DNA of 64,000 nt from positions 758,610 to 822,609 of the forward strand of contig JAQTNH010000001.1 in assembly GCA_028713895.1 (NCBI GenBank), written 5' to 3'. This document shows, in pieces, positions 1 to 64,000 of this stretch (position 1 is the stretch's first letter; each line of letters opens with the position of its first letter). This DNA comes from Candidatus Nanoarchaeia archaeon. Its GTDB lineage: Archaea; Nanobdellota; Nanobdellia; CSSed11-243R1. The notes below the pieces were generated by a model, which saw nothing but the letters and a program-made list of their open reading frames with translations, did no database searches and was not told where the DNA came from. A program made the position numbers and the translations under genes.

Positions 1-266
1 AACTTCTCGAAGTCGCTCATCTTTGCGGAGAAGCGCGGCTTTATTGCCCCGGCCATGTTTATTTGTCCGATAAGGCTGAGCTTAAGCAGCCCTCCGCGCC
101 CGTCATCAATGATTTCAAATTCCCCGATGTATCCTTCCTTGTTCATAACTGTGAGTATGTCCTTCAGGAGCTTTGACGCACCTTTCAGTATGCATTCCTG
201 TTCCCCTTTCTTTTCCGCATTTTTTATCTGTATGAGCTTTTCAGCGAGTATGTCTTTCATAGTCAT
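1..266 (-). CDS. rps8: 30S ribosomal protein S8 (uS8), N-terminal ~88 codons; gene continues beyond the left window edge
   Basis: Not in ORF track (no stop inside window). Own reverse-strand translation from ATG 266..264: [59 protein letters not shown]...; S8-like N-terminus; ATGA overlap with S14 stop; expected order L5-S14-S8. Confidence 0.8.
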
Positions 267-502
267 ACCTCATGTCCGTATTTGTGGAATCCCAGTTCTG
301 CCGCCATTTCCCTGAAGCACTGCCTGCACAAGTGAAGCCCGTACTTGTTGATGTGGGCCTTGAACTTTCCGCATCGCAAACATTTCCTTGTTGCTATGCC
401 GCAGCTTCTCTTCTTTGGCTTGCTGTGCTTAATGAACTTCTTCCGCTTTGACGGCTTGTTTGCAATTTGCTTCAGCAATTTTTTGTAACTTTTTATGCTC
501 AC
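263..502 (-). CDS. rps14: 30S ribosomal protein S14 (uS14, zinc-ribbon type)
   Basis: 79-aa ORF; C-terminal CLRCG...CRQCFRE...GFHKYG tail typical of archaeal S14; sits between L5 and S8. Confidence 0.9.
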
Positions 503-511
503 TTTTTCACC

Positions 512-1060
512 TTAATAGTATGTTTTTACTGCCTTCTCGGACACATCGATTCCGAACTTGTTCTTGAAAAATTCCTGTGATTCCGGGATTGTTATCCTGT
601 GCGCCTTTCCTATTTTTGCGCTTCTGTACGCCTTCCGCTTTGTGCGGTATCCGCCCTTTCGCTTCAGTGTTATGCAGATATCGAGCCCCATTATCCCGAT
701 TGAAGGGTCGTAACGCACGCCTGGGATGTGTATGTATTCTGCCATTCCAAATGCAAGATTCCCTTCAGCATCAAAGTTCCTTGGCTTCACGCGGTTTTCA
801 ACTGCTGCGAACAGTTTTTTCAAAATCTCAACAGCTTCGCTGCCGCGAAGTATTGTCTTTACCCCGATTGTAAGGCCCGGGCGCACGCCCCATGAAGGTA
901 TCCTTTTCTTGGTGACTGTCTTTACCACTTTCTTTCCGGAGATTCTTTCAAGAAGCTTCTGCGCTTTCTCAAGCCTGTCTCCTGCTTCTCCAGTGCCAAT
1001 GTTAAGCGTAACTTTCTCGATTACAATTTCCTTCATTGGGTTGTTCATGTTGTCTACCAT
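512..1060 (-). CDS. rpl5: 50S ribosomal protein L5 (uL5)
   Basis: 182-aa ORF with ...VTLNIGTGEAG...GMAEYIHIPGVRYDPSIGIMGLDI...; cluster position. Confidence 0.9.
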   Translation of the reverse strand: MVDNMNNPMKEIVIEKVTLNIGTGEAGDRLEKAQKLLERISGKKVVKTVTKKRIPSWGVRPGLTIGVKTILRGSEAVEILKKLFAAVENRVKPRNFDAEGNLAFGMAEYIHIPGVRYDPSIGIMGLDICITLKRKGGYRTKRKAYRSAKIGKAHRITIPESQEFFKNKFGIDVSEKAVKTYY

Positions 1061-1061
1061 T

Positions 1062-1787
1062 TTATTCCTCTTTCAGCCTTATCTCAGAGTTTTCTTTTCC
1101 TATTACAAAAATATAATTCTTAAGTGTCTCAAATTTGTCCCCGTTCTCAGCAGTCAGGATTACCCTGTCCTGCTTTGAGCCTGGCTGCGGTTTGAACTCG
1201 TCAAGCACAGCTATTTCCCCGATGTGCTTTCCGTCTGTAATCATTACCTTTACGCCTTTTTCAAGCGCAATATGCTTCAGCACTTTCTGGTCTGGAAGCG
1301 ATATCTTCAATGTGTCCCCCGTTTTCATTGAACTGTCCTCTGTGATTATATTTCGTCCGTCGTGAAGGTTAAGCTGCAGCCTGCCGTTTGATATTTTTGT
1401 CTTGTCAAGTATCTTGCACAGCTTGAATTTTGCATTTTCATGCGGTATCCGTATAAGTTTTATTCTTCCGTCCATTCCGAAAAGTATCCTGAAGTTTTCG
1501 TTAAGCGGAGTTATTGAAATAACATCCATGAGCCCGACCGGCAGTCGCAGTTCCTTGCGAACTTTCTGGTCAACCAGCACTTTGTTGTCATTAAGTATCC
1601 TCTTTGCTTCGCGGCTTGAGTCAACCAGCTTCATCATGTCCCGCAACAGCACTGCGATAGGCAAACTGTTTTCTGCCTTGTGCGCGCCGGGCATTGTCTT
1701 AAGGAGATACACAGACTTCTTCCTGAGTATATGGTACTTCTTCGGCGCTGCAATCCTCTTCATGTGTGCTGTGTGCCTTGTTGTCAT
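1062..1787 (-). CDS. rps4e: 30S ribosomal protein S4e (eS4)
   Basis: 241-aa ORF, N-terminus ...HMKRIAAPKKYHILRKK...; position between L24 and L5. Confidence 0.9.
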   Translation of the reverse strand: MTTRHTAHMKRIAAPKKYHILRKKSVYLLKTMPGAHKAENSLPIAVLLRDMMKLVDSSREAKRILNDNKVLVDQKVRKELRLPVGLMDVISITPLNENFRILFGMDGRIKLIRIPHENAKFKLCKILDKTKISNGRLQLNLHDGRNIITEDSSMKTGDTLKISLPDQKVLKHIALEKGVKVMITDGKHIGEIAVLDEFKPQPGSKQDRVILTAENGDKFETLKNYIFVIGKENSEIRLKEE

Positions 1788-2197
1788 CAGTTTTCACCTT
1801 TTTTCGGTTTCTCTTTTGCTGTTTCCTTTGCTTTTGTTTTTCCCTCAAGCATTTCTTTTCGCAGCTTGTCCTTAAGGTCTAATTCGATGATTATGACATT
1901 TGAAGGATGAATCCCCAGCTTTGAAAATGTGCCGTCTGCTTTTGCCTTCTGGATTCCCTCAACATAAACTTTCTGCTTTTCAAGGTTTACCCGCTCTATC
2001 TTTCCGTCCTTTCCCCTGAACTTTCCGCGCACAATCTTTACAGTATCATCCTTCTTTACCCCGAAGCTCCTCTTCTGGTACTTTTCCCTTAGCGCTTTTG
2101 AAAGGTGCGCATGCATCGCTCTTTTGAGCACAGAGATATTTCTGCTGTAAATCTGTTTTCTCTGTTTTCGCGGTTTTGAACTTTTCATTTGTATCAC
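1787..2197 (-). CDS. rpl24: 50S ribosomal protein L24 (uL24)
   Basis: 136-aa ORF with KOW motif (VKKDDTVKIVRGKFRGKDGKI) and K/E-rich C-terminal tail; cluster position. Confidence 0.85.
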   Translation of the reverse strand: MIQMKSSKPRKQRKQIYSRNISVLKRAMHAHLSKALREKYQKRSFGVKKDDTVKIVRGKFRGKDGKIERVNLEKQKVYVEGIQKAKADGTFSKLGIHPSNVIIIELDLKDKLRKEMLEGKTKAKETAKEKPKKGEN

Positions 2198-2598
2198 GCC
2201 ACTATACTTGCTATTTTTGTCAGCATGTTGAATCTTTCAATTGCCTCGCGTGCAATCGGGCCCTTGATTACAGTGCCTTTTGCCTCGCCTTTCTTGATGT
2301 CTTTCATGACAATGACTGCGTTATCCTCGAACTTAACACGGACACCGCTTTTCCTGCGGTATTCCTTACGCTGCCTTATGACAACACACTGCACTTTCTG
2401 GTGCTTCATCTCGGTGTTTCCTGTCTTGACTGTGCAGGTTACCACATCGCCGACTCCGCAGCTTGGCTGTCTCTTTCGCAGCCCCTTGAACCCGCGCACC
2501 GAGATAATCATTGCATCCTTTGCGCCGGAGTTGTCAGCTACCTTGACGAATGTTCCTGTTGTCAGTCCCCTGGAAACCTTTGCCTTGAGCCCCTTCAT
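2194..2598 (-). CDS. rpl14: 50S ribosomal protein L14 (uL14)
   Basis: 134-aa ORF ...VADNSGAK...VVIRQRK...; cluster position. Confidence 0.9.
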   Translation of the reverse strand: MKGLKAKVSRGLTTGTFVKVADNSGAKDAMIISVRGFKGLRKRQPSCGVGDVVTCTVKTGNTEMKHQKVQCVVIRQRKEYRRKSGVRVKFEDNAVIVMKDIKKGEAKGTVIKGPIAREAIERFNMLTKIASIVA

Positions 2599-2945
2599 TC
2601 TTTTGCCTCAATCCTTTTTATTATCACGAATTTTTTTGCTTTTGAAATTGGCCTGCATTCCCCAATCATCACCATATCATCTTTCTTTATGTGAAGACAT
2701 TCAGGCGCATGAGCGAAAACCTTGCTTTTTCTCTTTTCAAAACGTTCATACTTTGGAACAAAGAACCTCCTGTCCCACTGTACGATTGCGGTTTTTCCCG
2801 CCTTGTTGCTCATTACTTTTCCTGCATAAGTTCTTCCGCGGATTCCAAGTGTTCCGTGGAACGGGCAGTTGACATCAGAACATTTCTCACTAGGAATCTC
2901 TATCCCCGGAATTCCGATGTTTCGTGCGTTTTCTTTTACTGCCAT
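2595..2945 (-). CDS. rps17: 30S ribosomal protein S17 (uS17)
   Basis: 116-aa ORF ...CPFHGTLGIRGRTYAGKV...; cluster position. Confidence 0.9.
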   Translation of the reverse strand: MAVKENARNIGIPGIEIPSEKCSDVNCPFHGTLGIRGRTYAGKVMSNKAGKTAIVQWDRRFFVPKYERFEKRKSKVFAHAPECLHIKKDDMVMIGECRPISKAKKFVIIKRIEAKE

Positions 2946-2949
2946 TTTT

Positions 2950-3243
2950 TCATACCCTCTTTTTTATCATCCTTTTTTGTATGCGTGATTCAGGCTTTCC
3001 AACCAGCAGATTCCCGTCCACAATGACTGTCCTGCTGTCCGGAAGTTTTAGCATGATTTTTGTGTTTTCCTTTGCTACTCTTTTTTCTCCAGCTTCGGTT
3101 TTTATTGTCAGCATGTTTCGCGTTTCATCAATAACAGTTCCCTTGATGCCGGCTTCACTTTTGTTTCGGGACTCAACAACTTCCGCTTCAAGCCCGATAA
3201 GCTCGTGCTTTGTTATGTTTGAAGGTTTTTGCATTGGCATCAT
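2950..3243 (-). CDS. rnp1: RNase P protein component 1 (Rpp29/Pop4 family)
   Basis: 97-aa ORF ...[36 protein letters not shown]...; family-like motif and conserved archaeal position between S17 and SUI1/L29. Confidence 0.8.
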
Positions 3244-3545
3244 CTTACTTCAATCTGGCTTTCTGAAAATCCGTTGCGAATCAGGATGTCTTTTATTTTT
3301 CGCTTGTGGTCACCCTGCAGCTCAATTATGCTGTCCTTGATTGTTCCGCCGCATGCAAGTTCGGATTTGAGTTTTTTTGCCAGCTCTTTGATGTCGATGT
3401 CCTTTGCGTCAATCCCCTGGACTATTGTCGTAAGTTTGCCGTAACGCTTCTTTTCAGTGCCGATGCGGATTTTCTGCGCTTCTTTTGCTATTGTCTCGCA
3501 AACGCAAAGTTCAGGAGGCAATCCGCATTTTGGACAAACACTCAT
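3240..3545 (-). CDS. sui1: translation factor SUI1 / aIF1
   Basis: 101-aa ORF with N-terminal CPKCG..C.C knuckle and ...[11 protein letters not shown]...[18 protein letters not shown]... Confidence 0.85.
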
Positions 3546-3754
3546 TTAGCCTGTTTCACCTCTTGTTCTTTTTTAATTGTGAGTATCTTCGCGATTGTTT
3601 TTCTGATCTGTCTCGCGCGCCCCGGCTTTTCAGGCGCTGTGCCCTGTGATATCTGCGTTTTGATTCTCATGAACTCTTTTTTGAGCTCGGCAATCTTTTT
3701 ATCCAATTCCTCTGATTTCATTTTACGCAATTCCTGGATGTGTAATATTGCCAT
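3542..3754 (-). CDS. rpl29: 50S ribosomal protein L29 (uL29)
   Basis: 70-aa ORF ...[25 protein letters not shown]...; cluster position. Confidence 0.85.
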
Positions 3755-3756
3755 GA

Positions 3757-4650
3757 TTATGATTCCTTCTCTTCCCCAGCTTCGTCTTCAGTGAGCTCTT
3801 TTGCAGCTTCTTCTGTTTTGGCTTCAGCCAGCTCTTCCTTTTCCTCTTCGAGCTCCTCTTCAGCTTCGGCTATTTCCTCTGCGATTATCTCCTTTTGCTC
3901 TTCCTTCTCAGCTTTTGGAAGCTCTTTCTCCGCTTCTTCTATTTTCTTTTCTTCCGCGTCCTCTTTTGGTTTTATTGCTTTCTTCAGTTTCTCGTGCTCT
4001 TTTTTTGCCTCTTCCTTGCTGAGCTCCTCTGCAGTTATTGTCTTTTTTGGAAGCTCTTTAATATGAATCTGGTCAGGCATTTCAATTCCTGGCGGAAGTA
4101 TCTTTACTGTCACACCGATTATGCCCCTCTTCAGCTGGACAACTTTGTATCCCTTGTCAACGCATCTTATTGCCACATCCCCGCATTTTGGAAGGTAGCC
4201 TGCATAAAATCTCCATGCTTTTGCACGTGAACTTGGGACCAATCCCGCAATTCTTATTTCGCATCCAACCGCTCCGCATTGCATCATCTTTTCAATTGCC
4301 TTGTGTCCGATTGCCTTGAATCTTGCTGCCCCGAATTTCCTGAGCTGGTTGCCAATCTGCTCCGCAACTATCTTTGAATCCAGGTTCGGGTTTGAAACTT
4401 CCTGCACTTCTACGACAGGCGATTCGAGCTTGAATTCTTTCTGGAGCGTGTCCTGGATTTCCTTTATGTTGATTCCTTTTCTTCCGACAATCAAGCCGGG
4501 TTTTGATGAATATATCAAAATGCTGAATCCGACAGGTGTTTTTTGTATGTCAATGTGCGAAAATCCCACCCTGTCAAGGAAACCTGCAAGGTATTCTTTG
4601 ACGCTGTATTCCCTTAGCTTGTCCTTGATGAATTTTCGCTCAATTACCAT
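3757..4650 (-). CDS. rps3: 30S ribosomal protein S3 (uS3) with ~90-aa K/E/A-rich C-terminal extension
   Basis: 297-aa ORF; KH-domain region (...IQKTPVGFSILIYSSKPGLIVGRKG...) followed by low-complexity EEAKKEHEKLKK...EEELEEEKEE tail. Confidence 0.9.
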   Translation of the reverse strand: MVIERKFIKDKLREYSVKEYLAGFLDRVGFSHIDIQKTPVGFSILIYSSKPGLIVGRKGINIKEIQDTLQKEFKLESPVVEVQEVSNPNLDSKIVAEQIGNQLRKFGAARFKAIGHKAIEKMMQCGAVGCEIRIAGLVPSSRAKAWRFYAGYLPKCGDVAIRCVDKGYKVVQLKRGIIGVTVKILPPGIEMPDQIHIKELPKKTITAEELSKEEAKKEHEKLKKAIKPKEDAEEKKIEEAEKELPKAEKEEQKEIIAEEIAEAEEELEEEKEELAEAKTEEAAKELTEDEAGEEKES

Positions 4651-5195
4651 TATTTCTTCTTCTCCTCTTTTATTTCAGCAACTGTGATTGTGAGGTTTGT
4701 ATACCGTCCCTGGCGTCTGCGTGATATTGCACGGTTTGGGACTGCCGCCTTAATGTAAAGCTTGTCAGGGTCAAGGTTGAGGTACTGTGCGTTTGCAACA
4801 GCATTTCTTATTACTTCCTTGAAAACTTTCGCAACTTTTATCGGGTATTGTCCTGCGCCGAACCCTTCACCGCGCCTGTGCGGAATTTCCTTGTTGAACC
4901 TGTAATACCTTACCGGCTTTTTCATTGCAATGACTTCGTCCAGATAAGTGTATACCTTCTTTATAGGCTTTCCACGGACTGAACGTGCAACTTCAACCGA
5001 TGTTTTTGTTGAAATCGGCGCGTACTCAACATAACCTTTTGCTTCGGTAACAACCGGCTTCTTTATCTCGACCTTTTTCTTTTTTGGCGCTTCTTTTTTC
5101 TCTTCCGCGACTCCGGCTGCCTCTTCCTTTTTCTCTTTAGCTTTCTCTTCAAACATTTCCTTTGCTTTTTCCTGCCGTGCTTCGAGTTTATCCAT
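4650..5195 (-). CDS. rpl22: 50S ribosomal protein L22 (uL22) with K/E-rich N-terminal extension
   Basis: 181-aa ORF; ...AKGYVEYAPISTKTSVEVARSVRGKPIKK...; cluster position. Confidence 0.85.
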   Translation of the reverse strand: MDKLEARQEKAKEMFEEKAKEKKEEAAGVAEEKKEAPKKKKVEIKKPVVTEAKGYVEYAPISTKTSVEVARSVRGKPIKKVYTYLDEVIAMKKPVRYYRFNKEIPHRRGEGFGAGQYPIKVAKVFKEVIRNAVANAQYLNLDPDKLYIKAAVPNRAISRRRQGRYTNLTITVAEIKEEKKK

Positions 5196-5205
5196 TTTGT
5201 TACCT

Positions 5206-5619
5206 TTACTTGACTGCTACGAAGGCTGAACCTCTTGTAGCTCCGATACCTGGTGAGTGGTGCTGCACTCTCTTGCGGTTGTATGTGAACTCGCCGAGAT
5301 AGTGCCCGAGCATATCTGGCTTCATTTCAACTTTTACGAATTCTCTTCCATCATAAATTCCAAGCTGGAGCCCAATCATAAGCGGGATGACAACCATGTC
5401 TCTGCAGTGCGTCTTGACAATTTTTGGCTCCCTGCCCGCTTCAAGCTCTGCTTTTGCCCTCTTTAGGTTTCTGACGAATATCTTTTGCTGTTCAGTGAAA
5501 CCTTTTGTCAAGCTTCGTCTTGGCCTGGCTGGGATTATCTTCATGAAATCCTTTATTTCCATCCTCTTCAGGTCTTCAAATGCAAAACCTTTGTATTGGA
5601 ACTTTCTTAATTCAGCCAT
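5206..5619 (-). CDS. rps19: 30S ribosomal protein S19 (uS19)
   Basis: 137-aa ORF ...GIYDGREFVKVEMKPDMLGHYLGEFTYNRK... Confidence 0.9.
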   Translation of the reverse strand: MAELRKFQYKGFAFEDLKRMEIKDFMKIIPARPRRSLTKGFTEQQKIFVRNLKRAKAELEAGREPKIVKTHCRDMVVIPLMIGLQLGIYDGREFVKVEMKPDMLGHYLGEFTYNRKRVQHHSPGIGATRGSAFVAVK

Positions 5620-5629
5620 TTGGTTTCAC

Positions 5630-6364
5630 CTATTCTTTCTTTACTCTTCCTGTGCGTCGCGGCGCTATTGAACCAACCTTTCTTCCAGGCGGTGCATTTC
5701 TTGAGACGCTCTTGTTCTTTGAGTGCTGTGTTGAACGCCTCTTTCCGCCGTGCGGGTGGTTGATTGCGTTCATTGCCACTCCTGAAACATGCGGCCAGTA
5801 TTTTCCTGTCGCGCGTGTCATGAAATAATGCTTTCCTGCCTTGACAATCGGCATCTCTTTTCTTCCGAATCCCGCAACAACACCTATTGTTGCCCTGCAG
5901 TCCTCGTTAAATTTCTTGAACTCCTTGCTTGGCAGTTTGACTATGACTTTTCCGGATTCCTTGGTTACGATTCTTGCGCTTACTCCGCCTGCGCGGACAA
6001 GTTTTCCTCCGTCTCCAGGGGCGTTTTCTATGTTGTAAACAGAAGTTCCCGGCGCTATGCTTTTAAGCGGAAGGATGTTTCCGTCTTTTACAGGCGCTGT
6101 GAGCCCTGCGTATACAACATCACCTACTCTCATGCCATACGGCGCGGGGATTGTTGCTTTTGTGCCGTCTGCATACTTCACAATCATTGTAGGGGCAGAG
6201 CGTGCTGTTTCGTCTACGAAATCTACAATCTTCCCCTCAATTTTGTCTGTGCGTTCTTTATCATCAATAAATCTATACTGGGAAGGGTATGTGAAATGGA
6301 ACCCGTTGGAACTAAATACAAGCTTTGCCTTTCCTCTTCGCTGCGATCGCAATCTCTTTGGCAT
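5630..6364 (-). CDS. rpl2: 50S ribosomal protein L2 (uL2)
   Basis: 244-aa ORF ...GVAMNAINHPHGGKRR... Confidence 0.95.
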   Translation of the reverse strand: MPKRLRSQRRGKAKLVFSSNGFHFTYPSQYRFIDDKERTDKIEGKIVDFVDETARSAPTMIVKYADGTKATIPAPYGMRVGDVVYAGLTAPVKDGNILPLKSIAPGTSVYNIENAPGDGGKLVRAGGVSARIVTKESGKVIVKLPSKEFKKFNEDCRATIGVVAGFGRKEMPIVKAGKHYFMTRATGKYWPHVSGVAMNAINHPHGGKRRSTQHSKNKSVSRNAPPGRKVGSIAPRRTGRVKKE

Positions 6365-6377
6365 TTTTTCCCTCGTA

Positions 6378-6638
6378 TTACATTAATCCTAACTGTGTTG
6401 CAACATCAATTGCAGGCTGCTCTTTTGAAAGCTTTATGTACGCTTTTTTTGTTCCTTTTGTTGTGCGCACCATCCTTATTGCCTGAACTTTTGATTTGAA
6501 TTTTTCCTCAAATTCTTTCTGCACGCCTGTTTTTGTCGATTTTTCATTGACTATGAATGTGATTACGTTGTCTGACTCGATAAGGCGGATTGCCTTTTCA
6601 GTTGCAAGCGGGTAAAGCAGTTTTTCCATTTTAATCAC
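6378..6638 (-). CDS. rpl23: 50S ribosomal protein L23 (uL23)
   Basis: 86-aa ORF ...YPLATEKAIRLIESDNVITFIV...; cluster position. Confidence 0.85.
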   Translation of the reverse strand: MIKMEKLLYPLATEKAIRLIESDNVITFIVNEKSTKTGVQKEFEEKFKSKVQAIRMVRTTKGTKKAYIKLSKEQPAIDVATQLGLM

Positions 6639-7441
6639 ATGAACAATTTCTTTTCTTCCATTTCCTTAAGTGCTGCGTGTGTCCAGACCGTCAATCTGCC
6701 TGCCTGGGTTCCTGGCGCAAGGAGCTCTACATTAAGCTTCTTCACTTCAACAACATCAACGCCAGGTATGTTCTTTGCCGAGTCCAGCAGTTCGCTCCTT
6801 TTTGAAACAACAATCAGCGGGCCTGTTTTTTTCTTGTAGATGCGCCCTCTGGTTTTTCCTCTGCCTGCACGCACTTTCTTCTCTTTTGTACGCTCAAGCT
6901 CAGCTGAAAGCCCGAGAGCTTCAAGCACTTTTACAACTTCAGATGTTTTTGAAATTTTTTCGAAACTGTCTTGTATTATGATTGGAAGTTCTTTTATGTC
7001 TGCAATCTGGTGGTTGCGTGCCTCGACAATCTGCTTTATTGTTGTTGCTGCGAGCGCGCTCCTGATTGCCTTCTTTCTTTCCTTGTCATTTATTTTTTCA
7101 ACAATCACCTTGTTAATGCATGGAGGATGCGCTTCGCGTCCGCCTCTTGTCTGCGGTACGTTCGCCCCTACCCTGTTGAAGTGTGCTCCTGCATGTGACA
7201 TTGTCTTTGCAGGGCATCTTGCTGCTCCGCGCCCGTAGGTTGTGCGGTATTCGTGTCTTCGTTTTGATATGTATGCTGAGTGCCGGCTTCCTGCGCCAAT
7301 CTTTACACTGTGCGGCTGGAGCCTGTGTGTCTGCAAGGCAAGCACTGCCCTCTTGATAATGTCCGGGCGGTATTCTTCAGTGAACTGTCTTGGCAAGTTC
7401 GCCTTTCCTGTTGCAGTCCCGTTCAAGTCAAGTATGTTCAT
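6635..7441 (-). CDS. rpl4: 50S ribosomal protein L4 (uL4)
   Basis: 268-aa ORF; position between L3 and L23, 4-nt overlaps with both neighbours. Confidence 0.9.
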   Translation of the reverse strand: MNILDLNGTATGKANLPRQFTEEYRPDIIKRAVLALQTHRLQPHSVKIGAGSRHSAYISKRRHEYRTTYGRGAARCPAKTMSHAGAHFNRVGANVPQTRGGREAHPPCINKVIVEKINDKERKKAIRSALAATTIKQIVEARNHQIADIKELPIIIQDSFEKISKTSEVVKVLEALGLSAELERTKEKKVRAGRGKTRGRIYKKKTGPLIVVSKRSELLDSAKNIPGVDVVEVKKLNVELLAPGTQAGRLTVWTHAALKEMEEKKLFM

Positions 7442-8448
7442 TTGTTCACCTTGCTGACTGTTAATATTTCAGGAGCCTGAGTCGGCATGTGCCTGTGCGG
7501 CTTTACTGTCAATCGCATACGGATAAGCCTCTTTGCCGGGCCTGGAACTGAACCATGAATCATTATGTATTCGCCGGCAACGTTTCCATAGCTGAGGAAC
7601 CCTGCTTTTGGGTTCACATCTGCGCCATTATCACCAATTTTCAGAATCCATTTTTTGTAATCAACGCGATTGTGGAATCCCATCTGTCCGGGCATTGCAA
7701 CCTTGAAGCTTACTTTTCTTGGCACATCCGGGCCTATTGAAGCGACTCCTCTTCGTGTAGTGTCGCTTTTATATCTTGGCTGGCACTTTACACCGAATCT
7801 CTTTACCGGGCCCTGGAATCCTTTTCCTTTTGTTACTGCAATTATATCTACAAGCTCGCCTGCTTTGAGAACTTCTTTTGCAGAAACATCCTTTCCAAGG
7901 ACTGATTTTGCGAAATCAAATTTTTCTTTTGAGGTTTTTCCGCCGACTTTTATTTCAAAAATATCAGGTTTCTTTTTTCCGAAAATTCCTTCGGGCATTG
8001 TATAAACCGTAACTGTGACATCCTCTGTTTTTCCAAGGAGCGCTTCTGCCTTATTCAGCAGTTCTTCAACATTTTTCTTTTTCTTGGGCATTGTCAACCT
8101 GTTGCCAAGGTCTTTTGTTATTTTGTCAGTGTGAACTTCAAAGAGACAGACTTTTTGCCTGCGGTCATTTTTGCCGTAGAGCCTTATTGAATATATTTTT
8201 GTTTTAGGAACTTCAAGAATCGTGACAGGAACGCAAATGACTTCGCCTTTTGTTGGAGAATGAGGATGATTGTCAACATATGTGACGTGGGCCATGCCTG
8301 CTTTGTAGCCTGCAAACCCGAGCAAGCGTGCGGTGTCAGTGTTCATCCAGTTCTTAATGCGGGAAAACATCCTGCTAGCACGCACTCTAGGCGAAAATCC
8401 CTGACTTCCCTGACTCGGCGAATGCGCCTTACCAATCTGATGACCCAT
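7438..8448 (-). CDS. rpl3: 50S ribosomal protein L3 (uL3)
   Basis: 336-aa ORF ...GFAGYKAGMAHV...KGKGFQGPVKRFG...; first gene of the cluster, TTTAAAAAG TATA-like box ~45 nt upstream. Confidence 0.95.
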   Translation of the reverse strand: MGHQIGKAHSPSQGSQGFSPRVRASRMFSRIKNWMNTDTARLLGFAGYKAGMAHVTYVDNHPHSPTKGEVICVPVTILEVPKTKIYSIRLYGKNDRRQKVCLFEVHTDKITKDLGNRLTMPKKKKNVEELLNKAEALLGKTEDVTVTVYTMPEGIFGKKKPDIFEIKVGGKTSKEKFDFAKSVLGKDVSAKEVLKAGELVDIIAVTKGKGFQGPVKRFGVKCQPRYKSDTTRRGVASIGPDVPRKVSFKVAMPGQMGFHNRVDYKKWILKIGDNGADVNPKAGFLSYGNVAGEYIMIHGSVPGPAKRLIRMRLTVKPHRHMPTQAPEILTVSKVNK

Positions 8449-8653
8449 TTTTCACGCCTTTGAATATACTTTCCACAAATTTTCGGCTTTTTAAAGCTTA
8501 TCCCCTTCATTTTGGGTTCTAAGCTAAAGAGAATCCGGCATTACGCTGTTCATTTGACATTTAACTATCGGTTGTAACGGCAACCAGTTATCTGTCGTTA
8601 TCAGGCTAAGAAAAATTAAAGTTTAACCCTATTTAAAGGTTGCGGGCTCAGCA

Positions 8654-9070
8654 ATGTTTATATACACTTTAACATTTGTAGCGCTTGGCGGGGTTCTGGG
8701 ATATAAAATGATAAATCCAACTGATGTTTTGGAAGCGGGATACAGCATGGCAAAGCCAGCAGATTTGTGCTATTTAGCAGACAGGACTGTTGATTACGTG
8801 CGCAACATTGATTTGGGCAGCATCCTTGATAATATGAGGAATGATACTGTGCAAGAAGAAGCAGATAAACTGCTTGATGATGTATGTTCATTAACCTGCT
8901 GTTGTGTATCCAGCGTGGTTGTTGGAGTGGGTGTGTTAATACTTGCATACCAGTTCCTTAGGTATATGACGGATGATCATGAACTAGACGTTAAGGTTAC
9001 TTATAAACCCCAAGACAATAACGGGGAGAAAAAGAAATACAAATCTAATAAGCCCAAATGTAAAAAATGA
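8654..9070 (+). CDS. hypothetical membrane protein
   Basis: 138-aa ORF with two hydrophobic segments (FIYTLTFVALGGVLGY; VVVGVGVLILAYQFL) and a lysine-rich tail; no family recognised. Confidence 0.4.
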   Translation: MFIYTLTFVALGGVLGYKMINPTDVLEAGYSMAKPADLCYLADRTVDYVRNIDLGSILDNMRNDTVQEEADKLLDDVCSLTCCCVSSVVVGVGVLILAYQFLRYMTDDHELDVKVTYKPQDNNGEKKKYKSNKPKCKK

Positions 9071-9075
9071 ATTCT

Positions 9076-10585
9076 TTATCCTTTGACAACGCCAATGGGC
9101 TTCAGCCTTGCGACAAGGTTTCCGATTCCTGCTTCGTGCGAGACTCTTGCAACCTCGTCAATGTCCTTGTAAGCACCAGGAGCCTCCTCTACGATTCCCA
9201 TCTTTGATGCCGCCTTTATTATAATTCCGCGGTCTCCGAGCTCCTTGACTATTGTGTCTGCGCGATAGCTTCGGATTGCTTCTCCGCGGCTCATCATTCT
9301 TCCTGCGCCATGAGCAGTGCTTCCGAATGTTTTTTCCATTGCAGTTTCGCTGCCAACAAGAACATATGATGCTGTTCCCATGCTGCCCGGAATAAGAACC
9401 GGCTGCCCGACTGAACGATAGTCGCTTGGAATCTCTGGCCTGCCTGGACCAAATGAACGGGTTGCGCCCTTTCGGTGCACGTAAACCTTTCGGAGTTTGC
9501 CATCAATCTTGTGCTCCTCAACTTTTGCAAGATTGTGCGCAACATCATAGACAACCTGCATATCCAGGTCTTCCCAGCTTTTTCCAAGGGCTTCTTCAAA
9601 TGCCTGTCGTGACCAGTGAAGAATCATCTGGCGGTTGCACCATGCAAAGTTTGCTGCTGCGCTCATTGCCTTGAGATACCTTTCGGCTATGTCGCTGCCT
9701 GCTGGCGCATAAATTAATTCGCGGTCAGGAAGTTTTGCAATTATATCTGGATAAGCTTTTTCCATCTCGCGTATGTAATCGCTGCAGACCTGATGCCCGA
9801 TTCCCCTACTGCCTGTGTGAATCATCAGTGTGACCTGGCCTTCCTCAAGCCCGAATGCTTTTGCAACTTTTTTGTCAAAGATTTTTTCAACATACTGGAT
9901 TTCAAGAAAATGATTGCCTGAGCCAAGGCTTCCAAGTTGCGGCATTCCGCGCTTCTTTGCCTCTGGGCTCACATATTTTGGGTCAGCGACTTTTATGCAG
10001 CCCTCTTCCTCAAGGTGCTTCAAATCCTGTTCAGTGCCAAATCCGTGTTCAACTGCCCATCGCGCTCCAAGCTTCAGGACATTGTCGAACTCTTCCTGAG
10101 TCTGCACCTTTGTTTTTCCCTTGCTTCCTAATCCGCTTGGAACATTGCGGAAAAGAGCTTCAAGAAGCGGATGTATATTTTCTTCTGCCTGCTTTTTGAC
10201 AAGGTTAGTTCTAACTAGTCTCACACCGCAGTTTATATCATCTTAGGGGACATAGTTTTCCTATAATCCAATCCTATGCCGCCGGGTGAGATACCCCCTT
10301 CCTTGAAATCCAAAGCTGCAACGCCGCCAATTGGGAACCCGTCTAAGGTCCGATTTTCATTGGAAATCCTTCGTGCCCATCTGGCAGGGTTATTGCGTAC
10401 TTATAGATTCCAGGCAAAGTGGCTACTCCAGCGCATTGAGTTAAGGTCCGGTCCTGTTTCATCTTTTCCAGAAGATTCTGGGAAGCAAAGACGCGTCCGG
10501 GAACGTTCATGTTCGGAATTGTTCCGACAGGAATTTCCCACTCAGTGTCGTTGATTTTATTCAGTGTTACATTGCTGGCATTCAT
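9076..10585 (-). CDS. rtcB: RNA-splicing ligase RtcB; coding sequence interrupted by two BHB-type mini-introns (exons 10585..10366, 10342..10271, 10241..9076; spliced product 485 aa)
   Basis: ORF track gives two fragments in different frames (10343..10585 ending ...LPDGHEGFPMKIGP*; 9076..10224 starting inside ...GVRLVRTNL). Removing 23 nt and 29 nt joins them in frame and recreates [14 protein letters not shown] and [15 protein letters not shown]. The C-terminal part has RtcB-like GSRGIGHQ, VAHN, HRKGATR, GSMGTASY and HGAGR blocks. Confidence 0.85.
10242..10270 (-). other. BHB mini-intron 2 of rtcB (29 nt, phase 1, inside a Tyr codon U|AU)
   Basis: mRNA sense: GGCA-UAGG-AU|U-GGAU(U)AUAG-GAAAA-CUAU-GUCC-CCUA-AG|A-UGAU. 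4-bp central helix UAGG/CCUA, identical bulges AUU and AGA, inner stem-loop closed by GAAAA. Confidence 0.8.
10343..10365 (-). other. BHB mini-intron 1 of rtcB (23 nt, phase 1, inside a Tyr codon U|AC)
   Basis: mRNA sense: CACG-AAGG-AU|U-UCC-AAUGAAAAUC-GGA-CCUU-AG|A-CGGG. 4-bp central helix AAGG/CCUU flanked by 3-nt bulges AUU and AGA, inner helix UCC/GGA, outer helix CG/CG; contains the in-frame TAG that ends the 80-aa ORF. Confidence 0.8.
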
Positions 10586-11717
10586 TTAAGCTCCAAATAA
10601 TTTCATTGCCTTTTCTTTGTCGTCTAACATAATCTAATTTTTCTAATCCTTTTATTCTTTTCCCTCTTTTGGTATAACCTGATAAATGGTAAGTTATGAG
10701 CTTTGGAGTTATATCCAACTTTTTTGCCAATTCCTTTGTCGAATGTTGTCCGTTGCCCAATTCTTTCAATATTTGATTTTTAGTTACCCCTTTAGGTCTG
10801 TGATTCCAATTACGTTCTTTTATACTTAAATAAAACTCCAAATCTGCGCTCTTTTTGTTATTGGTAAAACCTATATTTTCTTTGAAATATTTAAACGCGA
10901 AAGGTGATATCCCAAAAGAGTGTTCAATTCTTTGGTCCCTGCTTCTTGTATAAGTCGAACTCAATTTTATTTTTGGATGGTGAAGCTCAATAAGTTTCTT
11001 TAAATCGTTTAACAGTTTAAAGTTAGCAGAATAAGTACGAATTCCAGAATGTCCGATACTTCCTTCATCATCTATAAATGCCCTAATTGCGAGAGTTGAA
11101 AATTTTTTAGGCAACTCAAACAGTCTTTTTGGCAACCTTCCATTAAATGTTCCAAATTTTAGTTTGTATAACTTGGATATTGTATAACAGATACATTTAG
11201 GGAAAATTATTGAAGTTGGCGTTTTTGTAATTTCAACATCTCCAAAACATCGTTTGATATAATAAGCAAATTCATCTAATTGTTTTTCATTGTAGCTTCT
11301 GTAATAATTTGTATTATTCGGGAGTCCTGAGCCATCACATAATATATGTGTTATTAAACCAAAAAGTTCAGGAGTTTCTTTGAGAGGAAGAACTGGACTA
11401 TTAAATTTGTTGCCTGCACCGATTGTTTTGTATGAAACAATATTCTTTTCCAGTCCATTAATTTTAATCTTGTAATACCTTGTTAATGTTAAGACGTTTA
11501 ACAAAGGGATATACTGTTTTCCTTTTCTCCATGGGCCCATTGATTTGCCCCTATCGCAAGTTCCGGTTAGCCATCTGGATACTGTACTGGGGCTTTTGTT
11601 TGTCAGAGAACATACCAATCTTTTGTTACACAGAATTTTATTTCTGAGCTTCTTGTTTAATAGAACACAAATCTTTGATTGCGGGAATTCAGAAATATGA
11701 AATGATTTTATGCTCAT
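10557..11717 (-). CDS. free-standing LAGLIDADG-family homing-endonuclease-like protein with N-terminal HTH and C-terminal winged-helix regions
   Basis: 386-aa ORF with two dodecapeptide motifs (LFGLITHILCDGSG and LAIRAFIDDEGSIG), HTH-like SPSTVSRWLTG and wHTH-like STKELAKKLDITPKLITYHL; its 3' end overlaps the rtcB start by 29 nt. Confidence 0.75.
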   Translation of the reverse strand: MSIKSFHISEFPQSKICVLLNKKLRNKILCNKRLVCSLTNKSPSTVSRWLTGTCDRGKSMGPWRKGKQYIPLLNVLTLTRYYKIKINGLEKNIVSYKTIGAGNKFNSPVLPLKETPELFGLITHILCDGSGLPNNTNYYRSYNEKQLDEFAYYIKRCFGDVEITKTPTSIIFPKCICYTISKLYKLKFGTFNGRLPKRLFELPKKFSTLAIRAFIDDEGSIGHSGIRTYSANFKLLNDLKKLIELHHPKIKLSSTYTRSRDQRIEHSFGISPFAFKYFKENIGFTNNKKSADLEFYLSIKERNWNHRPKGVTKNQILKELGNGQHSTKELAKKLDITPKLITYHLSGYTKRGKRIKGLEKLDYVRRQRKGNEIIWSLNECQQCNTE

Positions 11718-11753
11718 ATATTAGTATTACACATTTTGCTTTATTTAATTTGA

Positions 11754-11779
11754 GGTGTTGTCCAGTATGTCCAGTAATC
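11754..11779. promoter_or_regulatory. conserved 26-nt element, copy 1 (GGTGTTGTCCAGTATGTCCAGTAATC; tandem TGTCCAGTA half-sites)
   Basis: Identical 26-mer at 52097..52122 and a 22/26 match at 28578..28603. Lies 37 nt upstream of the LAGLIDADG gene ATG, directly upstream of a TTAAATAAA TATA-like box (minus-strand sense). Confidence 0.5.
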
Positions 11780-11786
11780 ACCCTTG

Positions 11787-12014
11787 TTACTTCATTTTTT
11801 TCAGAGTTTCAGACACAAAATCCACAAGCTCAAGCGGAACAGTGACTGCCTTGTTGTAGCGAGGCTCGCCGTCCGGGGTTGTGAAGCCTTTTGCGATTGT
11901 TATGAACTCGTTTCCGGTTTCAGCATCCTTTGTGCGCTTTACCTCGATAAAGTTCCTGCTACCTGTCTGGTTCTTTCGCTCTGCTTTGAGTGTCTGCCAT
12001 CTTTCGTCTGCCAT
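11787..12014 (-). CDS. small hypothetical protein, possibly PC4/YdbC-like ssDNA-binding fold
   Basis: 75-aa ORF; pattern ...ITIAKGFTTPDGEPRYNKAVTVPLEL... resembles the PC4 C-terminal domain as I recall it; weak. Confidence 0.35.
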   Translation of the reverse strand: MADERWQTLKAERKNQTGSRNFIEVKRTKDAETGNEFITIAKGFTTPDGEPRYNKAVTVPLELVDFVSETLKKMK

Positions 12015-12027
12015 AATGATTACCCCT

Positions 12028-12468
12028 TTAAATGTCTATCAGAACTTTTACCCTATATTTGCCTTTCTTTTCCTCGATTTCCATGAAATGGTAAGTGACT
12101 GCTTTTACAGCTTTTCCTTCAGTATGTTTGTCAGGATTGAACTCCTCACCTGAGGCTGTTGCTGTAAGGGTCCATTTGTTGTTTTTATGCTCGATTTTGT
12201 CAACTTTTATGTTATGAAAAATCATTGATTCAGCGTCCTGGAAATAAATGAACTTGTTAAGAAACTCGAAAAGCAATGACTGTTTGTCTTCTGCCTCGAT
12301 TTTGATTGCCTTTTTTATTGAAGATTTGACATTGTCAGAAGTTACTATGAATTTGCCCAAGCCGATTGCAGCGTTCTGGAAAGCCTCTTCAAGAGTTTTC
12401 CCGTATGACTCTATGTAAAAGTCAGCTGTGTGTTCGCGGAACTTGAATCGCTTTTCTTTGTCAGGCAT
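12028..12468 (-). CDS. archease (RtcB activator family)
   Basis: 146-aa ORF ...FKFREHTADFYIESYGKTLEEAFQNAAIGL...AVTYHFMEI...; archease-like N-terminal HTAD motif and size. Confidence 0.8.
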   Translation of the reverse strand: MPDKEKRFKFREHTADFYIESYGKTLEEAFQNAAIGLGKFIVTSDNVKSSIKKAIKIEAEDKQSLLFEFLNKFIYFQDAESMIFHNIKVDKIEHKNNKWTLTATASGEEFNPDKHTEGKAVKAVTYHFMEIEEKKGKYRVKVLIDI

Positions 12469-12502
12469 AATTCTTTTAAATTCACGTCTATATAAAAAGG
12501 TA

Positions 12503-12997
12503 ATGAAATACTATGATGAAATTGCGAAAGGATATGATGAGCTTTACGGAGAAGAGCAGAAGAAAAAGTGGGCAATTGCAAAGAAACTGATTTCCTTCTC
12601 AAAAAGCGATGTTGTGCTGGATTTGGGATGTGGCACTGGTTTGATAATCCCAGAGATTGCAAAGCAGACAAAAATGGTTGTGGGTATGGATTATTCCTCA
12701 GGAATGCTGGAAAAAGCTCCGAAACTTGAAAATGCGATTTATGTGCTTGGGGATGCAGCGGATATTCCTTTTGAAGACAAGTATTTTGACGCGGTTATTT
12801 CACTTACAATGATTCAGGACATAAAGGAATGGAGGTCTGTGCTCGCAGAAATCAAAAGAGTTTGTAAGGGAGATGTTGTTTTGACGCTTTTGAAGCGCGG
12901 AAAAGACATTGAAGATGTTAAAACGAGGATAGGGAAGTTTTTTAAGGTAAAAAATTTTATTGAAGAAGAAAAGGATTACATATTTTTATTGGGGTGA
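12503..12997 (+). CDS. class I SAM-dependent methyltransferase
   Basis: ORF 12428..12997 trimmed to ATG at 12503 (MKYYDEIAKGYDELYG...); motif I VLDLGCGTG. Confidence 0.75.
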   Translation: MKYYDEIAKGYDELYGEEQKKKWAIAKKLISFSKSDVVLDLGCGTGLIIPEIAKQTKMVVGMDYSSGMLEKAPKLENAIYVLGDAADIPFEDKYFDAVISLTMIQDIKEWRSVLAEIKRVCKGDVVLTLLKRGKDIEDVKTRIGKFFKVKNFIEEEKDYIFLLG

Positions 12998-12998
12998 A

Positions 12999-13952
12999 AT
13001 GAAAATGGCAAAGAAAATTCTTGTTACAGGAGCAGTGGGGCAGATTGGCTCGGAACTTGTGCCTGCATTGCGCAAAAAATACGGCGCAGAAAATGTTATT
13101 GCAACTGGGCACAGCACAATGCCTTCGGACGAGTTTCTGAAGTCAGGCCCTTTTGAGATTGCTGACATAACAAATGTAGATACACTTCGAAAAATAGTTG
13201 AAAAGTACGACATTAAAATCATTTATCACCTTGTTTCGCTCCTTTCAGCAGTCGGGGAGCAGAAGCCTGACATTGCGTGGCACATTAACATGCAGAGCCT
13301 GAAAAATGTGCTTGATATTGCACGGGACTTTAAGATTGAACAGGTGTTCTGGCCAAGCTCAATAGCCGCGTTCGGACCAGACACGCCAAAAAACAACACT
13401 CCCAACGAGACTATTCTCAGGCCATCGACAATGTATGGAGTCACAAAGGTTGCCGGAGAATTATTATGCGAATATTACAACAAGAAATACGGAGTTGACG
13501 TCAGAAGCATCCGTTATCCCGGCATCATAAGCTACAAAACCCTTCCTGGCGGAGGGACAACCGATTATGCGGTTGCAATATACTTTGAGGCAATCAAGAA
13601 CAAGAAGTACAAATGCTTTGTGCGAAAGGACACTGTGCTTCCGATGATGTATATGCCTGACTGCGTAAAAGCAACGCTTGATTTGATGGCAGCAGACAAT
13701 TCAAAGCTGAAGCACCGCGTGTTCAACCTGACTGCAATGAGCTTTTCAGCAGAAGAGCTTGCGAAAGAAATCAAGAAGCATATTCCTGAATTTGAATGCA
13801 CTTATGAGCCTGATTTCAGGCAGAAAATCGCGGATTCATGGCCCAAGTCAATTGATGACAGCGCTGCGCGCAATGAGTGGGGCTGGAAGCCGGATTATGA
13901 CATCGCAAAAATGACCAAGGATATGCTGACAGAAATCAAAAAGAAAGTATAA
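12999..13952 (+). CDS. NAD-dependent epimerase/dehydratase family protein (L-threonine 3-dehydrogenase-like)
   Basis: ORF 12960..13952; likely start MKMAKKILVTGAVGQIGSEL (Rossmann GxxGxxG), YxxxK (YGVTKVAGE). Confidence 0.7.
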   Translation: MKMAKKILVTGAVGQIGSELVPALRKKYGAENVIATGHSTMPSDEFLKSGPFEIADITNVDTLRKIVEKYDIKIIYHLVSLLSAVGEQKPDIAWHINMQSLKNVLDIARDFKIEQVFWPSSIAAFGPDTPKNNTPNETILRPSTMYGVTKVAGELLCEYYNKKYGVDVRSIRYPGIISYKTLPGGGTTDYAVAIYFEAIKNKKYKCFVRKDTVLPMMYMPDCVKATLDLMAADNSKLKHRVFNLTAMSFSAEELAKEIKKHIPEFECTYEPDFRQKIADSWPKSIDDSAARNEWGWKPDYDIAKMTKDMLTEIKKKV

Positions 13953-13959
13953 AACCAAA

Positions 13960-14109
13960 CTATTTGCCGCAGACAGCGCCAAGGTCAACCATTCTTCGAT
14001 AGTCTGACCATCTTCGTTCAAGATCTTTCATTTCTTTAATCTCTTCCCTAGTAATTCCTGAACTAAGCATTAGATTTTTGTACGCTTCATTGCGAACTTC
14101 GTAAGCCAT
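13960..14109 (-). CDS. small hypothetical protein (49 aa)
   Basis: Own translation: MAYEVRNEAYKNLMLSSGITREEIKEMKDLERRWSDYRRMVDLGAVCGK*; preceded by GGTGAT SD 5 nt upstream; below the ORF-track size cut-off. Confidence 0.4.
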   Translation of the reverse strand: MAYEVRNEAYKNLMLSSGITREEIKEMKDLERRWSDYRRMVDLGAVCGK

Positions 14110-14125
14110 TTTATCACCCTTTTGC

Positions 14126-14380
14126 TTAACAACTAATCTTGTCTGCTGAAGTTATAAAACATTCGTTTGCGCAGCTGTTTCCGCAAAAGTCTGATTTTGC
14201 ATTGTCTTTTGAGTCGCCTGCAGCCACTCTTGCCTGCGCTGTCAAGCACATCTGTGTGCACTGCACCTTGTCAAAAGAATGGTTGCTTGCGCTTGCCTCA
14301 GAAAAGAAGAATATCCCGACTGCTATCAGTACGAACATAGCCAGCATTGTTATTACGATTGTATTCATAGGTAATTCCAT
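14126..14380 (-). CDS. small membrane-anchored Cys-rich protein
   Basis: 84-aa ORF with N-terminal hydrophobic helix (IVITMLAMFVLIAVGIFFF) and 6 Cys in the exposed part. Confidence 0.45.
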   Translation of the reverse strand: MELPMNTIVITMLAMFVLIAVGIFFFSEASASNHSFDKVQCTQMCLTAQARVAAGDSKDNAKSDFCGNSCANECFITSADKISC

Positions 14381-14385
14381 TTATA

Positions 14386-15162
14386 TCACCCTTTAGTTCC
14401 ATAAATCTCTTTGATTTGTTTTTCAAGATAAGCCAAATGCATTTTTTCATCAATTTTCATCAATTTTTGAAGAAATTTGTATTGAGCTTCTAGAGTAGGA
14501 CTGTTTCCTTGTTTATTGGCTGACTCTATTTTACCCAGCTTTTCAAAGTAGTCATTTATTTGTTTTCTTGCGTATATTTGAGATGTTCTGTACGCATCAG
14601 CTGTAGGATACATCTTTCTTATAACCTCATATTGTGTGTTTAGTTCGAGAACCTTGTCTAATTTTTCATCTTTTTCAATCATGTTTGTTAGTTCTTTTAT
14701 AAACAGGTCCTTTTGTTTATTGTTTTTAAGAATAGATTTAGCTGCAGCTTTGTATTGTTGAATGACACTTTTTTCAGTTTCGCATTCTTGAAGTACAGCG
14801 TATACACCATCCAATTTTTCCTTGGTTTCGTTTAGCGAAGAATAATCCTTTTTTGCTATGTCATACATTGATTGTTTTAAATTTCTAGGCGATAATCGTT
14901 TTTCCAGTTCTTTTAAATGTTCTTTTCTGAACTCATTTCTGTGCTTATTAAGCTCTTGTTTCATTTCTTTTTTTTCGTCTTTATCAAGATCTTCGAGTCC
15001 GACTTCAACTAGATTATCAAATATTATGTCTACATATTCTTTTACAGCTTCTGTAACTTTTTGCTTGTATGTATCATCTTTGGAAACAAATTTAACTAAT
15101 ATCTCGGTTCGCTGTTCTATAAGCTTTGATCTTACAATTTCTTCTAATTCCGAACGTTCCAT
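14386..15162 (-). CDS. hypothetical coiled-coil protein
   Basis: 258-aa K/E-rich ORF, no recognisable family. Confidence 0.45.
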   Translation of the reverse strand: MERSELEEIVRSKLIEQRTEILVKFVSKDDTYKQKVTEAVKEYVDIIFDNLVEVGLEDLDKDEKKEMKQELNKHRNEFRKEHLKELEKRLSPRNLKQSMYDIAKKDYSSLNETKEKLDGVYAVLQECETEKSVIQQYKAAAKSILKNNKQKDLFIKELTNMIEKDEKLDKVLELNTQYEVIRKMYPTADAYRTSQIYARKQINDYFEKLGKIESANKQGNSPTLEAQYKFLQKLMKIDEKMHLAYLEKQIKEIYGTKG

Positions 15163-15246
15163 TTATAGCACCCCTATTTATTGTTACTACTAATAAGTAA
15201 CTATTTATAAACCTTTTGGTGTAAGCATGGCTAGATTGTGTAAAAT

Positions 15247-15446
15247 CGCCGGGACTGGGAATTTCAGCGTCTTTCCGTGCACGCTTTTAGCGCAGCGCGA
15301 AAGGGTGCATTTGAACCCAGATATCCTTGCGGAAACCAGCTAACAGGTAGTTCTGTACGCCTTTTTTCAAAGGCATTTCCAGGCATGCGCGTTTTTCTTC
15401 TTGAAAAAGAAAAGCTTGGCGCCATACCGAGTTAGGCGATCCCGGC
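15247..15446 (-). tRNA. tRNA-Ser(GGA), class II, with three BHB introns (positions 29/30, 37/38, 59/60)
   Basis: Hand-folded. Exons 15446..15417, 15384..15377, 15341..15310, 15260..15247 (84 nt mature); introns 15416..15385 (32 nt), 15376..15342 (35 nt), 15309..15261 (49 nt). Acceptor GCCGGGA/TCCCGGC, 3-bp D stem, anticodon arm CCAGC-CTGGAAA-GCTGG, 15-nt variable arm with GCAA loop, T arm CTGGG-TTCAAAT-CCCAG, G73. Central helices GCGC/GCGC, CUGG/CCUG (one U.U), UUCA/UGAA. 84+116=200 nt matches the span. Confidence 0.8.
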
Positions 15447-15583
15447 AAAGCCTTTCGCTTACCCTGTTCGCAAAGCCTTTAGGGAAAACGAAAAGCTCTG
15501 ACATAAGAAAACTTTTGTTGACTTAAAAAACTATTGTCTATACAACAATAAAGCTTTTATTGGGATATTGGGTTCTTCACATT

Positions 15584-16009
15584 ATGGGAACAATGGTTAA
15601 AGAGCTGATGGATGACTGCCCTGTTACAATAACACAGGACATATCAATAAAATCCGCTGTGCAGCTTTTGGTAAAGCACAAGCACAGGCTTCTTCCGGTT
15701 GTAAACGAAATGAATTATGTTGTTGGAGCATTTTCAGAGACTGATTTGATGAAACTTGTAAAGCTGCAGCCGCTCCCAACCGCATCTTCGGTGTGGACAA
15801 ATATACCAAAAGACATTGCTGAGCGAAAAGTTTCAGAACTTATGAACTCGCACCCAGTCACGATAAGCGAAAGGGCAGAAATAAAAGATGCCTTGAACCT
15901 GATGAATGTCACAAATGTAAAAGCGATTATGGTTCTTGACATGGATGATAAACTTGTTGGAATAATACGGTTCAGGAGAATCATTGACAAGATGCTGGAG
16001 AACCTTTAA
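15584..16009 (+). CDS. CBS-domain pair protein
   Basis: ORF 15560..16009 trimmed to ATG 15584; two CBS-like repeats (...HRLLPVVNEMNYVVGAFSETDL...; ...VKAIMVLDMDDKLVGIIRFRRII...). Confidence 0.7.
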   Translation: MGTMVKELMDDCPVTITQDISIKSAVQLLVKHKHRLLPVVNEMNYVVGAFSETDLMKLVKLQPLPTASSVWTNIPKDIAERKVSELMNSHPVTISERAEIKDALNLMNVTNVKAIMVLDMDDKLVGIIRFRRIIDKMLENL

Positions 16010-17166
16010 TGGCGCTGGAAACTGTTTTGATTGATATTGCACTGCTGCTTGTTGCGGCAAAAGTCCTCGGGGAGCTGTGCGAAAGGATAGGATACTCTTC
16101 GATAATTGGAGAGGTGCTGGCAGGAATACTGCTCGGGCCCTCGCTTCTTAATGTTATAACGCCGAATGAAACAATGAGCGCGCTTGCTGGAATAGGGATA
16201 CTCCTGCTGATGTTTATCATCGGGCTTTCTGCAAAGTTCGAGGAAGCGATGGAGAACAACATGTACAGAGGGGCGCTGATTGCAATACTTGGAGGCTCGC
16301 TTTCATTTGCGCTCGCTTTTGTAGCAGGGATTGGCTTGGGGTACAGCATTCTTGTCGCTGTGACTGTCGGAGCAGCAATAACTTCCACTGCAATGGGGAT
16401 ATCCCTGCGGACAATCACTGAAATCGGAAAATTCTATGATAAGACTACAAAGACGCTGATTGCTGCAAATGTTGCGGATGACATCTTTTCAATAATTGTC
16501 ATGTCGCTTTTTGTGGGGTTTGTAACATACAGCACAATCAATTTCCTTGAGTCGTGGAAAATATTCCTGATTGTAATAGGCTTTTTCATTGTCCTGCTGA
16601 AGTTCGGCGGAAAAATAGCTGAGAAAATAATGGATTTCACAGTCAGCATGAAGGACCAGGAATCCATGATTGCAATTCCAGTTGTAATAATGTTTCTTAT
16701 CGCGCTGCTGAGCCAGCAGATTAACATCGCCGGAATCACCGGAGCATTCCTTGCAGGTATAATACTTGCAAAGACAAAATATGCTGAAAACACGATAATG
16801 CCAAAAGCAAAAACATTGGGCTATGGTTTCCTTATCCCGCTGTTCTTTGCGTATACTGGCGTGAATGTAAACATATTCTCAATAGGGCCTGACCTGCTGT
16901 TCCTTGTCGTGATATTTGTTGTTGCAATAGTTGGGAAACTTGTCGGAACTTACGTAGGCTCACGAATGGGCGGTTATGAACACAACGATTCGCTGAAGCT
17001 TGGGTTCGGGATGATTCCGCGCGCAGAATACACCCTTGCAATCGGGCAGCTCGCATTGGGCTTAGGGGCAATAGGCGCGAACATCTTCACGCTGCTGGTA
17101 GTGTTTGTTCTTGGAACAACAATTGCAACGCCTGTAATACTCAGATTTGTTTATGAACACTTCTGA
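16009..17166 (+). CDS. cation/H+ antiporter (CPA2/Kef-type Na+/H+ exchanger family)
   Basis: 385-aa polytopic ORF, N-terminus ...LLLVAAKVLGELCERIGYSSIIGEVLAGILLGPS... typical of the family. Confidence 0.75.
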   Translation: MALETVLIDIALLLVAAKVLGELCERIGYSSIIGEVLAGILLGPSLLNVITPNETMSALAGIGILLLMFIIGLSAKFEEAMENNMYRGALIAILGGSLSFALAFVAGIGLGYSILVAVTVGAAITSTAMGISLRTITEIGKFYDKTTKTLIAANVADDIFSIIVMSLFVGFVTYSTINFLESWKIFLIVIGFFIVLLKFGGKIAEKIMDFTVSMKDQESMIAIPVVIMFLIALLSQQINIAGITGAFLAGIILAKTKYAENTIMPKAKTLGYGFLIPLFFAYTGVNVNIFSIGPDLLFLVVIFVVAIVGKLVGTYVGSRMGGYEHNDSLKLGFGMIPRAEYTLAIGQLALGLGAIGANIFTLLVVFVLGTTIATPVILRFVYEHF

Positions 17167-17182
17167 TTAGTGGACATACGTG

Positions 17183-17500
17183 ATGAAAATGAAATTCAAC
17201 TATGACACTGAATCTGGATGTGCTTACATCGGAGACTCAGACAAAAAAGTGAAGTCCAGTATTGGGCTGATGAATACTTTTGTAGTAGACTTGGATTTCA
17301 ACGGGAAAGTTAGCGGTGTTGAAATAATTGATGCTAATGCGGTTCTTAAAGACTTTAGAATAGACATCAACAAAATAGAACAGGTAGGCATGAATGTCAA
17401 GCGTACAGACAATTATTTTGCAGTTATACTCATTTTTAAGCAGGCTGGTATTAAAAAAGAAATTGTCCTTCCTGTCGCGCCTATTGCAACTTCTAGCTAA
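17183..17500 (+). CDS. DUF2283-like small protein
   Basis: ...KFNYDTESGCAYIG... pattern (YDxExDxxYI) of DUF2283 as I recall it. Confidence 0.45.
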   Translation: MKMKFNYDTESGCAYIGDSDKKVKSSIGLMNTFVVDLDFNGKVSGVEIIDANAVLKDFRIDINKIEQVGMNVKRTDNYFAVILIFKQAGIKKEIVLPVAPIATSS

Positions 17501-17524
17501 TTTGTAAATCCGAGCCTGAAGGGG

Positions 17525-18004
17525 TTATAATTTGTAGCCTTTTTCTTTGGCATACTCCCTGAGCATTTCATCTTTGCTTACTGCTTTTGCTCTGCCTGTA
17601 TACACACCTTTTTGCATTTCAGAATAAGAGCTTCCAACATTTATTTCTATCAAGCTGAACTCATTGCCATCAGGGTCGACAAATACAGCCTTGTATTCGC
17701 CCCATGAACGCATTGATATCTCTTCTGTGAATTTCACGCCTTTTTGTTTCAGCTCTTTCACAGTATTTTTTATGTTGTCTGTTTCAAAGAATATAGGAGT
17801 CCTACCACCAATTTTTAATTTATCCCAGTCTTTGCCCCAGTTGGGAATTGGAGTCCCAATATCAAATTCAACAGGACTGAGCTTCATGAGAACACATTTG
17901 AATTTCGGGTATCGCTTAACCAGTTTCATGCCAAGGACTGTTGAGTACCATTTCTCTGCCTTTTTAAAGTCAGATACAAAAATTTGAATTGGGCCTACTT
18001 TCAT
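17525..18004 (-). CDS. glyoxalase/VOC-family protein
   Basis: 159-aa ORF ...IQIFVSDFKKAEKWYSTVLGMK...AVFVDPDGNEFSLIE... Confidence 0.65.
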   Translation of the reverse strand: MKVGPIQIFVSDFKKAEKWYSTVLGMKLVKRYPKFKCVLMKLSPVEFDIGTPIPNWGKDWDKLKIGGRTPIFFETDNIKNTVKELKQKGVKFTEEISMRSWGEYKAVFVDPDGNEFSLIEINVGSSYSEMQKGVYTGRAKAVSKDEMLREYAKEKGYKL

Positions 18005-18007
18005 AAT

Positions 18008-19771
18008 TCAACTCTCTGAGCTTGCAGAACCTACATTTTTCTGCTGCTTGAACATCTTTTCAATTTCCTTGACTGTTGTGGCGTCCTCTGGCTTCTTGTC
18101 CTCGCGGATGAATCCCTTGACGCGCGGGAAACGAAGCGCATATCCAGAGTCGTCCTTGTTTGTTTTTCCTGCTGTGTGCATTGGTGACAGCGTGATTTCG
18201 TCTGCAGTTATCTCAAGCACATATTTCGGCTCGACCCAGACATCTGGCTTAAGTTCGCTGTCAACGCGCGCTGGCTGATGCGAGACTTTTATTTCATCCA
18301 GAAGCTTGCGTATCTTTACCCAGTTTTCCTCGCTGAATCCTGTGCCTATCTTGCAGATTGATTCGAAGACATCTTTTTTGTCATTGTAAACAGCTCCAAG
18401 CACTGCGCCGATTCCAAACTTTGTGCGCATTCCGCGTCCTTTGATGTAGCCAATAATCACGACATCAACTGTATCACTGAGTTCAGCACGATAGGAACGT
18501 TTTAGCTTGATCCAGTTAAAGTTTCGTGCGCCTGCTGAATACGGAGCATCCAAACGCTTTGCCATGACACCTTCCAAGCCTGCAGTTACTGATTCATCAA
18601 AGAATTTCTGCATGACTTTGGGGTCATCAGTTATAATGCGGTTTGCATATTCAAGAGCCTCGCCTGTTTTCACGTATTTTTCAATTGCCCTGATTCGCTC
18701 GCTGTATGGTTCAGAAGTATAATCCTTTCCGTCTGCGTAAAGCAAATCAAACACAAACATCTTGAGAGGAAGTTCAACTTTCTTTGATGCAATGTCATAT
18801 TTGCGCTTGCGTGTGATTGTAATCTGGAAAGGCATGAGTTCGCCAGTGTCCTCGTTGTAAACAAGAGCCTCGCCTTCAAGAATTGCATCCTTTGCCCTGA
18901 CATACTTTTTTATTGATTCGGCAACATCAGGAAGCATTGAAGTCATGTTTTCCAAATTTCTGGAGAAGAGCGAAACTTTGTCGCCAATCTTGTGTGCCTG
19001 GATTCGAAAACCGTCATATTTTGCTTCAACAGAGCATTTCCCGATTTTTTCAATGATTTCTTTTGCAGTGGGAAGGCGCTCTGCAAGTGCCATGCGGATT
19101 GGCTTGCCAGGAGTGACGCTGAATTTTTTTATTGCAGCAAGGCCTTTTGTGAAATATGTTTTTGCAACCAATCCCAAATCAGAACATAAGTTGTATGCGC
19201 GCTCAAGTTCAGGGCGAAGCTCGCGGTTCCCTTCCTTTGCCTGCGCAAGAGAATCCATTATTGTCGGGTCGCCTATTCCAAGGCGCAATCTGCCGATGAC
19301 AAAGCGCGCAATGTATTTTGCTTCAATAGGCGAAGCGCGGCTGAGCAATCCTGCAATTATGCCAACTTTCTGGTCAACTGCACCGCTGCCAGAGATTTTT
19401 GCAGTTTTGTAGAATCCCTCATAAGTTTCAGCAAGAGTGAGTTCCTTTGGTTTCACAAGCTTTGCAGTAACTTTTTTTGCAAGCTCCTCTGCAGCGAGCC
19501 CCTGGTCGCCTTTCTTTTTATACAAGGCAGTGACTTTGCTGAGTTCGGTTCCTGTGGCTTTTGCAATTGCTTTTTCAAGCATTTTTTCTGCCATCCCTAT
19601 TTCAACACCCTCAAAAGCTGGGCGGATGCGCTCCTCAATTAGGTAAACGAGCTTGTCTATGTCATCTTCAGGGGTATTTTGGAAAAGTTCGGAAAGAATC
19701 TTGAACATTTCAAGGCGCTTGCTGGTTGCCTCGAGCTTCTCAAAATACTCTGCAACTGCCCTGAATTTCAT
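18008..19771 (-). CDS. lig: ATP-dependent DNA ligase
   Basis: 587-aa ORF with adenylation motif VEAKYDGFRIQ, EGVMAK, and OB-fold C-terminus. Confidence 0.9.
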   Translation of the reverse strand: MKFRAVAEYFEKLEATSKRLEMFKILSELFQNTPEDDIDKLVYLIEERIRPAFEGVEIGMAEKMLEKAIAKATGTELSKVTALYKKKGDQGLAAEELAKKVTAKLVKPKELTLAETYEGFYKTAKISGSGAVDQKVGIIAGLLSRASPIEAKYIARFVIGRLRLGIGDPTIMDSLAQAKEGNRELRPELERAYNLCSDLGLVAKTYFTKGLAAIKKFSVTPGKPIRMALAERLPTAKEIIEKIGKCSVEAKYDGFRIQAHKIGDKVSLFSRNLENMTSMLPDVAESIKKYVRAKDAILEGEALVYNEDTGELMPFQITITRKRKYDIASKKVELPLKMFVFDLLYADGKDYTSEPYSERIRAIEKYVKTGEALEYANRIITDDPKVMQKFFDESVTAGLEGVMAKRLDAPYSAGARNFNWIKLKRSYRAELSDTVDVVIIGYIKGRGMRTKFGIGAVLGAVYNDKKDVFESICKIGTGFSEENWVKIRKLLDEIKVSHQPARVDSELKPDVWVEPKYVLEITADEITLSPMHTAGKTNKDDSGYALRFPRVKGFIREDKKPEDATTVKEIEKMFKQQKNVGSASSES

Positions 19772-19800
19772 AATAAATAAAAGAAAAAGGGAGTTTATAT

Positions 19801-20631
19801 TTACTTTCCCAAAAGCTTTTTTACAAAATATGCTGCATTTTTGACGTTCGCATAGCCCACGCTTACGGATGCCTTGTTTTCCAATGATGCGCTGTTGAAC
19901 AGTTCTTTGACCAAATCCTTTGCATCATGATCCTCTTTCATGTAGCCATTCTTAGATGCTTCTTGAATTATCCTTTTTGAATTTTCAGAAAGCAGGGGAA
20001 TCACCACTGACGGCTTGTCGTGCTTTGTAAGATGCCACACCAAATCCGCCCGCGTTTTCCAGTTATCAAACGCCACCATGTAAATGTTTGAATCCTCAGC
20101 TATCATGTCTATTGGCCCTGCTTCTTTGTAGCTGATTTTTAGTTCTTTGAGTACGGCTTCCAATTTTTCAACATAAACTTTATTTGTTTCATCTGCAATA
20201 ACGCACACAGGAACCTCTTTTTGCCCCTGCTTTGAAACCAAATTTATGAATTTTGCCGGGCTTTGCACCTGGTTTATCCCAACTGTTGCAAGCGCAACAT
20301 TTTTTCCTTCTTTTGGAGGGGGCATCTGCACTGCTGCAAAAAGTGCATCAAGGCCGCCTGGGCTCATGTCAGGGCTGCTGAACACAGGAAGTGCAATCAC
20401 TGGTTTGTCTGTATCAACTGCAATTGAGCCTGGCAAAGCTGCTGCAAGTCCTGCAATTGCAACAAAGTAATCAGCATTTGATTCTTTAACATATTTACTT
20501 AATTCTTCTCTGTCACGGTGCGCAGAAAGATAAGCGATACTCACTGTAATCTCTGGGTTAAACGCTTCTTTTGCTGCATTAACAAAGTTTTCATCACTCT
20601 TGCTTCCTGCGATTATACTTACAGATACCAT
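19801..20631 (-). CDS. purE: PurE-like (AIR carboxylase/N5-CAIR mutase) domain protein with extra C-terminal domain
   Basis: 276-aa ORF; N-terminal VSIIAGSKSDENF... and AIAGLAAALPG motifs of PurE; ~120 additional C-terminal residues. Confidence 0.6.
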   Translation of the reverse strand: MVSVSIIAGSKSDENFVNAAKEAFNPEITVSIAYLSAHRDREELSKYVKESNADYFVAIAGLAAALPGSIAVDTDKPVIALPVFSSPDMSPGGLDALFAAVQMPPPKEGKNVALATVGINQVQSPAKFINLVSKQGQKEVPVCVIADETNKVYVEKLEAVLKELKISYKEAGPIDMIAEDSNIYMVAFDNWKTRADLVWHLTKHDKPSVVIPLLSENSKRIIQEASKNGYMKEDHDAKDLVKELFNSASLENKASVSVGYANVKNAAYFVKKLLGK

Positions 20632-22118
20632 TATTTTGCCCCCTGTTTAAGAAGTTCAACAGTTTCAAGCGCGTATTCCATGTTTTTAACGGCTTTCTCA
20701 TAAGCATTGCCGATGTAAAGCTCTATACGCCCTGAAATCATTTCCTTCTTTTTGCTGTCAAGCATTTCATATGTCTTTTTGAATTCTTCATCCTGAAGAC
20801 TTATTTCCAACAACCCTGATTTGCTCTTTTTTGCCTTTTTTGTCATCTCTTTTACAAAATCATGCGGCATGCCATATTTGCTGTGGATAAAATTTTCCCC
20901 CTTGAGTATTGTGACCATTGCTTCAGTCGGATAAAGGTTTATCTCCGCAAGATTCTCATTCATCCTGTCTGTGTTTATTGAAAGCTGTTCAAGAGATTTG
21001 TTAATGCGCTTGAAAGACTCGTATACTTCAGCCATCATTTGCTGTGGCTGGTATCTTGCCTGCACTGAACTCCTTAAGTCCCTTTGCAGGTCAGTCTTTA
21101 TCATTTCGTACAGAACACGCATACCGCTTTCTACAACTGCACCTTTCCCTTCAATATTCTCATAATTTATAGGGTTGTTCTTGCCGGCATCTGTGCTTGA
21201 GCCGCCAAGCCTTTCTGCATTGTCCCTTGAAGTGACTTCCTGTATGTCTGAAGAGTAAAGCAATCGTATGTCATGGCAAAAATCTCCAAGCACATGCATC
21301 AAAGTTGTTAGATAGTGCCCGACATCAGCAAACCTTTCTTTTTGAGTGATTTGTGTTCCAGTTGAATCAGGTTCAAGCCCGAGCTTTTTGAGGACATCCT
21401 CTTCAAAGTCTTCTGCCTTTCCCTTGCCTATGACAGTTTCAATTCCAGCGCCTGTGCCTACGATGCCGCTAATTTTTCCGCGCAGATTATTGAATGCATA
21501 ATCTGCTTTTTCTGTTCTTTCAGCTACTCTTGCAGTATATCCTGCCAGTGTGGTTGCAAAAGGTACAGGCGTAGTGTGCTGCAGGTGAGTCCTGCCAACC
21601 TGGATTATGTCTTCCTTGATGCATTTTTTAGATAGTTCGCAAAGAAGTTCTATTGTTTTGAATATTTGAGGCTTTAGCTTTTTGTTCCAGCAATTTTTTT
21701 GAAGATATGCCCGTGCTGTATCAACTATGTCGTATGATGTTGTTCCTGGATGAAGCATTGATTTTGCCTCAAGTGAAATGTGTCTCCCAAATTCTTCAAT
21801 GACAGCAAGCTGGTCATGCTTTGTTACTTCATCTTCAAGGAGCTGCATGTTTTCAGGGCTCAATTTTGGCAACGCTGCGATTACTTCATCAAGATGCTTC
21901 TGTTCTGCCTTACCGTATTCTACCCTTGTTTCAAGCAGAGCTTTCTGGACTTCGGCGAAAGCGAGCCACTCTGCACGTGGAGAAAGATAAGCTTCAAGGT
22001 CGTTTGATGCTTTGCCATATTTGCCATCATCAGGACTCACACATTTCATCCTGAACTCAAGATTTGTCTGTTCTGTTTCAGGAAGTTTTCCGAACAAATC
22101 AAGATTAGTTTCTGTCAT
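20631..22118 (-). CDS. adenylosuccinate-lyase-like (fumarate-lyase superfamily) protein, divergent signature loop
   Basis: 495-aa ORF; HLQHTTPVPFA and GGSSTDAGKNNP in place of the usual SSxMPxKxN signature. Confidence 0.55.
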   Translation of the reverse strand: MTETNLDLFGKLPETEQTNLEFRMKCVSPDDGKYGKASNDLEAYLSPRAEWLAFAEVQKALLETRVEYGKAEQKHLDEVIAALPKLSPENMQLLEDEVTKHDQLAVIEEFGRHISLEAKSMLHPGTTSYDIVDTARAYLQKNCWNKKLKPQIFKTIELLCELSKKCIKEDIIQVGRTHLQHTTPVPFATTLAGYTARVAERTEKADYAFNNLRGKISGIVGTGAGIETVIGKGKAEDFEEDVLKKLGLEPDSTGTQITQKERFADVGHYLTTLMHVLGDFCHDIRLLYSSDIQEVTSRDNAERLGGSSTDAGKNNPINYENIEGKGAVVESGMRVLYEMIKTDLQRDLRSSVQARYQPQQMMAEVYESFKRINKSLEQLSINTDRMNENLAEINLYPTEAMVTILKGENFIHSKYGMPHDFVKEMTKKAKKSKSGLLEISLQDEEFKKTYEMLDSKKKEMISGRIELYIGNAYEKAVKNMEYALETVELLKQGAK

Positions 22119-22144
22119 TTTTTAATCACCATTTCAATTTCGGT

Positions 22145-23194
22145 TTATAGCAGTCCCTCTGATTTAAGTTTCCTGAATTTTGTTTCAAGCGTTTCAAACA
22201 AACTTCGTTCATGCGATTCATTCGAGGACCACATACTTGCAAATGTCAGATAAGCAGAACTGGCATATGCAATGAGTTCCTTTGGCGCAGCTGGGGGTTT
22301 TGGTGCATTTGGAAGTTTTTTAACGCTGAGTTCCCCCCTTTCCACCTTTCCCCTTATTTCTTTCCATGCTTCAAACTTGTTGTACCATTCAGTTTTTTTG
22401 TACCAGTCACGCAGAATTTGTTTTGAAAGCTTCATCTCAACCCCGTCGTCAAGAACAATCTTGAACCTGTCCTCGTCAAGAGTCCCGAAAACATCGCCAA
22501 CAATAATTCCTTCGTTTGGGACATACACCAACTCGCATTTCCCGTCTGGGTGCGTGAGGTTGATATTGTAAGCACCTGCTATCTGTCTGGTTCTTTCATT
22601 AAGCAAATCATTCAGTTTTAATGCAACTTGCTCAGCTTTGTCAAAATTCTCTTTTGAGAGTCCGGACAATCGCATTGCTTCCTCCCTTTTGAGGAATCTG
22701 TCACCAGGTTCAAATTTTGTAGTATACGTTATTATTGGGTGCGGCAAAACCCCATTCTCTGCAATTGCTTCCAATCCTACGTCCTGGGGAGTTATTTCTT
22801 TACGATCGTACATCTTAATTATTGAACTTTCTTTACCAAGCTCGTTTCGGTAAATTATTTCCAAGGGTATAACAAAAGTGGAATTGTTTGGGATGTCATA
22901 AACAAAACCAGGGCTTAGCTCAGAGTCCTTGTGCTCAGTGAACACATTTGCAGCCCTGAATGCTATTTTATTAGGAAAATCCTTTGTTATGTAATGTGTT
23001 TTAGCGTCTACACATCCAGCGTGTTCAAAATTATAGGTGGACATCAGCCAAAGCGCATGCCCCTTCCCAGGTATACCTTTTCCCATCTTCCCATAATCAA
23101 ACACCGAGAAATCATCAGTCAGCGTAAAAATACCAATTCCAGTTTCATTTCCTTCTGGTTTTTTAATAAGCCACAAATCTTTTGATGAACCCAT
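22145..23194 (-). CDS. SAICAR-synthase-like protein (PurC family), long form
   Basis: 349-aa ORF; ...LTDDFSVFDYGKMGKGIPGKGHAL... resembles the PurC xDRISAFD/IPxKG region. Confidence 0.55.
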   Translation of the reverse strand: MGSSKDLWLIKKPEGNETGIGIFTLTDDFSVFDYGKMGKGIPGKGHALWLMSTYNFEHAGCVDAKTHYITKDFPNKIAFRAANVFTEHKDSELSPGFVYDIPNNSTFVIPLEIIYRNELGKESSIIKMYDRKEITPQDVGLEAIAENGVLPHPIITYTTKFEPGDRFLKREEAMRLSGLSKENFDKAEQVALKLNDLLNERTRQIAGAYNINLTHPDGKCELVYVPNEGIIVGDVFGTLDEDRFKIVLDDGVEMKLSKQILRDWYKKTEWYNKFEAWKEIRGKVERGELSVKKLPNAPKPPAAPKELIAYASSAYLTFASMWSSNESHERSLFETLETKFRKLKSEGLL

Positions 23195-23329
23195 TTAAAA
23201 AGCACCTCTTTTTTTGTTTAAAATCCCTAATTTTTACCCTCTTATAAAAGTTATTTAACTTTTAGGCAGTTACAGGGGCACAATTTCCTGTGGGAAAAGC
23301 TTTTAAGAATAAAACGCCATAAAAGTAAT

Positions 23330-23566
23330 ATGAAATTCAAAGTAAGACTGGCTGATAAATCAGAAATTGAATTTAATGACAAAGACTCTGCAATGAGAGC
23401 AGCGCGCGAAAATGCTGTGCGCTCAAATAAGCTAATTTCAGTGCACGCTACAAAGGACGGTTTTGACTGGGACCAGATAGCTTTGGTTTATCCAAGCGGA
23501 CAGGTCCAGGAAGGAACCGGAGGATTCGGATTCTTTAAGAATTTGCCTGTTGGTAGACGAAGGTAG
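23330..23566 (+). CDS. hypothetical small protein
   Basis: 78-aa ORF; no family recognised. Confidence 0.35.
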   Translation: MKFKVRLADKSEIEFNDKDSAMRAARENAVRSNKLISVHATKDGFDWDQIALVYPSGQVQEGTGGFGFFKNLPVGRRR

Positions 23567-23569
23567 AGC

Positions 23570-23800
23570 ATGGATGCGTGGGCAGAGAAATATAAGGGAG
23601 AAGCTTTAAAACTGATTAGGCAGAACTGCGAGCAGTACAGTGACATGGTAAGGATGAGCAATGTGGCTGCTGCAAAACACTGCGAGCACGGCAATCACAC
23701 TGCAGACTCAAGACTGGCATTCTGCAAAGGATGCGGCAAATCATTCTGTGTAATTCACGGCGATATGAAGAGATTTCTGTGCGACAAATGCTGTGATTAA
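23570..23800 (+). CDS. hypothetical Cys/His-rich (zinc-binding-like) small protein
   Basis: 76-aa ORF ending ...CKGCGKSFCVIHGDMKRFLCDKCCD. Confidence 0.4.
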   Translation: MDAWAEKYKGEALKLIRQNCEQYSDMVRMSNVAAAKHCEHGNHTADSRLAFCKGCGKSFCVIHGDMKRFLCDKCCD

Positions 23801-25359
23801 GACATCTTGCCTGTTACAGCATCCATTTCAACTTTTGATTTTTTGTCTTTCTTTATGACTATTGCTTCGTAGAACGGGTAATAGATTTCTTTTTTTGAGA
23901 TTATTTCGGAGTTTTCGTTGATTCCGTTTATTATTATTTTTACATTCCTGATATCAACCTTCGGCTTTATGAGCTCTGCAGATATCTTCTCATCTATAAG
24001 CTCAACTTTGTTCTGTTTTAATTCCTTGATGTCCGGCATTGAAAATGCAGTAAAGCTTGAGTAAAGCAGCGCATTGCCGATTTTCTTTGACCTGACAAGA
24101 TTCCTTTCAAGAAGCACCTTGATTATGCTGCGCACTGTTGTTTCGGACATTCCTGTCTTGAATGAGATTTCTGTTATTGAAAGCTCCTTCGCATTCATCA
24201 CCGCTTTGAAGACTTTTATTTCCTGCTCGGATAAATCTGCAATCTGGGAGGTTTCAGACTGGATTCGTATGCCTTTGTCGAGCGAAACCATATCTCCTGT
24301 GAGGGCGTTAATATAAGTGTAGAACTCCTTCAGCTCCTTGCCTATCATCTTCTTTTTCAGGAAGCGCAGCTGGCATTCATATACTGGATAAAGCTTCAAA
24401 TGCAGGTTTGTTATGTTTGATTCGCTGCCAAAGAACAGGAATCCGCTGGTTGCTTTTTTAATTTTTTCAAATGCCTGCTCCTGCGAAATTTTGGGCTTTA
24501 CATACTGTTTTTTGACTTCTTCGAATGTTTCTTCAATAATTTCCTTGCTTTCGATTTCAACTTCAAGAGTTTTCAAATCCTCGGACTGTATTGCACTGCG
24601 CTGGACAAGCTTTGGAGTGGTTCCTTTGTGAGTTGTCTCGCGCTTGCGGATTTTTACCATCTCTCCTGTGGGATTTATTCCGCCCTGTATAAAGAAATAT
24701 CCCGGCTCAATTGTCGGAAGCTTTTCAAGCTGTTCCTTGTCTGGGAAAAATATCTTGACAGACTCCAAATCATTCATTATTGTGAGCTTGCCGATAATCT
24801 GGTTTGCGCACTGGGAAAGGATGTTCTTGTTTACCAGGGCAGGGCGCTGGGTTGCAACAAGCAAGCCGAGCCCGCGCTTTCGTCCGCGGCGGCTGATTTC
24901 CTCGACCTCGTAAAGCACCTTTCCCTTTTGCGGAGCGAACTTGTCAATTTCCTCAATAATCACCAAAAATGGTTTTTTATCCTTGGTTTCAACTGTATAA
25001 AGCTCACGAAGCAGCGATTTGACTGCTTCTTCAGGATTGTTAACCTCAGAAATATCAAAAATAGTTGGGAACCCCTTTTCGATTATCTTGTGCGCGAAGG
25101 TTTTGTAATCTATGTTTGCAATGTCAACATCTGCATCAGGGTCAGAGCCGACCCAGAGAACAGGGTATTTCTCCTTTAGGCTGAAATATTCCCCTTCAGT
25201 GTCAATAATGCAGAACCCTATGTTCTTTTTTGCAAGCTCCTCGCAGAGCACAGCGACAGCGTATGACTTGCCTGAGCCGGACTGCCCGATTATACAGGTG
25301 CGCCCGGTAACTATCTTGTCAGCATCAATACTTTTCCCGTCACCAATCACTAATTGCAT
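23797..25359 (-). CDS. HerA/DUF87-like P-loop ATPase fused to a C-terminal winged-helix domain
   Basis: 520-aa ORF; Walker A GQSGSGKS, Walker B LVIIEEIDKF, ...LLVATQRP...; C-terminal ...ELSITEISFKTGMSETTVRSIIKVLLERNLV... wHTH-like. Confidence 0.6.
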   Translation of the reverse strand: MQLVIGDGKSIDADKIVTGRTCIIGQSGSGKSYAVAVLCEELAKKNIGFCIIDTEGEYFSLKEKYPVLWVGSDPDADVDIANIDYKTFAHKIIEKGFPTIFDISEVNNPEEAVKSLLRELYTVETKDKKPFLVIIEEIDKFAPQKGKVLYEVEEISRRGRKRGLGLLVATQRPALVNKNILSQCANQIIGKLTIMNDLESVKIFFPDKEQLEKLPTIEPGYFFIQGGINPTGEMVKIRKRETTHKGTTPKLVQRSAIQSEDLKTLEVEIESKEIIEETFEEVKKQYVKPKISQEQAFEKIKKATSGFLFFGSESNITNLHLKLYPVYECQLRFLKKKMIGKELKEFYTYINALTGDMVSLDKGIRIQSETSQIADLSEQEIKVFKAVMNAKELSITEISFKTGMSETTVRSIIKVLLERNLVRSKKIGNALLYSSFTAFSMPDIKELKQNKVELIDEKISAELIKPKVDIRNVKIIINGINENSEIISKKEIYYPFYEAIVIKKDKKSKVEMDAVTGKMS

Positions 25360-25387
25360 AGTTCACCAAAAATAAAATAAAAACGAA

Positions 25388-25609
25388 TTAATCTCCCTTA
25401 GCTTCTATGTCTTCCTGTTCTATTTCCTGCACTTCGTGGGCTACTTCCTTGTCTTCTTCTGTTTTTTCTTCATCGTCTTTTTCATATTCCTTGCAGTCGT
25501 CACAATAGCCCTTGTTATAGTTTCCACAATCACGGCAGAACTTCTGCCCGCATTCCTTACATGTTGCTATTTCGTCCTTAACTTGTCTGCATATAGAGCA
25601 TCGTGGCAT
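25388..25609 (-). CDS. zinc-ribbon protein with acidic tail
   Basis: 73-aa ORF with CSIC...CKECG..FCRDCG...CDDC followed by D/E-rich tail. Confidence 0.5.
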   Translation of the reverse strand: MPRCSICRQVKDEIATCKECGQKFCRDCGNYNKGYCDDCKEYEKDDEEKTEEDKEVAHEVQEIEQEDIEAKGD

Positions 25610-25662
25610 AAAATACCCCCTTATAATAACTATTTTAAAGAGTCAGGGTTTTATAAATCATT

Positions 25663-26574
25663 ATGATAGAGGTTATATTTTTGGGAACCAGCAGCATGTT
25701 TCCCACTGAAAAGAGGGCGCATTCAAGCATTTTTATAAGGGACGGGCCAGAGAACATACTTTTTGACTGCGGGGAAAGCTGCCAGAGGCAGATGCGGATT
25801 GCAGGCATTTCTCCAATGAAAGTGAACAGGATATTCATATCCCACTGGCACGGAGACCATGCGCTGGGATTAAGCGGATTAATACAGTCAATGGCTGCAA
25901 ACAAGCGCAGTGAAAAGCTGCAGGTTTACGGGCCAAAAGGCACAGAGAAGTTTATGTATCACCTGTTGCGTTCGTTTTCGTTTGACATGCGCTTTAAGAT
26001 TGAAGTAAACGAGATAACGCCAAAAGGGAAATCCCACAGGATTGTTGATGAAGACGCATTTGCAGTGGAAGCATTTCCGCTGCGACACATAATACCCTGC
26101 TGCGGATATTCTTTCATTGAAAAGGGAAAGCGCAAGATTGACATAGAATACGTCAAGAAACAGATTGGGATAACACAGCATCCCATACTGGGCGATTTGC
26201 AGAGAGGAAAGAACATAACACTGAACGGAAAGAAAGTTCTGGCTTCTAAAGCAACATTTACAACACCGGACAAGAAGCTGGTTTACATAGCAGACACATC
26301 ATATTTCAAGGGGATTGAGAAGTTTGCAAAAGATGCGGACATCCTGATTTCCGAGGCAACCTATGCGAGCGATGTTGGAGGAAGGGCAGAGGAATACTCA
26401 CACCTGACTGCAGCGGATTCTGCGAAGATTGCGAAGGATGCAGGAGTAAAGAACCTTATACTCACCCATTTCTCGCAGCGCTACACATCGCTGAAGCCAA
26501 TTGAAGACGATGCAAAGAAGATTTTCCCGCATGTTGCTCTTGCAAATGATTTTGACAAGTTCGTTATTGCTTGA
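25663..26574 (+). CDS. rnz: ribonuclease Z (metallo-beta-lactamase family, tRNA 3' processing)
   Basis: 303-aa ORF; MIEVIFLGTSS..., HxHxDH motif (SHWHGDHALG), size and C-terminal LTHFS motif. Confidence 0.75.
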   Translation: MIEVIFLGTSSMFPTEKRAHSSIFIRDGPENILFDCGESCQRQMRIAGISPMKVNRIFISHWHGDHALGLSGLIQSMAANKRSEKLQVYGPKGTEKFMYHLLRSFSFDMRFKIEVNEITPKGKSHRIVDEDAFAVEAFPLRHIIPCCGYSFIEKGKRKIDIEYVKKQIGITQHPILGDLQRGKNITLNGKKVLASKATFTTPDKKLVYIADTSYFKGIEKFAKDADILISEATYASDVGGRAEEYSHLTAADSAKIAKDAGVKNLILTHFSQRYTSLKPIEDDAKKIFPHVALANDFDKFVIA

Positions 26575-26578
26575 ATCT

Positions 26579-26665
26579 GCCTTTTCTTTGTTACCATGAG
26601 ACAAAGTCTCTGGCATCGCGAACGTGTTCGCAATGAAGAAAATGTAAGCTGCCAAAAGAAAGGGG
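26579..26665. repeat. hairpin element family, copy a (arms GCCTTTTCTTT... / ...AAGAAAATGTAAGCTGCCAAAAGAAAGGGG with a ~44-nt insertion in the loop)
   Basis: Arms match the 46-47-nt elements at 29962..30007 and 33166..33212; the insert contains the palindrome GCGAACGTGTTCGC; lies between convergent gene ends. Confidence 0.5.
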
Positions 26666-26666
26666 T

Positions 26667-28541
26667 CTAGGCATTCTTGAAGAAATCAACAATCCGCTTT
26701 ACAGGTTCTTTCGTAACAACGACTTTCCAGTCCAATGGAAGGCACTTGAAATAATTCTTCCATGTGAAGCGCTCGTCAATCAGGACGATTACTCCGCGGT
26801 CGCTTTCTGAGCGGATTGTCCTGCCGCAGGCCTGCACGACCTTGTTCATTGCAGGAAAGATGTAGCCATAATCCCAGCCAGCTCCGAAAAGCTTTTCATA
26901 ATATTCGATAAGGGACTGGGTTTCCAAGTCAGGCGATTCCAGCGGCACTCCAACGACAACAACTGCGTTGAGGAACTTGCCTGGGAGGTCGATGCCCTCT
27001 GAAAAGCTTCCTGCTGCTGCGCCAAGAAAGACTGCGCCTGTGTTTGAGAAGCTCTTGAACTCGTTCAGCATGTCAAGCCGCTCTTTTTTGCTGAGCCCCT
27101 GGCGCTCAAGGAAAATACTTTTTGAGCTCAGGCGCTCGAACTTTTTCAGCACCTGGTCGCGAAGCCAATACGAAGGGAAAAATACAGCAACATTTCCTGG
27201 AACTGCGTTGACAACATCACCGCACCACTTTGCAATCTTCTCGAACTCAGCCTCGTTCCTGCGGGTGTATTTTGTTGTTGTATCCGGCACAATGATTGAG
27301 AGTTTGTTTGCTTTCGGAAAAGGATTCTCGTATTCATGACAGACTGTCCGCTTTTCCTCCATGCCGAGCAAGTCACGGTACATGCGCGTTGGAGTGAGGG
27401 TGCCGCTCATCAAGATTGCAGAGTGGCAGCTGTCAAAAACCTCTTTTGACGCTTTTGCAGGGTCAAGGCAGCGAAAGTTGAGCTGGATTATCCGTTTGTC
27501 TTTCCAGTATTTCTCGCGCAGAATGCGGACATATCCGTCCCCTTCCTCAACCCAGAACTGCATGAAATTGCCAATGCTTCCGACAAAGCTCTTCTTGTTT
27601 TCAGTGCGAATCTTTTCTCCCGCGACCAGGAACTCTCCTGCAAGGGTTTCAAAATCAATGCCTGTTGCATCCACAACGCGCTTCTGGAAATCCTCGCGTG
27701 TGATGGTTGTCTCTTTTTTTTCATCAAAGCGCTGTTCAGACAAATCAATCAGGATGTTGTGTATTTCAGTGAGCTGGTTTGCTATTTCAAGGTATTCGAA
27801 CTTGCGGGCTTCAGCTACTGCACGGTCAACTGAGAATGTGGAAACTGTTGAGGAAAGAACCTCGCGGATTCGTTCGGGAAGGTTCTGCGCCTCGTCAACA
27901 ATAATTATGCAGTCATCAAGCTCCTTGTTTGTCTTGTTAAGAAAGGACTTGCGAACGCTCGGATGGAATATGTGGTAATAATCCGCAATGATTACCTTTG
28001 CGCCTTTTCCAAGCTCGCAGGCTATTTCGTACGGGCACATTTCACATTTCCCGCAGACTGAACAGACATCCTCAACATTGAGCGGACTTTCAGCTGTCAA
28101 TGCCTTAACAAGTTTTTCAGCGTCCTTTGTAAGATTTGTTGTCTTGCGCACCTTGTTGTAGAAAACACAGCGCTCCTCTTTTTTCATTTCCCTGCAGAAC
28201 TCTGCGAAATCTCCGCTGGTCAGGGACTGGACTCCTGGCACAAGGCACATCCAGACCTTTCCAATGAAATCAACAACATTGACGTTGATTTTGTATTTTT
28301 CCTTTATTTTCCTGAGAGTCTCAACAACATTGTGATGCTGGGTGTGCTTTGGAGTGAGAAATAATATGTTCTTGCCATTTTCTATTGCATACGCGAGAGC
28401 AGGAGAAAGTGCTGCTGCTGTTTTTCCAAGTCCGGTCGGAGCATGCGCTATAATATGCTTTCCGTCATTTATTGCCTGCGTTATGTCACTAATCATCTGT
28501 TTCTGCACAGGGCGCATATTGTCAAAAGGAAAAAGCTCCAT
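26667..28541 (-). CDS. xpd: XPD/Rad3-family DNA helicase
   Basis: 624-aa ORF; Walker A APTGLGKT, DEAQN (DEAH-box variant), four Cys of the FeS domain (CLVP...C...C..C). Confidence 0.85.
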   Translation of the reverse strand: MELFPFDNMRPVQKQMISDITQAINDGKHIIAHAPTGLGKTAAALSPALAYAIENGKNILFLTPKHTQHHNVVETLRKIKEKYKINVNVVDFIGKVWMCLVPGVQSLTSGDFAEFCREMKKEERCVFYNKVRKTTNLTKDAEKLVKALTAESPLNVEDVCSVCGKCEMCPYEIACELGKGAKVIIADYYHIFHPSVRKSFLNKTNKELDDCIIIVDEAQNLPERIREVLSSTVSTFSVDRAVAEARKFEYLEIANQLTEIHNILIDLSEQRFDEKKETTITREDFQKRVVDATGIDFETLAGEFLVAGEKIRTENKKSFVGSIGNFMQFWVEEGDGYVRILREKYWKDKRIIQLNFRCLDPAKASKEVFDSCHSAILMSGTLTPTRMYRDLLGMEEKRTVCHEYENPFPKANKLSIIVPDTTTKYTRRNEAEFEKIAKWCGDVVNAVPGNVAVFFPSYWLRDQVLKKFERLSSKSIFLERQGLSKKERLDMLNEFKSFSNTGAVFLGAAAGSFSEGIDLPGKFLNAVVVVGVPLESPDLETQSLIEYYEKLFGAGWDYGYIFPAMNKVVQACGRTIRSESDRGVIVLIDERFTWKNYFKCLPLDWKVVVTKEPVKRIVDFFKNA

Positions 28542-28577
28542 AACTGAGAAGTGTGTTTGAGGGTATTTAATGTTTAG

Positions 28578-28603
28578 GGTGCTGTCCAGTATGTCGACTA
28601 ATA
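28578..28603. promoter_or_regulatory. conserved 26-nt element, copy 3 (GGTGCTGTCCAGTATGTCGACTAATA)
   Basis: 22/26 match to copies 1 and 2; 37 nt upstream of the XPD ATG with a TTAAATA box between, and 42 nt upstream of the divergent + gene. Confidence 0.45.
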
Positions 28604-28644
28604 TGGTGGTAAATGTTATATAATCCTCGCGATTACTATAACTT

Positions 28645-29247
28645 ATGGCAAATGGTGAGGCACTGGCAGAAAATGTGCGCTATGACCTGATTGAGGTTCT
28701 GGAGCAGGTAAAGGATGCGCTGGAACGCATGGACATTGATGCGCTGTCCGAGTGGAGCAACCACACAATTCATTCTATTGCGATATACAGGGAAAAGCGG
28801 GCGGTTTACATTGCAATAATTGCATATTCCCTTTCAAAGCTCGTTGAGAAGAAGCGGGAGCATCTTGTTGAGAAAGACAAATGGAGCAATTTCATAGCAA
28901 ACCTGCTGAAAGAGATGGTTCAGGCTGTTGAAGCACTGGAAAGCAAGAACATTGGAAAGTTTGATGCGCTGATAACACAGATGATGAAGCAGATATCAGA
29001 TTTTGATGTTTCTTTCTCGCGATATGCGCAGGAAGTGCTTGAGTTCTCAAAGGTGCAGAAGGGAGCGCGCATCTATGAGCACGGGATATCCCTTTCAGGC
29101 ATCGCAGAGATGCTCGGGGTAAGCAAGTGGGATTTGATGCGAAAGGTCGGGGAGCTCAAAGAAAAGCCAGAGGAAGAACATGTTTTTGGCGTAACAAAAA
29201 GCTCAAAACAAAGACTGGAGGAGCTGAAAAAGCTTTCAAAAAAGTGA
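28645..29247 (+). CDS. hypothetical protein with C-terminal HTH-like segment
   Basis: 200-aa ORF; ...ISLSGIAEMLGVSKWDLMRKVG...; TTATATAA box ~25 nt upstream of ATG (leaderless-type). Confidence 0.45.
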   Translation: MANGEALAENVRYDLIEVLEQVKDALERMDIDALSEWSNHTIHSIAIYREKRAVYIAIIAYSLSKLVEKKREHLVEKDKWSNFIANLLKEMVQAVEALESKNIGKFDALITQMMKQISDFDVSFSRYAQEVLEFSKVQKGARIYEHGISLSGIAEMLGVSKWDLMRKVGELKEKPEEEHVFGVTKSSKQRLEELKKLSKK

Positions 29248-29252
29248 TTAAC

Positions 29253-29957
29253 ATGCCAACTGTTGTCGTAGATTCCTCCACAATAATCTCATGCGCAGCG
29301 AACTGCATATTATGGATGTTTGACGAGCTGAAGAAAAAAGGATTCAAGTTCATAGTCCCGAAAGGCGTTGAGCAGGAAATCATCTCAAGCGGTTTGAAGA
29401 CGCTGAAGTACAAGTACGAGGCAATCCGTGTCATGCACCATTTTATCAACGGCTCGCTGGTTTCGCACCCCAAGAACATGCAGCAGAAGGCAAGCGAACT
29501 TTTGAAGTATGCGAACTCAAGCTTCCGCGTAAAGAACCAGTACCTTAAGGTCCTGCAGGAAGCTGATGCAGAGGTTGCTGCGCTTGCAAAAGAAATCAAC
29601 GCAGACTTCATACTGACTGATGAGCGAACGCTCAGATTATTTTTCGAGAACCCTGGCTCGCTGGAAAAATTATATGAGCACAGGTTTCACACAAATGTGC
29701 AGACCGACAGGGATAACCTTGCAAAACTAAAGCAGATGATTGGCGACATTCCTGTGTTCCGCTCGGTTGATTTGGCTGCATATGCGATAGACGCGGGAAT
29801 CTTTAACCTGTCAATAAGCAATGCAAGCAAGTATGACAGGGAATCGCGCAAGCACGTTATTGAGGGTGTGCTGTATGCGCTGAGGTTCGGCGGATGCGGA
29901 GTTTCATTTGAGGAAATACAGGAATATGTTAACCTCCTTTTGAGGCCAAATAAATGA
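29253..29957 (+). CDS. PIN-domain-like nuclease protein
   Basis: ORF 29127..29957 trimmed to ATG 29253 (MPTVVVDSSTIISCA...); acidic positions VVDSS...EQE...LTDERT fit a PIN-like pattern; weak. Confidence 0.4.
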   Translation: MPTVVVDSSTIISCAANCILWMFDELKKKGFKFIVPKGVEQEIISSGLKTLKYKYEAIRVMHHFINGSLVSHPKNMQQKASELLKYANSSFRVKNQYLKVLQEADAEVAALAKEINADFILTDERTLRLFFENPGSLEKLYEHRFHTNVQTDRDNLAKLKQMIGDIPVFRSVDLAAYAIDAGIFNLSISNASKYDRESRKHVIEGVLYALRFGGCGVSFEEIQEYVNLLLRPNK

Positions 29958-29961
29958 AACT

Positions 29962-30007
29962 GCCTTTTCTTTCGCAGAAAGAAAATGCAAGCTGCCAAAA
30001 GAAAGGC
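29962..30007. repeat. hairpin element family, copy b (GCCTTTTCTTTCGCAGAAAGAAAATGCAAGCTGCCAAAAGAAAGGC)
   Basis: 9-bp stem TTTTCTTTC/GAAAGAAAA plus conserved tail ATG[CT]A[AG]G[CT]TGCCAAAAGAAAG; between convergent gene ends. Confidence 0.5.
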
Positions 30008-30144
30008 AATTACTGTGACAAAATATGAAAAAAGCAACAACAGACGATTTCAAAAAAGAAATGCGGCTGAATTCATGGATACTTGTAGTTGTTGCAATAA
30101 TAATGCTGATTCTTTTCCTGTCGGCTGCAGGGTATCTGTTTAAC

Positions 30145-32526
30145 CTATAGCCCTTCTTTTTCCTGGGCAATGTCTAAAAACGCCTGCTTAGCTTCTATTT
30201 CAGCGATATGCCTCTTTACTGATTCAACCACATCTGGATTGACGCTCACTGAAGTTATGCCACAAGCAACCAAGAACTCAGCTATTTCTGGGTAAACGCT
30301 TACGCTTTGTCCGCACAATGATATTGTTTTGTTGTGCTTCTTGAAGCCGCGGATAATCCTGCTGATTGCATGAAGCACCGCAGGGTTGCGCTCGTCAAAG
30401 TATCCCATGTTTCCGAGAAGCTGGGAATCCCTGTCCACACCAAGAGTCAGCTGGGTCAAATCATTGCTTCCGATTGATGCGCCGTCAATGTCAAGCTTTG
30501 CAAACTCCTCCGGAATGATTGCCATCGAGGGAACCTCTGCCATGAGCCAGATTTTGAAATCTTCGCTGCGCTCCAATCCCTCGCTGTTCAGGATTTCAAT
30601 TCCCTTCATGACTTCTGCTGTGTTTCGCACGAACGGGAACATCACATGAACATTTGTCAAGCCGTCATCACGGAGCTTCTTTATTGCCTTGCATTCAAGC
30701 CTGAACGCAGGCTCAAATATCCCGGAGACATAACGCGATACACCTCGCCAGCCAATCATGGGGTTCTCTTCGCTTGGCTCGAATTCTTTTCCGCCAGCCA
30801 AGCCAGAGTATTCATTTGTCTTGAAGTCGCTGAATCTAATCACAACCGGACGCGGGAAAATCGCTTTCGCAACCTTCTGGATTCCATTCGCGAGCTTTTC
30901 AACATACTCGTCCTGGCGTCCCTCTTTGAGCATCTTTAGGGGATGCTCCTTGATTTCGTCCGCAATAATGAACTCGAGACGCATTAAGCCTATCCCATCG
31001 AACGGAAGGTTGACATATTTGTCAATCATGTCGGGGATTCCAAGGTTCATGTAAATCTTTGTGTGCGTCTGGATTTCCTCGATTGGCTTCAGGTTTGCAG
31101 TCTCAGCTTCTTTAGGCTGTTCTATCTTAATCTCTCCCATGTAAACTTTGCCATGGGTTGCATCGACTGTAATCTTGTCGCCGTCATGCAGTGTTGTTGA
31201 TGCCTTGCCTGTGCCGACAATGCAGGGCACACCCATCTCGCGGGATACGATTGCTGCATGGCTTGTCATTCCACCTTCGTCTGTGACAATTGCGCTTGCA
31301 CGCTTCATTGCAGGGACAAAATCAGGGTCAGTCATTTTTGTAACCATGATGTCTCCAACCTGAACCTTGTCAAGCTCATCCATATCATGGACTATCTTTA
31401 CTGTGCCGCTGATTACTCCATGGCTTGCAGGAAGCCCGGTAAGTATTGCGTCGCCTGCTGGTTCAATTGCTTTTTCTTCAGGCCCGCCAACACCTTTTTC
31501 GCGCAGTGTTGTGATCGGGCGCGTCTGCACAATATAGAGCTTTTTTCCCTCAACAGCCCATTCGCTGTCCTGCGGCTTGCCGCCATAATGGTCCTCAATC
31601 ATCTTGATTGCCTTTGCAAGCTGGACAATTTCTTCGTCATCAAGAACTTTTGAGGTGCTCTTTGGCTCTTCAAGGTCAATGTGTATATTCTTGCCTTCGG
31701 GGCTCCTGCGTATCATGAAATCTTTTTTCATGATTTTTGTTTCAAGAATCTTGAATTCATCCTTTGAGACAACGTAATTGTCAGGGTTTATTGAGCCTGA
31801 AACAACCGCCTCTCCGAGCCCGAATCCCGCTTCAATGACTATTTTGTTTGGGTCCTGCGAAACAGGGTCAACTGAGAATGCAACCCCGCTTTTTGTGGAA
31901 TCAACCATCCGCTGGATTACAACTGCTATAAAGACCTTGAAATGGTCAAAATTGTTTTTTTCGCGGTAGAATATTGCACGGGCTGTGAACAGCGATGCCC
32001 AGCAGTCGCGCACTGCCTCAAGAACATTTTTTGAGCCTTTGACATTGAGGAATGTCTGCTGCTGCCCTGCAAAAGACGCCTGCGGCAAATCCTCTGCTGT
32101 TGCGCTTGAACGCACTGCGACAAAAGGTGGCTCGCGCGAGGCGTTTATGAATGACGCTGCTGTGCGCGGCAAATCATATGCGCTCTTGTACATCGCATCA
32201 TATGCGCGTGTTATCTCTGCTGCAATATATTCTGGAATCAGTTCAGAACGGATGATTGTCTGGATTTGCTTTGAGGCAGACTGCAGTGAGTCGTTGTCAT
32301 CAACATTCAACTCAGCGAGAACTTCCTGCATTTCCTGCTTTATTCCAGTGTCTTCCAAGAATTTTTTATAGGTGAGCGCTGTTATGACAAATCCCGGGGG
32401 AACTGGGAAGCCTGCATTGTACATCTCCCCGAGGTTTGCGCCTTTTCCGCCGACATAAGGAATATCATCTTTGCTTATCTCCTTAAAATTGAGGATTAAT
32501 CTTTCTGCTTTTGAGCCTGAATCCAT
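30145..32526 (-). CDS. ppsA: phosphoenolpyruvate synthase
   Basis: 793-aa ORF; ATP-grasp N-terminus (GGKGANLGEM), phosphohistidine motif GGMTSHAAIVSRE, PEP-utilising C-terminal domain. Confidence 0.9.
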   Translation of the reverse strand: MDSGSKAERLILNFKEISKDDIPYVGGKGANLGEMYNAGFPVPPGFVITALTYKKFLEDTGIKQEMQEVLAELNVDDNDSLQSASKQIQTIIRSELIPEYIAAEITRAYDAMYKSAYDLPRTAASFINASREPPFVAVRSSATAEDLPQASFAGQQQTFLNVKGSKNVLEAVRDCWASLFTARAIFYREKNNFDHFKVFIAVVIQRMVDSTKSGVAFSVDPVSQDPNKIVIEAGFGLGEAVVSGSINPDNYVVSKDEFKILETKIMKKDFMIRRSPEGKNIHIDLEEPKSTSKVLDDEEIVQLAKAIKMIEDHYGGKPQDSEWAVEGKKLYIVQTRPITTLREKGVGGPEEKAIEPAGDAILTGLPASHGVISGTVKIVHDMDELDKVQVGDIMVTKMTDPDFVPAMKRASAIVTDEGGMTSHAAIVSREMGVPCIVGTGKASTTLHDGDKITVDATHGKVYMGEIKIEQPKEAETANLKPIEEIQTHTKIYMNLGIPDMIDKYVNLPFDGIGLMRLEFIIADEIKEHPLKMLKEGRQDEYVEKLANGIQKVAKAIFPRPVVIRFSDFKTNEYSGLAGGKEFEPSEENPMIGWRGVSRYVSGIFEPAFRLECKAIKKLRDDGLTNVHVMFPFVRNTAEVMKGIEILNSEGLERSEDFKIWLMAEVPSMAIIPEEFAKLDIDGASIGSNDLTQLTLGVDRDSQLLGNMGYFDERNPAVLHAISRIIRGFKKHNKTISLCGQSVSVYPEIAEFLVACGITSVSVNPDVVESVKRHIAEIEAKQAFLDIAQEKEGL

Positions 32527-32579
32527 TTAGCAATCACCTACCCTATACTATAAAATTTTAGAGAAGTATATAAGTTTTG

Positions 32580-33125
32580 TTAAAGCTTGGCTTTTGGTTC
32601 GCGGTTTTCAACGAAAATGTTTGCACGCAGTGAAAGCTTGTATCTCGCCTGGTGCATTGCTTTTTTTGCAATCTCAGCATATTTTGGAGTTGTTGTTATG
32701 TACATGACTTCCTGTCCTGCTTTTATCTGGGCTGCAATCCCTGTTGGCTTGCCAAAGCTGTGCGCCATGCCTGTTGAGAACCTGTCTGCGCCTGCGCCTG
32801 CTGCAAGCGCGTTTTCCCTGAGAACGTGATGCGGGTATGTTTTTATCTTGAAATAATAACCGTTTAGCCCGATGTCTGTTGTAAGAACCTTGTTCACTGC
32901 AACACGGGCTGCTTCAAGCGCATTGTGGCGGACCTGCGCTGTGTCTTTTGAGATAAAATGAATAATGCAGGGATATTCCTGGGCTTTTGCCTTGTCGCCC
33001 ATGTCAAAGGATACTATTTTTGAGAAAGGCACTCCTCTTACGAATGATTTTTCCCTTCGCTTGGACTTTCGAGTGTATGGCCTCTCCGGTCTCTTGTAGC
33101 AGCATCCTTTTCGTAACTTTGCCAT
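32580..33125 (-). CDS. rpl10e: 50S ribosomal protein L10e (uL16)
   Basis: 181-aa ORF MAKLRKGCCYKRPERPYTRKSKRREKSFVRGVP... Confidence 0.9.
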   Translation of the reverse strand: MAKLRKGCCYKRPERPYTRKSKRREKSFVRGVPFSKIVSFDMGDKAKAQEYPCIIHFISKDTAQVRHNALEAARVAVNKVLTTDIGLNGYYFKIKTYPHHVLRENALAAGAGADRFSTGMAHSFGKPTGIAAQIKAGQEVMYITTTPKYAEIAKKAMHQARYKLSLRANIFVENREPKAKL

Positions 33126-33165
33126 GTGTTAGGCTAAAGAATTTCTATTTAAAAGCTTTCCGCCC

Positions 33166-33212
33166 GCCTTTTCTTTCTAAAGAAAGAAAATGTAGGTTGC
33201 CAAAAGAAAGAC
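33166..33212. repeat. hairpin element family, copy c (GCCTTTTCTTTCTAAAGAAAGAAAATGTAGGTTGCCAAAAGAAAGAC)
   Basis: Same architecture as copy b; here it lies in a divergent intergenic region upstream of L10e. Confidence 0.5.
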
Positions 33213-33278
33213 TTTTTGGCGGCTATATTATATTGTATTACAAAGGTTTTTCTATGCGGACTGCCTTATGGAGAGTGT

Positions 33279-33740
33279 ATGGAGTACAACCAGATGTTCA
33301 GGGAGGCAAAGCGGGAGCTTAGCTTAGCCGAGCACATAATGACTGTGACGCTGCCGTTCTTAAATGACAAGAAAATTTATTTCAACATCCTAGAGCACAT
33401 CAACAATGCTATTTTCAATGGCATGCGCTCGTTTTTGCTCATGAAAAAGGAGCACAAGGAGCTCAGAATAGTGCCGGAAAGCAACGAGCTTGCAAAACAA
33501 TTGTTCTTTGAAATGTACACGGACAGCCTGGGGCTCTCTTCACTGGATGAAAGGTTCATCAATGAACTTGAACACATCCTGAAGTCATACAAAAAAAGCC
33601 AGGTTGAGATTGAACGCGGGCAAAACCAGCTGATTGTGCTGCCAAGCTACGAAACGGTTTCGGTAAATGACGACAAGATAAAGAAATATTTAAAAGATGC
33701 AAAAGATTTTATTACCAAGACGGAAAAGGGACTGGTATAG
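33279..33740 (+). CDS. hypothetical protein
   Basis: ORF 33216..33740 trimmed to first ATG (MEYNQMFREAKREL...); helical, no family recognised. Confidence 0.4.
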   Translation: MEYNQMFREAKRELSLAEHIMTVTLPFLNDKKIYFNILEHINNAIFNGMRSFLLMKKEHKELRIVPESNELAKQLFFEMYTDSLGLSSLDERFINELEHILKSYKKSQVEIERGQNQLIVLPSYETVSVNDDKIKKYLKDAKDFITKTEKGLV

Positions 33741-34043
33741 TTGAAAAACATTGAACTGGCGCGCACAAAACTTGAGAGAGCGCAGCTTCTTTTCGAAACT
33801 TTTGAGGAAATTTCTGAGAACGAGCTGAAGCAGATTTTTAATTATGTCATGAATGCGATTGAACTCATGCCTGCAGATAACATTGACAAGTACGAACTGT
33901 ACGGACAGGTGCGCAATCTTGCGGGCTGCGACATTAAAAAGTTCGGCGGAATATTCAAGGCAGTGAACTGGAAGAATTCCACGATTTTAAGGAAACAGGA
34001 CATAAAAGAAATGATTGACAGGATAGATATGCTTCTGAACTAA
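33741..34043 (+). CDS. hypothetical protein
   Basis: 100-aa ORF starting at TTG immediately after the upstream stop; helical. Confidence 0.35.
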   Translation: MKNIELARTKLERAQLLFETFEEISENELKQIFNYVMNAIELMPADNIDKYELYGQVRNLAGCDIKKFGGIFKAVNWKNSTILRKQDIKEMIDRIDMLLN

Positions 34044-34486
34044 TCTGCTGGCTCGCCAGCAGCTTTGTCAGCAATGTCTTCCAGGCTGTTTTTTGCTAGC
34101 ACTTTAAGCTTTCTGCGTTTTTTTAACTGGTCTCTATAATAGCTTCTTATTTCTTTATTAAATTGATACCTTGACCATTCATATACGGCATCAAGGGCAT
34201 TTGTTCCGGCAGCAATATAAAGAGACAGCTCCGAATCTAAGAAAATCAATGGCAAAAACAAAGATTCAACGCCTGCTACAACCCCTGTAGCATAGCCTGC
34301 AATTTCAGTAGTTTTTAGGTTATGAAAAACCTTTTTGCAATCTTCAGAATCATTTAAAATCATTATTGCGGTTGGAGCAAAATAAGGTGTTATAAAACCG
34401 TATCCAAAACCCTTCATGAATCTGCCGATATCTGCGCCCATTTCTTTTGCAGCTTCAAGATTTGTTGGTTCGCATTTCTTTGTCAC
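34040..34486 (-). CDS. hypothetical membrane protein
   Basis: 148-aa ORF with several hydrophobic segments. Confidence 0.4.
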   Translation of the reverse strand: MTKKCEPTNLEAAKEMGADIGRFMKGFGYGFITPYFAPTAIMILNDSEDCKKVFHNLKTTEIAGYATGVVAGVESLFLPLIFLDSELSLYIAAGTNALDAVYEWSRYQFNKEIRSYYRDQLKKRRKLKVLAKNSLEDIADKAAGEPAD

Positions 34487-34537
34487 TTATAAGCCCCTTA
34501 TTTGTCATTATTATGCAATAATCAATTATAAACTTTT

Positions 34538-35656
34538 TTAGTCTCTTGATATCCAGTTCGCGATTTCGTCTGCGCCTTTTCCGCGCAAGCCGCAGGTGCT
34601 GAGATTCTTCTGGTACTCCTTTTCATGCGCAAAGAAGTGCTCGAGGCCCTTTTTTATCTCTTCGGGATTGATTTTGCCCTTAAGGAAGCATGCAGAGCCG
34701 TAGCCCTCTTTTTCCACGAGAGCTGCATTAACGAGCTGCTCAACATGATTGCGGAGAGGGATTGCGAGAATCGGCTTCTGATAGCAGATTGCCTCTGAGA
34801 TTGTAGAATGCCCTGCCGGCGCAATCACGCCTTTTGATATTTTCAGGTACTCAAGAATGTTAGGGATAAACGGAACAATTATCATATTTTTTGTTTTTTC
34901 AATCTTTGTTGTTACATTGTTGCTTGAAACAATGAATCTCTTGTTCTTGAACTGTGGAAGCACATTGCGCAGCACTCCGAACAATGGTTTCTCTATTTCA
35001 GAGCCTCCGACTGTCACGAGATAGAACTCGTCGGGGATGCCCATCTTAATGCGCAGTTTGTCTTCCGGAGGGAGTTCGCCCGACCGCTTGCGTATAACCA
35101 AATCAGTATAACGCACATTCTCCTCGTATCTCACCTTTGATTCAAATGAAGGAACAAAAATCTTGTGAGTCCGCTTTGCGATGAAATCCATAAGGCGCTT
35201 TACCATGAAGTGCTGCATCATAAGGTCATTTGTGCGCAGGCTTTTTGGTATCCGCTCATAATTATTTATTGTGGTTGGCAGATTTGACAGCATGTAATTC
35301 TTCAGGTTCCTGCGGTGTGAATAGTAGAATGCGTTTGGGTCTGTGTCGCTTACCACCTTGTCCGGCTTGAACTCGTCAGCCAGCTTCACAAACTGGTAGT
35401 AGTCCCGCTTGAGCTTTGTGGGGTCGCGGAAAGAGTCAAGCACATTAAGCATCACGCTGAAAGTGTATTCCTGCCCCTTGTAATCGTAACCGCCTGTGTC
35501 TGATACATTGTAGCCCTTCTTTTTGAAGAATTCATAAGCATCGCCCCAGGTTATTATCTTTACACTGTCACCCTGTTTCTCAAGTGATTTGACAATGGCC
35601 TCGCTACGCGTTGCGTGCCCGAGTCCTATGCCGACTACCGAAACCAAAATTTTCAT
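34538..35656 (-). CDS. glycosyltransferase (GT-B, MGT/GT28-like)
   Basis: 372-aa ORF; N-terminal GIGLGHATRS, C-terminal ...APAGHSTISEAICYQKPILAIP... nucleotide-sugar binding pattern. Confidence 0.65.
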   Translation of the reverse strand: MKILVSVVGIGLGHATRSEAIVKSLEKQGDSVKIITWGDAYEFFKKKGYNVSDTGGYDYKGQEYTFSVMLNVLDSFRDPTKLKRDYYQFVKLADEFKPDKVVSDTDPNAFYYSHRRNLKNYMLSNLPTTINNYERIPKSLRTNDLMMQHFMVKRLMDFIAKRTHKIFVPSFESKVRYEENVRYTDLVIRKRSGELPPEDKLRIKMGIPDEFYLVTVGGSEIEKPLFGVLRNVLPQFKNKRFIVSSNNVTTKIEKTKNMIIVPFIPNILEYLKISKGVIAPAGHSTISEAICYQKPILAIPLRNHVEQLVNAALVEKEGYGSACFLKGKINPEEIKKGLEHFFAHEKEYQKNLSTCGLRGKGADEIANWISRD

Positions 35657-35658
35657 TT

Positions 35659-36294
35659 TTACTCCGAATAAAAGTATTCTGCGAATTTGCAGTTGCTGCG
35701 CTTTCCAAAGACGACTCCCTTCAGGAGAATCAGCGGCTTAAGCGGAGCGGTCCATAATTTCTGCGACTTGAACTGGCGCAGAGCCTTGAGCTTAAGTTTG
35801 TATTTGTCAGAAATATCATAAATCCAGCTTGGGTCCTTGCTTGAAACGTCAAATAAATTGATCTGATACTTCAGGACTTCCGGCTTTTTTGCCAGTTTTG
35901 AAACAATTTCGTTCATTGCCCTGGTTACTGCGCGGTGGTCAGGATGCCCGTCCTTTATTGAATGATAAAAAATGCGCTTTGGATTGTATTTTTTGATTAT
36001 GTCCGTGATTTTCTTTTTTTGCTCGTCGTTTATCCCCCTGCTGGGGTCTATCCCAAGGAAAATTGTTTCGCTGACACCAAGCATGTCCCCTGCTTTCTGC
36101 GATTCAGCCACCCTTGCCTTGATTAGCTCCTGCGGATTCATCATTGGAGGCCAGGAAGTCAGCTGGCCCCAGAAATCCGCGCCATATGAAAAGATGACTA
36201 CAATTACCTTTTCAGTTTCTGCGAGCTTTGCTATGGTTCCGCCTGCGCCAATTACCTCATCATCAGCATGCGCTGCAAAAACAAGTGTTGTCAT
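35659..36294 (-). CDS. PIG-L/LmbE-family deacetylase
   Basis: 211-aa ORF with AHADDEVIGAGGT motif and HPDH. Confidence 0.75.
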   Translation of the reverse strand: MTTLVFAAHADDEVIGAGGTIAKLAETEKVIVVIFSYGADFWGQLTSWPPMMNPQELIKARVAESQKAGDMLGVSETIFLGIDPSRGINDEQKKKITDIIKKYNPKRIFYHSIKDGHPDHRAVTRAMNEIVSKLAKKPEVLKYQINLFDVSSKDPSWIYDISDKYKLKLKALRQFKSQKLWTAPLKPLILLKGVVFGKRSNCKFAEYFYSE

Positions 36295-36295
36295 A

Positions 36296-36832
36296 TTAAA
36301 AGACAGAACTGGCGTATTTATTTACTTTTTTTTCAATCATTTCCACAGGCTTTCTGAGGCTCAGCACCGTTATTGCAGATATTATCCCTACAATTGCGCC
36401 TGCGATAACGTCAGTCGGGTAGTGGACTCCAAGGTAAATCCTGCTCAAGCCAACAAGGATTGCGAGCGGATAAAACAGTTTAGCATACTTTGGCCAGCAA
36501 TAGGACAGAATAACTGCTGCTGCAAAGGCTGTTGCAGTGTGCCCGGAAGGGTATGAGTAGCCTGCAGCAAAAGCCAGCTGTGTCTGGACTAAATCAAGCA
36601 TGGGGCGTGAACGGTGCACAAGCTCCTTTATGATGAAAACGAGCAGGTTTGAGCCGAGAACCGCAACAAGGGCTGAAAATATCTTTTTGTTCCGCGATGC
36701 AATGTATCCCACTGCAAAAGCTGCAGAGGCTGCCCAGAATGTAAAAAACAAGGCAAAGGAAAGGGAAATAAAATTAAATACAGGATTTGCAAAATTCTGA
36801 AAAAATAAAATAGTGCTTAAGTCAAGGCTCAT
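36296..36832 (-). CDS. PAP2-family phosphatase (membrane)
   Basis: 178-aa ORF; KxxxxxxRP (KELVHRSRP), PSGH (YPSGHTA), SRxxxxxHxxxD (SRIYLGVHYPTD). Confidence 0.8.
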   Translation of the reverse strand: MSLDLSTILFFQNFANPVFNFISLSFALFFTFWAASAAFAVGYIASRNKKIFSALVAVLGSNLLVFIIKELVHRSRPMLDLVQTQLAFAAGYSYPSGHTATAFAAAVILSYCWPKYAKLFYPLAILVGLSRIYLGVHYPTDVIAGAIVGIISAITVLSLRKPVEMIEKKVNKYASSVF

Positions 36833-37059
36833 TTCAGTGAAATCATTGTTGAGGTTCGCTCGATTTCATCCATACCGCGTATTTCCTTTATAAGAAAATT
36901 CTGCAGCCCTTCCATGTTCGGCATCTCAACTTTTGCGATTATGTCGTATTCGCCATAAACAACGCTGACATCCTTTACTTCCTTCTTTTTCTTCAGTTTC
37001 TCTGCTACGTTAGATTCGTCCCCTGGTTTTACGATCAGTAAAACGTATGCTACTACCAT
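36829..37059 (-). CDS. Lrp/AsnC ligand-binding-domain-only small protein
   Basis: 76-aa ORF ...VVAYVLLIVKPGDESNVAEKLKK..EVKDVSVVYGEYDIIAKVE... Confidence 0.55.
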   Translation of the reverse strand: MVVAYVLLIVKPGDESNVAEKLKKKKEVKDVSVVYGEYDIIAKVEMPNMEGLQNFLIKEIRGMDEIERTSTMISLK

Positions 37060-37063
37060 TGTT

Positions 37064-37618
37064 TTACCTCCTTTGTCCTGATTTTTTAAGTGCTTTTTCC
37101 TTTATAATCTCTTTGCGAGTAAGATTGGCATTTGGGATAACAATTGTCCTTCCGGTCGAGTCCTTGAGCATTGTTGTCATCAGTGTTATTTCCTGCACTT
37201 TCCCGCTGTAGACGCCTACAGTTATGTTATCTCCTTCCTTTATTGACTTGGTTATGTGAATGAAAACACCGGCAACAGCATTTGAGATTACGTCCTTAAG
37301 GCTGTATACCACAAAAAATGCAACAAGCACTATGAGCGCTATTATCAGTATGTTGAAAACTATTGTTGCGAACCCGAACTGCGAGAGGGCTATGATTATT
37401 GTAATAAAATAAAGCAGATATCTGATTGTTACAAGAATCAGGTCAACCAAGGGCGCCTCGTACCCCATGTCAGAGATTGTTTTCTGCACTTCCCTGCGCT
37501 TGAAGAAGTACTTGAGAGCGTCAGTTATGAATTTTGTAAGGGTAAGGCCTATTACAACTATAATCACAAACTGGACTATGTTTATTATCTGCGCCTGCAG
37601 TATCTCGCTTAAAACCAT
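37064..37618 (-). CDS. small-conductance mechanosensitive channel (MscS-like, short form)
   Basis: 184-aa ORF: three TM helices then ...IKEGDNITVGVYSGKVQEITLMTTMLKDSTGRTIVIPNANL... beta domain. Confidence 0.65.
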   Translation of the reverse strand: MVLSEILQAQIINIVQFVIIVVIGLTLTKFITDALKYFFKRREVQKTISDMGYEAPLVDLILVTIRYLLYFITIIIALSQFGFATIVFNILIIALIVLVAFFVVYSLKDVISNAVAGVFIHITKSIKEGDNITVGVYSGKVQEITLMTTMLKDSTGRTIVIPNANLTRKEIIKEKALKKSGQRR

Positions 37619-37644
37619 AATTGAGAATAAGACTGCGATATTTA

Positions 37645-38061
37645 TTAAAGCTTTGTGACGATGTCATTGGCTTTTTTAAGCAAATCTCGGGAATTGGCAA
37701 AAGTCACTCTCTGCATTGCTTCTTCGTATGTGAGCCATTCATAGCCGGTGTGCTCGAATGATATCTTAACTGTGCTGGTCTTTGTTTCAGCAAGATACAT
37801 ATACACCTCTTTTGAGACTGTTTCCTTCCAATTCCTGTAGAAATACTGGATTTTATGGCGAAATTCCGGCACTATCTCCAAATCTGTTATGCCGGTTTCC
37901 TCCCTGCATTCGCGTTTTAATGTTTCAAGCTCTGCCTCGCCCTTTTCTATGTGCCCCTTAACATAGTCCCAGTGTCCGGCTTTGTAGTGCAGAAAAAGAT
38001 ATTTCACAATGCCGTCTTCTCTTCTGAAAATTACAGCCCCGGCAGAAACTTCGTTTGACAT
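37645..38061 (-). CDS. NUDIX hydrolase
   Basis: ORF 37645..38163 trimmed to ATG 38061 (MSNEVSAGAVIF...); Nudix box GHIEKGEAELETLKRECREETG. Confidence 0.75.
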   Translation of the reverse strand: MSNEVSAGAVIFRREDGIVKYLFLHYKAGHWDYVKGHIEKGEAELETLKRECREETGITDLEIVPEFRHKIQYFYRNWKETVSKEVYMYLAETKTSTVKISFEHTGYEWLTYEEAMQRVTFANSRDLLKKANDIVTKL

Positions 38062-38162
38062 ATTTAGGATAATAAACAATAGATTTAAATAACCCTCTTT
38101 TCTTGACTTTTTTGCCAAGATGATAGGATTGAAATAATCTTGATTTGGCAAGGTGATTAACA

Positions 38163-38741
38163 ATGGGTTTGTATAAGTATCTTAACAAGTTCTGGCAGGA
38201 CCAGAAAACAGAATCTAAAGATTTAATCCGTGAAAGACTGATTCAATGGCGAAGAGAGCCTTCTATAGTAGTTATGGAACATCCAACCAGGTTGGACAAG
38301 GCAAGAATGCTCGGCTACAAAGCAAAGCAGGGATTCATTGTCGCAAGGATAAGACTCGGGGCTGGAGGCAGATTCAGGCCGTCAGTCAACAAGGGAAGGA
38401 AGCCAAAAAGGTTTGGACAGAACTTTTCCACAACAAAAAACCTGCAGGCAATCGCCGAGCTCAGGGTAAACAGAAAATATCCCAATATGGAAGTCCTTAA
38501 TTCATATTATGTTGCCGGAGACAGCAAAAGCCAATGGTATGAAGTCATACTTATTGACAGGGCGCATCCCGCAATCATAAATGACAGAGATATAAACTGG
38601 ATAATCAACCAGAGAGGAAGAGCAGCGCGGGGACTGACAGCAGCGGGAAAACGCTCAAAAGAAGCAAGAAGGAAAGAATCCAAGTTCCCTGCAAAGAGAA
38701 GTTCCAAGGACAGGTCACGCGCAATAAAGAGACGAGGCTAG
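38163..38741 (+). CDS. rpl15e: 50S ribosomal protein L15e (eL15)
   Basis: 192-aa ORF MGLYKYLNKFWQDQ...LIQWRREPSIVVMEHPTRLDKARMLGYKAKQG... Confidence 0.9.
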   Translation: MGLYKYLNKFWQDQKTESKDLIRERLIQWRREPSIVVMEHPTRLDKARMLGYKAKQGFIVARIRLGAGGRFRPSVNKGRKPKRFGQNFSTTKNLQAIAELRVNRKYPNMEVLNSYYVAGDSKSQWYEVILIDRAHPAIINDRDINWIINQRGRAARGLTAAGKRSKEARRKESKFPAKRSSKDRSRAIKRRG

Positions 38742-38745
38742 AACC

Positions 38746-39087
38746 ATGTTTCCTGGAATCAATCCGAAGCAGATGGAAAAGGCAATGCGCCAGATGGGGA
38801 TACAATCAGAAAAAATCGATGCAGAAGAGGTAATCATAAAGACAGCGACTAAAAAGATTGTTATCTCAAACCCTGATGTCACGAAAGTGAAGATGGCTGG
38901 GCAGGAGACTTTCCAGATTGCCGGGGAAATAAGCGAAGAGGAAGCTGAGGAAAAGACATCGTTTACGCAGGACGACGTTGAGATGGTCATGGAACAGACT
39001 GGCAGCGATGAAAAAACAGTCATGGACAAATTAAAAGAAAACAACGGGGACATTGCAAAAACGATTCTTGAGCTCAAGGAAGACTGA
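38746..39087 (+). CDS. nac: nascent polypeptide-associated complex protein (NAC alpha homologue)
   Basis: 113-aa ORF MFPGINPKQMEKAMRQMGI... NAC domain plus C-terminal UBA-like segment. Confidence 0.85.
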   Translation: MFPGINPKQMEKAMRQMGIQSEKIDAEEVIIKTATKKIVISNPDVTKVKMAGQETFQIAGEISEEEAEEKTSFTQDDVEMVMEQTGSDEKTVMDKLKENNGDIAKTILELKED

Positions 39088-39194
39088 CTTCTTTTATTAT
39101 TTTTTTTCATTATATTTATAAATGGCATATTCGTAATAATATTAACAATAGGGTGGGGTTCTGGTATATTAATAAAAACGGATAGGTGATACAA

Positions 39195-39845
39195 ATGGCA
39201 TTGGTTAAACAAAATACAGAAAATCTTTATGAGAGAAACATTCTATGGCTCAAATCCAGGAGTTTTATATTGCAACCCCAGGAAAAAAGCGAAGAAAAGG
39301 GTGCTAAGAAAAAGGACAACAAAAATATAGAAACCTATTGTTTGCAGACTGATTATGGCGAGCTTTCCATTGTTTTGTACAAAGATGAACCTGGCAGCGT
39401 TTCAGGATATTTAAACGTCACAAAGCATTACCCAAACTGGATGGATTATGAAACACAAGGGAATAAGCATTCCAAAGGACTGGAAGCTCTTGTAAGTAAG
39501 ATAAACAGCAGTTTAAACACGTTCAAATCTAATGTAACGGCTGATGTCAAAAAAATAGGCCGCAAGTTCCAAGAGGATTATAAAAGGCTTGCAAAAGAGA
39601 ACCCCTCAGTTGACGGTTTTCACATGACTGATGAACATTGGGTCGGCATTGGCAGCCAATGCGACGGAGATTTCATAGTCTTAGCACTCTCCACCAGCGT
39701 CCCACGCGTCCATACGCGTTCAGATTACCAAATAGGCAGCTCAGTAGAATACATGACTGCTGAAGAACTCTATCTTAAGTTCGAAAATCTGATGGATGCA
39801 TTTACAGATTTTTATAAATCCGATAAACCAGCCAAGAAAAAGTAA
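39195..39845 (+). CDS. hypothetical protein
   Basis: ORF 39186..39845 trimmed to ATG 39195 preceded by GGTGAT SD; no family recognised. Confidence 0.45.
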   Translation: MALVKQNTENLYERNILWLKSRSFILQPQEKSEEKGAKKKDNKNIETYCLQTDYGELSIVLYKDEPGSVSGYLNVTKHYPNWMDYETQGNKHSKGLEALVSKINSSLNTFKSNVTADVKKIGRKFQEDYKRLAKENPSVDGFHMTDEHWVGIGSQCDGDFIVLALSTSVPRVHTRSDYQIGSSVEYMTAEELYLKFENLMDAFTDFYKSDKPAKKK

Positions 39846-39862
39846 TTTTTCTCTTTTTTATT

Positions 39863-41329
39863 TTATTCTTTTGCTTTTATTGTCCTGAATAACAGCCCTT
39901 TTGTTATGATTACCTCAAGCATCAGATAAATCAGGATAGGCGTTCCCAAATCAGCCCAGAGCAGGGTTACAACAGTTGTTATCCCTATTGCCATCCAGAA
40001 AATCTTGTTGAGCCTTGAGTTGAGCTCTGCAATCTTGCGCATTATAATTCCCTCTTTCTTTATCCAGAACACAGAATAATTCTGATAAACAAGATTCATG
40101 ACTGAGACCAGCACAATCGCTGCCATTGTCAGGAGAGTTATTGTCATCTTTAATCCTGAAATCGTCCCGATTATTACGATTATTTCAGACGCCCCAAGCA
40201 GCAATGCAACTGCAGCTGTTTTGATGTCCCTGAATATTATGAGGTTAAGCAATGCGTTTATGAACAGGATTCCTGCGATTACTGCAAAGAACACAAACAC
40301 TGTCTTTTCACCGGTTAACGGGGCTGCCAAATCCACGCTTTGTATCTCCGCATCTGTCCTGCCCTGAAGCACAGCCTGTACGAAGTGAAGGGTATTGAAC
40401 GCATCGTCCTTTGTCTTTTCCTCTCCGCCGATGAAAACACTTGACAGGTTCTTTCCCTTGTCAATTGCATAGATTGTTTCGAACCCGACAGTTTCTCCGT
40501 CAAGGTAGAACTTTATTGAATCATTGAGCTCACAGCGCTCGTACTCGCATTTGAGAATGCTCAGGCTTTTTGCAAGCTCAGGGAATCGTGCTGCAGCCTC
40601 ATCTGTAATCTGGGTTTCAAATCCGAACTTCCAGAGAACCTCTTTTGATTCCTGGGACTGGTTAAGAACAGCGTATGTGTGGACCATGCAGTCAACGCCG
40701 CTTATGCAGTATTTTGCAATCTCCCTGTCTGTGAAAAGTACGTTTTCACCTATTTTGGCTTCAAAAACCCCGTTTGATTCTATCAGTTTTGATATGTCCC
40801 TGCCAGCGGAAGTGTACAATACAACATCACTGCCCTGTTTCTGGAATATATAATCCGAGACTCTTGCTGTTTTGAACCGTTTTGAAAGAACATCAATCGT
40901 GTTGTCAGGGTCAGAAGTTTTGATTGTGAACCTATTTGACTCCTGGAGCTGGGCATTGAACTTGAGATTTGAAAATGAATTCTCTTTTGCATAAAATGCA
41001 ATCGGATTATCATCTGTATTTGTTATGTAATTGTGCGCAAACTGCCTGTAGCTGTAAGGGAAAGTTTCCCGTTCAATAACAACTTTCAGGCTTTCGTTTG
41101 CCCCTATGCTGCCTACAATGCCTGAAAAGGATTCAATAGACGCTATCTTTTCTCCGTTTATGCTGTAAACCAAGTCATAAGGCCGGAATGACAATGAGGC
41201 AGGGAATTCTGTTGCTGTAATCTCGACTGCCTGTTTTGTGAAGGGGTGTATCATTAAAGCCCCCCATATAACAAGAAACACAATGACTATTATCCGCCAG
41301 TTCTGCAAAATTTTCATACATTCACCCAT
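39863..41329 (-). CDS. membrane protein, possibly SecD/SecF-family
   Basis: 488-aa ORF: N-terminal TM, ~330-aa external domain, C-terminal 5-6 TM bundle (...LKMTITLLTMAAIVLVSVMNLV...) loosely resembling SecD/F; tentative. Confidence 0.35.
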   Translation of the reverse strand: MGECMKILQNWRIIVIVFLVIWGALMIHPFTKQAVEITATEFPASLSFRPYDLVYSINGEKIASIESFSGIVGSIGANESLKVVIERETFPYSYRQFAHNYITNTDDNPIAFYAKENSFSNLKFNAQLQESNRFTIKTSDPDNTIDVLSKRFKTARVSDYIFQKQGSDVVLYTSAGRDISKLIESNGVFEAKIGENVLFTDREIAKYCISGVDCMVHTYAVLNQSQESKEVLWKFGFETQITDEAAARFPELAKSLSILKCEYERCELNDSIKFYLDGETVGFETIYAIDKGKNLSSVFIGGEEKTKDDAFNTLHFVQAVLQGRTDAEIQSVDLAAPLTGEKTVFVFFAVIAGILFINALLNLIIFRDIKTAAVALLLGASEIIVIIGTISGLKMTITLLTMAAIVLVSVMNLVYQNYSVFWIKKEGIIMRKIAELNSRLNKIFWMAIGITTVVTLLWADLGTPILIYLMLEVIITKGLLFRTIKAKE

Positions 41330-41372
41330 TAGATATCTATTTAAATTTCTTTTCTTTCAGCCCTTTAGAAAA

Positions 41373-41523
41373 GCGCTGGCGGAAAGATGCTTCGCAATCA
41401 GCCCTTAAACCTTTCTTGCAAAGAAAGCCTTGGGAAAGAAGCGCTGGCGGAAAGATGCTTCGCAATCAGCCCTTAAGCCTTTCTTGCAAAGAAAGCCTTG
41501 GGAAAGAAGCGCTGGCGGAAAGA
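41373..41523 (+). repeat. 68-nt direct tandem repeat, 2.2 copies, upstream of tRNA-Pro
   Basis: Units 41373..41440 and 41441..41508 differ at 1 of 68 nt (GCGCTGGCGGAAAGATGCTTCGCAATCAGCCCTTAA[A/G]CCTTTCTTGCAAAGAAAGCCTTGGGAAAGAA); partial third unit to 41523; a degenerate relative continues to 41597. Confidence 0.85.
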
Positions 41524-41597
41524 TTATTAAAAGGTAATATCTTTCGTTCCCTCAAGCCCTTCTTGCGAAGAAGCGCTTGCGGAAGAACTAAGCTGTT

Positions 41598-41671
41598 GGG
41601 GCTGTGGTCTAACTTGGTATGATGCGAGGTTCGGGACCTTGTGACTCCCGGTTCAAATCCGGGCAGCCCCA
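41598..41671 (+). tRNA. tRNA-Pro(CGG), intron-less
   Basis: GGGGCTG-TG-GTCT-AACTTGGTA-TGAT-G-CGAGG-TTCGGGA-CCTTG-TGACT-CCCGG-TTCAAAT-CCGGG-CAGCCCC-A; clean cloverleaf. Confidence 0.95.
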
Positions 41672-41673
41672 TT

Positions 41674-42243
41674 TTAATTTTCTATTGACTGAAAACCAGT
41701 TTCCTTGAGAAGCAAGTCAGCTGCTGCGAATAGCTCCACTACAAGCCCGTTGTTTGAGACTATCTTGTCAGCATAATCCCTGAAATGATTATAAAGATTG
41801 AATATCTCCCGCTCTTTCTGCTCCTGCGCTTCGATTTCAGCTATTGTTTTGGGGTCCTTGACTCCTGCGCGCTTTATCAGGCGCTGATACCTGATTTCCT
41901 GCTCTGCTGTGATATAAACCAGAATGAAATCCCTGCCAAGCTCTCTCTTGAACAATTTTACTTCGTCTATGTCGCGAAGCCCGGAGATTACAGCCCTTCG
42001 CATGCCCTGTTTGCGCGCATATTCCAGGCATGCTTTTGCCCAGACGCCATTGCCATATTTTGATTTGTATTCCCTGGAAAGCTTCTGCATCTCCTCGCGG
42101 TTTATAGGAAGCTTGAGTTTTTTGAGCTCTTCAGTTACCACCTCGCTCATTACTATCTTCTGGTAGCCTCGCTTGCGTACCAGATAGTCAGCAAAAGCGT
42201 CCTTGCCTCCGCCTATTTCACCGCAAAGCCCGATTACTTTCAT
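41674..42243 (-). CDS. P-loop nucleotide/nucleoside kinase-like protein (dephospho-CoA kinase / dNMP kinase-like)
   Basis: ORF 41674..42324 trimmed to ATG 42243 (MKVIGLCGEIGGGKD... Walker A). Confidence 0.55.
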   Translation of the reverse strand: MKVIGLCGEIGGGKDAFADYLVRKRGYQKIVMSEVVTEELKKLKLPINREEMQKLSREYKSKYGNGVWAKACLEYARKQGMRRAVISGLRDIDEVKLFKRELGRDFILVYITAEQEIRYQRLIKRAGVKDPKTIAEIEAQEQKEREIFNLYNHFRDYADKIVSNNGLVVELFAAADLLLKETGFQSIEN

Positions 42244-42294
42244 GTTTAAACACATTTTATAAAAATTCTTAAAGGCAGAGACATTAAAAACTTT

Positions 42295-42819
42295 ATGGAA
42301 AACAGTCTGGCAGCCGGAAAACAAGCAGGCACCTGTAACCCAGTTATGGGCTCTGGAAAAGACAGCAAGGCAGATGAGCTGGCTAAATATTTCATGCCCA
42401 ATTTTGCGGATATTCTTAGTTCCATCTCGATTGTGTGCAGCAGGATGTATTCAACCAAAACGGATGAATCAACTCTCACCGACTGCAGGTTCAAGCTTTT
42501 TTCGCTGATTAAGCGCATTGATTCTTTTTATGAACTTGATATCAAAAAAAGTTCGAAATTTAACCAATATCCTGCTGTGAAGAACCTTGAGAGCCTTGTC
42601 TGGATAAGGGAGACAATTCCCCAGCTTAGTCATAAATTGGCCCATTACATGAAGATAAAGAACAATGAATTTGTTGAGAAAGAAGAATATTTTGAAAACG
42701 AGATTTTTCCAGCGATTAAGAAATTAAAAGATTATGACATGGATTTTAAAAATACGCTCAGGGCATACTGCAAGCGCGAAGGAAAGAATTTTGATGATTA
42801 TATCTTCAAAAAGAAATGA
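42295..42819 (+). CDS. hypothetical protein
   Basis: 174-aa ORF, no family recognised. Confidence 0.4.
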   Translation: MENSLAAGKQAGTCNPVMGSGKDSKADELAKYFMPNFADILSSISIVCSRMYSTKTDESTLTDCRFKLFSLIKRIDSFYELDIKKSSKFNQYPAVKNLESLVWIRETIPQLSHKLAHYMKIKNNEFVEKEEYFENEIFPAIKKLKDYDMDFKNTLRAYCKREGKNFDDYIFKKK

Positions 42820-43311
42820 TTATCTCGGCTTTTCGTTCTGCCAATGCCCCTGATAGACTTGGTCGACTTCTTCAGCCATGCCCAAAAACATCATCTGGAA
42901 CCAGCACTCGTCCCTGTGGATGCGCATTTCCTGTATTGTGACGCGGACAGTCTGGGTGCCAAAGCCTGAATAGCCAGAGTCCCATATAGCTGACTCAGAT
43001 TTAATCATGCCCAGCCTGTTGAGTGTGCTTCGCGGGAACAAAAGTCCGACAGCTGTTTTTGGGATATTTACTTTGTTTGCAACGCGAATTTCGTAAGTGC
43101 CCTGCGGCAGGACATAGAACCCGTCAGAGTCAGGCTCGATTTTGAATTTGTCAGGCTCAATCTTCCGGATGCTTCCATGGATTGTCGCGATTCCTTCCTC
43201 TGGAAGTTTCCAGACTTCAGAAATGCGCAAGTCAACGCCATTGGGATTTATCTTTATCTCTGGCGGCTGCTCAATGTGTTTTGCAACTTCCTTTCCAGTC
43301 CAGACTGACAT
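42820..43311 (-). CDS. dcd: dCTP deaminase / dUTPase-family protein
   Basis: 163-aa ORF; ...NPNGVDLRISEV...GLLFPRSTLNRLG...SGYSG... trimeric dUTPase-fold motifs. Confidence 0.7.
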   Translation of the reverse strand: MSVWTGKEVAKHIEQPPEIKINPNGVDLRISEVWKLPEEGIATIHGSIRKIEPDKFKIEPDSDGFYVLPQGTYEIRVANKVNIPKTAVGLLFPRSTLNRLGMIKSESAIWDSGYSGFGTQTVRVTIQEMRIHRDECWFQMMFLGMAEEVDQVYQGHWQNEKPR

Positions 43312-43763
43312 TATTCCACAACCCCTACAAAGTCCATAAATTTTTTAACTAATCTTTTGGATTCCAATTCTTTAATGCCTTTTATAATCTTAATATCGGT
43401 TCCAATCCCATTTTCTTTTAAAATATCAAACGATTTTTTGTTTCCATATTCTTTATGTTCAGTTCCATAAACAACTTTCTTTATCCTGGCACGTATTATT
43501 GCATTAGCACACATCAAGCAAGGTTCTACTGTGATGTATACCATACAACCATCAAGAAAACTGGAATTTAAGATTTTACACGCTTTTCGTATCGCATTAA
43601 TCTCTGCATGAGCTGTTGCATCTTTGGTGGTAAGTTTAGAGCTTGAGGACTTAACAATTAGTTTTCCATTTCTGGCAATAACGCAACCCGCAGGATAATC
43701 TCCTCTTTTTAGAGCTTTTTCTGCTTCTTTTAATGCGATATTCATAAATTCTTTATCTGTCAT
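43311..43763 (-). CDS. cytidine/deoxycytidylate deaminase-family zinc enzyme (TadA/dCMP-deaminase-like)
   Basis: 150-aa ORF with HAEINAI and PCLMCANAI zinc motifs. Confidence 0.8.
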   Translation of the reverse strand: MTDKEFMNIALKEAEKALKRGDYPAGCVIARNGKLIVKSSSSKLTTKDATAHAEINAIRKACKILNSSFLDGCMVYITVEPCLMCANAIIRARIKKVVYGTEHKEYGNKKSFDILKENGIGTDIKIIKGIKELESKRLVKKFMDFVGVVE

Positions 43764-43768
43764 TATAT

Positions 43769-44122
43769 TTATTCCACCAATATCTCATCTTCTTCTTGCC
43801 ATGGAGGACAGCAGGCTACAAGTATTTCAGCGTCTTCCTTGCTTGTTTTCCAAGCTTTGTGATTTGTGTGAGGATATATCATTATCATTTCGCCTTTTTC
43901 AAGATGCTCAACCTTGCCATCAACTTCTACATTTATTGCCCCTTTCAGAACAAAGTAAACTTCTGTAAGCTTTTTGTGATAATGCCTTTTGGTTTTGTCT
44001 GTTATTGTAACATGCACAAAATCAAAATCCTTGGAGTCTTTTGAATTTGTCAAATCCCGCATTATTCCACAGGTTATTTCACGTGGAGTTGCATCTTTTA
44101 CTCGCCTTACTATGTGCGCCAT
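43769..44122 (-). CDS. cupin-domain protein
   Basis: 117-aa ORF ...HYHKKLTEVYFVLKGAINVEVDGK...GEMIMIYPHTNH... Confidence 0.65.
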   Translation of the reverse strand: MAHIVRRVKDATPREITCGIMRDLTNSKDSKDFDFVHVTITDKTKRHYHKKLTEVYFVLKGAINVEVDGKVEHLEKGEMIMIYPHTNHKAWKTSKEDAEILVACCPPWQEEDEILVE

Positions 44123-44577
44123 TATTTCATAGCCTCCTTGAACTTCTTTGGGAGGCGGGTTTTGTCTGTTATCATGTCAATCTTCATGTTGTCCTTGTTC
44201 ACGTGGATGAATACTGCCTTGCCTGCTTTTTTGAACTCGAAAAGATTTTCCTTTGCATCGGGAATCCCTATTGTCCTGCTCAGCTTTGCGCCCTTGATTT
44301 CCCCAAGGTGGGTCATGTCATAGATGCTTTCTGCAAGGAGCTTCTGGTAGCGCTCGCTCTCTTTTTTGTAAACATCTGGTAGCACAATCTTCTTTGCACC
44401 AAGCAGTTTCTCGAACTCTTCTTCAGTAATGTATTTGTCCTTGCCTTTCAGGTGCTTTTCAAGCGCAATCTTTTTGCCCTTTTCGTTTATCGCATTTATC
44501 CCTGAATAAAGCCACTTGATTTTGTCAACGTCCTCTTTTGTAATTGGCGTTTCAACAAGTTTTTTGAGATGTGTCAT
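44122..44577 (-). CDS. hypothetical protein
   Basis: 151-aa ORF; no family recognised. Confidence 0.4.
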   Translation of the reverse strand: MTHLKKLVETPITKEDVDKIKWLYSGINAINEKGKKIALEKHLKGKDKYITEEEFEKLLGAKKIVLPDVYKKESERYQKLLAESIYDMTHLGEIKGAKLSRTIGIPDAKENLFEFKKAGKAVFIHVNKDNMKIDMITDKTRLPKKFKEAMK

Positions 44578-44583
44578 CAGAAT

Positions 44584-45009
44584 TTACTCGGCACTGCCGC
44601 CGCCTCCGAGCACTAGCATTGCTTTTTCAGCCATTTCTAGAATCTGCGGAGTTGTTACCTTCATCTTTTTTATTTCAACAGGCTTTACCCATCTGGATTC
44701 TGCGTAGTCCTCGTGCAGCTTTATCTTTGCCTTCATGTCTTTCAGCCTGCAAAGGTATGCAACATTGAACAGTTCAGCGTCCCCTTCCTTTATGATGCTT
44801 GAAAAGAACTGGTAAATTATGTCTATGTCAAGCCCGGTGAGGTTTTTGACTTCACCCATCAAATCTTTTTCAGGGCTGGTTTCGGACTCAAGAAAGCCGT
44901 TTGGGAACTCCCATTTGTTTTCAAGCTCCTTTCCAAACGCCTTGCCGCATTTAAGCAAGAGCACCTGCTCTTTGGAGTTTACAATAATAGCCTGCTGGAT
45001 AGTTTCCAT
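44584..45009 (-). CDS. NUDIX-family hydrolase
   Basis: 141-aa ORF; Nudix-box-like NGFLESETSPEKDLMGEVKNLTG. Confidence 0.55.
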   Translation of the reverse strand: METIQQAIIVNSKEQVLLLKCGKAFGKELENKWEFPNGFLESETSPEKDLMGEVKNLTGLDIDIIYQFFSSIIKEGDAELFNVAYLCRLKDMKAKIKLHEDYAESRWVKPVEIKKMKVTTPQILEMAEKAMLVLGGGGSAE

Positions 45010-45010
45010 A

Positions 45011-45100
45011 TTATCCGTGCTTGTGTCTTCGCTTCCAAGCCATAATTCTTGCTTTTCCCTTGTTCGAAGTTCGCCTTCTTAATATTTTGTGTCTTCCCAT
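45011..45100 (-). CDS. candidate 29-aa highly basic peptide (ribosomal-protein-like composition)
   Basis: Own translation MGRHKILRRRTSNKGKARIMAWKRRHKHG*; TTTTAAAG box ~25 nt upstream (leaderless spacing); the stop lies 1 nt upstream of the NUDIX ATG. Confidence 0.3.
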   Translation of the reverse strand: MGRHKILRRRTSNKGKARIMAWKRRHKHG

Positions 45101-45295
45101 GTTTATTATTAGTCACATAAGGCTTTAAAATGTTTTCCTGAGAAAAAATTACAGAAAAGGAACTTACGTTTTAAGGTTCCTCTTCTTCAAATTCATCGTC
45201 GTAGTCCCCTTCGTCTTCCCAAATCGGAACGTCTTTGTCTGCTATAGCAAACACCTCCACCTGAGCAATCTAAAGAAGGCGGATGTATATAAAAG

Positions 45296-45769
45296 TTAAG
45301 ATTTAGAATATCTGTCTTTAAGAAGCAGGTATTCCGCAGCATTTTCCCTTATTGACTGGACTTCTGCAGGAGTGAGCTCCCGTTCAATAACACCAGGAAT
45401 GCCTTTTACCAGTGAATTGTTGGGTATTTTCTTGTTTGGAGAAACCAGGGCGCCCGCAGCAATTATGCAGTTTTCGCCAATCTCAGCATTGTCCATTATT
45501 ATTGCGCCCATGCCAATGATACAGCTGTCCTTTATTTTGCAGCCGTGGATTATTGCGGCGTGCCCAACACTTACATTGCTGCCTATTGTAACCTTGTTTT
45601 GTTTGTCCGAATGTATTGTGACATTGTCCTGTATGTTCGTGCTGTCGCCGATGGTTATAGAATTATAGTCTGCGCGCAGGACTGCATTCGGCCAGATGCT
45701 TATGTTCCTGCCTAAACTAATCGTTCCGAGAAGAACTGCACTTGGATGGATATAATTTTCTGCTGGCAT
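45296..45769 (-). CDS. gamma-class carbonic anhydrase-like / hexapeptide-repeat protein
   Basis: 157-aa ORF with left-handed beta-helix hexapeptide repeats and His ligand pattern (...VTIHSD...VGHAAIIHGC...). Confidence 0.75.
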   Translation of the reverse strand: MPAENYIHPSAVLLGTISLGRNISIWPNAVLRADYNSITIGDSTNIQDNVTIHSDKQNKVTIGSNVSVGHAAIIHGCKIKDSCIIGMGAIIMDNAEIGENCIIAAGALVSPNKKIPNNSLVKGIPGVIERELTPAEVQSIRENAAEYLLLKDRYSKS

Positions 45770-45782
45770 GATTACCTCTGAA

Positions 45783-45855
45783 AGCCCCCGGAGGGATTTG
45801 CACCCTCGACCCCCTGCTTACAAGGCAGGTGCTCTTCTGACTGAGCTACAGGAGC
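45783..45855 (-). tRNA. tRNA-Thr(UGU), intron-less, with unusual A18/G55
   Basis: GCTCCTG-TA-GCTC-AGTCAGAA-GAGC-A-CCTGC-CTTGTAA-GCAGG-GGGTC-GAGGG-TGCAAAT-CCCTC-CGGGGGC-T; two G.U pairs in the acceptor stem. Confidence 0.9.
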
Positions 45856-46006
45856 AGCCTTTTTCTTTTGGAAAGAAAAACGCTGGCGAAAAAGAAAAGT
45901 CTTTTGGGCTTTAAAAGTTTTCTGTGTCGTTGTTCTTTTTCCATTAATGCTTTTTATTGCCAAGAAAAAGGATTAATTTAAAAGTTATCATTTACTTGGA
46001 TATTAC

Positions 46007-46222
46007 ATGTGGCGAGGGCTGATAGGCTTAGTAGATATAGTAAGAATGTCATCCATTCTTGTATTGACTGTATTAGTGGGTCTGTTTGTTGCCCCAAAGG
46101 CGCCATGGGTCCTTGGAGTCTCAGTGTTCGGATGCTTCTATGTTTTCGGGCTTGAGTTCCTGAAATTTTATATAGGGCTCAAGCAGTTAAGGAAGAAAGG
46201 ACAGGTAATCCCTGATTACTGA
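46007..46222 (+). CDS. small membrane protein
   Basis: 71-aa ORF with two hydrophobic helices. Confidence 0.4.
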   Translation: MWRGLIGLVDIVRMSSILVLTVLVGLFVAPKAPWVLGVSVFGCFYVFGLEFLKFYIGLKQLRKKGQVIPDY

Positions 46223-46224
46223 AC

Positions 46225-46440
46225 TTATTTTAAGACAATTGTGTCCCAATCGCTGTTATTATGATATTTTAAAATCTCCAAAGGGCCGCATAATGCGCAG
46301 AAATATTTTGCCTCTCCGCTTTTCTTGTTCTTTACGATGTATACTGTGTGGCGCGAACACGTTTGACAGCGGGGTATCACTGAAATAACTTTCATGCCCT
46401 CTGTGTCATATACCAATGTTGTTCGCCTATGATGTGGCAA
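46225..46440 (-). CDS. zinc-ribbon small protein
   Basis: 71-aa ORF with CQTC...CALC pairs. Confidence 0.45.
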   Translation of the reverse strand: MPHHRRTTLVYDTEGMKVISVIPRCQTCSRHTVYIVKNKKSGEAKYFCALCGPLEILKYHNNSDWDTIVLK

Positions 46441-46472
46441 ACTTAAAATACTTTAAAAGCTTTGTGCTGGAC

Positions 46473-47657
46473 ATGCAGAAAAAGGATACATGGAAGCTCA
46501 ACCGCAATATAATACTGCTGGGTATTGTGAGCTTTCTTACAGATGTAAGCTCAGAGATGATATTCTCTGTATTCTCAATATTCTTTACGGTAATACTTGG
46601 CGCTTCGGTGTTCCTGCTCGGAGTTGTCGAGGGGCTTGCGGATTTTTCAGCATCTGCGCTTGACTATGTTTCAGGATTCCTATCTGACAGGACTGGCAAG
46701 CGCAAGAAGTATGCAATTCTGGGATACGGGTTCTCGACAATCGCAAAATCAATACTGCTGGTTGCAAACTCTGTGCTGTCTGTGTTTGTTTTCAGGATTG
46801 TTGAGCGCCTTGGCAAATCATTCAGGGGCCCGCCGAGAGATGCGTGGATAGGCTCGCTTGCCCCCAAAAAAATCAGGGGATACGCATTTGGCGTGCACAA
46901 AGCGCTTGACAAGTCAGGCGCAATACTCGGGCCGCTGATTGCGTATGCAATCCTGTATTATTTTGGGCAGAACCTCCCTGCGTTCAAAATGCTGTTCATT
47001 GCGGCGCTTGTGCCTGCGGCAGCCGCAGTAATACTCCTGTTTTTCATAAAAGAAAAGTATTCCAAGCCAAAGAAGAGCAAGAACCCCTTTTTGTCATTCA
47101 AATTCATGAAAGCGGATTTCAGGCATTATCTTGCGACAGCAGGAATATTTTCGCTCGCATATTTCAGCTTTGGCTTCCTCCTGCTCAAGGCGTATCTGGT
47201 AGGATTTGAAATAAAAGATGTTGTACTGCTGTATGCGCTGTTCAATGTAGCATTTGTCATTGCAGCTCCGCTGATTGGGAAGCTGGGAGATTTCATAGGC
47301 AGAAAAAAGATTGTTTTGTTCGGATATTTTACATATTTTATAATGAGCATGGGGTTCCTGCTTGCAACGACAAAGTTTGAAACCGTGCTGCTTTTTGTTT
47401 TGTTCGGAATATTTTATGCAATAGACGAGAGCCAAAGCAAGGCGTACATATCTGACATGGAAAAATCACGGCGCGCAACCGCAATCGGGATATACAATTT
47501 TGTTACGGGGCTCATCTATCTGCCGGCTTCAATAATTGCAGGGCTGCTCTGGAGAATTAATCCTAACCTTACATTCGCATTTGCTGCAGTGATATCCATT
47601 GCAACAATATTATTCTTTATGATCAAGAAAAAGAGGAAACAAAATGGCAAACCTTAA
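46473..47657 (+). CDS. MFS transporter
   Basis: ORF 46416..47657 trimmed to ATG 46473; 12 predicted TM segments, DRTGKRKK loop motif between TM2 and TM3. Confidence 0.75.
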   Translation: MQKKDTWKLNRNIILLGIVSFLTDVSSEMIFSVFSIFFTVILGASVFLLGVVEGLADFSASALDYVSGFLSDRTGKRKKYAILGYGFSTIAKSILLVANSVLSVFVFRIVERLGKSFRGPPRDAWIGSLAPKKIRGYAFGVHKALDKSGAILGPLIAYAILYYFGQNLPAFKMLFIAALVPAAAAVILLFFIKEKYSKPKKSKNPFLSFKFMKADFRHYLATAGIFSLAYFSFGFLLLKAYLVGFEIKDVVLLYALFNVAFVIAAPLIGKLGDFIGRKKIVLFGYFTYFIMSMGFLLATTKFETVLLFVLFGIFYAIDESQSKAYISDMEKSRRATAIGIYNFVTGLIYLPASIIAGLLWRINPNLTFAFAAVISIATILFFMIKKKRKQNGKP

Positions 47658-48126
47658 AGGACACCTCATTGCAGGAACAATTGCGGGCGTAAGCCTGGCT
47701 TTCTTGCTCAGCTTTTTCGGGGTCAATCCTGCAATGCTTTTCATAGGCGCGGTGCTGTGCATAGGAGCAGCAATGTTTCCTGACATTGACCAGGAAAACT
47801 CAACACCGCGTAACATAATGCGCGGCATTGTGCCTGGGCTGGTCGGGCTTATTGCGCTTTACCTCTATTTTTCATGGCGCTACTGGAACAATTCGCTGCT
47901 TGAACAGGCGCTGTTCATTGCATTTCCGTTTGTATTCCTGTTAGTTTACGAGAAATTTATGCCACGGCACAGGGGTGCAATACACAAATTTCCAGGGCTG
48001 CTGATGGTTTCCGGCGCTGTTATTGTACTGGGCTTGTTTTTAGGCTATAACCCATTAGGAATAGGAGTCCTTGTTTTGTTTTCAGTGCTTGGCTTTTCAA
48101 GCCATGTTATTATGGACCACATTTGA
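47644..48126 (+). CDS. membrane-bound metal-dependent hydrolase (DUF457/YdjM-like)
   Basis: 160-aa ORF; GHLIAG..., PDIDQ, HRGAIH motifs. Confidence 0.55.
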   Translation: MANLKGHLIAGTIAGVSLAFLLSFFGVNPAMLFIGAVLCIGAAMFPDIDQENSTPRNIMRGIVPGLVGLIALYLYFSWRYWNNSLLEQALFIAFPFVFLLVYEKFMPRHRGAIHKFPGLLMVSGAVIVLGLFLGYNPLGIGVLVLFSVLGFSSHVIMDHI

Positions 48127-48361
48127 CATCTTTTGATTCAGGGCAGTAGTCAAACGGGCAGCATACTTTTGAGTTGGCTCTGTCAAGAATGCAGCCCTGC
48201 ATCTTTAGCAAAAGTTCTGAATCTGAGCCAATCTGTTTTTCAGTATTCCAGCACTTTCCGTAAATCACAGAGCCAGTCATTGAGGTTATCCCAAAAATTG
48301 CTATTGCTGTAAGAATCATTACAACCAGAATTCCGATGATGAAAATCCATTTCTTTTCCAT
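48110..48361 (-). CDS. small membrane-anchored protein
   Basis: 83-aa ORF with N-terminal TM helix and 5 Cys. Confidence 0.4.
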   Translation of the reverse strand: MEKKWIFIIGILVVMILTAIAIFGITSMTGSVIYGKCWNTEKQIGSDSELLLKMQGCILDRANSKVCCPFDYCPESKDVKCGP

Positions 48362-48388
48362 CTTGAATACTCCAAAAGCAGTCCGGGC

Positions 48389-48721
48389 TTATATATCTAC
48401 TGCCTCTTTTTTGAATTTTTTAAGGAATTTTTCATCTGTTAACAGCCTTAGGAATACTGCAAGTATGTGCCCGCAGAACTTTTCCTTAAGGCTGGACCAT
48501 TTGCAGTCGCAGTTCCATGCCTTTTCAAGAGGGCGTTCAGAATAATAAATGACTGAGTGATTTGTTTTGTATTTGTAATCCCTGCAGGAGAACCCTATGT
48601 GCTTCGCTGTTATGTAATCAACATTCACCTCGTTAATCATGCGCTTTCCAGAGTCAATGCTTCCGTGTGTGTTATGTTTGAGCGCTTCAATACTTTTTTC
48701 AGAGGCAATTTTAATTATCAT
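48389..48721 (-). CDS. SWIM zinc-finger protein
   Basis: 110-aa ORF with CxCx(n)CxH (CDCKWSSLKEKFCGH). Confidence 0.65.
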   Translation of the reverse strand: MIIKIASEKSIEALKHNTHGSIDSGKRMINEVNVDYITAKHIGFSCRDYKYKTNHSVIYYSERPLEKAWNCDCKWSSLKEKFCGHILAVFLRLLTDEKFLKKFKKEAVDI

Positions 48722-48752
48722 GAAAGAACCAAATCAGAGAGCCAATAAAAAA

Positions 48753-49619
48753 CTATCCTTTCAAGCGCTCAATGATTGACTTGAGCCTCTTTGTATACGC
48801 TTCAGAAATCCTGGTTTCATTTTCCATCGCAGCTTCATTCATGCGCTGTATTGACTCCTCTTTTGCAATTTCATTAAAGTAAGTTGTGTCTATCCTTCCG
48901 CCTTTTAGGGCGTCAACCATGTCCCTTAATGTGTATCCTCTCCTTAATCCGAGCTTTATGAATGTGCGCAGGTCCTCAATCGGCACCCTGGTTCCCCCTG
49001 AACTTATTTCAGCGATTTTCTTTCCTGCTGCAATTGACATTACAAGCGCAAAAAGTATTGCGCCCGCCACAATAAGCACTGTTACTATAACTGTAAAGTC
49101 TATTGTGAATCCCTGGATAACCAGTTCCTTTTCCCCTTCAGGAAGCAGATTTACCGCCGCTTCCGGGAATTTAGTCAGGGATGGAAGAACATTGATGTAG
49201 GATACTATGCTGTCGAATCCGCCCAGATATGTCCATGTGGTGAGAGTTTCATATGTACCTGTGTCAGTTGGTGTTGTCTGGTAGCTGACTGTTATTGTCC
49301 CGTAAAATCTTTTGTCGAATTTCCAGTGGCTTAATGTCCTGTAATTGTCCTGATAAAACATATCACGGGTTTCATAAAACACATATGCCTTGTCAAAGCC
49401 GTCAATATGCCAGCCTGTAACTATCCAGCCGCTTGGTGTAAATTCGTGCAAATCAAGAGTATCTGTCCATGAATCTGCGGTGATTGTGATTGTTGTGTTG
49501 AACTCCTCATTTGCTTTTACGTTTGGAGAAATTGTTTTGGTTACATCCACGCTTGCAAAAGCAACAGGTAAGGCTAATAATAACACAAGCAAAAGTACCA
49601 CACTCACCTTTCTATACAT
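48753..49619 (-). CDS. secreted/membrane-anchored hypothetical protein
   Basis: 288-aa ORF; signal-like N-terminus (VVLLLVLLLALPVAFA), external domain, one TM (VIVTVLIVAGAILFALVMSIAAG), cytoplasmic tail. Confidence 0.5.
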   Translation of the reverse strand: MYRKVSVVLLLVLLLALPVAFASVDVTKTISPNVKANEEFNTTITITADSWTDTLDLHEFTPSGWIVTGWHIDGFDKAYVFYETRDMFYQDNYRTLSHWKFDKRFYGTITVSYQTTPTDTGTYETLTTWTYLGGFDSIVSYINVLPSLTKFPEAAVNLLPEGEKELVIQGFTIDFTVIVTVLIVAGAILFALVMSIAAGKKIAEISSGGTRVPIEDLRTFIKLGLRRGYTLRDMVDALKGGRIDTTYFNEIAKEESIQRMNEAAMENETRISEAYTKRLKSIIERLKG

Positions 49620-49672
49620 GCTATACAGAAAGAAACGGATATTTATAAAGGCTTTTTAAAGGAAAAAATAAG

Positions 49673-49789
49673 TGTGGAGGAGGGGATTCGCACCCCCGAT
49701 CTCCGCGTTACCCAGTAATCTCATGAGCTTTGCCAGTTTGACATCTCTGTCAAAACTTGCGGCATTCTACTAGGCTAAACTACCTCCAC
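49673..49789 (-). tRNA. tRNA-Met(CAU) (or CAU-type tRNA-Ile2) with two BHB introns (30/31 and 37/38), unusual A18/G55
   Basis: Hand-folded. Exons 49789..49759, 49728..49722, 49708..49673 (74 nt); introns 49758..49729 (30 nt; central UGCC/GGCA, bulges GC|A and AA|G) and 49721..49709 (13 nt; central CUCA/UGGG, bulges UG|A and UA|A). Mature GTGGAGG-TA-GTTT-AGCCTAGTA-GAAT-G-CCGCG-CTCATGA-CGCGG-AGATC-GGGGG-TGCGAAT-CCCCT-CCTCCAC-A. 74+43=117 nt matches the span. Confidence 0.8.
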
Positions 49790-49824
49790 ATTAAGATAAG
49801 AAAAATAACCCTCATTTATAAGTC

Positions 49825-50022
49825 TTATTTTTTGATACTGTCTTCCATCAGGTCAAGGCGTTCGGTAGTCTCTTCAATCATTTTCATAAGGTCCTCAAGA
49901 ACAATTGCCTGCTTTTCAAGAAGGCTGAATGTTATCTGAGTGTCCATCTTTTTGCTGTCTATCGCCTTCTTAAGGACTTTTTTCATCTCATTTAACCTGT
50001 CTTTTGCTACAACTATATCCAT
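49825..50022 (-). CDS. small coiled-coil protein
   Basis: 65-aa helical ORF. Confidence 0.35.
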   Translation of the reverse strand: MDIVVAKDRLNEMKKVLKKAIDSKKMDTQITFSLLEKQAIVLEDLMKMIEETTERLDLMEDSIKK

Positions 50023-50026
50023 ACTT

Positions 50027-50485
<459 letters not shown>

Positions 50486-50489
50486 TTAT

Positions 50490-50523
50490 TGGACTAGGAG
50501 GGATTCGAACCCTCAGCCTCCCA
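50490..50523 (-). other. orphan tRNA 3'-half-like sequence (positions ~40-73 of a second Ala-type tRNA)
   Basis: TGGG-AGGCT-GAGGG-TTCGAAT-CCCTC-CTAGTCC-A, 9 nt downstream of tRNA-Ala. Shares GGGAGGCT with tRNA-Ala, but the T stem and acceptor strand differ by compensatory changes; retains U70; no matching 5' half (GG[G/A]CTAG) seen in this window. Confidence 0.5.
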
Positions 50524-50532
50524 ATATATAAA

Positions 50533-50654
50533 TGGACCCGCCGGGATTCGAACCCGGAGCCTCCCGCATTTTGGTATCTAACGCCCTCCGCAAAATTTTC
50601 TTTTTTGCAAAAGAAATGTTTTAAGCGGACGCGATGCCGTTTCGCCACGGGCCC
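50533..50654 (-). tRNA. tRNA-Ala(GGC) with two BHB introns (33/34 and 37/38) separated by a 4-nt micro-exon
   Basis: Hand-folded. Exons 50654..50623, 50585..50582 (GGCG), 50568..50533 (72 nt); introns 50622..50586 (37 nt; central CCGC/GCGG, bulges UU|A and AG|G) and 50581..50569 (13 nt; central UUGG/CCAA, bulges CG|U and AA|U). Mature GGGCCCG-TG-GCGA-AACGGCA-TCGC-G-TCCGC-TTGGCGT-GCGGG-AGGCT-CCGGG-TTCGAAT-CCCGG-CGGGTCC-A with the Ala identity pair G3.U70. 72+50=122 nt matches the span. Confidence 0.85.
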
Positions 50655-51967
50655 TCCTTGAATTCATCCAAACACCAATACATCTTGTCGACGTATCTAT
50701 TTGCAAGTTCTATATCTGTTTGGGTTGCGTGTTTGTCCTTTTCTAATAGGACACCAACTACTTTTAAATCTTTATTTATCATTTCTTTAACCATAAAACC
50801 ATATCCTATTAACTCCTTGAATCCCTTTTTTGAAAAAAAGTATACTGTATCCTCAGAACTTTCATCTGAAACAAAATAAGTCTCATATTTAGTTTTAAGT
50901 AATTTCTTTCCGAGTAATTTCACTTTTTCTTTCAAAATGTCTCTTATAATATTCTCGCTTTCAATGAAATCTTTATTTGATTCGCATTGAGCATTTGCTT
51001 TTGAACGGATACTATTCGACTTTAGTTCTGTGTTCAAACAATTATCAATTTGAATAAAATCTGTTTTATTGTTACAGATTAATTCATGTTTTATATCCAT
51101 AAACTTGGTATTATTCAAAATTATTGGCACGATTCCTGTATCAAGTAAATATTTTGCAATTTCAAGCTGCATTCTCTTTGGAGTTTTCCAATTTTGGTTT
51201 TGGATTTCAAAGCTTATCAAAAGAGGAACATTTAGCTTAATTCTGCTTAGTTTACGCTTTATCCTTGCGATGTCATAATACATTGCGCTCTTTTTCTTTT
51301 TTAGACCAACAACTTCTTCCAGTGCAACGATTTTATTATTTTTGTAATAAACAAAATCTATATTGCATCCATTAATTTGTTTATGAACCTCAAAAGTTAT
51401 GCCTTTTAACGTTTCATTTTGTTTTTTAACCTTTAATTCAAGGCGGTTTAGTTCTGCATGTTCTGCGCCTTTATTGCCTAACTTGCTATAATAATCTGCA
51501 CCATACCTTTTCAGTAAGGTTTGTTTTGATTTAGCATGTATTTCTTTGTTAGTTTTGAAGAATTTCAAGAGATTATACCATTTCTGTCTTTGTAATCTGC
51601 TATACTCTTTAGGACTTTTTGTTTTCATCTCATGATGCCATCTTTTAATTCCTGCAATCCTTTTTTGAAGCGCATCACTATTCCCTTCTTTAATCTTTTG
51701 ATTAGTAATCATGGCGCCTTTAGAAGCGCCCCAGTTATGGTTTAACAGAATTCCACTATTAATGTATAATTCTGCTTCATCTTTCGGGAAATTAGTTAAG
51801 AGATACTCTGGGAGTGTTTGTTCTCCTCTTGCCCATCCTTTAAGGGTATTGTAGTTAATATTCAACTTGACTGAAAGTTCTTTTAGTGATTTTGAATTAG
51901 TATACTGTTTTAAGTTGATAAAGAGTTTTTTGTTAATCTCTTTGTTAAGCATTAATCTTTTTTCCAT
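50621..51967 (-). CDS. HTH-containing hypothetical protein, possible endonuclease-like core
   Basis: 448-aa ORF; N-terminal HTH-like SLKELSVKLNINYNTLKGWARGE (similar in style to the LAGLIDADG protein N-terminus); mid-region NIDFVYYKNNKIVALEEVVGLKKK resembles a PD-(D/E)xK/Vsr-like core (weak). The last 11 codons (GPWRNGIASA*) are read from the 5' part of tRNA-Ala. Confidence 0.5.
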   Translation of the reverse strand: MEKRLMLNKEINKKLFINLKQYTNSKSLKELSVKLNINYNTLKGWARGEQTLPEYLLTNFPKDEAELYINSGILLNHNWGASKGAMITNQKIKEGNSDALQKRIAGIKRWHHEMKTKSPKEYSRLQRQKWYNLLKFFKTNKEIHAKSKQTLLKRYGADYYSKLGNKGAEHAELNRLELKVKKQNETLKGITFEVHKQINGCNIDFVYYKNNKIVALEEVVGLKKKKSAMYYDIARIKRKLSRIKLNVPLLISFEIQNQNWKTPKRMQLEIAKYLLDTGIVPIILNNTKFMDIKHELICNNKTDFIQIDNCLNTELKSNSIRSKANAQCESNKDFIESENIIRDILKEKVKLLGKKLLKTKYETYFVSDESSEDTVYFFSKKGFKELIGYGFMVKEMINKDLKVVGVLLEKDKHATQTDIELANRYVDKMYWCLDEFKEGPWRNGIASA

Positions 51968-52070
51968 TTTAAATCACCGAGCCGACTGGGGCGAAAGCGC
52001 TTTACGAAGTTTTCGGTTTCACCGAAAGCTCGATAAAGCAAGCTGAGCCAGGCTCACAGGTGATTTAAAA
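51967..52070 (+). other. long-stem structured element with canonical BHB geometry on the + strand (putative 73-nt excisable segment 51985..52057)
   Basis: 12-bp helix TTTTAAATCACC/GGTGATTTAAAA, 4-bp helix GAGC/GCTC, 3-nt bulges CG|A and AC|A on opposite strands, inner helix CTGG/CCAG, three internal hairpins. On the minus-strand mRNA the same helix pairs the GGTGAT SD and abuts the ATG of the 448-aa ORF. Confidence 0.45.
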
Positions 52071-52096
52071 GAAATAATACTATATGGGTTTGTCGG

Positions 52097-52122
52097 GGTG
52101 TTGTCCAGTATGTCCAGTAATC
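52097..52122. promoter_or_regulatory. conserved 26-nt element, copy 2 (GGTGTTGTCCAGTATGTCCAGTAATC)
   Basis: 26/26 identical to copy 1; 130 nt upstream of the 448-aa ORF ATG (minus), followed in minus sense by CATATAGTATTATTT; 37 nt upstream of the + gene ATG at 52159. Confidence 0.5.
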
Positions 52123-52158
52123 CTAATATTTTTATGCTTACGCTGCATGTATCTTAGC

Positions 52159-52401
52159 ATGGCAAAAAAGGTGAATGTGACTCCAAAACAGATTGTGCAC
52201 ATTGTGCTCATATTTGTGCTGTTTGCAGGAAGCCTTTTCGCGTGGTACAACTCGTTCAAAGAAACCGGGCTGTTCTGCGGAGCTCAGACATGCGCAACTT
52301 GTGCAACAGCAACAATGTTGGGCGTGCCTATTTGCGTAATCGGGGCAATATTTTTCACAATCGCGCTTGTTTTGGCAGCTGCGCTGTGGTTTGTGGAATA
52401 A
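52159..52401 (+). CDS. small membrane protein with CxxC motif
   Basis: ORF 52084..52401 trimmed to ATG 52159 (MAKKVNVTPKQIVHIVLIFVLFAG...CGAQTCATCATA...). Confidence 0.45.
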   Translation: MAKKVNVTPKQIVHIVLIFVLFAGSLFAWYNSFKETGLFCGAQTCATCATATMLGVPICVIGAIFFTIALVLAAALWFVE

Positions 52402-52419
52402 AACACTAAGAACCATATT

Positions 52420-53121
52420 TTATTTCTTTAGGTAGAACTTGCGCTTGGTTTCAGGGAATCTTTCAATTGCATAGCGAAGCATTGTGCGTGGCATTGATTT
52501 GTAATAGCGCTTCAGGAACTGCTCTTCCAACTCCAAATTCCTTTTTCCTGCTTCGCGGAGCATCCAGCCGACTGCCTTGTGGATTAAGTTATGCTTGTCC
52601 TTGAGAAGGATTTCAGCTATTTTGAATGTATCATCAAATTGATTGTTGCGGATGAATGCGTACGTAGCAATCATTGCAATTCGTTTTTTCCAGAGATTAT
52701 CTGAATGCGCGAGCTGGTAAAGGATGTCCCTTGGTTTGTCAAGAAGATAACTTCCTATTATGGGGTATGCAGATATGTCAACCAATCCCCAACTATTTAT
52801 TTTTTCTGCATTTTTTATATAGAACCCAAATATTTCCGTTTTCTCTTTTTCATCCACTTTTTTGAATTTGTTTGTTAATATTATGAGCGCAATTTGTTTG
52901 AAATCAAATATCTTTGTTGACAATAGTTTTTGTATTTCTCTTAAATCCAATTCAGGATATCTTTTAGCTGTCTCTCTTACATCAGGTGTTTTTATTCCAA
53001 GAAAGATTGTGCCCTCACTATATTCGCCTTTGCCTGTCTTGAAGAAGCGCTGAAGTATTTTTGCCTGAACTGGATTAGCTTCTTTCTGCAGTTCTTTTTT
53101 GAGTTGGTTGAGTCCTGACAT
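52420..53121 (-). CDS. DNA alkylation repair protein (AlkD/AlkC-like HEAT-repeat family)
   Basis: 233-aa ORF; ...HSDNLWKKRIAMIATYAFIRN...HKAVGWMLREAGK... pattern of the family as I recall it. Confidence 0.6.
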   Translation of the reverse strand: MSGLNQLKKELQKEANPVQAKILQRFFKTGKGEYSEGTIFLGIKTPDVRETAKRYPELDLREIQKLLSTKIFDFKQIALIILTNKFKKVDEKEKTEIFGFYIKNAEKINSWGLVDISAYPIIGSYLLDKPRDILYQLAHSDNLWKKRIAMIATYAFIRNNQFDDTFKIAEILLKDKHNLIHKAVGWMLREAGKRNLELEEQFLKRYYKSMPRTMLRYAIERFPETKRKFYLKK

Positions 53122-53122
53122 T

Positions 53123-53893
53123 TTACACCAACGTGTAGACTATTACAGCTAGTCCGATTAACCAGCAATAGACTGCAAACCAGTGGAACCTCTGCTTTTT
53201 TATTATGTCAAGCAGCCATTTGATTGCGAAGAAACTGACAAGCGCAGAAAGAACTATCCCTGCTATTGCGAACTGCAATCCGACAGAGGATATTGCTGCT
53301 GCGCTGAAATCAAAGATTGTTGCGCCGACTATTGCAGGTATTGCAAGAAGGAATGAGAACCTTGCTGCTTTTTCCTTGTCAATTCCAAGAAGCAAGCCCG
53401 TGCCTATTGTTGAGCCGCTGCGGGAGATTCCTGGGATAATCGCGATGCCCTGAACAGCGCCGATAATAAGCGCATCCTTGAGTTTGAGCTCTTTATTTTT
53501 GCTGAAGCGCTCGCAGATGAACAAGAATGTACCTGTAACAAGAAGCGCGATTCCGACTGCCAAAAGGTTTGTGAAAAAGGATTCAAACAGGCTCTTGAAT
53601 GCGAAGCCGATTATTGCTGTTGGAATGCTTGCTGCGATTATGAACAGCGCAAGCTTTCCTTCCTCGCTTTTGAAATCAAATCTTAGAACTGCGGTGATAA
53701 TTTTTATTATGTCCTCGCGGAAAATGAAAACAACTGCTGCGATTGAACCAAGATGCAAGAGGATATCAAAGAAAACAGGCACATTAAGATTGAAAATTGT
53801 CTGGATGATTGCGAGGTGCCCGGAGCTTGAGACTGGTAGCCACTCAGTAATACCCTGAACAATGCTAAGTATAACTACTGTCAGCCAATCCAT
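53123..53893 (-). CDS. uppP: undecaprenyl-diphosphate phosphatase (UppP/BacA)
   Basis: ORF 53123..53929 trimmed to MDWLTVVILSIVQGITEWLPVSSSGHL...; PGISRSG motif; the upstream part of the ORF overlaps tRNA-Lys. Confidence 0.85.
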   Translation of the reverse strand: MDWLTVVILSIVQGITEWLPVSSSGHLAIIQTIFNLNVPVFFDILLHLGSIAAVVFIFREDIIKIITAVLRFDFKSEEGKLALFIIAASIPTAIIGFAFKSLFESFFTNLLAVGIALLVTGTFLFICERFSKNKELKLKDALIIGAVQGIAIIPGISRSGSTIGTGLLLGIDKEKAARFSFLLAIPAIVGATIFDFSAAAISSVGLQFAIAGIVLSALVSFFAIKWLLDIIKKQRFHWFAVYCWLIGLAVIVYTLV

Positions 53894-53897
53894 AAAG

Positions 53898-54022
53898 TGG
53901 CCCCGGAGGGATTTGAACCCTCGACCCACTGATTAAGAGTATCAACCGCGCCTTTCTTCCGCAAACGCTTCTTTGGAAAGAAGGGCTTTGTCAGTTGCTC
54001 TGCCAGGCTGAGCTACGAGGCC
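53898..54022 (-). tRNA. tRNA-Lys(CUU) with one 51-nt BHB intron at non-canonical position 30/31
   Basis: Exons 54022..53992 and 53940..53898 (74 nt); intron 53991..53941. Central helix CAAC/GUUG, bulges UG|A and AU|A, outer helix GAG/CUC. Mature GGCCTCG-TA-GCTC-AGCCTGGCA-GAGC-A-ACTGA-CTCTTAA-TCAGT-GGGTC-GAGGG-TTCAAAT-CCCTC-CGGGGCC-A. 74+51=125 nt matches the span. Confidence 0.85.
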
Positions 54023-54097
54023 ATAACAATTTTGTGATTTTTTTACCTTTTAAGCATTTTGATAATTTATTTAAGGCTGTTTTGATTATGTTTTATT

Positions 54098-54487
54098 ATG
54101 AAATACATGGAGTATGTAAAACAATTCTTTGCGGGAGCGGTGTTTCCTGCAGTGGCTTATGCCGCATTAATCGGGCTTTCAAACATATATGGCCCGCTTT
54201 ACAGCATTGTGAACTTATGGTGGGTTCCGCTTTTCGCAGGGTTATGGAATGTGGTTTACTTTTTCCGCGTAAAGAACGGATTATGCCTGTTTAGCGACTG
54301 GAACCTAAAACTGCTTGCAAACGGAGCTGCATTTGGACAGGTTGTTGCAATCGCTTCAATATGGGTGAATCAGTTCAGCGGAATTGATTTAGCAATACGG
54401 ATTTTAGTGTTTCCGCTGATCGGGGCGTTTGTGTGGAGATATGTCACTGCCTATTTCAATAAAGAATTGGGATTAAAAGAAAAATAA
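54098..54487 (+). CDS. hypothetical membrane protein
   Basis: 129-aa ORF with four hydrophobic segments. Confidence 0.4.
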   Translation: MKYMEYVKQFFAGAVFPAVAYAALIGLSNIYGPLYSIVNLWWVPLFAGLWNVVYFFRVKNGLCLFSDWNLKLLANGAAFGQVVAIASIWVNQFSGIDLAIRILVFPLIGAFVWRYVTAYFNKELGLKEK

Positions 54488-54494
54488 AGAAATA

Positions 54495-54668
54495 TTACTT
54501 CTTTGATTTGTTTTTCCAGTTATACTTCCTGAGCTTTCTCGTTTTGCCGAAGCCGCAGCTGGCGCAGGTTTTGTGCGTGGCATGGTAGCTTCTCCTGCCG
54601 CAACGCCTGCACACTATGTGCCCTTTTCCGCGTGAGAATTTTCCTTTTGCTGGTGTTCCAGTTCCCAT
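54495..54668 (-). CDS. rpl37e: 50S ribosomal protein L37e (eL37)
   Basis: Not in ORF track (57 aa). Own translation MGTGTPAKGKFSRGKGHIVCRRCGRRSYHATHKTCASCGFGKTRKLRKYNWKNKSKK*; C4 zinc ribbon; GGTGA SD; immediately downstream of the Sm gene as in many archaea. Confidence 0.85.
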   Translation of the reverse strand: MGTGTPAKGKFSRGKGHIVCRRCGRRSYHATHKTCASCGFGKTRKLRKYNWKNKSKK

Positions 54669-54682
54669 CTTAATTCACCGGT

Positions 54683-54913
54683 TTATTCTTCAGCTGGTGA
54701 GATAAGGATTATTGTGTCGCCGCGGAGAAATGCCTTTCCGATTCTTCTCTTTGTAGCGCCCTCTGCAATTTCCTCAACATCATCCAATGCTACGTTTATG
54801 TGTATGTCAAAGGCAAGAAGCCTTCCCATAAATTGTCGGCCGTTCTTAAGTTCGACCATTATTCTTCTGTCTTTGGAGCTGTTAAGCAGATCCAAAGGTC
54901 TTGATACATCCAT
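54683..54913 (-). CDS. Sm-like archaeal protein (SmAP/LSm)
   Basis: 76-aa ORF ...LDLLNSSKDRRIMVELKNGRQFMGRLLAFDIHINVALDDVEE...RGDTIILI (Sm1/Sm2 motifs). Confidence 0.85.
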   Translation of the reverse strand: MDVSRPLDLLNSSKDRRIMVELKNGRQFMGRLLAFDIHINVALDDVEEIAEGATKRRIGKAFLRGDTIILISPAEE

Positions 54914-55025
54914 TTTACATCCCTCAAATAAATTTAAACAATAAGATAAGAACGGAATCCGCCACTTTTAAAGGTTTTCTTTTTTGGCAGTAAGGTTTTT
55001 AAAGAGTATAATTTTGGATTATGTT

Positions 55026-55409
55026 ATGGTATTGTGGCACGCGCAACGAAGAAGAAAAGTTTCAGGCAGTTTGTACCAGATGAAACGAGACAAGAAAAAG
55101 TTCGAGCTGGGCAAAACACCAGCCATGACAAAGCTTGACGAAAAAGATGATGTCAGGCCAATACGCGCAAGAGGAAACAACCAGAAGATGCGCGCACTGA
55201 AACTGAGCTACGCAAATGTTCTTAACCCGACTACAAAGAAAATCGAGAAAGCAAAGCTAAAAAAAGTAATTGAGAACCCTGCTTCAAGGCACTTTGCAAG
55301 AATGGGTGTCATAACAAAAGGGGCATTGATTGACACTGACAAGGGAAAAGCAAGAGTAACAAACAGGCCAGGACAGGACGGCGTAATCCACGCGGTTCTT
55401 GTTGAATAA
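55026..55409 (+). CDS. rps8e: 30S ribosomal protein S8e (eS8)
   Basis: ORF 54984..55409 trimmed to MVLWHAQRRRKVSGS...; ...KMRALKLSYANV...NPASRHFARMGVITKGA... Confidence 0.85.
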   Translation: MVLWHAQRRRKVSGSLYQMKRDKKKFELGKTPAMTKLDEKDDVRPIRARGNNQKMRALKLSYANVLNPTTKKIEKAKLKKVIENPASRHFARMGVITKGALIDTDKGKARVTNRPGQDGVIHAVLVE

Positions 55410-55412
55410 TTC

Positions 55413-56387
55413 TTAACCAAACATTATGTCAGGTTCTTTAGATTTAGGTTCAACTGTCTTTTCAAGTCCGGAATCAATTTTATTCTCAGGTTCTGTTTTT
55501 GCTGTTAGTTTTTGTCCATACTTGTTTAAGTAGACATTTACATTTTTATTCAAAGAATCAAGTTTAATTTCTAATGCTGATATCTTATATTTGGATTCCT
55601 GTTCGTATAACGCGAGATACTCCTTAACATTTTCATTTTTAATCAAGCCTATGCATTTTGAATAAGCCTCAATACTCTCTTTTAAAAGCTCAAATACTTC
55701 TTTTTTGGTTTCATATGCATTTTGTCCGAGTTTTTTATCCAAATGATCATTTATTTGTTTTATAATATCTTTGTCTATAACATCCCTGAGTATATCTGAC
55801 TGTGGAGAAACATATTCAAAGGAGTCTATCGCATTTTTGCCAATCTGCATATAGATATTATTAACTGTATCTTCTATGTAGTTTATGTAGTCATCAGCTT
55901 CATCAGTTATAACACTTAATTCGTCGTCATAGATCTTCAATGTTGAATTATGTATCAGATGCACGCCGTAAAATCTTAGACTTCCTTCAATGGACAAAAT
56001 CAATCTTGAAGTCAAATCATTCTCAAAACCAATAGAGTCCAGTTTAGTTCGCAAACTTTTTAGTGTTGACCCCATCCTGTTAACAAAACCTTTGGCTCTT
56101 TCTTCGATAACACCCAACTTTTTCCCAAGAATATCTGCTTTGTGTTCTATCTTTGATTTTTCAACCCTATCTGCGATTGAACTAACTTTTTCTTCCTTTT
56201 CCAAGTCCAACTCAATACTGTTCTCCTGTGAGATAGCCTTTTCGTATACCGGAATCTCCTGTTTTGCCAGCTCTTCAAGAGATACAGTTATATCAGAATC
56301 AAAATTTTCTTGCGAACAGATTCGTTTAAGCCTTTCCAGTCGTGATTCTGTTTTTTCTTCATTTAACTCAGGTTTTTCTTCATTCAT
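55413..56387 (-). CDS. hypothetical coiled-coil protein
   Basis: 324-aa E/K-rich ORF. Confidence 0.45.
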   Translation of the reverse strand: MNEEKPELNEEKTESRLERLKRICSQENFDSDITVSLEELAKQEIPVYEKAISQENSIELDLEKEEKVSSIADRVEKSKIEHKADILGKKLGVIEERAKGFVNRMGSTLKSLRTKLDSIGFENDLTSRLILSIEGSLRFYGVHLIHNSTLKIYDDELSVITDEADDYINYIEDTVNNIYMQIGKNAIDSFEYVSPQSDILRDVIDKDIIKQINDHLDKKLGQNAYETKKEVFELLKESIEAYSKCIGLIKNENVKEYLALYEQESKYKISALEIKLDSLNKNVNVYLNKYGQKLTAKTEPENKIDSGLEKTVEPKSKEPDIMFG

Positions 56388-56462
56388 GTTGTTTCATAAA
56401 AGCGTTAAATTTATATAGGTTTTGAGTGTTATCACTTCAGGGTGTTTAAAGGAGGTATCACA

Positions 56463-57665
56463 ATGGAAGCTAACATACCTGGACATGATCATTTAGGTGG
56501 TTTGCCCTCGAGAACTGAGGTTTTGAAATTAAAAGCCAATGAGGCAGCAATTAAACGCGCTAGCGAATCGCAGGCAAAAGAAGTTAAAAAACAAAAACAA
56601 AAAATAACACAATATAAACAAGCAATGTCTTTTATAAATGAGAGATTGGATGCATACAAAAGCTCTGGTAACACCCAAAACGATTACTTAAGAGACCTCC
56701 TTTTAAACATAAAATCGAATATTAACGTCATAACGGACATAGAAGGGAAAGAATCTGCAAAAAAGTATACTTTAGACATTGTTCCATACCTTAAGAATGC
56801 TTTAGAAACACAGCGTAACGGAGCCCTTAGCGATATAGTTTCTTCAGTTGACATTTCTATCGAACGAATGAGAAATATTCTTTATTTAGTAAATGAATCC
56901 AAACTGGAAGAGTTAAAGCTGAACGTTGAAGAAAAAGCTAAACATGCAAAAAAGAATATAAACCTAATTAACCAAAAACTGGATTTTGTTGATGAGTTAG
57001 TAGATACATATATTTACCTCACTGATGGCAAATGCCCAAGCATTAAAGAAGAGAAATATGCAATACACAAAACACTTTTGGAAGGAAGCTTGTCACTGCT
57101 ATCAAGCACAGATGTCCTTGCTAGAGAAGCAGGCAATCTTATATATGACATTACAGTGATGAACCCGACCCCTAAAAACCCTAAAATCAAGGCTACTTAT
57201 CTTGAGCGATTTGGACAGAGACTTGAGGAATATACTGCCAGCAGAATTCCAAAGCCAAAACAAACCCTCGAGCTTGCCCAGACAAAAGCATACTTTGACG
57301 GGGAAGATGATGAAACTATAACAGACAAAGATGAAACCAAAAGAAATACTAAAAACCGTAAACCCATCGATACACTTGAAACCGCGCTTTTGGACGAGTC
57401 TGATAATGACATTGACTACAATGAGGATGAAATACCAGCAGATATGCCATACGCAGAAGATGAAGACGCCGCAATGGAAGTCGCATTGCAGCATTTAGCA
57501 CCACCTGAGATGATTAATCTTTTGAGAACCTGTCCAGGATTCAAAGAGTTCTATTACAAGGTTGGTTGCGATGACACTTACGGTGTTGTAGCACTTGTTA
57601 ATACAAAGCTAACAGGGTGGTATACTTCCATTGAAAAAACAACTGATGTAAAAGACTTGGTGTAA
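56463..57665 (+). CDS. hypothetical coiled-coil/acidic protein
   Basis: ORF 56442..57665 trimmed to MEANIPGHDHLGG...; divergent from 55413..56387. Confidence 0.45.
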   Translation: MEANIPGHDHLGGLPSRTEVLKLKANEAAIKRASESQAKEVKKQKQKITQYKQAMSFINERLDAYKSSGNTQNDYLRDLLLNIKSNINVITDIEGKESAKKYTLDIVPYLKNALETQRNGALSDIVSSVDISIERMRNILYLVNESKLEELKLNVEEKAKHAKKNINLINQKLDFVDELVDTYIYLTDGKCPSIKEEKYAIHKTLLEGSLSLLSSTDVLAREAGNLIYDITVMNPTPKNPKIKATYLERFGQRLEEYTASRIPKPKQTLELAQTKAYFDGEDDETITDKDETKRNTKNRKPIDTLETALLDESDNDIDYNEDEIPADMPYAEDEDAAMEVALQHLAPPEMINLLRTCPGFKEFYYKVGCDDTYGVVALVNTKLTGWYTSIEKTTDVKDLV

Positions 57666-57781
57666 TGCTTAGATAGCTTCTTTCTTTTTTCGTAATATTT
57701 ATAAATAGTTCGAGCGAAAGCTTTATAAAGTGAATTTCGCTTTCTTCTTTTAAATGTTGTGGTTGTTAGGGAGGGTTTTTG

Positions 57782-58705
57782 ATGATGCAGAAACAAGTTA
57801 AAAAATGCCCTGAATGTGGTTCTACTGATGTTTTTTGGGACAGAAACAGGGGAGAAGTATCATGCCGCGGATGCGGATTCGTTCTTGAGGACAAGAGAAT
57901 TGACTTCACACAGGAGTGGAGAGACTTTGACTCGGAATCCGGCGAAAGCAAGCGGCGCGTAGGCTCGCCATTGACATTCACAAAACATGACAAGGGGCTT
58001 TCAACAAAGATAGGAAAAGCCGGCGACCTGACAAAAATGAAGCCGAGCGAGAGGCGAATGTATTACAGGATGAGGAAATGGCAGACAAGGATTTCCACAC
58101 CAATCGAAAGAAACCTGAAATACTCCCTTGCTGAATTGAAAAGGATTTCATCATTCCTGGATGTTCCTAAGATTGCAGAGGAAGACGCAGCAATGATTTA
58201 CAGGATGGCTGCTGAAAAAGGGCTTGTGCGGGGAAGAAGCATGGAGTCTGTTGTTGCAGGAGCGCTTTATGCTTCATGCAGAAGGCACGGAGTCCCGCGA
58301 ACACTTGATGAGATATCAAATGCATTCCCGCTTGACAAGAAAGAGATAGGGAAAACATACAGGTTCATCTGCAGGGAGCTGAGAATCAGGATACTTCCGA
58401 CTTCACCGCAGGATTACATCCACAGGTTTGCAAGCGAGCTGAAGCTTTCGCCAAAGACGGTTTCCACATCCATTGATATCATGAAAAAAGCAAATGAGAT
58501 GGAAATAACATCCGGGAAAGGGCCGATGGGAATCGCAGCAGCCTCATTGTATGTTGCAGCACTTTTGTCAGGCGAAAAAAAGACGCAGCGCGAAGTGGCT
58601 GATGTGGCTGGAGTCACAGAGGTTACAATCAGAAACCGCTACAAGGAACTTCTTGACAAGCTGAAGCTTGAGGACAAAATAAAGAAAATCCGGGACAAGG
58701 AATAG
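57782..58705 (+). CDS. tfb: transcription initiation factor IIB (TFB)
   Basis: N-terminal zinc ribbon CPECGS...CRGCG, two cyclin-fold repeats. Confidence 0.9.
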   Translation: MMQKQVKKCPECGSTDVFWDRNRGEVSCRGCGFVLEDKRIDFTQEWRDFDSESGESKRRVGSPLTFTKHDKGLSTKIGKAGDLTKMKPSERRMYYRMRKWQTRISTPIERNLKYSLAELKRISSFLDVPKIAEEDAAMIYRMAAEKGLVRGRSMESVVAGALYASCRRHGVPRTLDEISNAFPLDKKEIGKTYRFICRELRIRILPTSPQDYIHRFASELKLSPKTVSTSIDIMKKANEMEITSGKGPMGIAAASLYVAALLSGEKKTQREVADVAGVTEVTIRNRYKELLDKLKLEDKIKKIRDKE

Positions 58706-58722
58706 TCCGTCTTTATTTATTT

Positions 58723-61700
58723 TTAGTCTTTTTCTATTATTGCCCTAAGCCTGGGTATGCCTGCATTCGGGTCAATCTTGTCAACAATCAGCTTGAAATC
58801 CTGCGTCTCCTTTATCCTGATAGGCATCTCCCATTTGTATGTTTTTGTTGTTTTGCCTTTCCTGTAAGCCTTTACTGTGCTCATGGGCTTTCTTGAAAGA
58901 TTAGACACTTTTATCCTGTTTGAGTCAAATGTGTACTCCAAAAGGACTTTTTTAAGATTTACAAGCCCGACATTCTGCACCCTAAACTCAACTGAACTGC
59001 TTTCCCCAACCAGCCCGATTATACTTTCTTTTATCCTGATTGGGCACAATGACTTGTACAGCAGGAATAAGAGAGGCGTGATTGCGAGCATCAGCAGGAA
59101 CGTGAGCAGGTCAAAGCGCGCTCCAAGAACCTTTATGACAATCGGCTTTGCAAATACGCTGAGCTCAATTGAACCGCTGTCAAGCTGGGTTCCATTGTAT
59201 GATGCTGATGCTGCGAAGCTGTACTTGTCCTGCTTGAGGGTTGAGAGCGCTGACTTTGTAGTAAACTCTTTTTGTTCGCCAATGTATAACGTTGTATTGA
59301 AGGATTCAAGCAGATATTCTTTTGACTTGCCTGCAAGACTTACCGAGACTAATAATGAATCTGAGGTGAAATTAAAGTTTCCGTCATTCAGCACAACTGT
59401 CTTGAAGGTTGCGGTTTCATTTGTGTAATAGCTGCTTTTGTCAGAGCTTATGTTTGCTATCCCTGCTGATTTGCACCAGTCCATCAGTGAGGACAGCTTT
59501 GCAGATGCTATTGTGCTGTTCCATTTGTCCATCAGTGTTATTGAGTAATTGTAGACTCCATATCCATCGCTGCAGTCAACTGCGGGGTTAAGGTATTTAA
59601 TCCAGGACATCGAGGCTGTTCCATTCGCTATGAACAGATAATCGTCAGTGAGCTGCCTGTAAAGCGTTCCGTCAGGGCTGCTAAGGTTTACAAACAAATA
59701 CATCTCTTTTTCGCTTCCGCCTGTGTTGCTGTAATTGAATGCGACAAATGCGGGCTCGCCTGGCGTGAAAACTTCAGGCACGACAAATTGGACTGCTGGC
59801 GCTGGTGCGCCTCCAGCCCCTCCTGGTGCAGACGGACCTGACGGGCCTGGACTGGGTGTCGGCGTGACTCCCTCGCACATGTCCCCGACTCCGTCACTGT
59901 CGCTGTCAGACTGGTTGCTGTTCTTTACAGCAGGGCAGTTGTCGCACATGTCACCGACTCCGTCCCAGTCAGAATCGCTCTGGTTTGCATTTGAAATGCC
60001 TGGGCAGTTGTCGCAGGTGAAATTATACGGCGAATGGAATGCGGACAAATACCCCTCGGTTGCATTGTCGCTGTCAAAGTCTGCCCACTCGCAAGTCCAT
60101 CCTGTGCCTGATGAGCTAAGATTATCGCACATAAAGAAAACTTTCCTGTCCGAAACAACGCTGTATCCGCTTGCATCGGTTGCATTTATCGTGACATAGT
60201 ACATGCCGTCAAGAGCAGGAACATTTGTGGGTATGTCAATTTCAGACTGGCATGTTATCCTATTGCTTGAAACACTGCCTGTGAATCCTGTTGTGTAGAC
60301 TGTCCCGGTTGAATTTGAAATTATAAATGTGCATGTTGAACCCCAACTTCTTCCTGTTGCTGTAAGGAAAGAACTGTTTACATTTACTGCATCAAAGTCC
60401 TGCCTGCTGAACTTTGGAGCTATTTCGTTCATGTAATCCTGTTTTGGAAGTATGTTTATGCTGAACACAGGATTCACATAGAATGTGCTGTTGTAATTGT
60501 CTGCGCCGTCCTCTGCAGTTGCATTCACGCTGAATGATGCCACGTCTGCATAAATCGGGCCGACAGCAAGCACACAGTCAGACTCAAGGCTGCTTCCTCC
60601 TGTATACCTGAAATCGCATGAACACACTCCAGAAGAGTCATTGCCTGGTATTGCCCTGAACTGCATTGATTCGCCGTAAGTGAGATTCACTGCTGAACTG
60701 CTGGGCTCATACTCAATCTCAGTCACATTTGTTGTTATGTTCTCGTAGACTTTTGTGTTTATGTTTGCGTTTCCCTGCCCGTGCTGGGTTTGTGTCAGCA
60801 CAGGGAATGAAAAGTTCAGATATGTTGCTGGCAGGGTATCCAGTTGTGCAGGTATTGTGACTTTGAGATTCACGCTTGTAACTGTCGTGTTGTTCTCCAG
60901 AATCAGGACGCTGTTATTGAATGTCTTTTCGAAACTTCCTGCAGACGCGCCGCTGAGCGTTATTTCTGCTGCAGTAACATTGAACGGGATTGGCGAAGTC
61001 GGGTACTGCCCAATCACGAATATCAAATCGCTTCCTGTTATAGCCTGCAGATTTGTGAATGTGATTGTGAAATTGCCAGGGAACAGGTGCTCTGCTGAAG
61101 TATAGTTTATCTGAATGTCATTTGCTGAGCCGAGCGTGGCTGTTGTGTATGCTGGAAGAGACAGGCATGATGCCTCGGTCCAGTCCTTTGCATGACAGGA
61201 GCCGACACTGTAACAGCCTGAATCAATGCAATCCATTGAGCTGTCTGCGTCATTATCATAATTGTCATTGCAGCTTGTTTCTCCAGACGGCTGGCAGGTG
61301 CCAGAGTATCCTGAAACAACAGGCCCTGTGTTTCCATTGCAGTCTGAATCCGCGCAGTCGATTCCTCCCTGCGCGTCATTGTCAAAGCTGTCATTGCAAG
61401 TGGATTCAGTTGTAAGCTCGCATTTCTGGCTGCTTGTTGTCGAGCCAATCATTCCGTTGCAATCGCTGTCGCTGCAGTCAGTTCCGCCTGTGCCTCCGAT
61501 AAGGTATGCGCCGCTGCTGTCATAGTCATCATTTGCACTGTTTGCGCAGCTGTTCCATGTGTTGTTTTCCCAGGTCGGGCAGGGCCCGCACCACTCGAAC
61601 GCTGCAAAGCAGTCTGTGTTTGAAATGTACGCGTTTGAATAAGAATTGTTCCTGTCCATGCAGTCCTGTCCGCCGTTTGTGCTGGCAGAATCAACATCAT

Positions 61701-64000
61701 CATCCATTGAGTTTGAGCATAACATATACTCTGTTGAATTGAATTCTGTGCTTGCGCATATGCTCCCGGCATAAGCCACTCCAAGGCAGTCCGGGTCTTC
61801 GCAGTCAATGCCTGTGCTTGTGTTGAGCGTGTAATTTGTTCCGCTCCAGTAATATGCATCCAAGTCATTGTCTATGCTGTCAAAGCACGATGCGTTGTTT
61901 ATGTATTCGTTTGTCGGGCATGAGCCTGAACCTGCGCAATCATAATCATCGCAGTCAGCCCCGCTTGAATCATAATTCGGGTCAGGGATGAAAATGTTTT
62001 TCCAGTTTGCCTGGCTGCCCTGCAGCTCCTTGTCATAGTCATTGTCAAATCCATCTGCGCAGTTTGCTTCGAACTGGGCGCATATGCCTGAACTGGTTCC
62101 GCTTCTTGCCCAGCAGGAATATTCATCATAGCAGTCTATCTCCCTTGAGTCGCAGGTTGAGTTGTCTGTGCAGGCGTAATTTGTATAGCCGTCGCCTGTT
62201 GCATCATTGTCAAACAAATCATTGCAGCTGCTTGGCGCTGATGAATAATTTGCTGCGCCTTCAATTGATTCGCAGTACAATGCAGTGCCGCCTGAGTTAT
62301 ACTTCACAGGAGCTGAGCCAGAAAGATACGCCCCTATCCTGCCTGCGCAGTTGGGGTCTTTGCAGTCAACAAGCCCGTCCATGTCATTGTCAAACCCGTC
62401 CCAGCAGGTTGTTTCAGCCGCGTACTCGCAGCGTATCGCATCGCTGGTGACTGCTGTGACCCCTATTTGTATTCCGTTGCAATCAGAATCATTGCAGTCA
62501 TAGCTGTCATAGTTCAAGTCATTGTCTATGCCGTCATTGCATGACTGGCTTGTGGTTTTCTGCGTGCCTGTTATGAATGTTGTTGTGGTGTGCTGAAGCC
62601 GCGAGTCATTTTCATAAATGTTTTCAGGCGCTGTCGCGTCAACATAAATCGTGAAGTTGTGGTCAACAACTGCTGTGCTTCCCACGCCTATGTTCAGGTT
62701 CATGAGATATGAAACATTGTTTATGTTCTGCAGGCTCTCGTTCATTCCCATCTGAAGGTTTCCTGAGAAACCTGTCGTGTCGCTTCCGCTTGCGCGCGAG
62801 GAGCCTGATAAATAATAATAAGGGGCTGTGTCAGGGCCGAGCCACTTGTATGCAAGCGGATTCGGGCCGTAAAGCGAAGTTGTTGCGTTTGAGATATTGA
62901 ATGCTGTTGCCGTGATATTTTTTACAGTAACAAGAACAATATCATTTGTCGCAAAGCTGCGCTCGACTTTTACCTTGAGCTGCCCTGTCTTGTTTATTGT
63001 CTGGGTGTACCATACTGTTGCGCCGCTGTCAGTGAAGTTGCAGATGTTGCCTGTGCAATTTGTTCCGGGAAGCTCCATTGTCCCGATTTCAGAGAAAGTC
63101 CCGAATGTTGCGCCGCGGTTTATTGCGTGCCCGCAGCCCGGGAAAAATATTGTCTGGCAATCAGGGTCAGCGCAGTCAGTTAATCCGTCTGCATCATTGT
63201 CAGTCCCGTCATCGCAGATTCCCTCAAAGAAATGTATCCCGCTGTATTTGTAAACTGAAAATGAGATGTCCCTGTCATCCGCATCATTGTGGCTGAAATA
63301 CATCCGTATGCCTGTTGTCTTTGCAGCATAAGCATTTGCAGCGTCCTTTGCTTTCAGCACCCCGCTGTCATTGTAATACCAATTGTCGGTCTTGGCATAT
63401 ATGGGCGCTGATGTGTTGCTGGTTAAAATCCAGACTCCGCTGCTGTCATACAGGCTGCAGTTTGCAACATACCATGTTGTTTCATATGCCCCGCTGTTGT
63501 TTTCCAATGCGCTGTCCGGGATTGTGTATGAAAAGTTGTATGAATTTGGAGGGGATACTGCCGGTGTTATATTATTAACAGGGATTACAGTCCCGTTTCT
63601 TTGTACAATCGAGCAGTTGAGCGAATAGCCCGGGCCTGCTGAAAGATTCGGGAATATTATGTAAGTTGTGTTAAGAGTTAGTGGTTTTGAATATATCCCT
63701 GTTGTCTCGTAAACTCCCTCTGCAGTCGTGTAATTCATTGTCGGAGGCGCAACTGTTGCTGTGTTGCTTGAGTTATACCAGCCTGTTGCATTTTCTTCGC
63801 CGTCATTTGGCAGCTGCGAGCAGTTGTATTCCTCGCCCATGCCTGCGCCGATTTCAGTCAGGTTAAGAGTCTGGTTAGTGCCGACTATGGACGGAGTCCC
63901 GGTCACATTCCACCAGCGCCAGTAATTGTTGGCGTTGCTGTCGCTGTCTGCATCCGAATAGGTGCCGTTGTCGCAGTTTATTATGTCGGTTGACTGCGGA
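58723..64000 (-). CDS. giant Cys/Asp-repeat surface protein (>1758 aa; N-terminus lies beyond the right window edge), C-terminal TM anchor
   Basis: ORF track 58723..63906; the frame stays open to 64000 (…[29 protein letters not shown]…). At least 10 repeats of the type C.D..DND.DG..DC.D.DC, thrombospondin-type-3-like [15 protein letters not shown] x2, [18 protein letters not shown] linker, many N-x-S/T sequons, [20 protein letters not shown] near the C-terminus. Confidence 0.8.

Follow-up and report, generated by a model that had tools for sequence, protein, structure and literature searches.

Can an rtcB gene that is interrupted twice within its coding region still encode the complete RNA ligase, and which enzymes would then have to repair its mRNA? 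This question is raised by a locus within a 64-kb stretch of DNA from a Candidatus Nanoarchaeia archaeon (the window in the following), for which an original prediction made from the sequence alone had described two bulge-helix-bulge introns whose removal would require the very enzyme that the interrupted gene encodes.

Reading frame and splice motifs of the interrupted rtcB gene

On the minus strand, rtcB is divided into the pieces 10585..10366, 10342..10271 and 10241..9076. As predicted, an 80-aa ORF (10343..10585, minus strand, with the terminus ...LPDGHEGFPMKIGP before its stop codon) and a 382-aa ORF in a different frame (9076..10224, minus strand) are present, and the mRNA-strand letters that had been quoted across the gap proved to be exact on re-reading. 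After deletion of 23 nt and 29 nt, the remaining 220+72+1166 = 1458 nt form a single frame of 485 codons plus stop with the following structure:

10366..10585, minus strand: rtcB exon 1, 220 nt, Met1 through base 1 of the Tyr74 codon (ORF and translation)
10343..10365, minus strand: candidate intron 1 (UUCCAAUGAAAAUCGGACCUUAG), 23 nt, phase 1, within a Tyr codon; excision restores the frame and Tyr
10271..10342, minus strand: rtcB exon 2, 72 nt, bases 2 and 3 of the Tyr74 codon through base 1 of the Tyr98 codon
10242..10270, minus strand: candidate intron 2 (UGGAUUAUAGGAAAACUAUGUCCCCUAAG), 29 nt, phase 1, within a Tyr codon; excision restores the frame and Tyr
9076..10241, minus strand: rtcB exon 3, 1166 nt, stop codon included; Pfam RtcB on the called 382-aa product

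The match to RtcB could be reproduced, with the spliced 485-aa product aligning to Pyrococcus horikoshii RtcB without gaps across both junctions and the product of exon 1 to residues 3-71 of the same protein. The spliced product matches the PDB entries 1uc2 and 7lfq (E about 1e-195 to 7e-195), and the exact spliced protein had no match in a collection of 15 billion proteins. The two regenerated Tyr codons stand beside an Asp/Cys block, which we take to be the RtcB active site. A stop codon closes intron 1 when it is read in the frame of exon 1. Pairwise dN/dS of rtcB is 0.05 and the window branch carries 49 synonymous versus 3 non-synonymous changes, a substitution pattern that points to purifying selection on the interrupted gene.

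Both introns can be read as bulge-helix-bulge motifs with the helices and bulges originally claimed, each of them having two 3-nt bulges on opposite strands and a 4-bp helix in between:

10340..10373, minus strand: bulge-helix-bulge motif 1, outer helix C10373-G10372 / C10341-G10340 (CG/CG)
10371..10368 (AAGG) / 10348..10345 (CCUU), minus strand: central helix of motif 1, direct sequence reading
10367..10365 (AU|U) and 10344..10342 (AG|A), minus strand: bulges of motif 1, direct sequence reading
10364..10362 (UCC) / 10351..10349 (GGA), minus strand: inner helix of motif 1, direct sequence reading
10239..10278, minus strand: bulge-helix-bulge motif 2, outer helix C10278-A10277 / U10240-G10239 (CA/UG)
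10276..10273 (UAGG) / 10247..10244 (CCUA), minus strand: central helix of motif 2, direct sequence reading
10272..10270 (AU|U) and 10243..10241 (AG|A), minus strand: bulges of motif 2, direct sequence reading
10269 (start) to 10248 (end), minus strand: inner stem of motif 2, GGA..AUAG/CUAU..UCC, closed by GAAAA

Motif 1 is the minimum-free-energy fold of its 46-nt stretch and motif 2 is the one obtained when exon flanks of 12 nt upstream and 10 nt downstream are included, with a competing hairpin of intron 2 being favoured in another, 54-nt context. In both introns the predicted cuts, after bulge nucleotide 2, coincide with the required exon junctions. A permissive motif of 2+4+2 base pairs with G-U allowed fits ~4e-4 of the position-and-length combinations in the window, so that two matches at the exact junctions that restore the frame and regenerate Tyr have a chance of ~1.6e-7. 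The outer exon-exon helix comprises only 2 bp at each site and is 59-67% paired across relatives, and because of this the rtcB motifs appear close to the relaxed form that needs an endonuclease of broad specificity. Loop inserts of the L3 type in the splicing endonuclease EndA have been linked to the recognition of relaxed motifs, and DPANN EndA with an L3 loop is associated with more disrupted tRNA genes (PMC5829648). A Pfam scan of ten further window ORFs recognised neither EndA nor a further split gene; the presence of EndA is implied by the intron-bearing tRNA genes in the window.

Recurrence in related genes and interpretation of the inserts

Introns at these sites are carried by 15 further sequence-distinct rtcB genes, 12 of them at exactly the window positions and 3 lying 2 nt downstream of site 1, which gives at least 16 examples with the window included. 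At site 1, strict introns occur in 9 distinct sequences (the window and the relatives L100, L164, L167, L169, L170, L171, L173 and L174) and relaxed ones, 2 nt downstream, in 3 more, and site 2 is interrupted in 9 distinct sequences (the window and L005, L164, L166 and L170-L174). Both intron families, one for each of two Gly-Tyr sites in rtcB, are hosted by small archaea (DPANN, Nanoarchaeia and relatives), and across these genes the introns are 23-57 nt long with unrelated interiors. Locus L163, 92% identical to the window DNA over 458 nt, has the identical 23-nt intron 1 and is without intron 2 precisely at the predicted junction, where GGCATAGGAT is directly followed by ATGATATAAAC. The closest relatives (RtcB 79-94% identical) are intronless, and on the RtcB tree the distribution is patchy, with intron-bearing lineages having intronless sisters. 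The comparison of related rtcB genes that had been proposed as a check gave patchy insertions with compensatory changes in the helices, and the rtcB introns seem to be gained and lost often.

Across the 9+9 homologous sequences of sites 1 and 2, 88-89% of the cells are paired, with values of 94-100% for the central and 94-96% for the inner helix. Double-sided changes affect 5 of the 6 inner-helix pairs at each site, the observed covariation score was reached by 0 of 500 shuffles, and slid controls gave at most 0.17 versus the observed 0.38 and 0.52. Exon and intron also covary at site 1, where the exon codons GAA and GAG go with an intron U and C, respectively. The minimum-free-energy fold includes central helix, 3-nt bulge and inner helix in 16 of 18 local folds (9/9 at site 2 and 7/9 at site 1, the exceptions being the site-1 contexts of the window and L164), and in L173 and L174 the central helix has 3 bp in the local fold. 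It is apparently the structure of the introns and not their sequence that is conserved among the homologues.

With a probability of roughly 0.88 we regard the two inserts as genuine bulge-helix-bulge introns in the rtcB pre-mRNA that are spliced by EndA and RtcB. The predicted reading as two introns of the coding region is supported by a natural allele, by recurrence, by compensatory changes and by purifying selection. According to the proposed mechanism, the four exon bases that precede 'AU' (AAGG and UAGG, deriving from Glu/Ile-Gly codons) would pair with the 3' end of the intron (CCUU and CCUA) to give the 4-bp central helix, which would be bordered by the two bulges of 3 nt each, by a hairpin within the intron and by a short helix between the exons. 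EndA would then cut both bulges after nucleotide 2, and RtcB together with archease would join the 2',3'-cyclic-phosphate and 5'-OH ends and thereby recreate the two Tyr codons. The 485-aa enzyme would be encoded by the doubly spliced mRNA only, and RtcB synthesis would therefore require RtcB that is already present in the cell, passed on to it at division. We infer cleavage, ligation and the role of RtcB as exclusive ligase from sequence, and the claim that RtcB can arise only from RtcB-ligated mRNA assumes a genome without a second rtcB or another 3'-phosphate/5'-OH ligase; a second rtcB copy was not found within the 64-kb window. Of the self-referential loop that had been postulated, the dependence stands, as it follows logically from the gene structure, but the wording 'autocatalytic or homeostatic' overreaches since the wiring is a positive dependence and does not amount to homeostasis.

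An artefact of assembly or sequencing, or a translational bypass by ribosomal hopping or frameshifting, is hardly conceivable as the cause of the bare frame disruption, which is all that speaks for it. The SRR22315508 and SRR22315509 assemblies and NCBI GCA_028713185.1, which are independent of each other, share the identical sequence, introns at the same sites come from JGI, ENA, NCBI and SRA-run (Logan) assemblies of many samples, and hopping can neither regenerate split Tyr codons nor would it select for base-pair covariation between exon and intron. It is also very improbable that this rtcB copy is a decaying pseudogene and that an intact second rtcB or another ligase is encoded elsewhere in the genome. 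Decay would agree with the NCBI entry for this contig sequence, in which no protein is called for either rtcB fragment, and the inspection covered 64 kb of the genome, but the low dN/dS with its 49 synonymous versus 3 non-synonymous changes, the restriction of the lesions to two inserts whose ends coincide precisely with splice motifs, the conservation of the same inserts with compensatory changes in many lineages and the missing second copy in the window all argue against it. An in-frame intein is excluded by inserts of 23 and 29 nt that shift the frame and, in the case of intron 1, end in a stop codon. Group I or II self-splicing introns were likewise rejected, as their ribozyme core needs hundreds of nucleotides, and no Rfam matches were found in the rtcB intron region.

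If the inserts are bulge-helix-bulge introns, they might have evolved in order to tune RtcB output by the cell's own capacity for cleavage and ligation. The dependence of RtcB on itself does follow from the gene structure, in many lineages one and the same gene has been struck repeatedly at the same pair of sites, and among the ~60 window genes only rtcB showed introns of this type that restore a frame. Nevertheless we consider such autoregulation unlikely: the closest relatives are intronless and the close relative L163 has just intron 1, so the introns are dispensable, positive feedback does not stabilise a level, and recurrence at conserved sites is equally expected of selfish elements. As the introns are distributed patchily and have homing-endonuclease-like genes as neighbours, we favour a selfish or mobile insertion over a regulatory loop, and the introns are best seen as tolerated, probably mobile, recurrent insertions rather than as a designed regulator.

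Genes upstream of rtcB and a possible mobility of its introns

Upstream of rtcB the window contains the gene of archease, the cofactor of RtcB, and two further ORFs:

10557..11717, minus strand: 386-aa ORF between archease and rtcB, with a 29-nt overlap with the rtcB start
11787..12014, minus strand: 75-aa ORF, called as a gene on L001, L002 and L175, contigs of identical sequence; no family match recorded
12028..12468, minus strand: archease gene, Pfam Archease on the called gene

The 386-aa and 75-aa ORFs form one insertion of ~1.4 kb in the archease-rtcB interval. In the intronless relatives L003, L004 and L085-L089 archease abuts rtcB and the 386-aa ORF is missing. We read the 386-aa ORF as a divergent LAGLIDADG-type protein with a C-terminal ArsR-type winged helix, the motifs ...ILCDGSG... 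and ...FIDDEGS... being read as LAGLIDADG-type. Sequence searches against Pfam and PDB gave a winged-helix match only (Pfam HTH_5), and the LAGLIDADG affinity comes solely through intermediate homologues; remote homologues of the ORF are P0027 (33% identical, E 2e-39) and P0028, both belonging to PF14528 LAGLIDADG_3. Homologues with 57% identity lie directly upstream of the intron-split rtcB in L170 and L171, and a 448-aa ORF that is located beside a tRNA gene is unrelated. A LAGLIDADG-type gene is found directly upstream of rtcB at 6 of the 11 intron-bearing loci with enough flank (window, L163, L167/168, L169, L170 and L171) versus at most 3 of ~120 intronless ones (Fisher's exact p ~6e-6, with the lineages being non-independent samples), and is missing at L100, L044, L144, L164 and L166. 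The 386-aa ORF is probably linked to the history of the rtcB introns.

This link touches the origin of the introns and not their identity. We consider it possible, though somewhat short of probable, that the introns persist and spread in company with a LAGLIDADG homing endonuclease gene that stands free, just upstream of rtcB. The same tentative weight is given to collaborative homing as the process behind it, in which the endonuclease would cut the conserved intronless rtcB, repair would copy the endonuclease gene together with the intron or introns, and the intron would split the recognition site and so protect its carrier. Homing would agree with the association described above, with the presence of at least three unrelated LAGLIDADG-type subfamilies upstream of rtcB (one in the window, L170 and L171, one in L163 and L167/168 and one in L169), with the empty archease-rtcB interval of intronless relatives and with the patchy distribution of the introns on the RtcB tree. 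Moreover, rtcB is an intein target according to an intein survey (PMC4760082), and the rtcB of L058 carries a true intein 11 nt from site 2. On the other hand, five intron-bearing loci are without an upstream endonuclease-type gene, L010 has such a LAGLIDADG-type gene yet no intron, and the window and L163 share intron 1 although their upstream ORFs are unrelated. The cleavage specificity of the endonucleases is putative, the lineages are not independent, and the brevity and divergence of the intron interiors preclude the tracing of a transfer.

More speculatively still, the mini-introns could represent the RNA component of a bipartite mobile element, which would be new for bulge-helix-bulge introns. 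The endonuclease gene would land between archease and rtcB and target the invariant Gly-Tyr active-site DNA, and the ORF-less, protein-spliced intron would interrupt this target, confer immunity and be co-converted with the endonuclease gene. If true, no collaborative-homing system before this one would have used bulge-helix-bulge introns, it would account for the ligase gene being a recurrent intron host across DPANN archaea, and the self-dependent ligase gene would be a side effect of a mobile element. The LAGLIDADG link makes a possible path of intron mobility in archaea testable.

Known systems and other introns in the window

A bulge-helix-bulge intron in a coding region is known from the cbf5 pre-mRNA of Crenarchaeota (Watanabe 2002; Yokobori 2009, PMC2738675). 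Like rtcB, cbf5 is an RNA-processing host gene that uses the tRNA splicing machinery and shows gain and loss among related lineages. In contrast, rtcB is the ligase gene itself, is found interrupted in the DPANN superphylum and carries a pair of introns that are far shorter (23-57 nt each), split codons in the best-conserved active-site block and frequently follow an upstream LAGLIDADG-type gene. The Haloferax HVO_1309 mRNA is cleaved by EndA at a bulge-helix-bulge motif of a 5'UTR intron (PMC7714728), but this intron is located in the untranslated leader whereas the rtcB introns interrupt codons. With the non-canonical archaeal tRNA introns the rtcB introns share the motif and the cut geometry as well as their short, ORF-less and patchy nature, but their host is an mRNA, where splicing must restore the frame and competes with translation. 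Transposition of such tRNA introns has been proposed within Thermoproteales.

Inteins of RtcB, such as the one in P. horikoshii PH1602, are also selfish insertions into the same active-site stretch whose removal leads to an intact enzyme, and as with the rtcB introns LAGLIDADG endonucleases are involved. However, inteins are in frame and spliced at the protein level, whereas the rtcB introns shift the frame and have no protein-coding capacity. Collaborative homing has been described in phages, where ORF-less group I introns cooperate with free-standing endonucleases, as for psbA with F-CphI (PMC3984707, PMC6083498). There too, an ORF-less intron resides in a conserved gene and the endonuclease gene adjoins that gene outside the intron, but for rtcB the intron would be protein-spliced and not self-splicing, the host is cellular and cleavage of the insertion site is putative. 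The unconventional splicing of HAC1/XBP1 mRNA, with IRE1 as the nuclease, resembles that of rtcB in the RtcB-dependent joining of mRNA exons after a non-spliceosomal cleavage and in the change of frame; it differs in nuclease and motif, is regulatory and stress-induced, and its target is not the ligase's own mRNA. Participation of RtcB in XBP-1 mRNA splicing has been reported (PMC8718801).

The assumption that the rtcB introns had not been described before agrees with the full-text literature searched, which has no report of them and in which papers of 2018-2025 cite only cbf5 and one 5'UTR case as mRNA substrates. As far as this literature goes, rtcB would be the second protein-coding gene family with tRNA-type introns after cbf5, and in a different superphylum. 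Since presence/absence polymorphism exists at two sites with at least 16 distinct examples, intron gain and loss are directly testable. The host gene encodes the enzyme that would complete its own splicing, and such a gene requiring its own product bears on the spread of introns of this type. Gene callers split or drop rtcB genes of this kind, and the NCBI entry for the identical contig contains no RtcB protein; in surveys of DPANN genomes an essential enzyme of tRNA splicing would therefore be counted as absent or as a pseudogene.

The eight tRNA introns that had been counted in the window were not recovered, with ARAGORN and Rfam giving four tRNA genes, two of them with inserts of ~50 nt. 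The following one could be decoded by hand:

53897..54022, minus strand: tRNA-Lys(CUU), 51-nt intron at the non-canonical position 30/31 (ARAGORN intron search)

Its intron shows an outer helix GAG/CUC, a central helix CAAC/GUUG and the bulges UG|A and AU|A, and the cuts after the second bulge nucleotide have the geometry identical to that of the rtcB introns, as had been stated. A multiply interrupted tRNA at 50533..50654 gave no clean resolution when motif candidates were excised and the products analysed with ARAGORN. A generic motif scan combined with ORF merging was uninformative, as it yielded 204 candidates in the window and missed even rtcB because of its short exon 2. When AU|N and AR|A bulges were required, the window gave 20 matches versus 14.8 in shuffles, and among these 20 a coding frame is restored by the two rtcB matches only.

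Two introns in the gene for the exon ligase RtcB

The original prediction held that rtcB is broken into two ORFs on the minus strand, and we found both as described, with the quoted RNA sequence being exact.

10343..10585, minus strand: 80-aa ORF, first part of rtcB
9076..10224, minus strand: 382-aa ORF, second part of rtcB

Deletion of 23 nt (10343..10365, intron 1 at site 1) and 29 nt (10242..10270, intron 2 at site 2), both at Gly-Tyr positions, leaves 1458 nt in one frame, and the restored 485-aa product aligns with Pyrococcus horikoshii RtcB without gaps across both junctions (PDB 1uc2, 7lfq; E ~7e-195). Both inserts lie within bulge-helix-bulge motifs having the predicted helices and bulges. 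The motif of intron 1 is the minimum-free-energy fold of its tested stretch, and that of intron 2 is so in one sequence context, a competing hairpin being favoured in another. As a permissive motif matches ~4e-4 of the position-and-length combinations in the window, two motifs exactly at the frame-restoring junctions are not due to chance (~1.6e-7).

An assembly artefact is rejected, as a 1.7-kb stretch is identical between assemblies from two different sequencing runs and NCBI GCA_028713185.1, a Candidatus Nanoarchaeia MAG, shares 3.2 kb without a single difference. A decaying gene is rejected as well, with a pairwise dN/dS of 0.05 against the closest intronless relatives and 49 synonymous versus 3 non-synonymous changes on the window branch. 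No second rtcB is present within the 64-kb window. The public entry for this sequence in GCA_028713185.1 (locus L176, JAQTPB010000009.1), which is identical, has neither rtcB fragment called as a protein, and surveys that rely on annotation would count this genome as lacking RtcB.

Distribution and covariation of the introns in related archaea

With the spliced protein as query, scans of GTDB genomes and of JGI metagenomes yielded 160 related loci. A search of the protein collection with the 80-aa exon-1 ORF returned ~14 short N-terminal RtcB fragments ending just past DGHEG or GGIG, many of them from long contigs; ten loci were retrieved from nine of these fragments, and L163 was added via a cluster look-up (L-numbers denote loci from any of these sources). 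Strict introns of 23–57 nt are located exactly at site 1 (GGAU|...|AYGG) in the window together with L163, and in L100, L164, L167, L169, L170, L171, L173 and L174, and a relaxed intron lies 2 nt downstream in L044, L144 and L101. Introns of 27–37 nt occur exactly at site 2 (AUAGGAU|U...CCCUAAR|AUGA) in the window, L005, L164, L166 and L170–L174, six sequences having both. Taken together, the introns make up two families. Central helix, 3-nt bulge and inner hairpin form the minimum-free-energy fold in 16 of 18 local folds, the exceptions being the site-1 contexts of the window and L164; the central helix has only 3 bp in L173 and L174. Two alignments (A2, A3), for which the junctions defined by the exons served as anchors, have 88–89% of their cells paired, and at each site five of the six inner-helix pairs are changed on both sides. 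The observed covariation score was reached by none of 500 shuffles, and the signal collapses once the partners are slid. At site 1 a synonymous exon codon (GAA/GAG) covaries with intron U/C, which is direct evidence of selection on the exon–intron pairing.

Comparison with related rtcB genes had been proposed as a check, and the introns indeed recur at the same sites with compensatory changes; from the nearest relatives they are absent, rtcB being uninterrupted at 94, 88, 82–84 and 79% protein identity. A rough neighbour-joining tree places intronless sisters beside intron-bearing lineages and also contains two sister lineages with introns at different sites, a patchiness that calls for numerous gains, numerous losses or a combination of the two. 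L163, a JGI contig with 92% DNA identity to the window over 458 nt, has the same 23-nt intron 1 and reads GGCATAGGAT|ATGATATAAAC at site 2, the 29 nt being absent exactly at the predicted cut sites in an unambiguous alignment. The exon codons ATA GGA TAT, which form the central helix, are found in all nine intron-2 alleles and in only 2 of 92 intronless ones (L163 1715..1746; L007). That L163 is one of these two suggests a precise and recent loss of intron 2.

In L170 the rtcB frame changes once more around 3201, near residue 205 in the metal-binding motif GSGNHF; the cause is a third interruption or else a mistake in the assembly of the SRA-run contig.

Neighbouring LAGLIDADG-type genes

The gene for archease, the RtcB cofactor, directly adjoins rtcB in intronless relatives. 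In the window the two are separated by a ~1.4-kb insertion, absent from those relatives, with two ORFs:

10557..11717, minus strand: 386-aa ORF overlapping the rtcB start
11787..12014, minus strand: 75-aa ORF

The 386-aa protein contains a winged helix and, in our reading of its sequence, two LAGLIDADG-like motifs; its remote homologues match PF14528. Homologues with 57% identity lie immediately upstream of the intron-split rtcB in L170 and L171, and the same place is taken by unrelated LAGLIDADG_3 genes in L163, L167/168 and, on the opposite strand, L169. Among 181 upstream ORFs scanned with Pfam, LAGLIDADG_3 was found in four members of the set with L163, L167/168 and L169 and in at most two of the other set. 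Overall, an upstream LAGLIDADG-type gene accompanies 6 of 11 intron-bearing versus at most 3 of ~120 intronless loci (p ~6e-6, the lineages not being independent samples); it is missing from the other five intron-bearing loci, and L010 has such a gene next to an rtcB without an intron. In L167/L168 the LAGLIDADG_3 gene (1449..2452) lies in two frames (79 aa and 255 aa), compared with a single 323-aa ORF in L163, which may be due to decay of the gene, to a frameshift or to one more small interruption. The rtcB gene is also a known intein host: in L058 (2208..5155) and L141 (Micrarchaeota RBG_16_49_10) it is interrupted at DIN|C, 11 nt downstream of site 2, by an intein that contains LAGLIDADG motifs and is preceded by a masked N run.

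Patchiness, precise polymorphism and the association with endonuclease genes are consistent with insertions that are tolerated and probably mobile, placed within an invariant part of an essential gene; an endonuclease partnership as in a homing model is possible for them.

Probable splicing mechanism and tRNA-type motifs

The evidence best supports the usual protein-mediated splicing of archaea, here acting on an mRNA, in which the endonuclease EndA would cut past the second bulge nucleotide and RtcB with archease would then join the exons. The EndA gene was not located in the limited set of window ORFs scanned. One tRNA intron of the window shares this cut geometry:

53897..54022, minus strand: tRNA-Lys(CUU) with a 51-nt intron at the non-canonical position 30/31 in the anticodon stem

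Its motif is strict (outer helix GAG/CUC, central helix CAAC/GUUG, bulges UG|A and AU|A). If RtcB joins the exons of its own mRNA, its expression requires RtcB, and the direct positive dependence within the postulated self-referential loop follows from the proposed splicing. Homeostatic regulation, the other part of that idea, is not indicated, since close relatives have no introns. There is no paradox, as the protein is inherited at division, and such self-dependence of the ligase is already implicit wherever essential tRNAs contain introns.

The rtcB inserts belong to the bulge-helix-bulge introns in mRNA, for which papers of 2018, 2020 and 2025 cite cbf5 as the sole example within a coding region and, beyond that, one 5'UTR example from Haloferax. 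They differ from these in that the host is the ligase's own gene, with two sites per gene, and in being widespread in DPANN archaea with a possible endonuclease partner. The full-text literature searched, which excludes most subscription journals, contains no report of introns in rtcB, in agreement with the claim that they had not been described, although a prior description is still conceivable.

A tRNA gene at 50490..50654 (minus strand) has ~50 extra nt and probably more than one intron, its ARAGORN call as Phe(AAA) being doubtful. The gene is immediately followed by a second, orphan copy of a T-arm and acceptor 3' strand (GGGAGGCTGAGGGTTCGAATCCCTCCTAGTCCA), which may belong to a split or permuted tRNA; a matching 5' half was not found in the window. 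A 97-nt bulge-helix-bulge-like motif with Watson–Crick pairs throughout (CAA GGUG AU|U ... CACC AG|A UUG) lies within the ribosomal protein L4 ORF (7007..7103, minus strand) and probably arose by chance, as its removal would break the frame.

What the first reader, a model, noticed from the sequence alone, without database searches (positions are those of the whole stretch)
15247..15446. tRNA-Ser(GGA) carrying three introns, including one inside the T-loop
**Seen.**
- A 200-nt locus has perfect acceptor ends GCCGGGA/TCCCGGC.
- It yields a cloverleaf only after three segments are removed. These are 32 nt at 29/30 (central helix GCGC/GCGC), 35 nt at 37/38 (CUGG/CCUG with one U.U), and 49 nt at 59/60 (UUCA/UGAA, bulges AA|U and AU|U).
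- The product is an 84-nt class II tRNA. It has a 3-bp D stem, loop CUGGAAA, a long variable arm and G73.
- The anticodon stem CCAGC/GCUGG exists only after intron 1 is removed, so splicing must be ordered.

**Established.** Multi-intron tRNAs with 29/30 and 59/60 positions are known mainly from Thermoproteales and a few other lineages.

**Inference.** This organism has an EndA with relaxed (hBH/HBh') specificity.
Basis: partly seen in the sequence, partly recalled or inferred. Interest (0 to 1): 0.7.

Follow-up and report, generated by a model that had tools for sequence, protein, structure and literature searches.

The report
Three-intron serine tRNA gene, DPANN archaeon
This is a real serine tRNA gene broken into four pieces by three short archaeal introns, one of them inside the T-loop; standard gene finders miss it, but genes of this kind are already known, so it is a well-supported new example and not a new phenomenon.

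Summary
Removing 32, 35 and 49 nt at tRNA positions 29/30, 37/38 and 59/60 gives an 84-nt class II tRNA-Ser(GGA).

The best evidence is comparative:
- Related metagenomic contigs carry the same gene with 100% identical exons but other intron sets. L122 has only the T-loop intron, L134 only a 37/38 intron, and L123 all three with a different intron 1. All three junctions are therefore confirmed independently.
- All 23 cloverleaf stem pairs hold in all 4 distinct spliced sequences, with 5 compensatory pairs.
- Bulge-helix-bulge cores sit exactly at the junctions: 4/4, 3/4 and 4/4 central pairs.

The host is a Candidatus Nanoarchaeia (DPANN) archaeon, not Thermoproteales. Three-intron tRNAs, 59/60 introns in DPANN and sequential motif formation are all published, so this is a new member of a known kind.

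The inference of a relaxed-specificity endonuclease could not be tested. Strictly ordered splicing is only plausible.

Extras:
- Intron sequences recur at different positions in orthologues and in the flanks of other tRNA genes in the window, which suggests mobility.
- The window also hides a two-intron tRNA-Ala, a one-intron tRNA-Lys and an orphan tRNA 3' half.

The parts
15417..15446 (-). Exon 1 (30 nt): acceptor 5' strand GCCGGGA, D arm (3-bp stem GCC/GGC), G26, and positions 27-29 (CCA) of the anticodon stem
   Evidence: Identical in L122, L123 and L134. The D-stem pair covaries in L125 and L130.
15385..15416 (-). Intron 1 (32 nt) at 29/30. BHB core GCGC/GCGC (4/4), bulges CA|A and AU|G, long inner hairpin (10/11 bp), weak outer helix (HBh'-like).
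   Evidence: Absent at exactly this junction in L122, L134, L125 and L130. L123 has a 48-nt variant with the same ends. The central helix has P 0.5-0.95 in the full precursor.
15377..15384 (-). Exon 2 (8 nt, GCCUGGAA): positions 30-37, including anticodon GGA
   Evidence: Contiguous with exons 1 and 3 in L122.
15342..15376 (-). Intron 2 (35 nt) at the canonical 37/38 position. Relaxed BHB: CUGG/CCUG with U.U, bulges AA|A and UU|A. Its outer helix is the anticodon stem, of which only 2 bp are available until intron 1 is removed.
   Evidence: Absent in L122. L123 has a 34-nt variant whose two substitutions keep the internal hairpin paired. L134, L125 and L130 carry unrelated introns at the same position.
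15310..15341 (-). Exon 3 (32 nt): positions 38-59. Contains the anticodon stem 3' strand GCUGG, the 15-nt variable arm, the T-stem 5' strand CUGGG and T-loop UUCAAA.
   Evidence: Identical in L122, L123 and L134.
15261..15309 (-). Intron 3 (49 nt) at 59/60 inside the T-loop. Strict hBHBh' motif: UUCA/UGAA 4/4, bulges AA|U and AU|U, outer helix = 5-bp T stem, inner helix 2 bp followed by a long irregular hairpin.
   Evidence: Absent in L134 (identical exons), L125, L130 and L124, all of which read CTGGGTTCAAATCCCAG or an equivalent. Identical in L122 and 48/49 in L123. A different 33-nt intron sits at the same site, with the same UUCA/UGAA core, in Woesearchaeota locus L044.
15247..15260 (-). 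Exon 4 (14 nt): U60, T-stem 3' strand CCCAG, acceptor 3' strand UCCCGGC, discriminator G73. No encoded CCA.
   Evidence: T-stem pairs covary across intron 3.

Best explanation
The locus is a functional gene for tRNA-Ser(GGA) in a Candidatus Nanoarchaeia (DPANN) archaeon. The gene is interrupted by three short protein-spliced (bulge-helix-bulge, BHB) introns at positions 29/30, 37/38 and 59/60.

Proposed mechanism:
- The 200-nt precursor is transcribed from the minus strand.
- The archaeal splicing endonuclease EndA cuts in the two 3-nt bulges of each BHB motif.
- An RtcB-type ligase joins the four exons.
- CCA is added afterwards.

Introns 1 and 3 present their motifs independently in the primary transcript. 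Intron 2's motif gains its full outer helix (the anticodon stem) only once intron 1 is out, so I1 before I2 is the likely order.

Shown here: the exon/intron structure, the junctions, the cloverleaf with covariation, and the BHB geometry.
Inferred: cleavage by EndA, ligation, the order of splicing, and expression.

The introns belong to sequence families that turn over quickly and occupy different positions in orthologous genes. They were therefore probably gained by a DNA-level insertion or transposition process, as described for Thermoproteales.
For: 1. In-silico splicing gives an 84-nt class II tRNA with anticodon GGA, G73, T-loop UUCAAAU and a 3-bp D stem.

2. Natural intron-less controls with 100% identical exons:
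- L122 lacks I1 and I2 and keeps I3.
- L134 lacks I1 and I3 and has a different 37/38 intron.
- L123 has all three introns, with a 48-nt I1.
The alignment gaps fall exactly on the predicted junctions.

3. The syntenic orthologue L125 carries only a canonical intron and is called tRNA by Rfam at 43.8 bits. The paralogue L124 scores 40.6 bits.

4. On 4 distinct spliced sequences, all 92 stem cells pair and 5 pairs carry double (compensatory) changes. These include anticodon-stem and T-stem pairs that span introns. Slid controls pair at only 28-48%.

5. BHB cores sit at the independently fixed junctions: 4/4, 3/4 and 4/4, each with 3-nt bulges.

6. Partition-function folding gives the I1 and I3 central helices probabilities of 0.35-0.95 in the full precursor.

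7. The locus is intergenic and identical in three assemblies.

8. The same window holds two further intron-disrupted tRNA genes, so the organism must splice such introns.

9. Literature precedent:
- 59/60 introns in ARMAN-2 were cleaved in vitro (PMC3239211).
- Archaeal tRNAs carry up to three introns, with sequential BHB formation (PMC8450103, PMC4033280).
Against: - There are no expression or tRNA-seq data, so splicing, its order and aminoacylation are all inferred.
- Intron 2's central helix has a U.U mismatch and is predicted at P~0 in every context.
- Intron 1's outer helix is weak.
- EndA and the ligase were not found in the window and could not be retrieved for this genome.
- ARAGORN's acceptance of the spliced product is weak evidence. 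It accepts almost any internal deletion once the acceptor, D and T arms are intact.
- Covariation rests on only four distinct sequences.
- I could not check whether the 956-kb genome holds a second, uninterrupted Ser(GGA) gene.
Confidence: 0.92

Rival explanations
1. The locus is a dead tRNA gene. A former tRNA-Ser(GGA) was inactivated by three insertions of a tRNA-associated repeat element. The inserts are not spliced, and another gene supplies the tRNA.
For: The insert sequences belong to repeat families that also occur outside tRNA bodies, in the flanks of tRNA-Pro, tRNA-Thr and the orphan 3' half. Intron 2's motif is imperfect. The rest of the genome could not be searched for a second copy.
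Against: All 84 exon nucleotides are identical across relatives whose flanking genes are only 87% identical in DNA, or 67% identical in protein. Every insert sits in a BHB motif in the correct register. Every orthologue found also carries at least one intron, so introns are the normal state of this gene. The genome is only about 1 Mb, and genomes that small usually carry single-copy tRNAs (inference).
Confidence: 0.05
2. Chance resemblance or an assembly artefact: unrelated sequence that happens to give a cloverleaf after three arbitrary deletions.
For: ARAGORN is permissive towards internal deletions. A reader free to choose three deletions has many degrees of freedom.
Against: The junctions are fixed independently by intron-less alleles. 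The sequence is identical in three assemblies. Compensatory changes are present. The chance probability for the BHB cores at fixed junctions is about 6e-5 (own arithmetic).
Confidence: 0.01
3. The gene and its exons are real, but at least one insert is removed by a route other than canonical EndA cleavage. For example, intron 2's relaxed motif might need a mature-domain-dependent or accessory mechanism, or some of the inserts might be retained in a fraction of the molecules.
For: Intron 2's central helix (3/4 pairs with U.U) has P~0 in folding. The 37/38 introns of L125 and L130 have even poorer strict-geometry cores, 2/4 and 1/4. This suggests the lineage's enzyme tolerates, or recognises differently, anticodon-loop introns.
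Against: Relaxed HBh', hBH and BHL motifs are documented EndA substrates in lineages whose enzymes carry specific loops (PMC5829648, PMC3239211). No other archaeal tRNA splicing route is known (established knowledge).
Confidence: 0.02

Closest known systems
Multi-intron tRNA genes of Thermoproteales (e.g. Pyrobaculum calidifontis, Thermofilum pendens; Sugahara 2007/2008, as summarised in PMC4033280 and PMC8450103)
   Same: [quoted passage not shown] Some motifs form only after a neighbouring intron is removed. Standard tRNA finders miss these genes.
   Different: The lineage here is DPANN (Candidatus Nanoarchaeia), not Crenarchaeota. The endonuclease is therefore expected from the literature to be an alpha4 type with the L3 loop, not (alpha-beta)2 with the crenarchaeal loop. 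That was not tested here.
ARMAN-2 (Micrarchaeum) pre-tRNA-Cys(GCA) with a 59/60 intron, and pre-tRNA-Pro(GGG) with 53/54 + 59/60 introns (PMC3239211)
   Same: T-loop intron at exactly 59/60 in a DPANN archaeon. The ARMAN-2 59/60 intron was cleaved in vitro by that organism's endonuclease.
   Different: The motif here is a strict hBHBh'. It sits in a class II tRNA-Ser and is combined with 29/30 and 37/38 introns. The host is a different DPANN class, whose EndA type is unverified.
[quoted passage not shown]
   Same: Similar intron sequences occur at different positions and in different tRNAs. Here, the window's 59/60 intron matches the 37/38 introns of L130 and L124, and the 29/30 intron matches L125's 37/38 intron.
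   Different: Seen here in DPANN. The same sequence family also occurs as tandem repeats and hairpins in tRNA flanks. I did not find that described in the papers I read.
tRNA-Thr(GGU) locus heterogeneity in Caldiarchaeum subterraneum (PMC3293823)
   Same: The same tRNA gene is found with different intron numbers among related genomes, which implies fast intron gain or loss.
   Different: Here the variants come from species-level relatives (87% nt identity in flanking genes), not from one population. No recombinase-bearing element was seen next to the locus.

Membership tests
Archaeal BHB (EndA-spliced) tRNA intron | 4-bp central helix flanked by two 3-nt bulges on opposite strands, with each splice site after the 2nd bulge nucleotide | tested here: met
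   I1: GCGC/GCGC 4/4, bulges CA|A and AU|G. I3: UUCA/UGAA 4/4, bulges AA|U and AU|U. I2: CUGG/CCUG 3/4 (U.U), bulges AA|A and UU|A, so relaxed. Alternative registers score much worse.
Archaeal BHB (EndA-spliced) tRNA intron | Flanking helices h and h' on both sides (strict hBHBh') | tested here: inconclusive
   I3: strict, with a 5-bp outer helix (the T stem) and a 2-bp inner helix. I1: inner helix 10/11, outer helix weak (|x||), so HBh'-like. I2: outer helix only 2 bp until I1 is removed, then 6 bp.
Archaeal BHB (EndA-spliced) tRNA intron | Removal restores a canonical cloverleaf, confirmed by homologues that lack the intron at the same junction | tested here: met
   L122 (no I1, no I2), L134 (no I1, no I3), and L125/L130 (no I1, no I3). 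Covariation: 100% paired, 5 double changes.
Archaeal BHB (EndA-spliced) tRNA intron | Cleavage by the splicing endonuclease and ligation by RtcB; presence of those genes in the genome | not testable with these tools
   No EndA-like ORF in the 64-kb window (the query was recalled from memory, so this is a lead only). There are no RNA data.
Archaeal class II tRNA-Ser | Long variable arm, G73 discriminator, Ser anticodon, 3-bp D stem | tested here: met
   15-nt variable arm with a 3-bp stem, G73, GGA anticodon in loop CUGGAAA, D stem GCC/GGC. Rfam tRNA hit on the orthologue L125. Charging by SerRS was not tested.
Thermoproteales multi-intron tRNA set | Host belongs to the order Thermoproteales | tested here: not met
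   NCBI names the window's proteins 'Candidatus Nanoarchaeia archaeon'. This is the same kind of gene in a different lineage.
Self-splicing group I / group II intron | Ribozyme core of a few hundred nt, detectable by Rfam | tested here: not met
   The inserts are 32, 35 and 49 nt. There is no Rfam match even at E<=10.
Split or permuted tRNA gene | tRNA pieces encoded at separate loci or in permuted order | tested here: not met
   All four exons are colinear on one strand within 200 nt.

The most novel reading that the evidence does not exclude
The introns are copies of an active, tRNA-targeted mobile element family in Nanoarchaeia. The same short hairpin sequences occur in four settings:
- at 29/30, 37/38 and 59/60 in orthologous tRNA-Ser genes;
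- in the introns of tRNA-Lys and tRNA-Ala;
- as a 68-nt tandem array directly upstream of tRNA-Pro;
- next to an orphan tRNA 3' half.

The identical mature tRNA also exists in at least four intron configurations among relatives. If the element is still moving, this lineage would be a natural system in which the unknown mechanism of archaeal tRNA-intron transposition could be caught in the act.
Probability: 0.3. Interest if true: 0.65.

Novelty: new member of a known kind. Interest (0 to 1): 0.4.

Why it matters
1. Annotation. ARAGORN and Rfam's tRNA model miss this gene outright. In the same 64 kb they also miss the tRNA-Lys gene. For the tRNA-Ala gene, ARAGORN reports only a chimeric tRNA-Ser(cga), while Rfam detects it as a tRNA with a 53-nt insert. 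DPANN genomes are often described as lacking tRNAs, and Kaneta et al. (PMC5829648) already suspected unidentified disrupted genes. This locus is a fully documented example. It shows that an apparently missing tRNA-Ser(GGA) should not be read as a reduced decoding capacity.

2. Enzymology. The precursor offers a strict T-loop motif, an HBh'-like motif and a relaxed anticodon-loop motif in a single substrate. That makes it a good test of the specificity of the poorly characterised DPANN endonucleases and of splicing order.

3. Evolution. The series window/L123/L122/L134/L125/L130 shows one tRNA in several intron states, with intron families that change position. This extends the intron-transposition picture from Thermoproteales to DPANN.

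Tried and rejected
- Plus-strand reading of the locus: no cloverleaf elements there. The gene is on the minus strand.
- ARAGORN (with and without intron mode) and Rfam (gathering threshold and E<=10) on the unspliced locus: nothing.
It returned mostly Desulfurococcales tRNA-Ser(GCU), plus chance bacterial hits, and not the window's own genome. Only L044 was useful.
- Literature search for the assembly and run accessions: no paper found.
- Antiporter orthologues L126-L129, L131-L133 and L135: no tRNA-Ser next to the gene. Synteny is not conserved there, or the contig ends too early.
- Brute-force deletion followed by ARAGORN as a junction test: rejected as uninformative. ARAGORN accepts nearly any internal deletion.
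- EndA in the window: a phmmer search with M. jannaschii EndA recalled from memory gave a best E of 0.65. I ran no further search on EndA, because the hits could not be tied to this genome.
- C/D-box guide RNA inside intron 3: there is a CUGA but no C box, and 49 nt is too short. Rejected by inspection.
- A 5' partner for the orphan 3' half: none in the window.
- A hypothetical fourth intron at 2/3, suggested by the 11-nt direct repeat in the leader: no BHB pairing is possible. Rejected by inspection.

Full report
OBSERVATION

The two acceptor strands are mutually complementary, so GCCGGGA...TCCCGGC appears on both strands. Only the minus strand carries the anticodon loop CTGGAAA, the split T-arm CTGGG-TTCAAA|...|T-CCCAG and a G discriminator.

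- E1, 30 nt, 15446-15417
- I1, 32 nt, 15416-15385
- E2, 8 nt, 15384-15377
- I2, 35 nt, 15376-15342
- E3, 32 nt, 15341-15310
- I3, 49 nt, 15309-15261
- E4, 14 nt, 15260-15247

In standard tRNA numbering, with one extra D-loop residue (17a), the inserts lie at 29/30, 37/38 and 59/60. The spliced 84-mer is GCCGGGATCGCCTAACTCGGTATGGCGCCAGCCTGGAAAGCTGGTTTCCGCAAGGATATCTGGGTTCAAATCCCAGTCCCGGCG. ARAGORN calls it tRNA-Ser(GGA).

The unspliced locus is found neither by ARAGORN nor by Rfam, even at E<=10. It lies in an intergenic gap between ORFs that end at 15193 and start at about 15560.

A CAUTION ABOUT THE FIRST TEST

ARAGORN's call on a spliced product is weak evidence for the junctions. On another interrupted tRNA in this window, ARAGORN accepted almost every internal deletion once the acceptor, D and T arms were intact. 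I therefore looked for evidence that does not depend on a gene finder.

DECISIVE COMPARATIVE EVIDENCE

I used a metagenome scan with an exon-1 pattern and look-ups of contigs that encode orthologues of the neighbouring Na+/H+ antiporter. These recovered the same gene in several intron states.

- L122 has exons and upstream flank matching the window. It lacks I1 and I2 and keeps an identical 49-nt I3.
- L123 has all three introns. Its I1 is a 48-nt variant with the same ends. Its I2 has one deletion and two substitutions that keep the internal hairpin paired. Its I3 differs by one base.
- L134 has exons 100% identical to the window's. It carries only a different 40-nt intron at 37/38, with nothing at 29/30 and an uninterrupted T-loop.
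- L125 (syntenic) and L130 carry slightly diverged Ser(GGA) genes with only a 37/38 intron.

In the three-way alignment the gaps fall exactly at the predicted junctions. Rfam's tRNA model scores L125 at 43.8 bits and the paralogue tRNA-Ser(UGA) in L124 at 40.6 bits. It misses every copy with a T-loop insert.

On the four distinct spliced sequences, all 92 stem cells form standard pairs. Five pairs carry changes on both sides, including anticodon-stem and T-stem pairs that span the introns. With partners slid by 1-3 columns, pairing falls to 28-48%.

The same 200 nt are present in two further assemblies, L001 and L002.

SPLICING MOTIFS

The junctions are fixed independently of any structure search, so the BHB geometry can be tested at those points.

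- I1: central helix GCGC/GCGC (4/4), bulges CA|A and AU|G, inner helix 10/11, weak outer helix. This makes it HBh'-like.
- I2: CUGG/CCUG with a U.U (3/4), bulges AA|A and UU|A.
- I3: UUCA/UGAA (4/4), bulges AA|U and AU|U. The outer helix is the 5-bp T stem and the inner helix is 2 bp, so this is a strict hBHBh' motif.

Neighbouring registers that give the same product score far worse. By my own arithmetic, the chance of cores at least this good at three fixed junctions is about 6e-5.

ORDER OF SPLICING

Partition-function folding of the full precursor and of all partly spliced forms gives three results.
- The I1 central helix forms with P 0.5-0.95, independently of the other introns.
- The I3 central helix forms with P 0.35-0.4, also independently, with flanking helices at about 0.9.
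- The I2 central helix is never predicted. Its outer helix, the anticodon stem, rises from P~0 to 0.87-0.96 only after I1 is removed.

Splicing of I1 before I2 is therefore plausible. Two outer base pairs (G30-C40 and C31-G39) are available beforehand, and relaxed-specificity endonucleases cut motifs that lack a helix (PMC5829648).

A cleaner case of obligatory order sits in the same window. In tRNA-Ala(GGC), the 13-nt 37/38 intron needs U32 U33 G34 G35 as one strand of its central helix, and a 37-nt intron at 33/34 splits that strand.

ORGANISM AND KNOWN BIOLOGY

NCBI names the window's proteins 'Candidatus Nanoarchaeia archaeon'. The longest contig that carries them is 956 kb. This is a DPANN archaeon, not Thermoproteales.

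Every unusual element has a published precedent.
- Archaeal tRNAs carry up to three introns, and some BHB motifs form only after a neighbouring intron is removed (PMC8450103, PMC4033280).
- Introns at 59/60 in the T-loop of ARMAN-2 tRNAs were cleaved in vitro by that DPANN organism's endonuclease (PMC3239211).
[quoted passage not shown] This is associated with alpha4-type EndA carrying an L3 loop. The same paper explicitly suspects that missing tRNAs are unidentified disrupted genes (PMC5829648).

A Woesearchaeota genome (L044) has another class II tRNA with a 33-nt intron at the same 59/60 site and the same UUCA/UGAA core.

The finding is therefore a new, very well supported member of a known kind.

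No EndA-like ORF is in the window (a lead only). The strict T-loop motif would not require relaxed specificity in any case.

INTRON TURNOVER AND POSSIBLE MOBILITY

The intron sequences are related across positions. Numbers below are dinucleotide-preserving shuffles that reached the observed local alignment score.
- The window's 59/60 intron aligns with the 37/38 introns of L130 and L124: 0 of 1000 shuffles.
- The 29/30 intron of the window aligns with L125's 37/38 intron: 1 of 1000. The L123 version does so at 0 of 1000.
- The window's I3 and I1 are unrelated to each other: 578 of 1000.

The same sequence family also appears outside tRNA bodies.
- A 68-nt tandem array of 2.3 copies directly upstream of tRNA-Pro, with a further degenerate copy after it.
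- A hairpin upstream of tRNA-Thr.
- A copy downstream of an orphan tRNA 3' half.
- A copy inside the tRNA-Lys intron.

All 15 nhmmer hits at E<0.05 in the window fall within or beside tRNA loci.

The relatives that differ in intron content are at species level, not strains. Flanking genes are 87% identical in DNA for L122 and L123. The antiporter protein is 67-70% identical for L134, L125 and L130.

This matches the intron-transposition picture drawn for Thermoproteales (Fujishima 2010, via PMC4033280 and PMC4090602), now seen in a DPANN lineage. Whether the element is currently mobile is open. I give that 0.3.

VERDICT

The locus is a genuine tRNA-Ser(GGA) gene with three BHB introns in a Nanoarchaeia genome. 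It is a new member of a known kind.

Interest is moderate (0.4). The locus is useful for DPANN tRNA annotation, for testing endonuclease specificity and splicing order, and as a comparative series for intron gain and loss. It would not surprise a specialist.

Not shown: expression, actual splicing, its order, the enzyme, and whether a second Ser(GGA) gene exists in the genome.

Noticed in passing
window 50533..50654 (- strand): tRNA-Ala(GGC), with G3.U70 and A73, carrying two introns. The first is 37 nt at 33/34 (core CCGC/GCGG 4/4). The second is 13 nt at 37/38, and its central helix UUGG/CCAA can form only after the first intron is removed. The spliced 72-mer is called tRNA-Ala(ggc). On the unspliced sequence, ARAGORN gives nonsense calls (Phe-aaa, or a chimeric Ser-cga at 50490..50584).
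   Followed up: partly
window 50491..50523 (- strand): Orphan tRNA 3' half (GGGAGGCTGAGGGTTCGAATCCCTCCTAGTCCA). It has a variable region, T arm, acceptor 3' strand with U70, and A73. It lies 10 nt (TTTATATATT) after tRNA-Ala and is followed by an intron-like hairpin. No matching 5' half (GGRCTRG plus a D arm) is in the window. It could be one half of a split tRNA, as in Nanoarchaeum, or a relic. Unexplained.
   Followed up: partly
window 53898..54022 (- strand): Hidden tRNA-Lys(CUU) with a 51-nt intron at 32/33 in a relaxed (bulge-helix-loop-like) motif. ARAGORN and Rfam both miss it. I found it through its T-arm. Its intron belongs to the same sequence family as the other introns.
   Followed up: partly
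window 41364..41586 (+ strand), just upstream of tRNA-Pro(CGG) at 41597..41672: Tandem array of a 68-nt unit (TRF: 41371..41524, 2.3 copies, 98% matches), followed by a degenerate copy. The unit is significantly similar to tRNA introns of L124, L125, L123 and L134. So intron-like elements sit in a tRNA 5' flank.
   Followed up: partly
window 45861..45899 (- strand), upstream of tRNA-Thr(UGU): Hairpin TTTTCTTTCCAAAAGAAAAAGG, preceded by CTTTTCTTTTTCGCC. It resembles the hairpin in intron 1 of tRNA-Ser.
   Followed up: no
window ~15445..15482 (- strand; 5' leader of tRNA-Ser plus the first two tRNA bases): Compared with L122 and L123, the window has a 25-nt insertion in the leader. It is flanked by an 11-nt direct repeat, AAAGGCTTTGC, and the second copy includes the first two bases of the tRNA. 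No BHB can be drawn. It may be a slippage event or an insertion footprint.
   Followed up: no
L044 3990..4110 (+), Woesearchaeota MAG JBJKQO010000023.1: Class II tRNA with a 33-nt T-loop intron at 59/60. The anticodon loop UUUAGGC gives anticodon UAG (Leu by anticodon), but the discriminator is G73 and the acceptor/D arm are Ser-like. The Ser-like 5' part is partly forced by my search pattern. Amino-acid identity is ambiguous.
   Followed up: no
L131 7111..7833 and L132 5998..6720: A 240-aa LAGLIDADG-domain ORF lies between the S17e and Alba genes in these relatives. It is absent from the same interval in L126 and L135. It is possibly a free-standing homing endonuclease insertion.
   Followed up: no

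Follow-up and report, generated by a model that had tools for sequence, protein, structure and literature searches.

A tRNA-Ala 3' portion beside an ORF-tRNA-Ala(GGC) cassette in a DPANN-type archaeon is probably the remnant of a displaced resident gene

The stretch of DNA analyzed here, 64,000 nucleotides in length and referred to below as the window, corresponds to C1:758610-822609 of a 1.07-Mb assembly with 13 contigs, 89.5% completeness, and a GC content of 42.6%. The host is a DPANN-type archaeon whose relatives have genomes of 0.5-1.2 Mb and whose homologous proteins are labelled "Candidatus Woesearchaeota"; the NCBI assembly GCA_028713185.1 is 100% identical to it at the locus over 6.4 kb. 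Introns occur in most tRNA genes of this genome, several of which have multiple, non-canonical introns, and complete alanine tRNA genes are present for all three anticodons: GGC (window 50654..50533), TGC (C1:169105), and CGC (C1:539159). Immediately downstream of the GGC gene lies a free-standing tRNA 3' portion, which we call the orphan, surrounded by the following features.

50027..50434, minus strand: HIT-family gene (Pfam HIT, E = 1e-17), the downstream synteny anchor.
50452..50489, minus strand: copy of a genome-wide hairpin repeat, AATAAGCCTTTCTTCCAAAGAAAGCCTTAAGGGAAAGAA, 38 nt, abutting the 3' end of the orphan.
50490..50523, minus strand: orphan tRNA 3' portion, probably positions ~40-73 of a resident tRNA-Ala(GGC) formerly of the intronless type.
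50524..50532, minus strand: spacer TTTATATAT, 9 A/T bases, either the cassette end or a junction.
50533..50654, minus strand: tRNA-Ala(GGC) interrupted by two nested BHB introns (G3:U70; 49.6 bits against Rfam tRNA, 53-nt insert).
50654..50623, minus strand: exon 1 of this tRNA, ending in ...GTCCGC-TT.
50622..50586, minus strand: intron 1, 37 nt.
50585..50582, minus strand: micro-exon GGCG.
50581..50569, minus strand: intron 2, 13 nt.
50568..50533, minus strand: exon 3, starting with T-GCGGG-AGGCT...
50621..51967, minus strand: ORF448 (448 aa), with a predicted N-terminal HTH and two restriction-endonuclease-like (PD-(D/E)XK-like) domains.
52097..52122, minus strand: 26-nt operator-like box GATTACTGGACATACTGGACAACACC at the left cassette end, ~8 nt upstream of a TATA-like box.
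50524..52127, minus strand: whole inserted cassette, ~1.6 kb, AT-rich, missing from the syntenic site of the related contigs L038 and L071.

The orphan comprises 34 bases, 5'-TGGGAGGCTGAGGGTTCGAATCCCTCCTAGTCCA-3' (window 50523..50490), which divide by structural element into TGGG-AGGCT-GAGGG-TTCGAAT-CCCTC-CTAGTCC-A: the end of an anticodon stem, a variable loop, a T arm, an acceptor strand with U70, and A73. Its 3' terminus reads ...CCCTCCTAGTCCA, with no encoded CCA, and on its 5' side the spacer TTTATATAT joins it to A73 of the intron-bearing tRNA-Ala(GGC). A sequence-only reading of this DNA had described a tRNA half with U70 placed 9 nt after a tRNA-Ala, with a T stem of GAGGG/CCCTC versus CCGGG/CCCGG and an acceptor strand of CTAGTCC versus CGGGTCC, and every one of these details is present on the minus strand. 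Over positions 39-73 the orphan and the adjoining tRNA are identical at 27/35 positions, with the differences located in the T stem and acceptor strand. Two automated calls over this region are artefacts: the ARAGORN default "tRNA-Ser(cga) 50490..50584" stitches the orphan onto intron sequence, and the Phe-aaa call with an intron that is obtained under ARAGORN -i stems from the non-canonical introns.

Two comparisons bear on the identity of the orphan. The 3' end of tRNA-Ala(TGC) of the same genome is identical to it at 32 of 33 positions, the sole difference being A68 versus G68, and the 3' ends of tRNA-Ala(GGC) in two relatives match it at 31/31 positions (L038:5409-5439) and again at 31/31 (L071:1258-1288); likeness to tRNA of this order is far above chance. 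The idea that the orphan is a copy of tRNA-Ala(TGC) was dropped, as synteny identifies the resident gene as the GGC isoacceptor with a shared backbone; the resemblance to tRNA-Ala(TGC) exists because the alanine isoacceptors of this lineage have that backbone in common. The match to the relatives' complete gene bears out the earlier proposal that the fragment belongs to a different, once-functional tRNA and is not a decayed copy of its neighbor. Lacking positions 1 to ~39, the orphan can form no cloverleaf, and its complete orthologues are found at L038:5368-5439 and ~L071:1186-1288. When 301 genomes of the class were scanned with 3 mismatches allowed, the orphan sequence was present within 1 mismatch in 0 of the 300 other genomes, so its backbone belongs to this lineage. 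The exact pattern had no match in viral contigs; in the metagenome scans a first pattern returned no match and a second, shorter one led to L071. A T-arm scan of the whole assembly found no other tRNA fragments.

A matching 5' half, already reported as absent from the window, was sought across the whole assembly with the pattern GG[AG]CTAG and with GG[AG][CT]T[AG]G, which allows for G:U pairs with the acceptor strand CTAGTCC and was combined with U8 and a D arm. These patterns match only the intact, intronless tRNA-Ala(TGC) at C1:169105, 640 kb away, so the earlier observation extends to the assembly, with the reservation that at 89.5% completeness this absence is not absolute.

The tRNA upstream of the orphan is interrupted twice. 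By our reading of the sequence by hand, which is also the source of the G3:U70 assignment, intron 1 is bounded by a BHB motif with helix CCGC/GCGG and bulges TT|A and AG|G, and intron 2, at the canonical 37/38 position, by a BHB motif with helix TTGG/CCAA that can form only once intron 1 has been spliced. Intron 2 has a homologue in tRNA-Ala(CGC), whose intron is 14 nt long. It follows from this arrangement of exons and introns that the neighbor of the orphan is a tRNA-Ala(GGC). Its acceptor and T-stem backbone, GGGCCCG / CCGGG / CGGGTCC, is that of the tRNA-Ala(GGC) of G002, a genome of the same family, and the cassette tRNA could therefore be vertically inherited and not an import; judged from this backbone, it may be native to the family, reaching the locus either via a within-family donor or by vertical descent. 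Its 3' half had no exact-pattern match in the genome collection.

Two relatives of the organism, L038 (an ENA contig) and L071 (a JGI contig), have a complete tRNA-Ala(GGC) at the locus syntenic with the orphan, and neither has ORF448. The window and L038 are collinear in the order BacA, AlkD, an 80-aa ORF, X, and HIT, with 78-90% nucleotide identity. The place of X is taken in L038 by a complete tRNA-Ala(GGC) without introns (L038:5368-5439; GGGCTAGTGGCGCAACGGCAGCGCGCTCGGTTGGCAATCGAGAGGCTGAGGGTTCGAATCCCTCCTAGTCCA), the last 31 nt of which are those of the orphan, A68 included, followed by a CYTH gene. The left flank (BacA, AlkD, and the 80-aa ORF) is 78% identical to L038 up to window position ~52125; the right flank (HIT and the next ORF) is 90% identical from 50434 downward (L038:6001-6643), and the HIT proteins share 92% amino acid identity. 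L071 is ~80% identical to both the window and L038; it shares with L038 the tRNA backbone and the upstream sequence AAGCATAAAAATCTTTTCAA and has no ORF. Both flanks of the window are ~80% identical to the relatives and all pairs among the three stand at ~80%, a level at which their branching is unsettled. Around this site, the HIT neighborhoods of L002-L004, genomes of the same family, show no synteny with the window. As a separate observation, tRNA-Ala(GGC) has a 31-nt D-arm intron in L071:1186-1288 and no intron in L038:5368-5439, which, read from the two sequences, is an intron gain or loss at ~80% genome identity.

These comparisons define the boundaries of the inserted DNA. Homology to L038 runs to window position ~52125/52128 (L038 5353) and resumes at 50520, and L071 gives the same pattern. 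The left junction falls right after AAGCATAAAAAT, where the window continues with the 26-nt box and ORF448. Within the cassette, the operator-like box and TATA-like box come first, then a structured leader, and after it ORF448 with its two-intron tRNA-Ala(GGC). What is gone from the window relative to its relatives is ~17 nt of upstream DNA together with tRNA positions 1 to ~40. At the break point the orphan has TTGGG versus TCGAG in the relatives, with 2/5 positions different, so the exact junction is uncertain within positions ~38 to 44. The right side has also changed: the relatives have a CYTH gene between tRNA-Ala and HIT (L038:5445-5996), with HIT following after a 4-nt gap, no CYTH homologue was found in the assembly under study, and the hairpin repeat at 50452..50489 stands in its place. 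At the left end, the 26-nt box has an identical copy at 11754..11779, upstream of an HTH/LAGLIDADG-like gene, and a 22/26 copy at 28578..28603; the copies share only the box and the TATA spacing, and both of the others also precede nucleic-acid-enzyme-like genes.

ORF448 has a GC content of 30.5%, compared with 42.7% for the window, and a GC3 of 30%, compared with 39-51% for neighboring genes. Its last 34 nt overlap exon 1 of the tRNA, so that the last 11 codons and the stop are shared, with the stop codon straddling the border between exon 1 and intron 1. No Pfam or PHROG family matches it, a sequence-profile search of the PDB gave no match, and a word-based homologue search recovered only the protein itself; an exhaustive phmmer search returned 16 full-length homologues at 27-37% identity. 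In the family alignment D204 and E218 are invariant and H195, Y207, E217, E338, G353, K354, D368, and D427 are near-invariant; D204, E217, and E218 together with a lysine resemble a PD-(D/E)XK motif. With this alignment an AF2 model reaches a pLDDT of 86.6 and has two alpha/beta domains preceded by an N-terminal HTH and a helical region (the single-sequence model, at pLDDT 35, was of no use). High-probability Foldseek matches are throughout nucleases of the restriction-endonuclease fold: those in the PDB include VC1899/Card1, Can2, the two-domain type IIS enzyme BsmI, NucS, and SfsA, and those among viral structures include a "restriction endonuclease", an "endonuclease-like" protein, and a group-I-intron-associated Vsr homing endonuclease, with CI/XRE repressors matching the HTH; the E-values are weak, at best 7.6e-3 against the PDB and 1.2e-4 against viral structures. 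From the model we read ORF448 as a predicted HTH-guided PD-(D/E)XK-like nuclease. As a side observation, its N-terminal ~100-160 aa, the HTH module, occur in ~60 of 401 genomes of the class, alone or with other C-terminal parts, which gives it the look of a DNA-binding domain that has been shuffled among nuclease-like genes of DPANN archaea.

Full-length members are rare. ORF448 is absent from the other 6 genomes of its family or order (present in 1/7), and full-length members occur in only 2-3 of the 401 genomes of the class; the one clear full-length match in the class, in G165, lies ~12 nt upstream of a different multi-intron tRNA. At nine of nine distinct loci (the window and L048/L049, L050, L051, L052, L053, L054, L055, and L056) a family member abuts (0-30 nt) or overlaps the 5' end of a same-strand tRNA-Ala(GGC) with G3:U70. 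These linked tRNAs were read by eye from the sequence, with Rfam backing those at L052 and L053. Introns interrupt 8/9 of them (7/8 without the window), one or two each, in the D arm and/or the anticodon arm; the tRNA at L054 is intronless, which means that introns are not obligatory for "immunity" of the kind proposed below. An LSM / tRNA-Ala(GGC) neighborhood is kept at several ORF-bearing loci. A second trailing orphan, GCGGGTTCGATTCCCCCAAGTCCA, is found at L048/L049, 57 nt after the tRNA, where the ORF is only 33% identical; the layout matches that of the locus in the window. Relatives of L048 without the ORF, sought via the downstream gene, were not found in 401 genomes, which leaves this second orphan without an empty-site control. 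In the window and at the other ORF448-family loci, tRNA exons encode the C-terminal residues of the protein (for example ...GPWRNGIASA*, ...WAGGAKVAHSLG*, and ...WALSSAW*). RNase P processing of an ORF-tRNA co-transcript would remove the stop codon, and this suggests, at the level of gene layout, that expression of the ORF448 family is coupled to tRNA maturation.

We consider it probable that the orphan is the non-functional 3' remnant of a displaced resident tRNA-Ala(GGC), left behind when a cassette of ~1.6 kb replaced the first part of the gene. The 31/31 identity to complete genes in syntenic position indicates that the orphan is the tail of the gene formerly at this site, and the empty sites, the linkage, the rarity of the ORF, and the second scar together point to a relic scar of cassette invasion. 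The simplest history on these sequence comparisons would be a single insertion-replacement in this lineage, as argued by the two empty-site relatives, the foreign composition, a tail that starts in the anticodon stem, and the lack of substitutions: the orphan has 0/31 relative to the relatives, against ~20% divergence of the flanks, and by this measure the relic is recent. Two of the earlier suggestions survive in part here. A relic of tandem tRNA duplication was correct as to the relic, which would derive from the displaced resident gene and not from a tandem duplication; an att-site duplicate left by an integrase was correct as to a mobile-element scar, with a mechanism that does not hold (a 27/35 repeat, a 9-nt gap, and integrases more than 100 kb away).

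How such a cassette might enter can be outlined. On entry it would take the place of the first ~40 nt of the resident tRNA-Ala(GGC) along with ~17 nt of the DNA before it; the GGC isoacceptor would from then on come from the cassette tRNA, and the resident tail from about position 40 would stay 9 nt downstream. ORF448 would act as a free-standing homing-type endonuclease that cuts uninterrupted tRNA-Ala(GGC) in or near the anticodon arm, and break repair would copy the ORF-plus-tRNA unit on the left and proceed by end joining on the right, which would account for the survival of the recipient's 3' part from roughly the break point onward. Introns may protect the cassette's own tRNA from being cut. 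We infer this homing-endonuclease-like mechanism from the arrangement of the sequences and the predicted fold. Since clean homing would leave no duplicate, the model has to include an irregular repair step. Of the features of a homing cassette, a constant target with sporadic distribution and an empty-site allele in relatives are both present, and recurrence at the same target, rarity, a nuclease fold, and a second scar are properties of free-standing homing endonuclease genes. More broadly, and with more doubt than confidence, we propose that the ORF448 family may be an undescribed group of HTH-PD-(D/E)XK homing endonucleases of DPANN archaea, traveling as two-gene units with their own tRNA-Ala(GGC) or, in distant members like that of G165, with other tRNAs, which would cut and replace the host's uninterrupted tRNA gene and for which BHB introns would serve as immunity patches.

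A secondary use of the scar is compatible with its origin as a remnant of the resident gene. The archaeal TATA-box consensus is TTTAWATA, and the spacer TTTATATAT is a perfect instance of it, ~90 nt upstream of the HIT ATG. The relatives' HIT lies 4 nt after CYTH, which the window genome is without, so that HIT now stands without its former operon partner, and the spacer, fragment, and hairpin could together have been exapted as its promoter and 5' leader. Such a role would explain the lack of decay in the orphan (0/31 substitutions); a recent event accounts for the zero substitutions too, and the leader fold is not unusually stable (z = -1.25). We regard this exaptation, in which the spacer may serve as the HIT promoter, as unlikely.

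Reciprocal loss after an old tandem arrangement would do without a mobile cassette, and we consider it quite improbable. Under this history an ancestor carried a vertically inherited ORF448 with its tRNA-Ala(GGC) and a second tRNA-Ala(GGC) paralogue downstream; the 5' half of the second copy then disappeared from the window genome, and the ORF with the first copy from L038 and L071. In its favor, the backbone of the ORF-linked tRNA is that of the same-family G002 gene, the orphan has the backbone of the organism's own tRNA-Ala(TGC) and could thus be a paralogue-derived extra copy, and the LSM / tRNA-Ala(GGC) neighborhood persists at several ORF-bearing loci. However, two precise losses are needed (or the unsettled sister relation of L038 and L071), both restoring the same continuous upstream sequence, and the ORF is missing from 6/6 other genomes of the family and from ~99% of the class. 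The foreign composition of the ORF and the independent second orphan at a very distant family member also weigh against this history.

A classical att duplicate, in which a tyrosine-integrase element of the SSV or pNOB8 type entered the 3' end of tRNA-Ala and the orphan represents attR or attL, is very improbable. tRNA 3' halves of about the length of the orphan are typical archaeal att sites (Sugahara 2012, PMC3293823), and the tRNA-Ala(TGC) paralogue has a duplicated 13-nt 3' end. Against this, the orphan and the adjacent tRNA are identical at only 27/35 positions with only 9 nt between them, the fold of ORF448 is nuclease-like and not that of an integrase, and the orphan sequence occurs in no viral contig. 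The sequence-only reading had suggested looking for integrase genes; the assembly has three tyrosine-recombinase genes (PF00589, at C1:191640, 916419, and 933258), none at the border and all more than 100 kb away. The first of these lies 22 kb from tRNA-Ala(TGC), and no matching repeat was found to bound that interval.

That the orphan is a functional split-tRNA 3' half joined in trans to a separate 5' half, as had also been suggested, is scarcely credible: the fragment is intact and undecayed, with a TATA-like box upstream, in an organism with versatile BHB splicing and many multi-intron tRNAs, but no free 5' half was found in the assembly, where the lone matching acceptor belongs to an intact tRNA-Ala(TGC), all three alanine anticodons are covered by complete genes, relatives have the same sequence here within an ordinary, contiguous tRNA gene, the TATA box abuts the fragment so that transcription starting ~25 nt downstream would begin inside the T arm, and there is no leader for a BHB junction, the upstream sequence being 9 A/T bases and then the 3' end of another tRNA.

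The closest published parallel is tRNA-Thr(GGU) of Caldiarchaeum subterraneum (Sugahara et al. 2012, PMC3293823), where a 1.8-kb insertion places a DNA-enzyme gene just upstream of a same-strand two-intron tRNA, an orphan of the older allele remains at the border, and close relatives have a simpler allele. In that case the fragment is a 5' one upstream of the insertion, whereas here it is a 3' one downstream, and the gene is a predicted recombinase for which pNOB8-type att recombination was modelled (PMC3293823), in contrast to a PD-(D/E)XK-nuclease-like gene fused to the tRNA. The window cassette, unlike that of Caldiarchaeum, carries a complete replacement tRNA, and the pairing of ORF and tRNA recurs in many lineages. 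Phage free-standing homing endonucleases and "collaborative homing" (T4 mobE, PMC2790892; cyanophage F-CphI, PMC6083498; reviewed in PMC2988022) are alike, as these accounts present them, in having a nuclease gene beside an essential gene, a carried allele interrupted by an intron, sporadic distribution, a constant insertion site, and empty sites in relatives. The systems covered there involve self-splicing group I introns and demonstrated cleavage, whereas the introns here are protein-spliced BHB introns and the nuclease is a prediction; in the window a duplicated target remnant stays in place, which clean homing would not produce. In the att duplications of the SSV1/pNOB8 type a 30-45-nt copy of a tRNA 3' end similarly marks the border of foreign DNA, but the window has no integrase, no identity with the neighboring tRNA, and no element between tRNA and repeat. 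Split and permuted tRNA genes (Nanoarchaeum, Caldivirga, Thermofilum; PMC3218864) likewise have a free-standing half whose T arm and acceptor strand are intact; unlike them, the window has no partner half and no complementary leader, and its isoacceptor is already encoded by a complete gene.

The main published model of how archaeal tRNA genes gain BHB introns and fragment into split genes rests on the single Caldiarchaeum locus. The present locus offers one filled and two empty sites in close relatives with defined boundaries, and ties them to a nuclease-like ORF that recurs beside tRNA-Ala(GGC). The value of the orphan lies in its being the footprint of an ORF-tRNA cassette that is previously undescribed and always on this tRNA in the loci examined. 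If the proposed mechanism is true, intron gain, tRNA gene replacement, and orphan halves would be tied to one selfish element; if the family as a whole consists of homing endonucleases, protein-spliced introns of archaeal tRNAs would spread, and multi-intron tRNAs build up, by a route at the DNA level, with orphan halves as possible raw material for split tRNAs. If the mechanism is false, what remains is simply a well-dated pseudogene fragment, and the split-tRNA reading may be abandoned.

Several further observations concern other tRNA genes of this genome. The gene called tRNA-Ala(CGC), at C1:539159-539245 on the minus strand (GGATTGG.../CCAGTCCA), has A3:U70 in place of the alanine-identity G3:U70. 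Its Rfam score is only 23.4 bits, and the gene may be aberrant or wrongly assigned. Within C1:169105-169300, tRNA-Ala(TGC) is followed by a 101-nt insert between 13-nt direct repeats of its own 3' end, TCCTGGTCCACTA, and the module downstream of this gene recurs behind tRNA-Phe at C1:241869, there interrupted by 41 inserted nt. In the window, a two-intron tRNA(CAU) at 49675-49789 on the minus strand was missed by ARAGORN; it scores 19.4 bits with Rfam and has the T loop UGCGAAU. The hairpin repeat that abuts the orphan belongs to a family of the form AAGCCTTTCTT(NN)AAAGAAAGCCTT(A/G)GGGAAAGAAG, with copies at window 50452-50489 and ~41410-41500 and at C1:151057, 56484, 588965, 742434-742472, and 703188-703223. 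They are found in tRNA introns (Asn, Asp), upstream of tRNA-Pro (in tandem) and tRNA-Val, beside the orphan, and inside apparent ORFs, and the repeat could be either a mobile module resembling an intron or a hairpin bound by protein.
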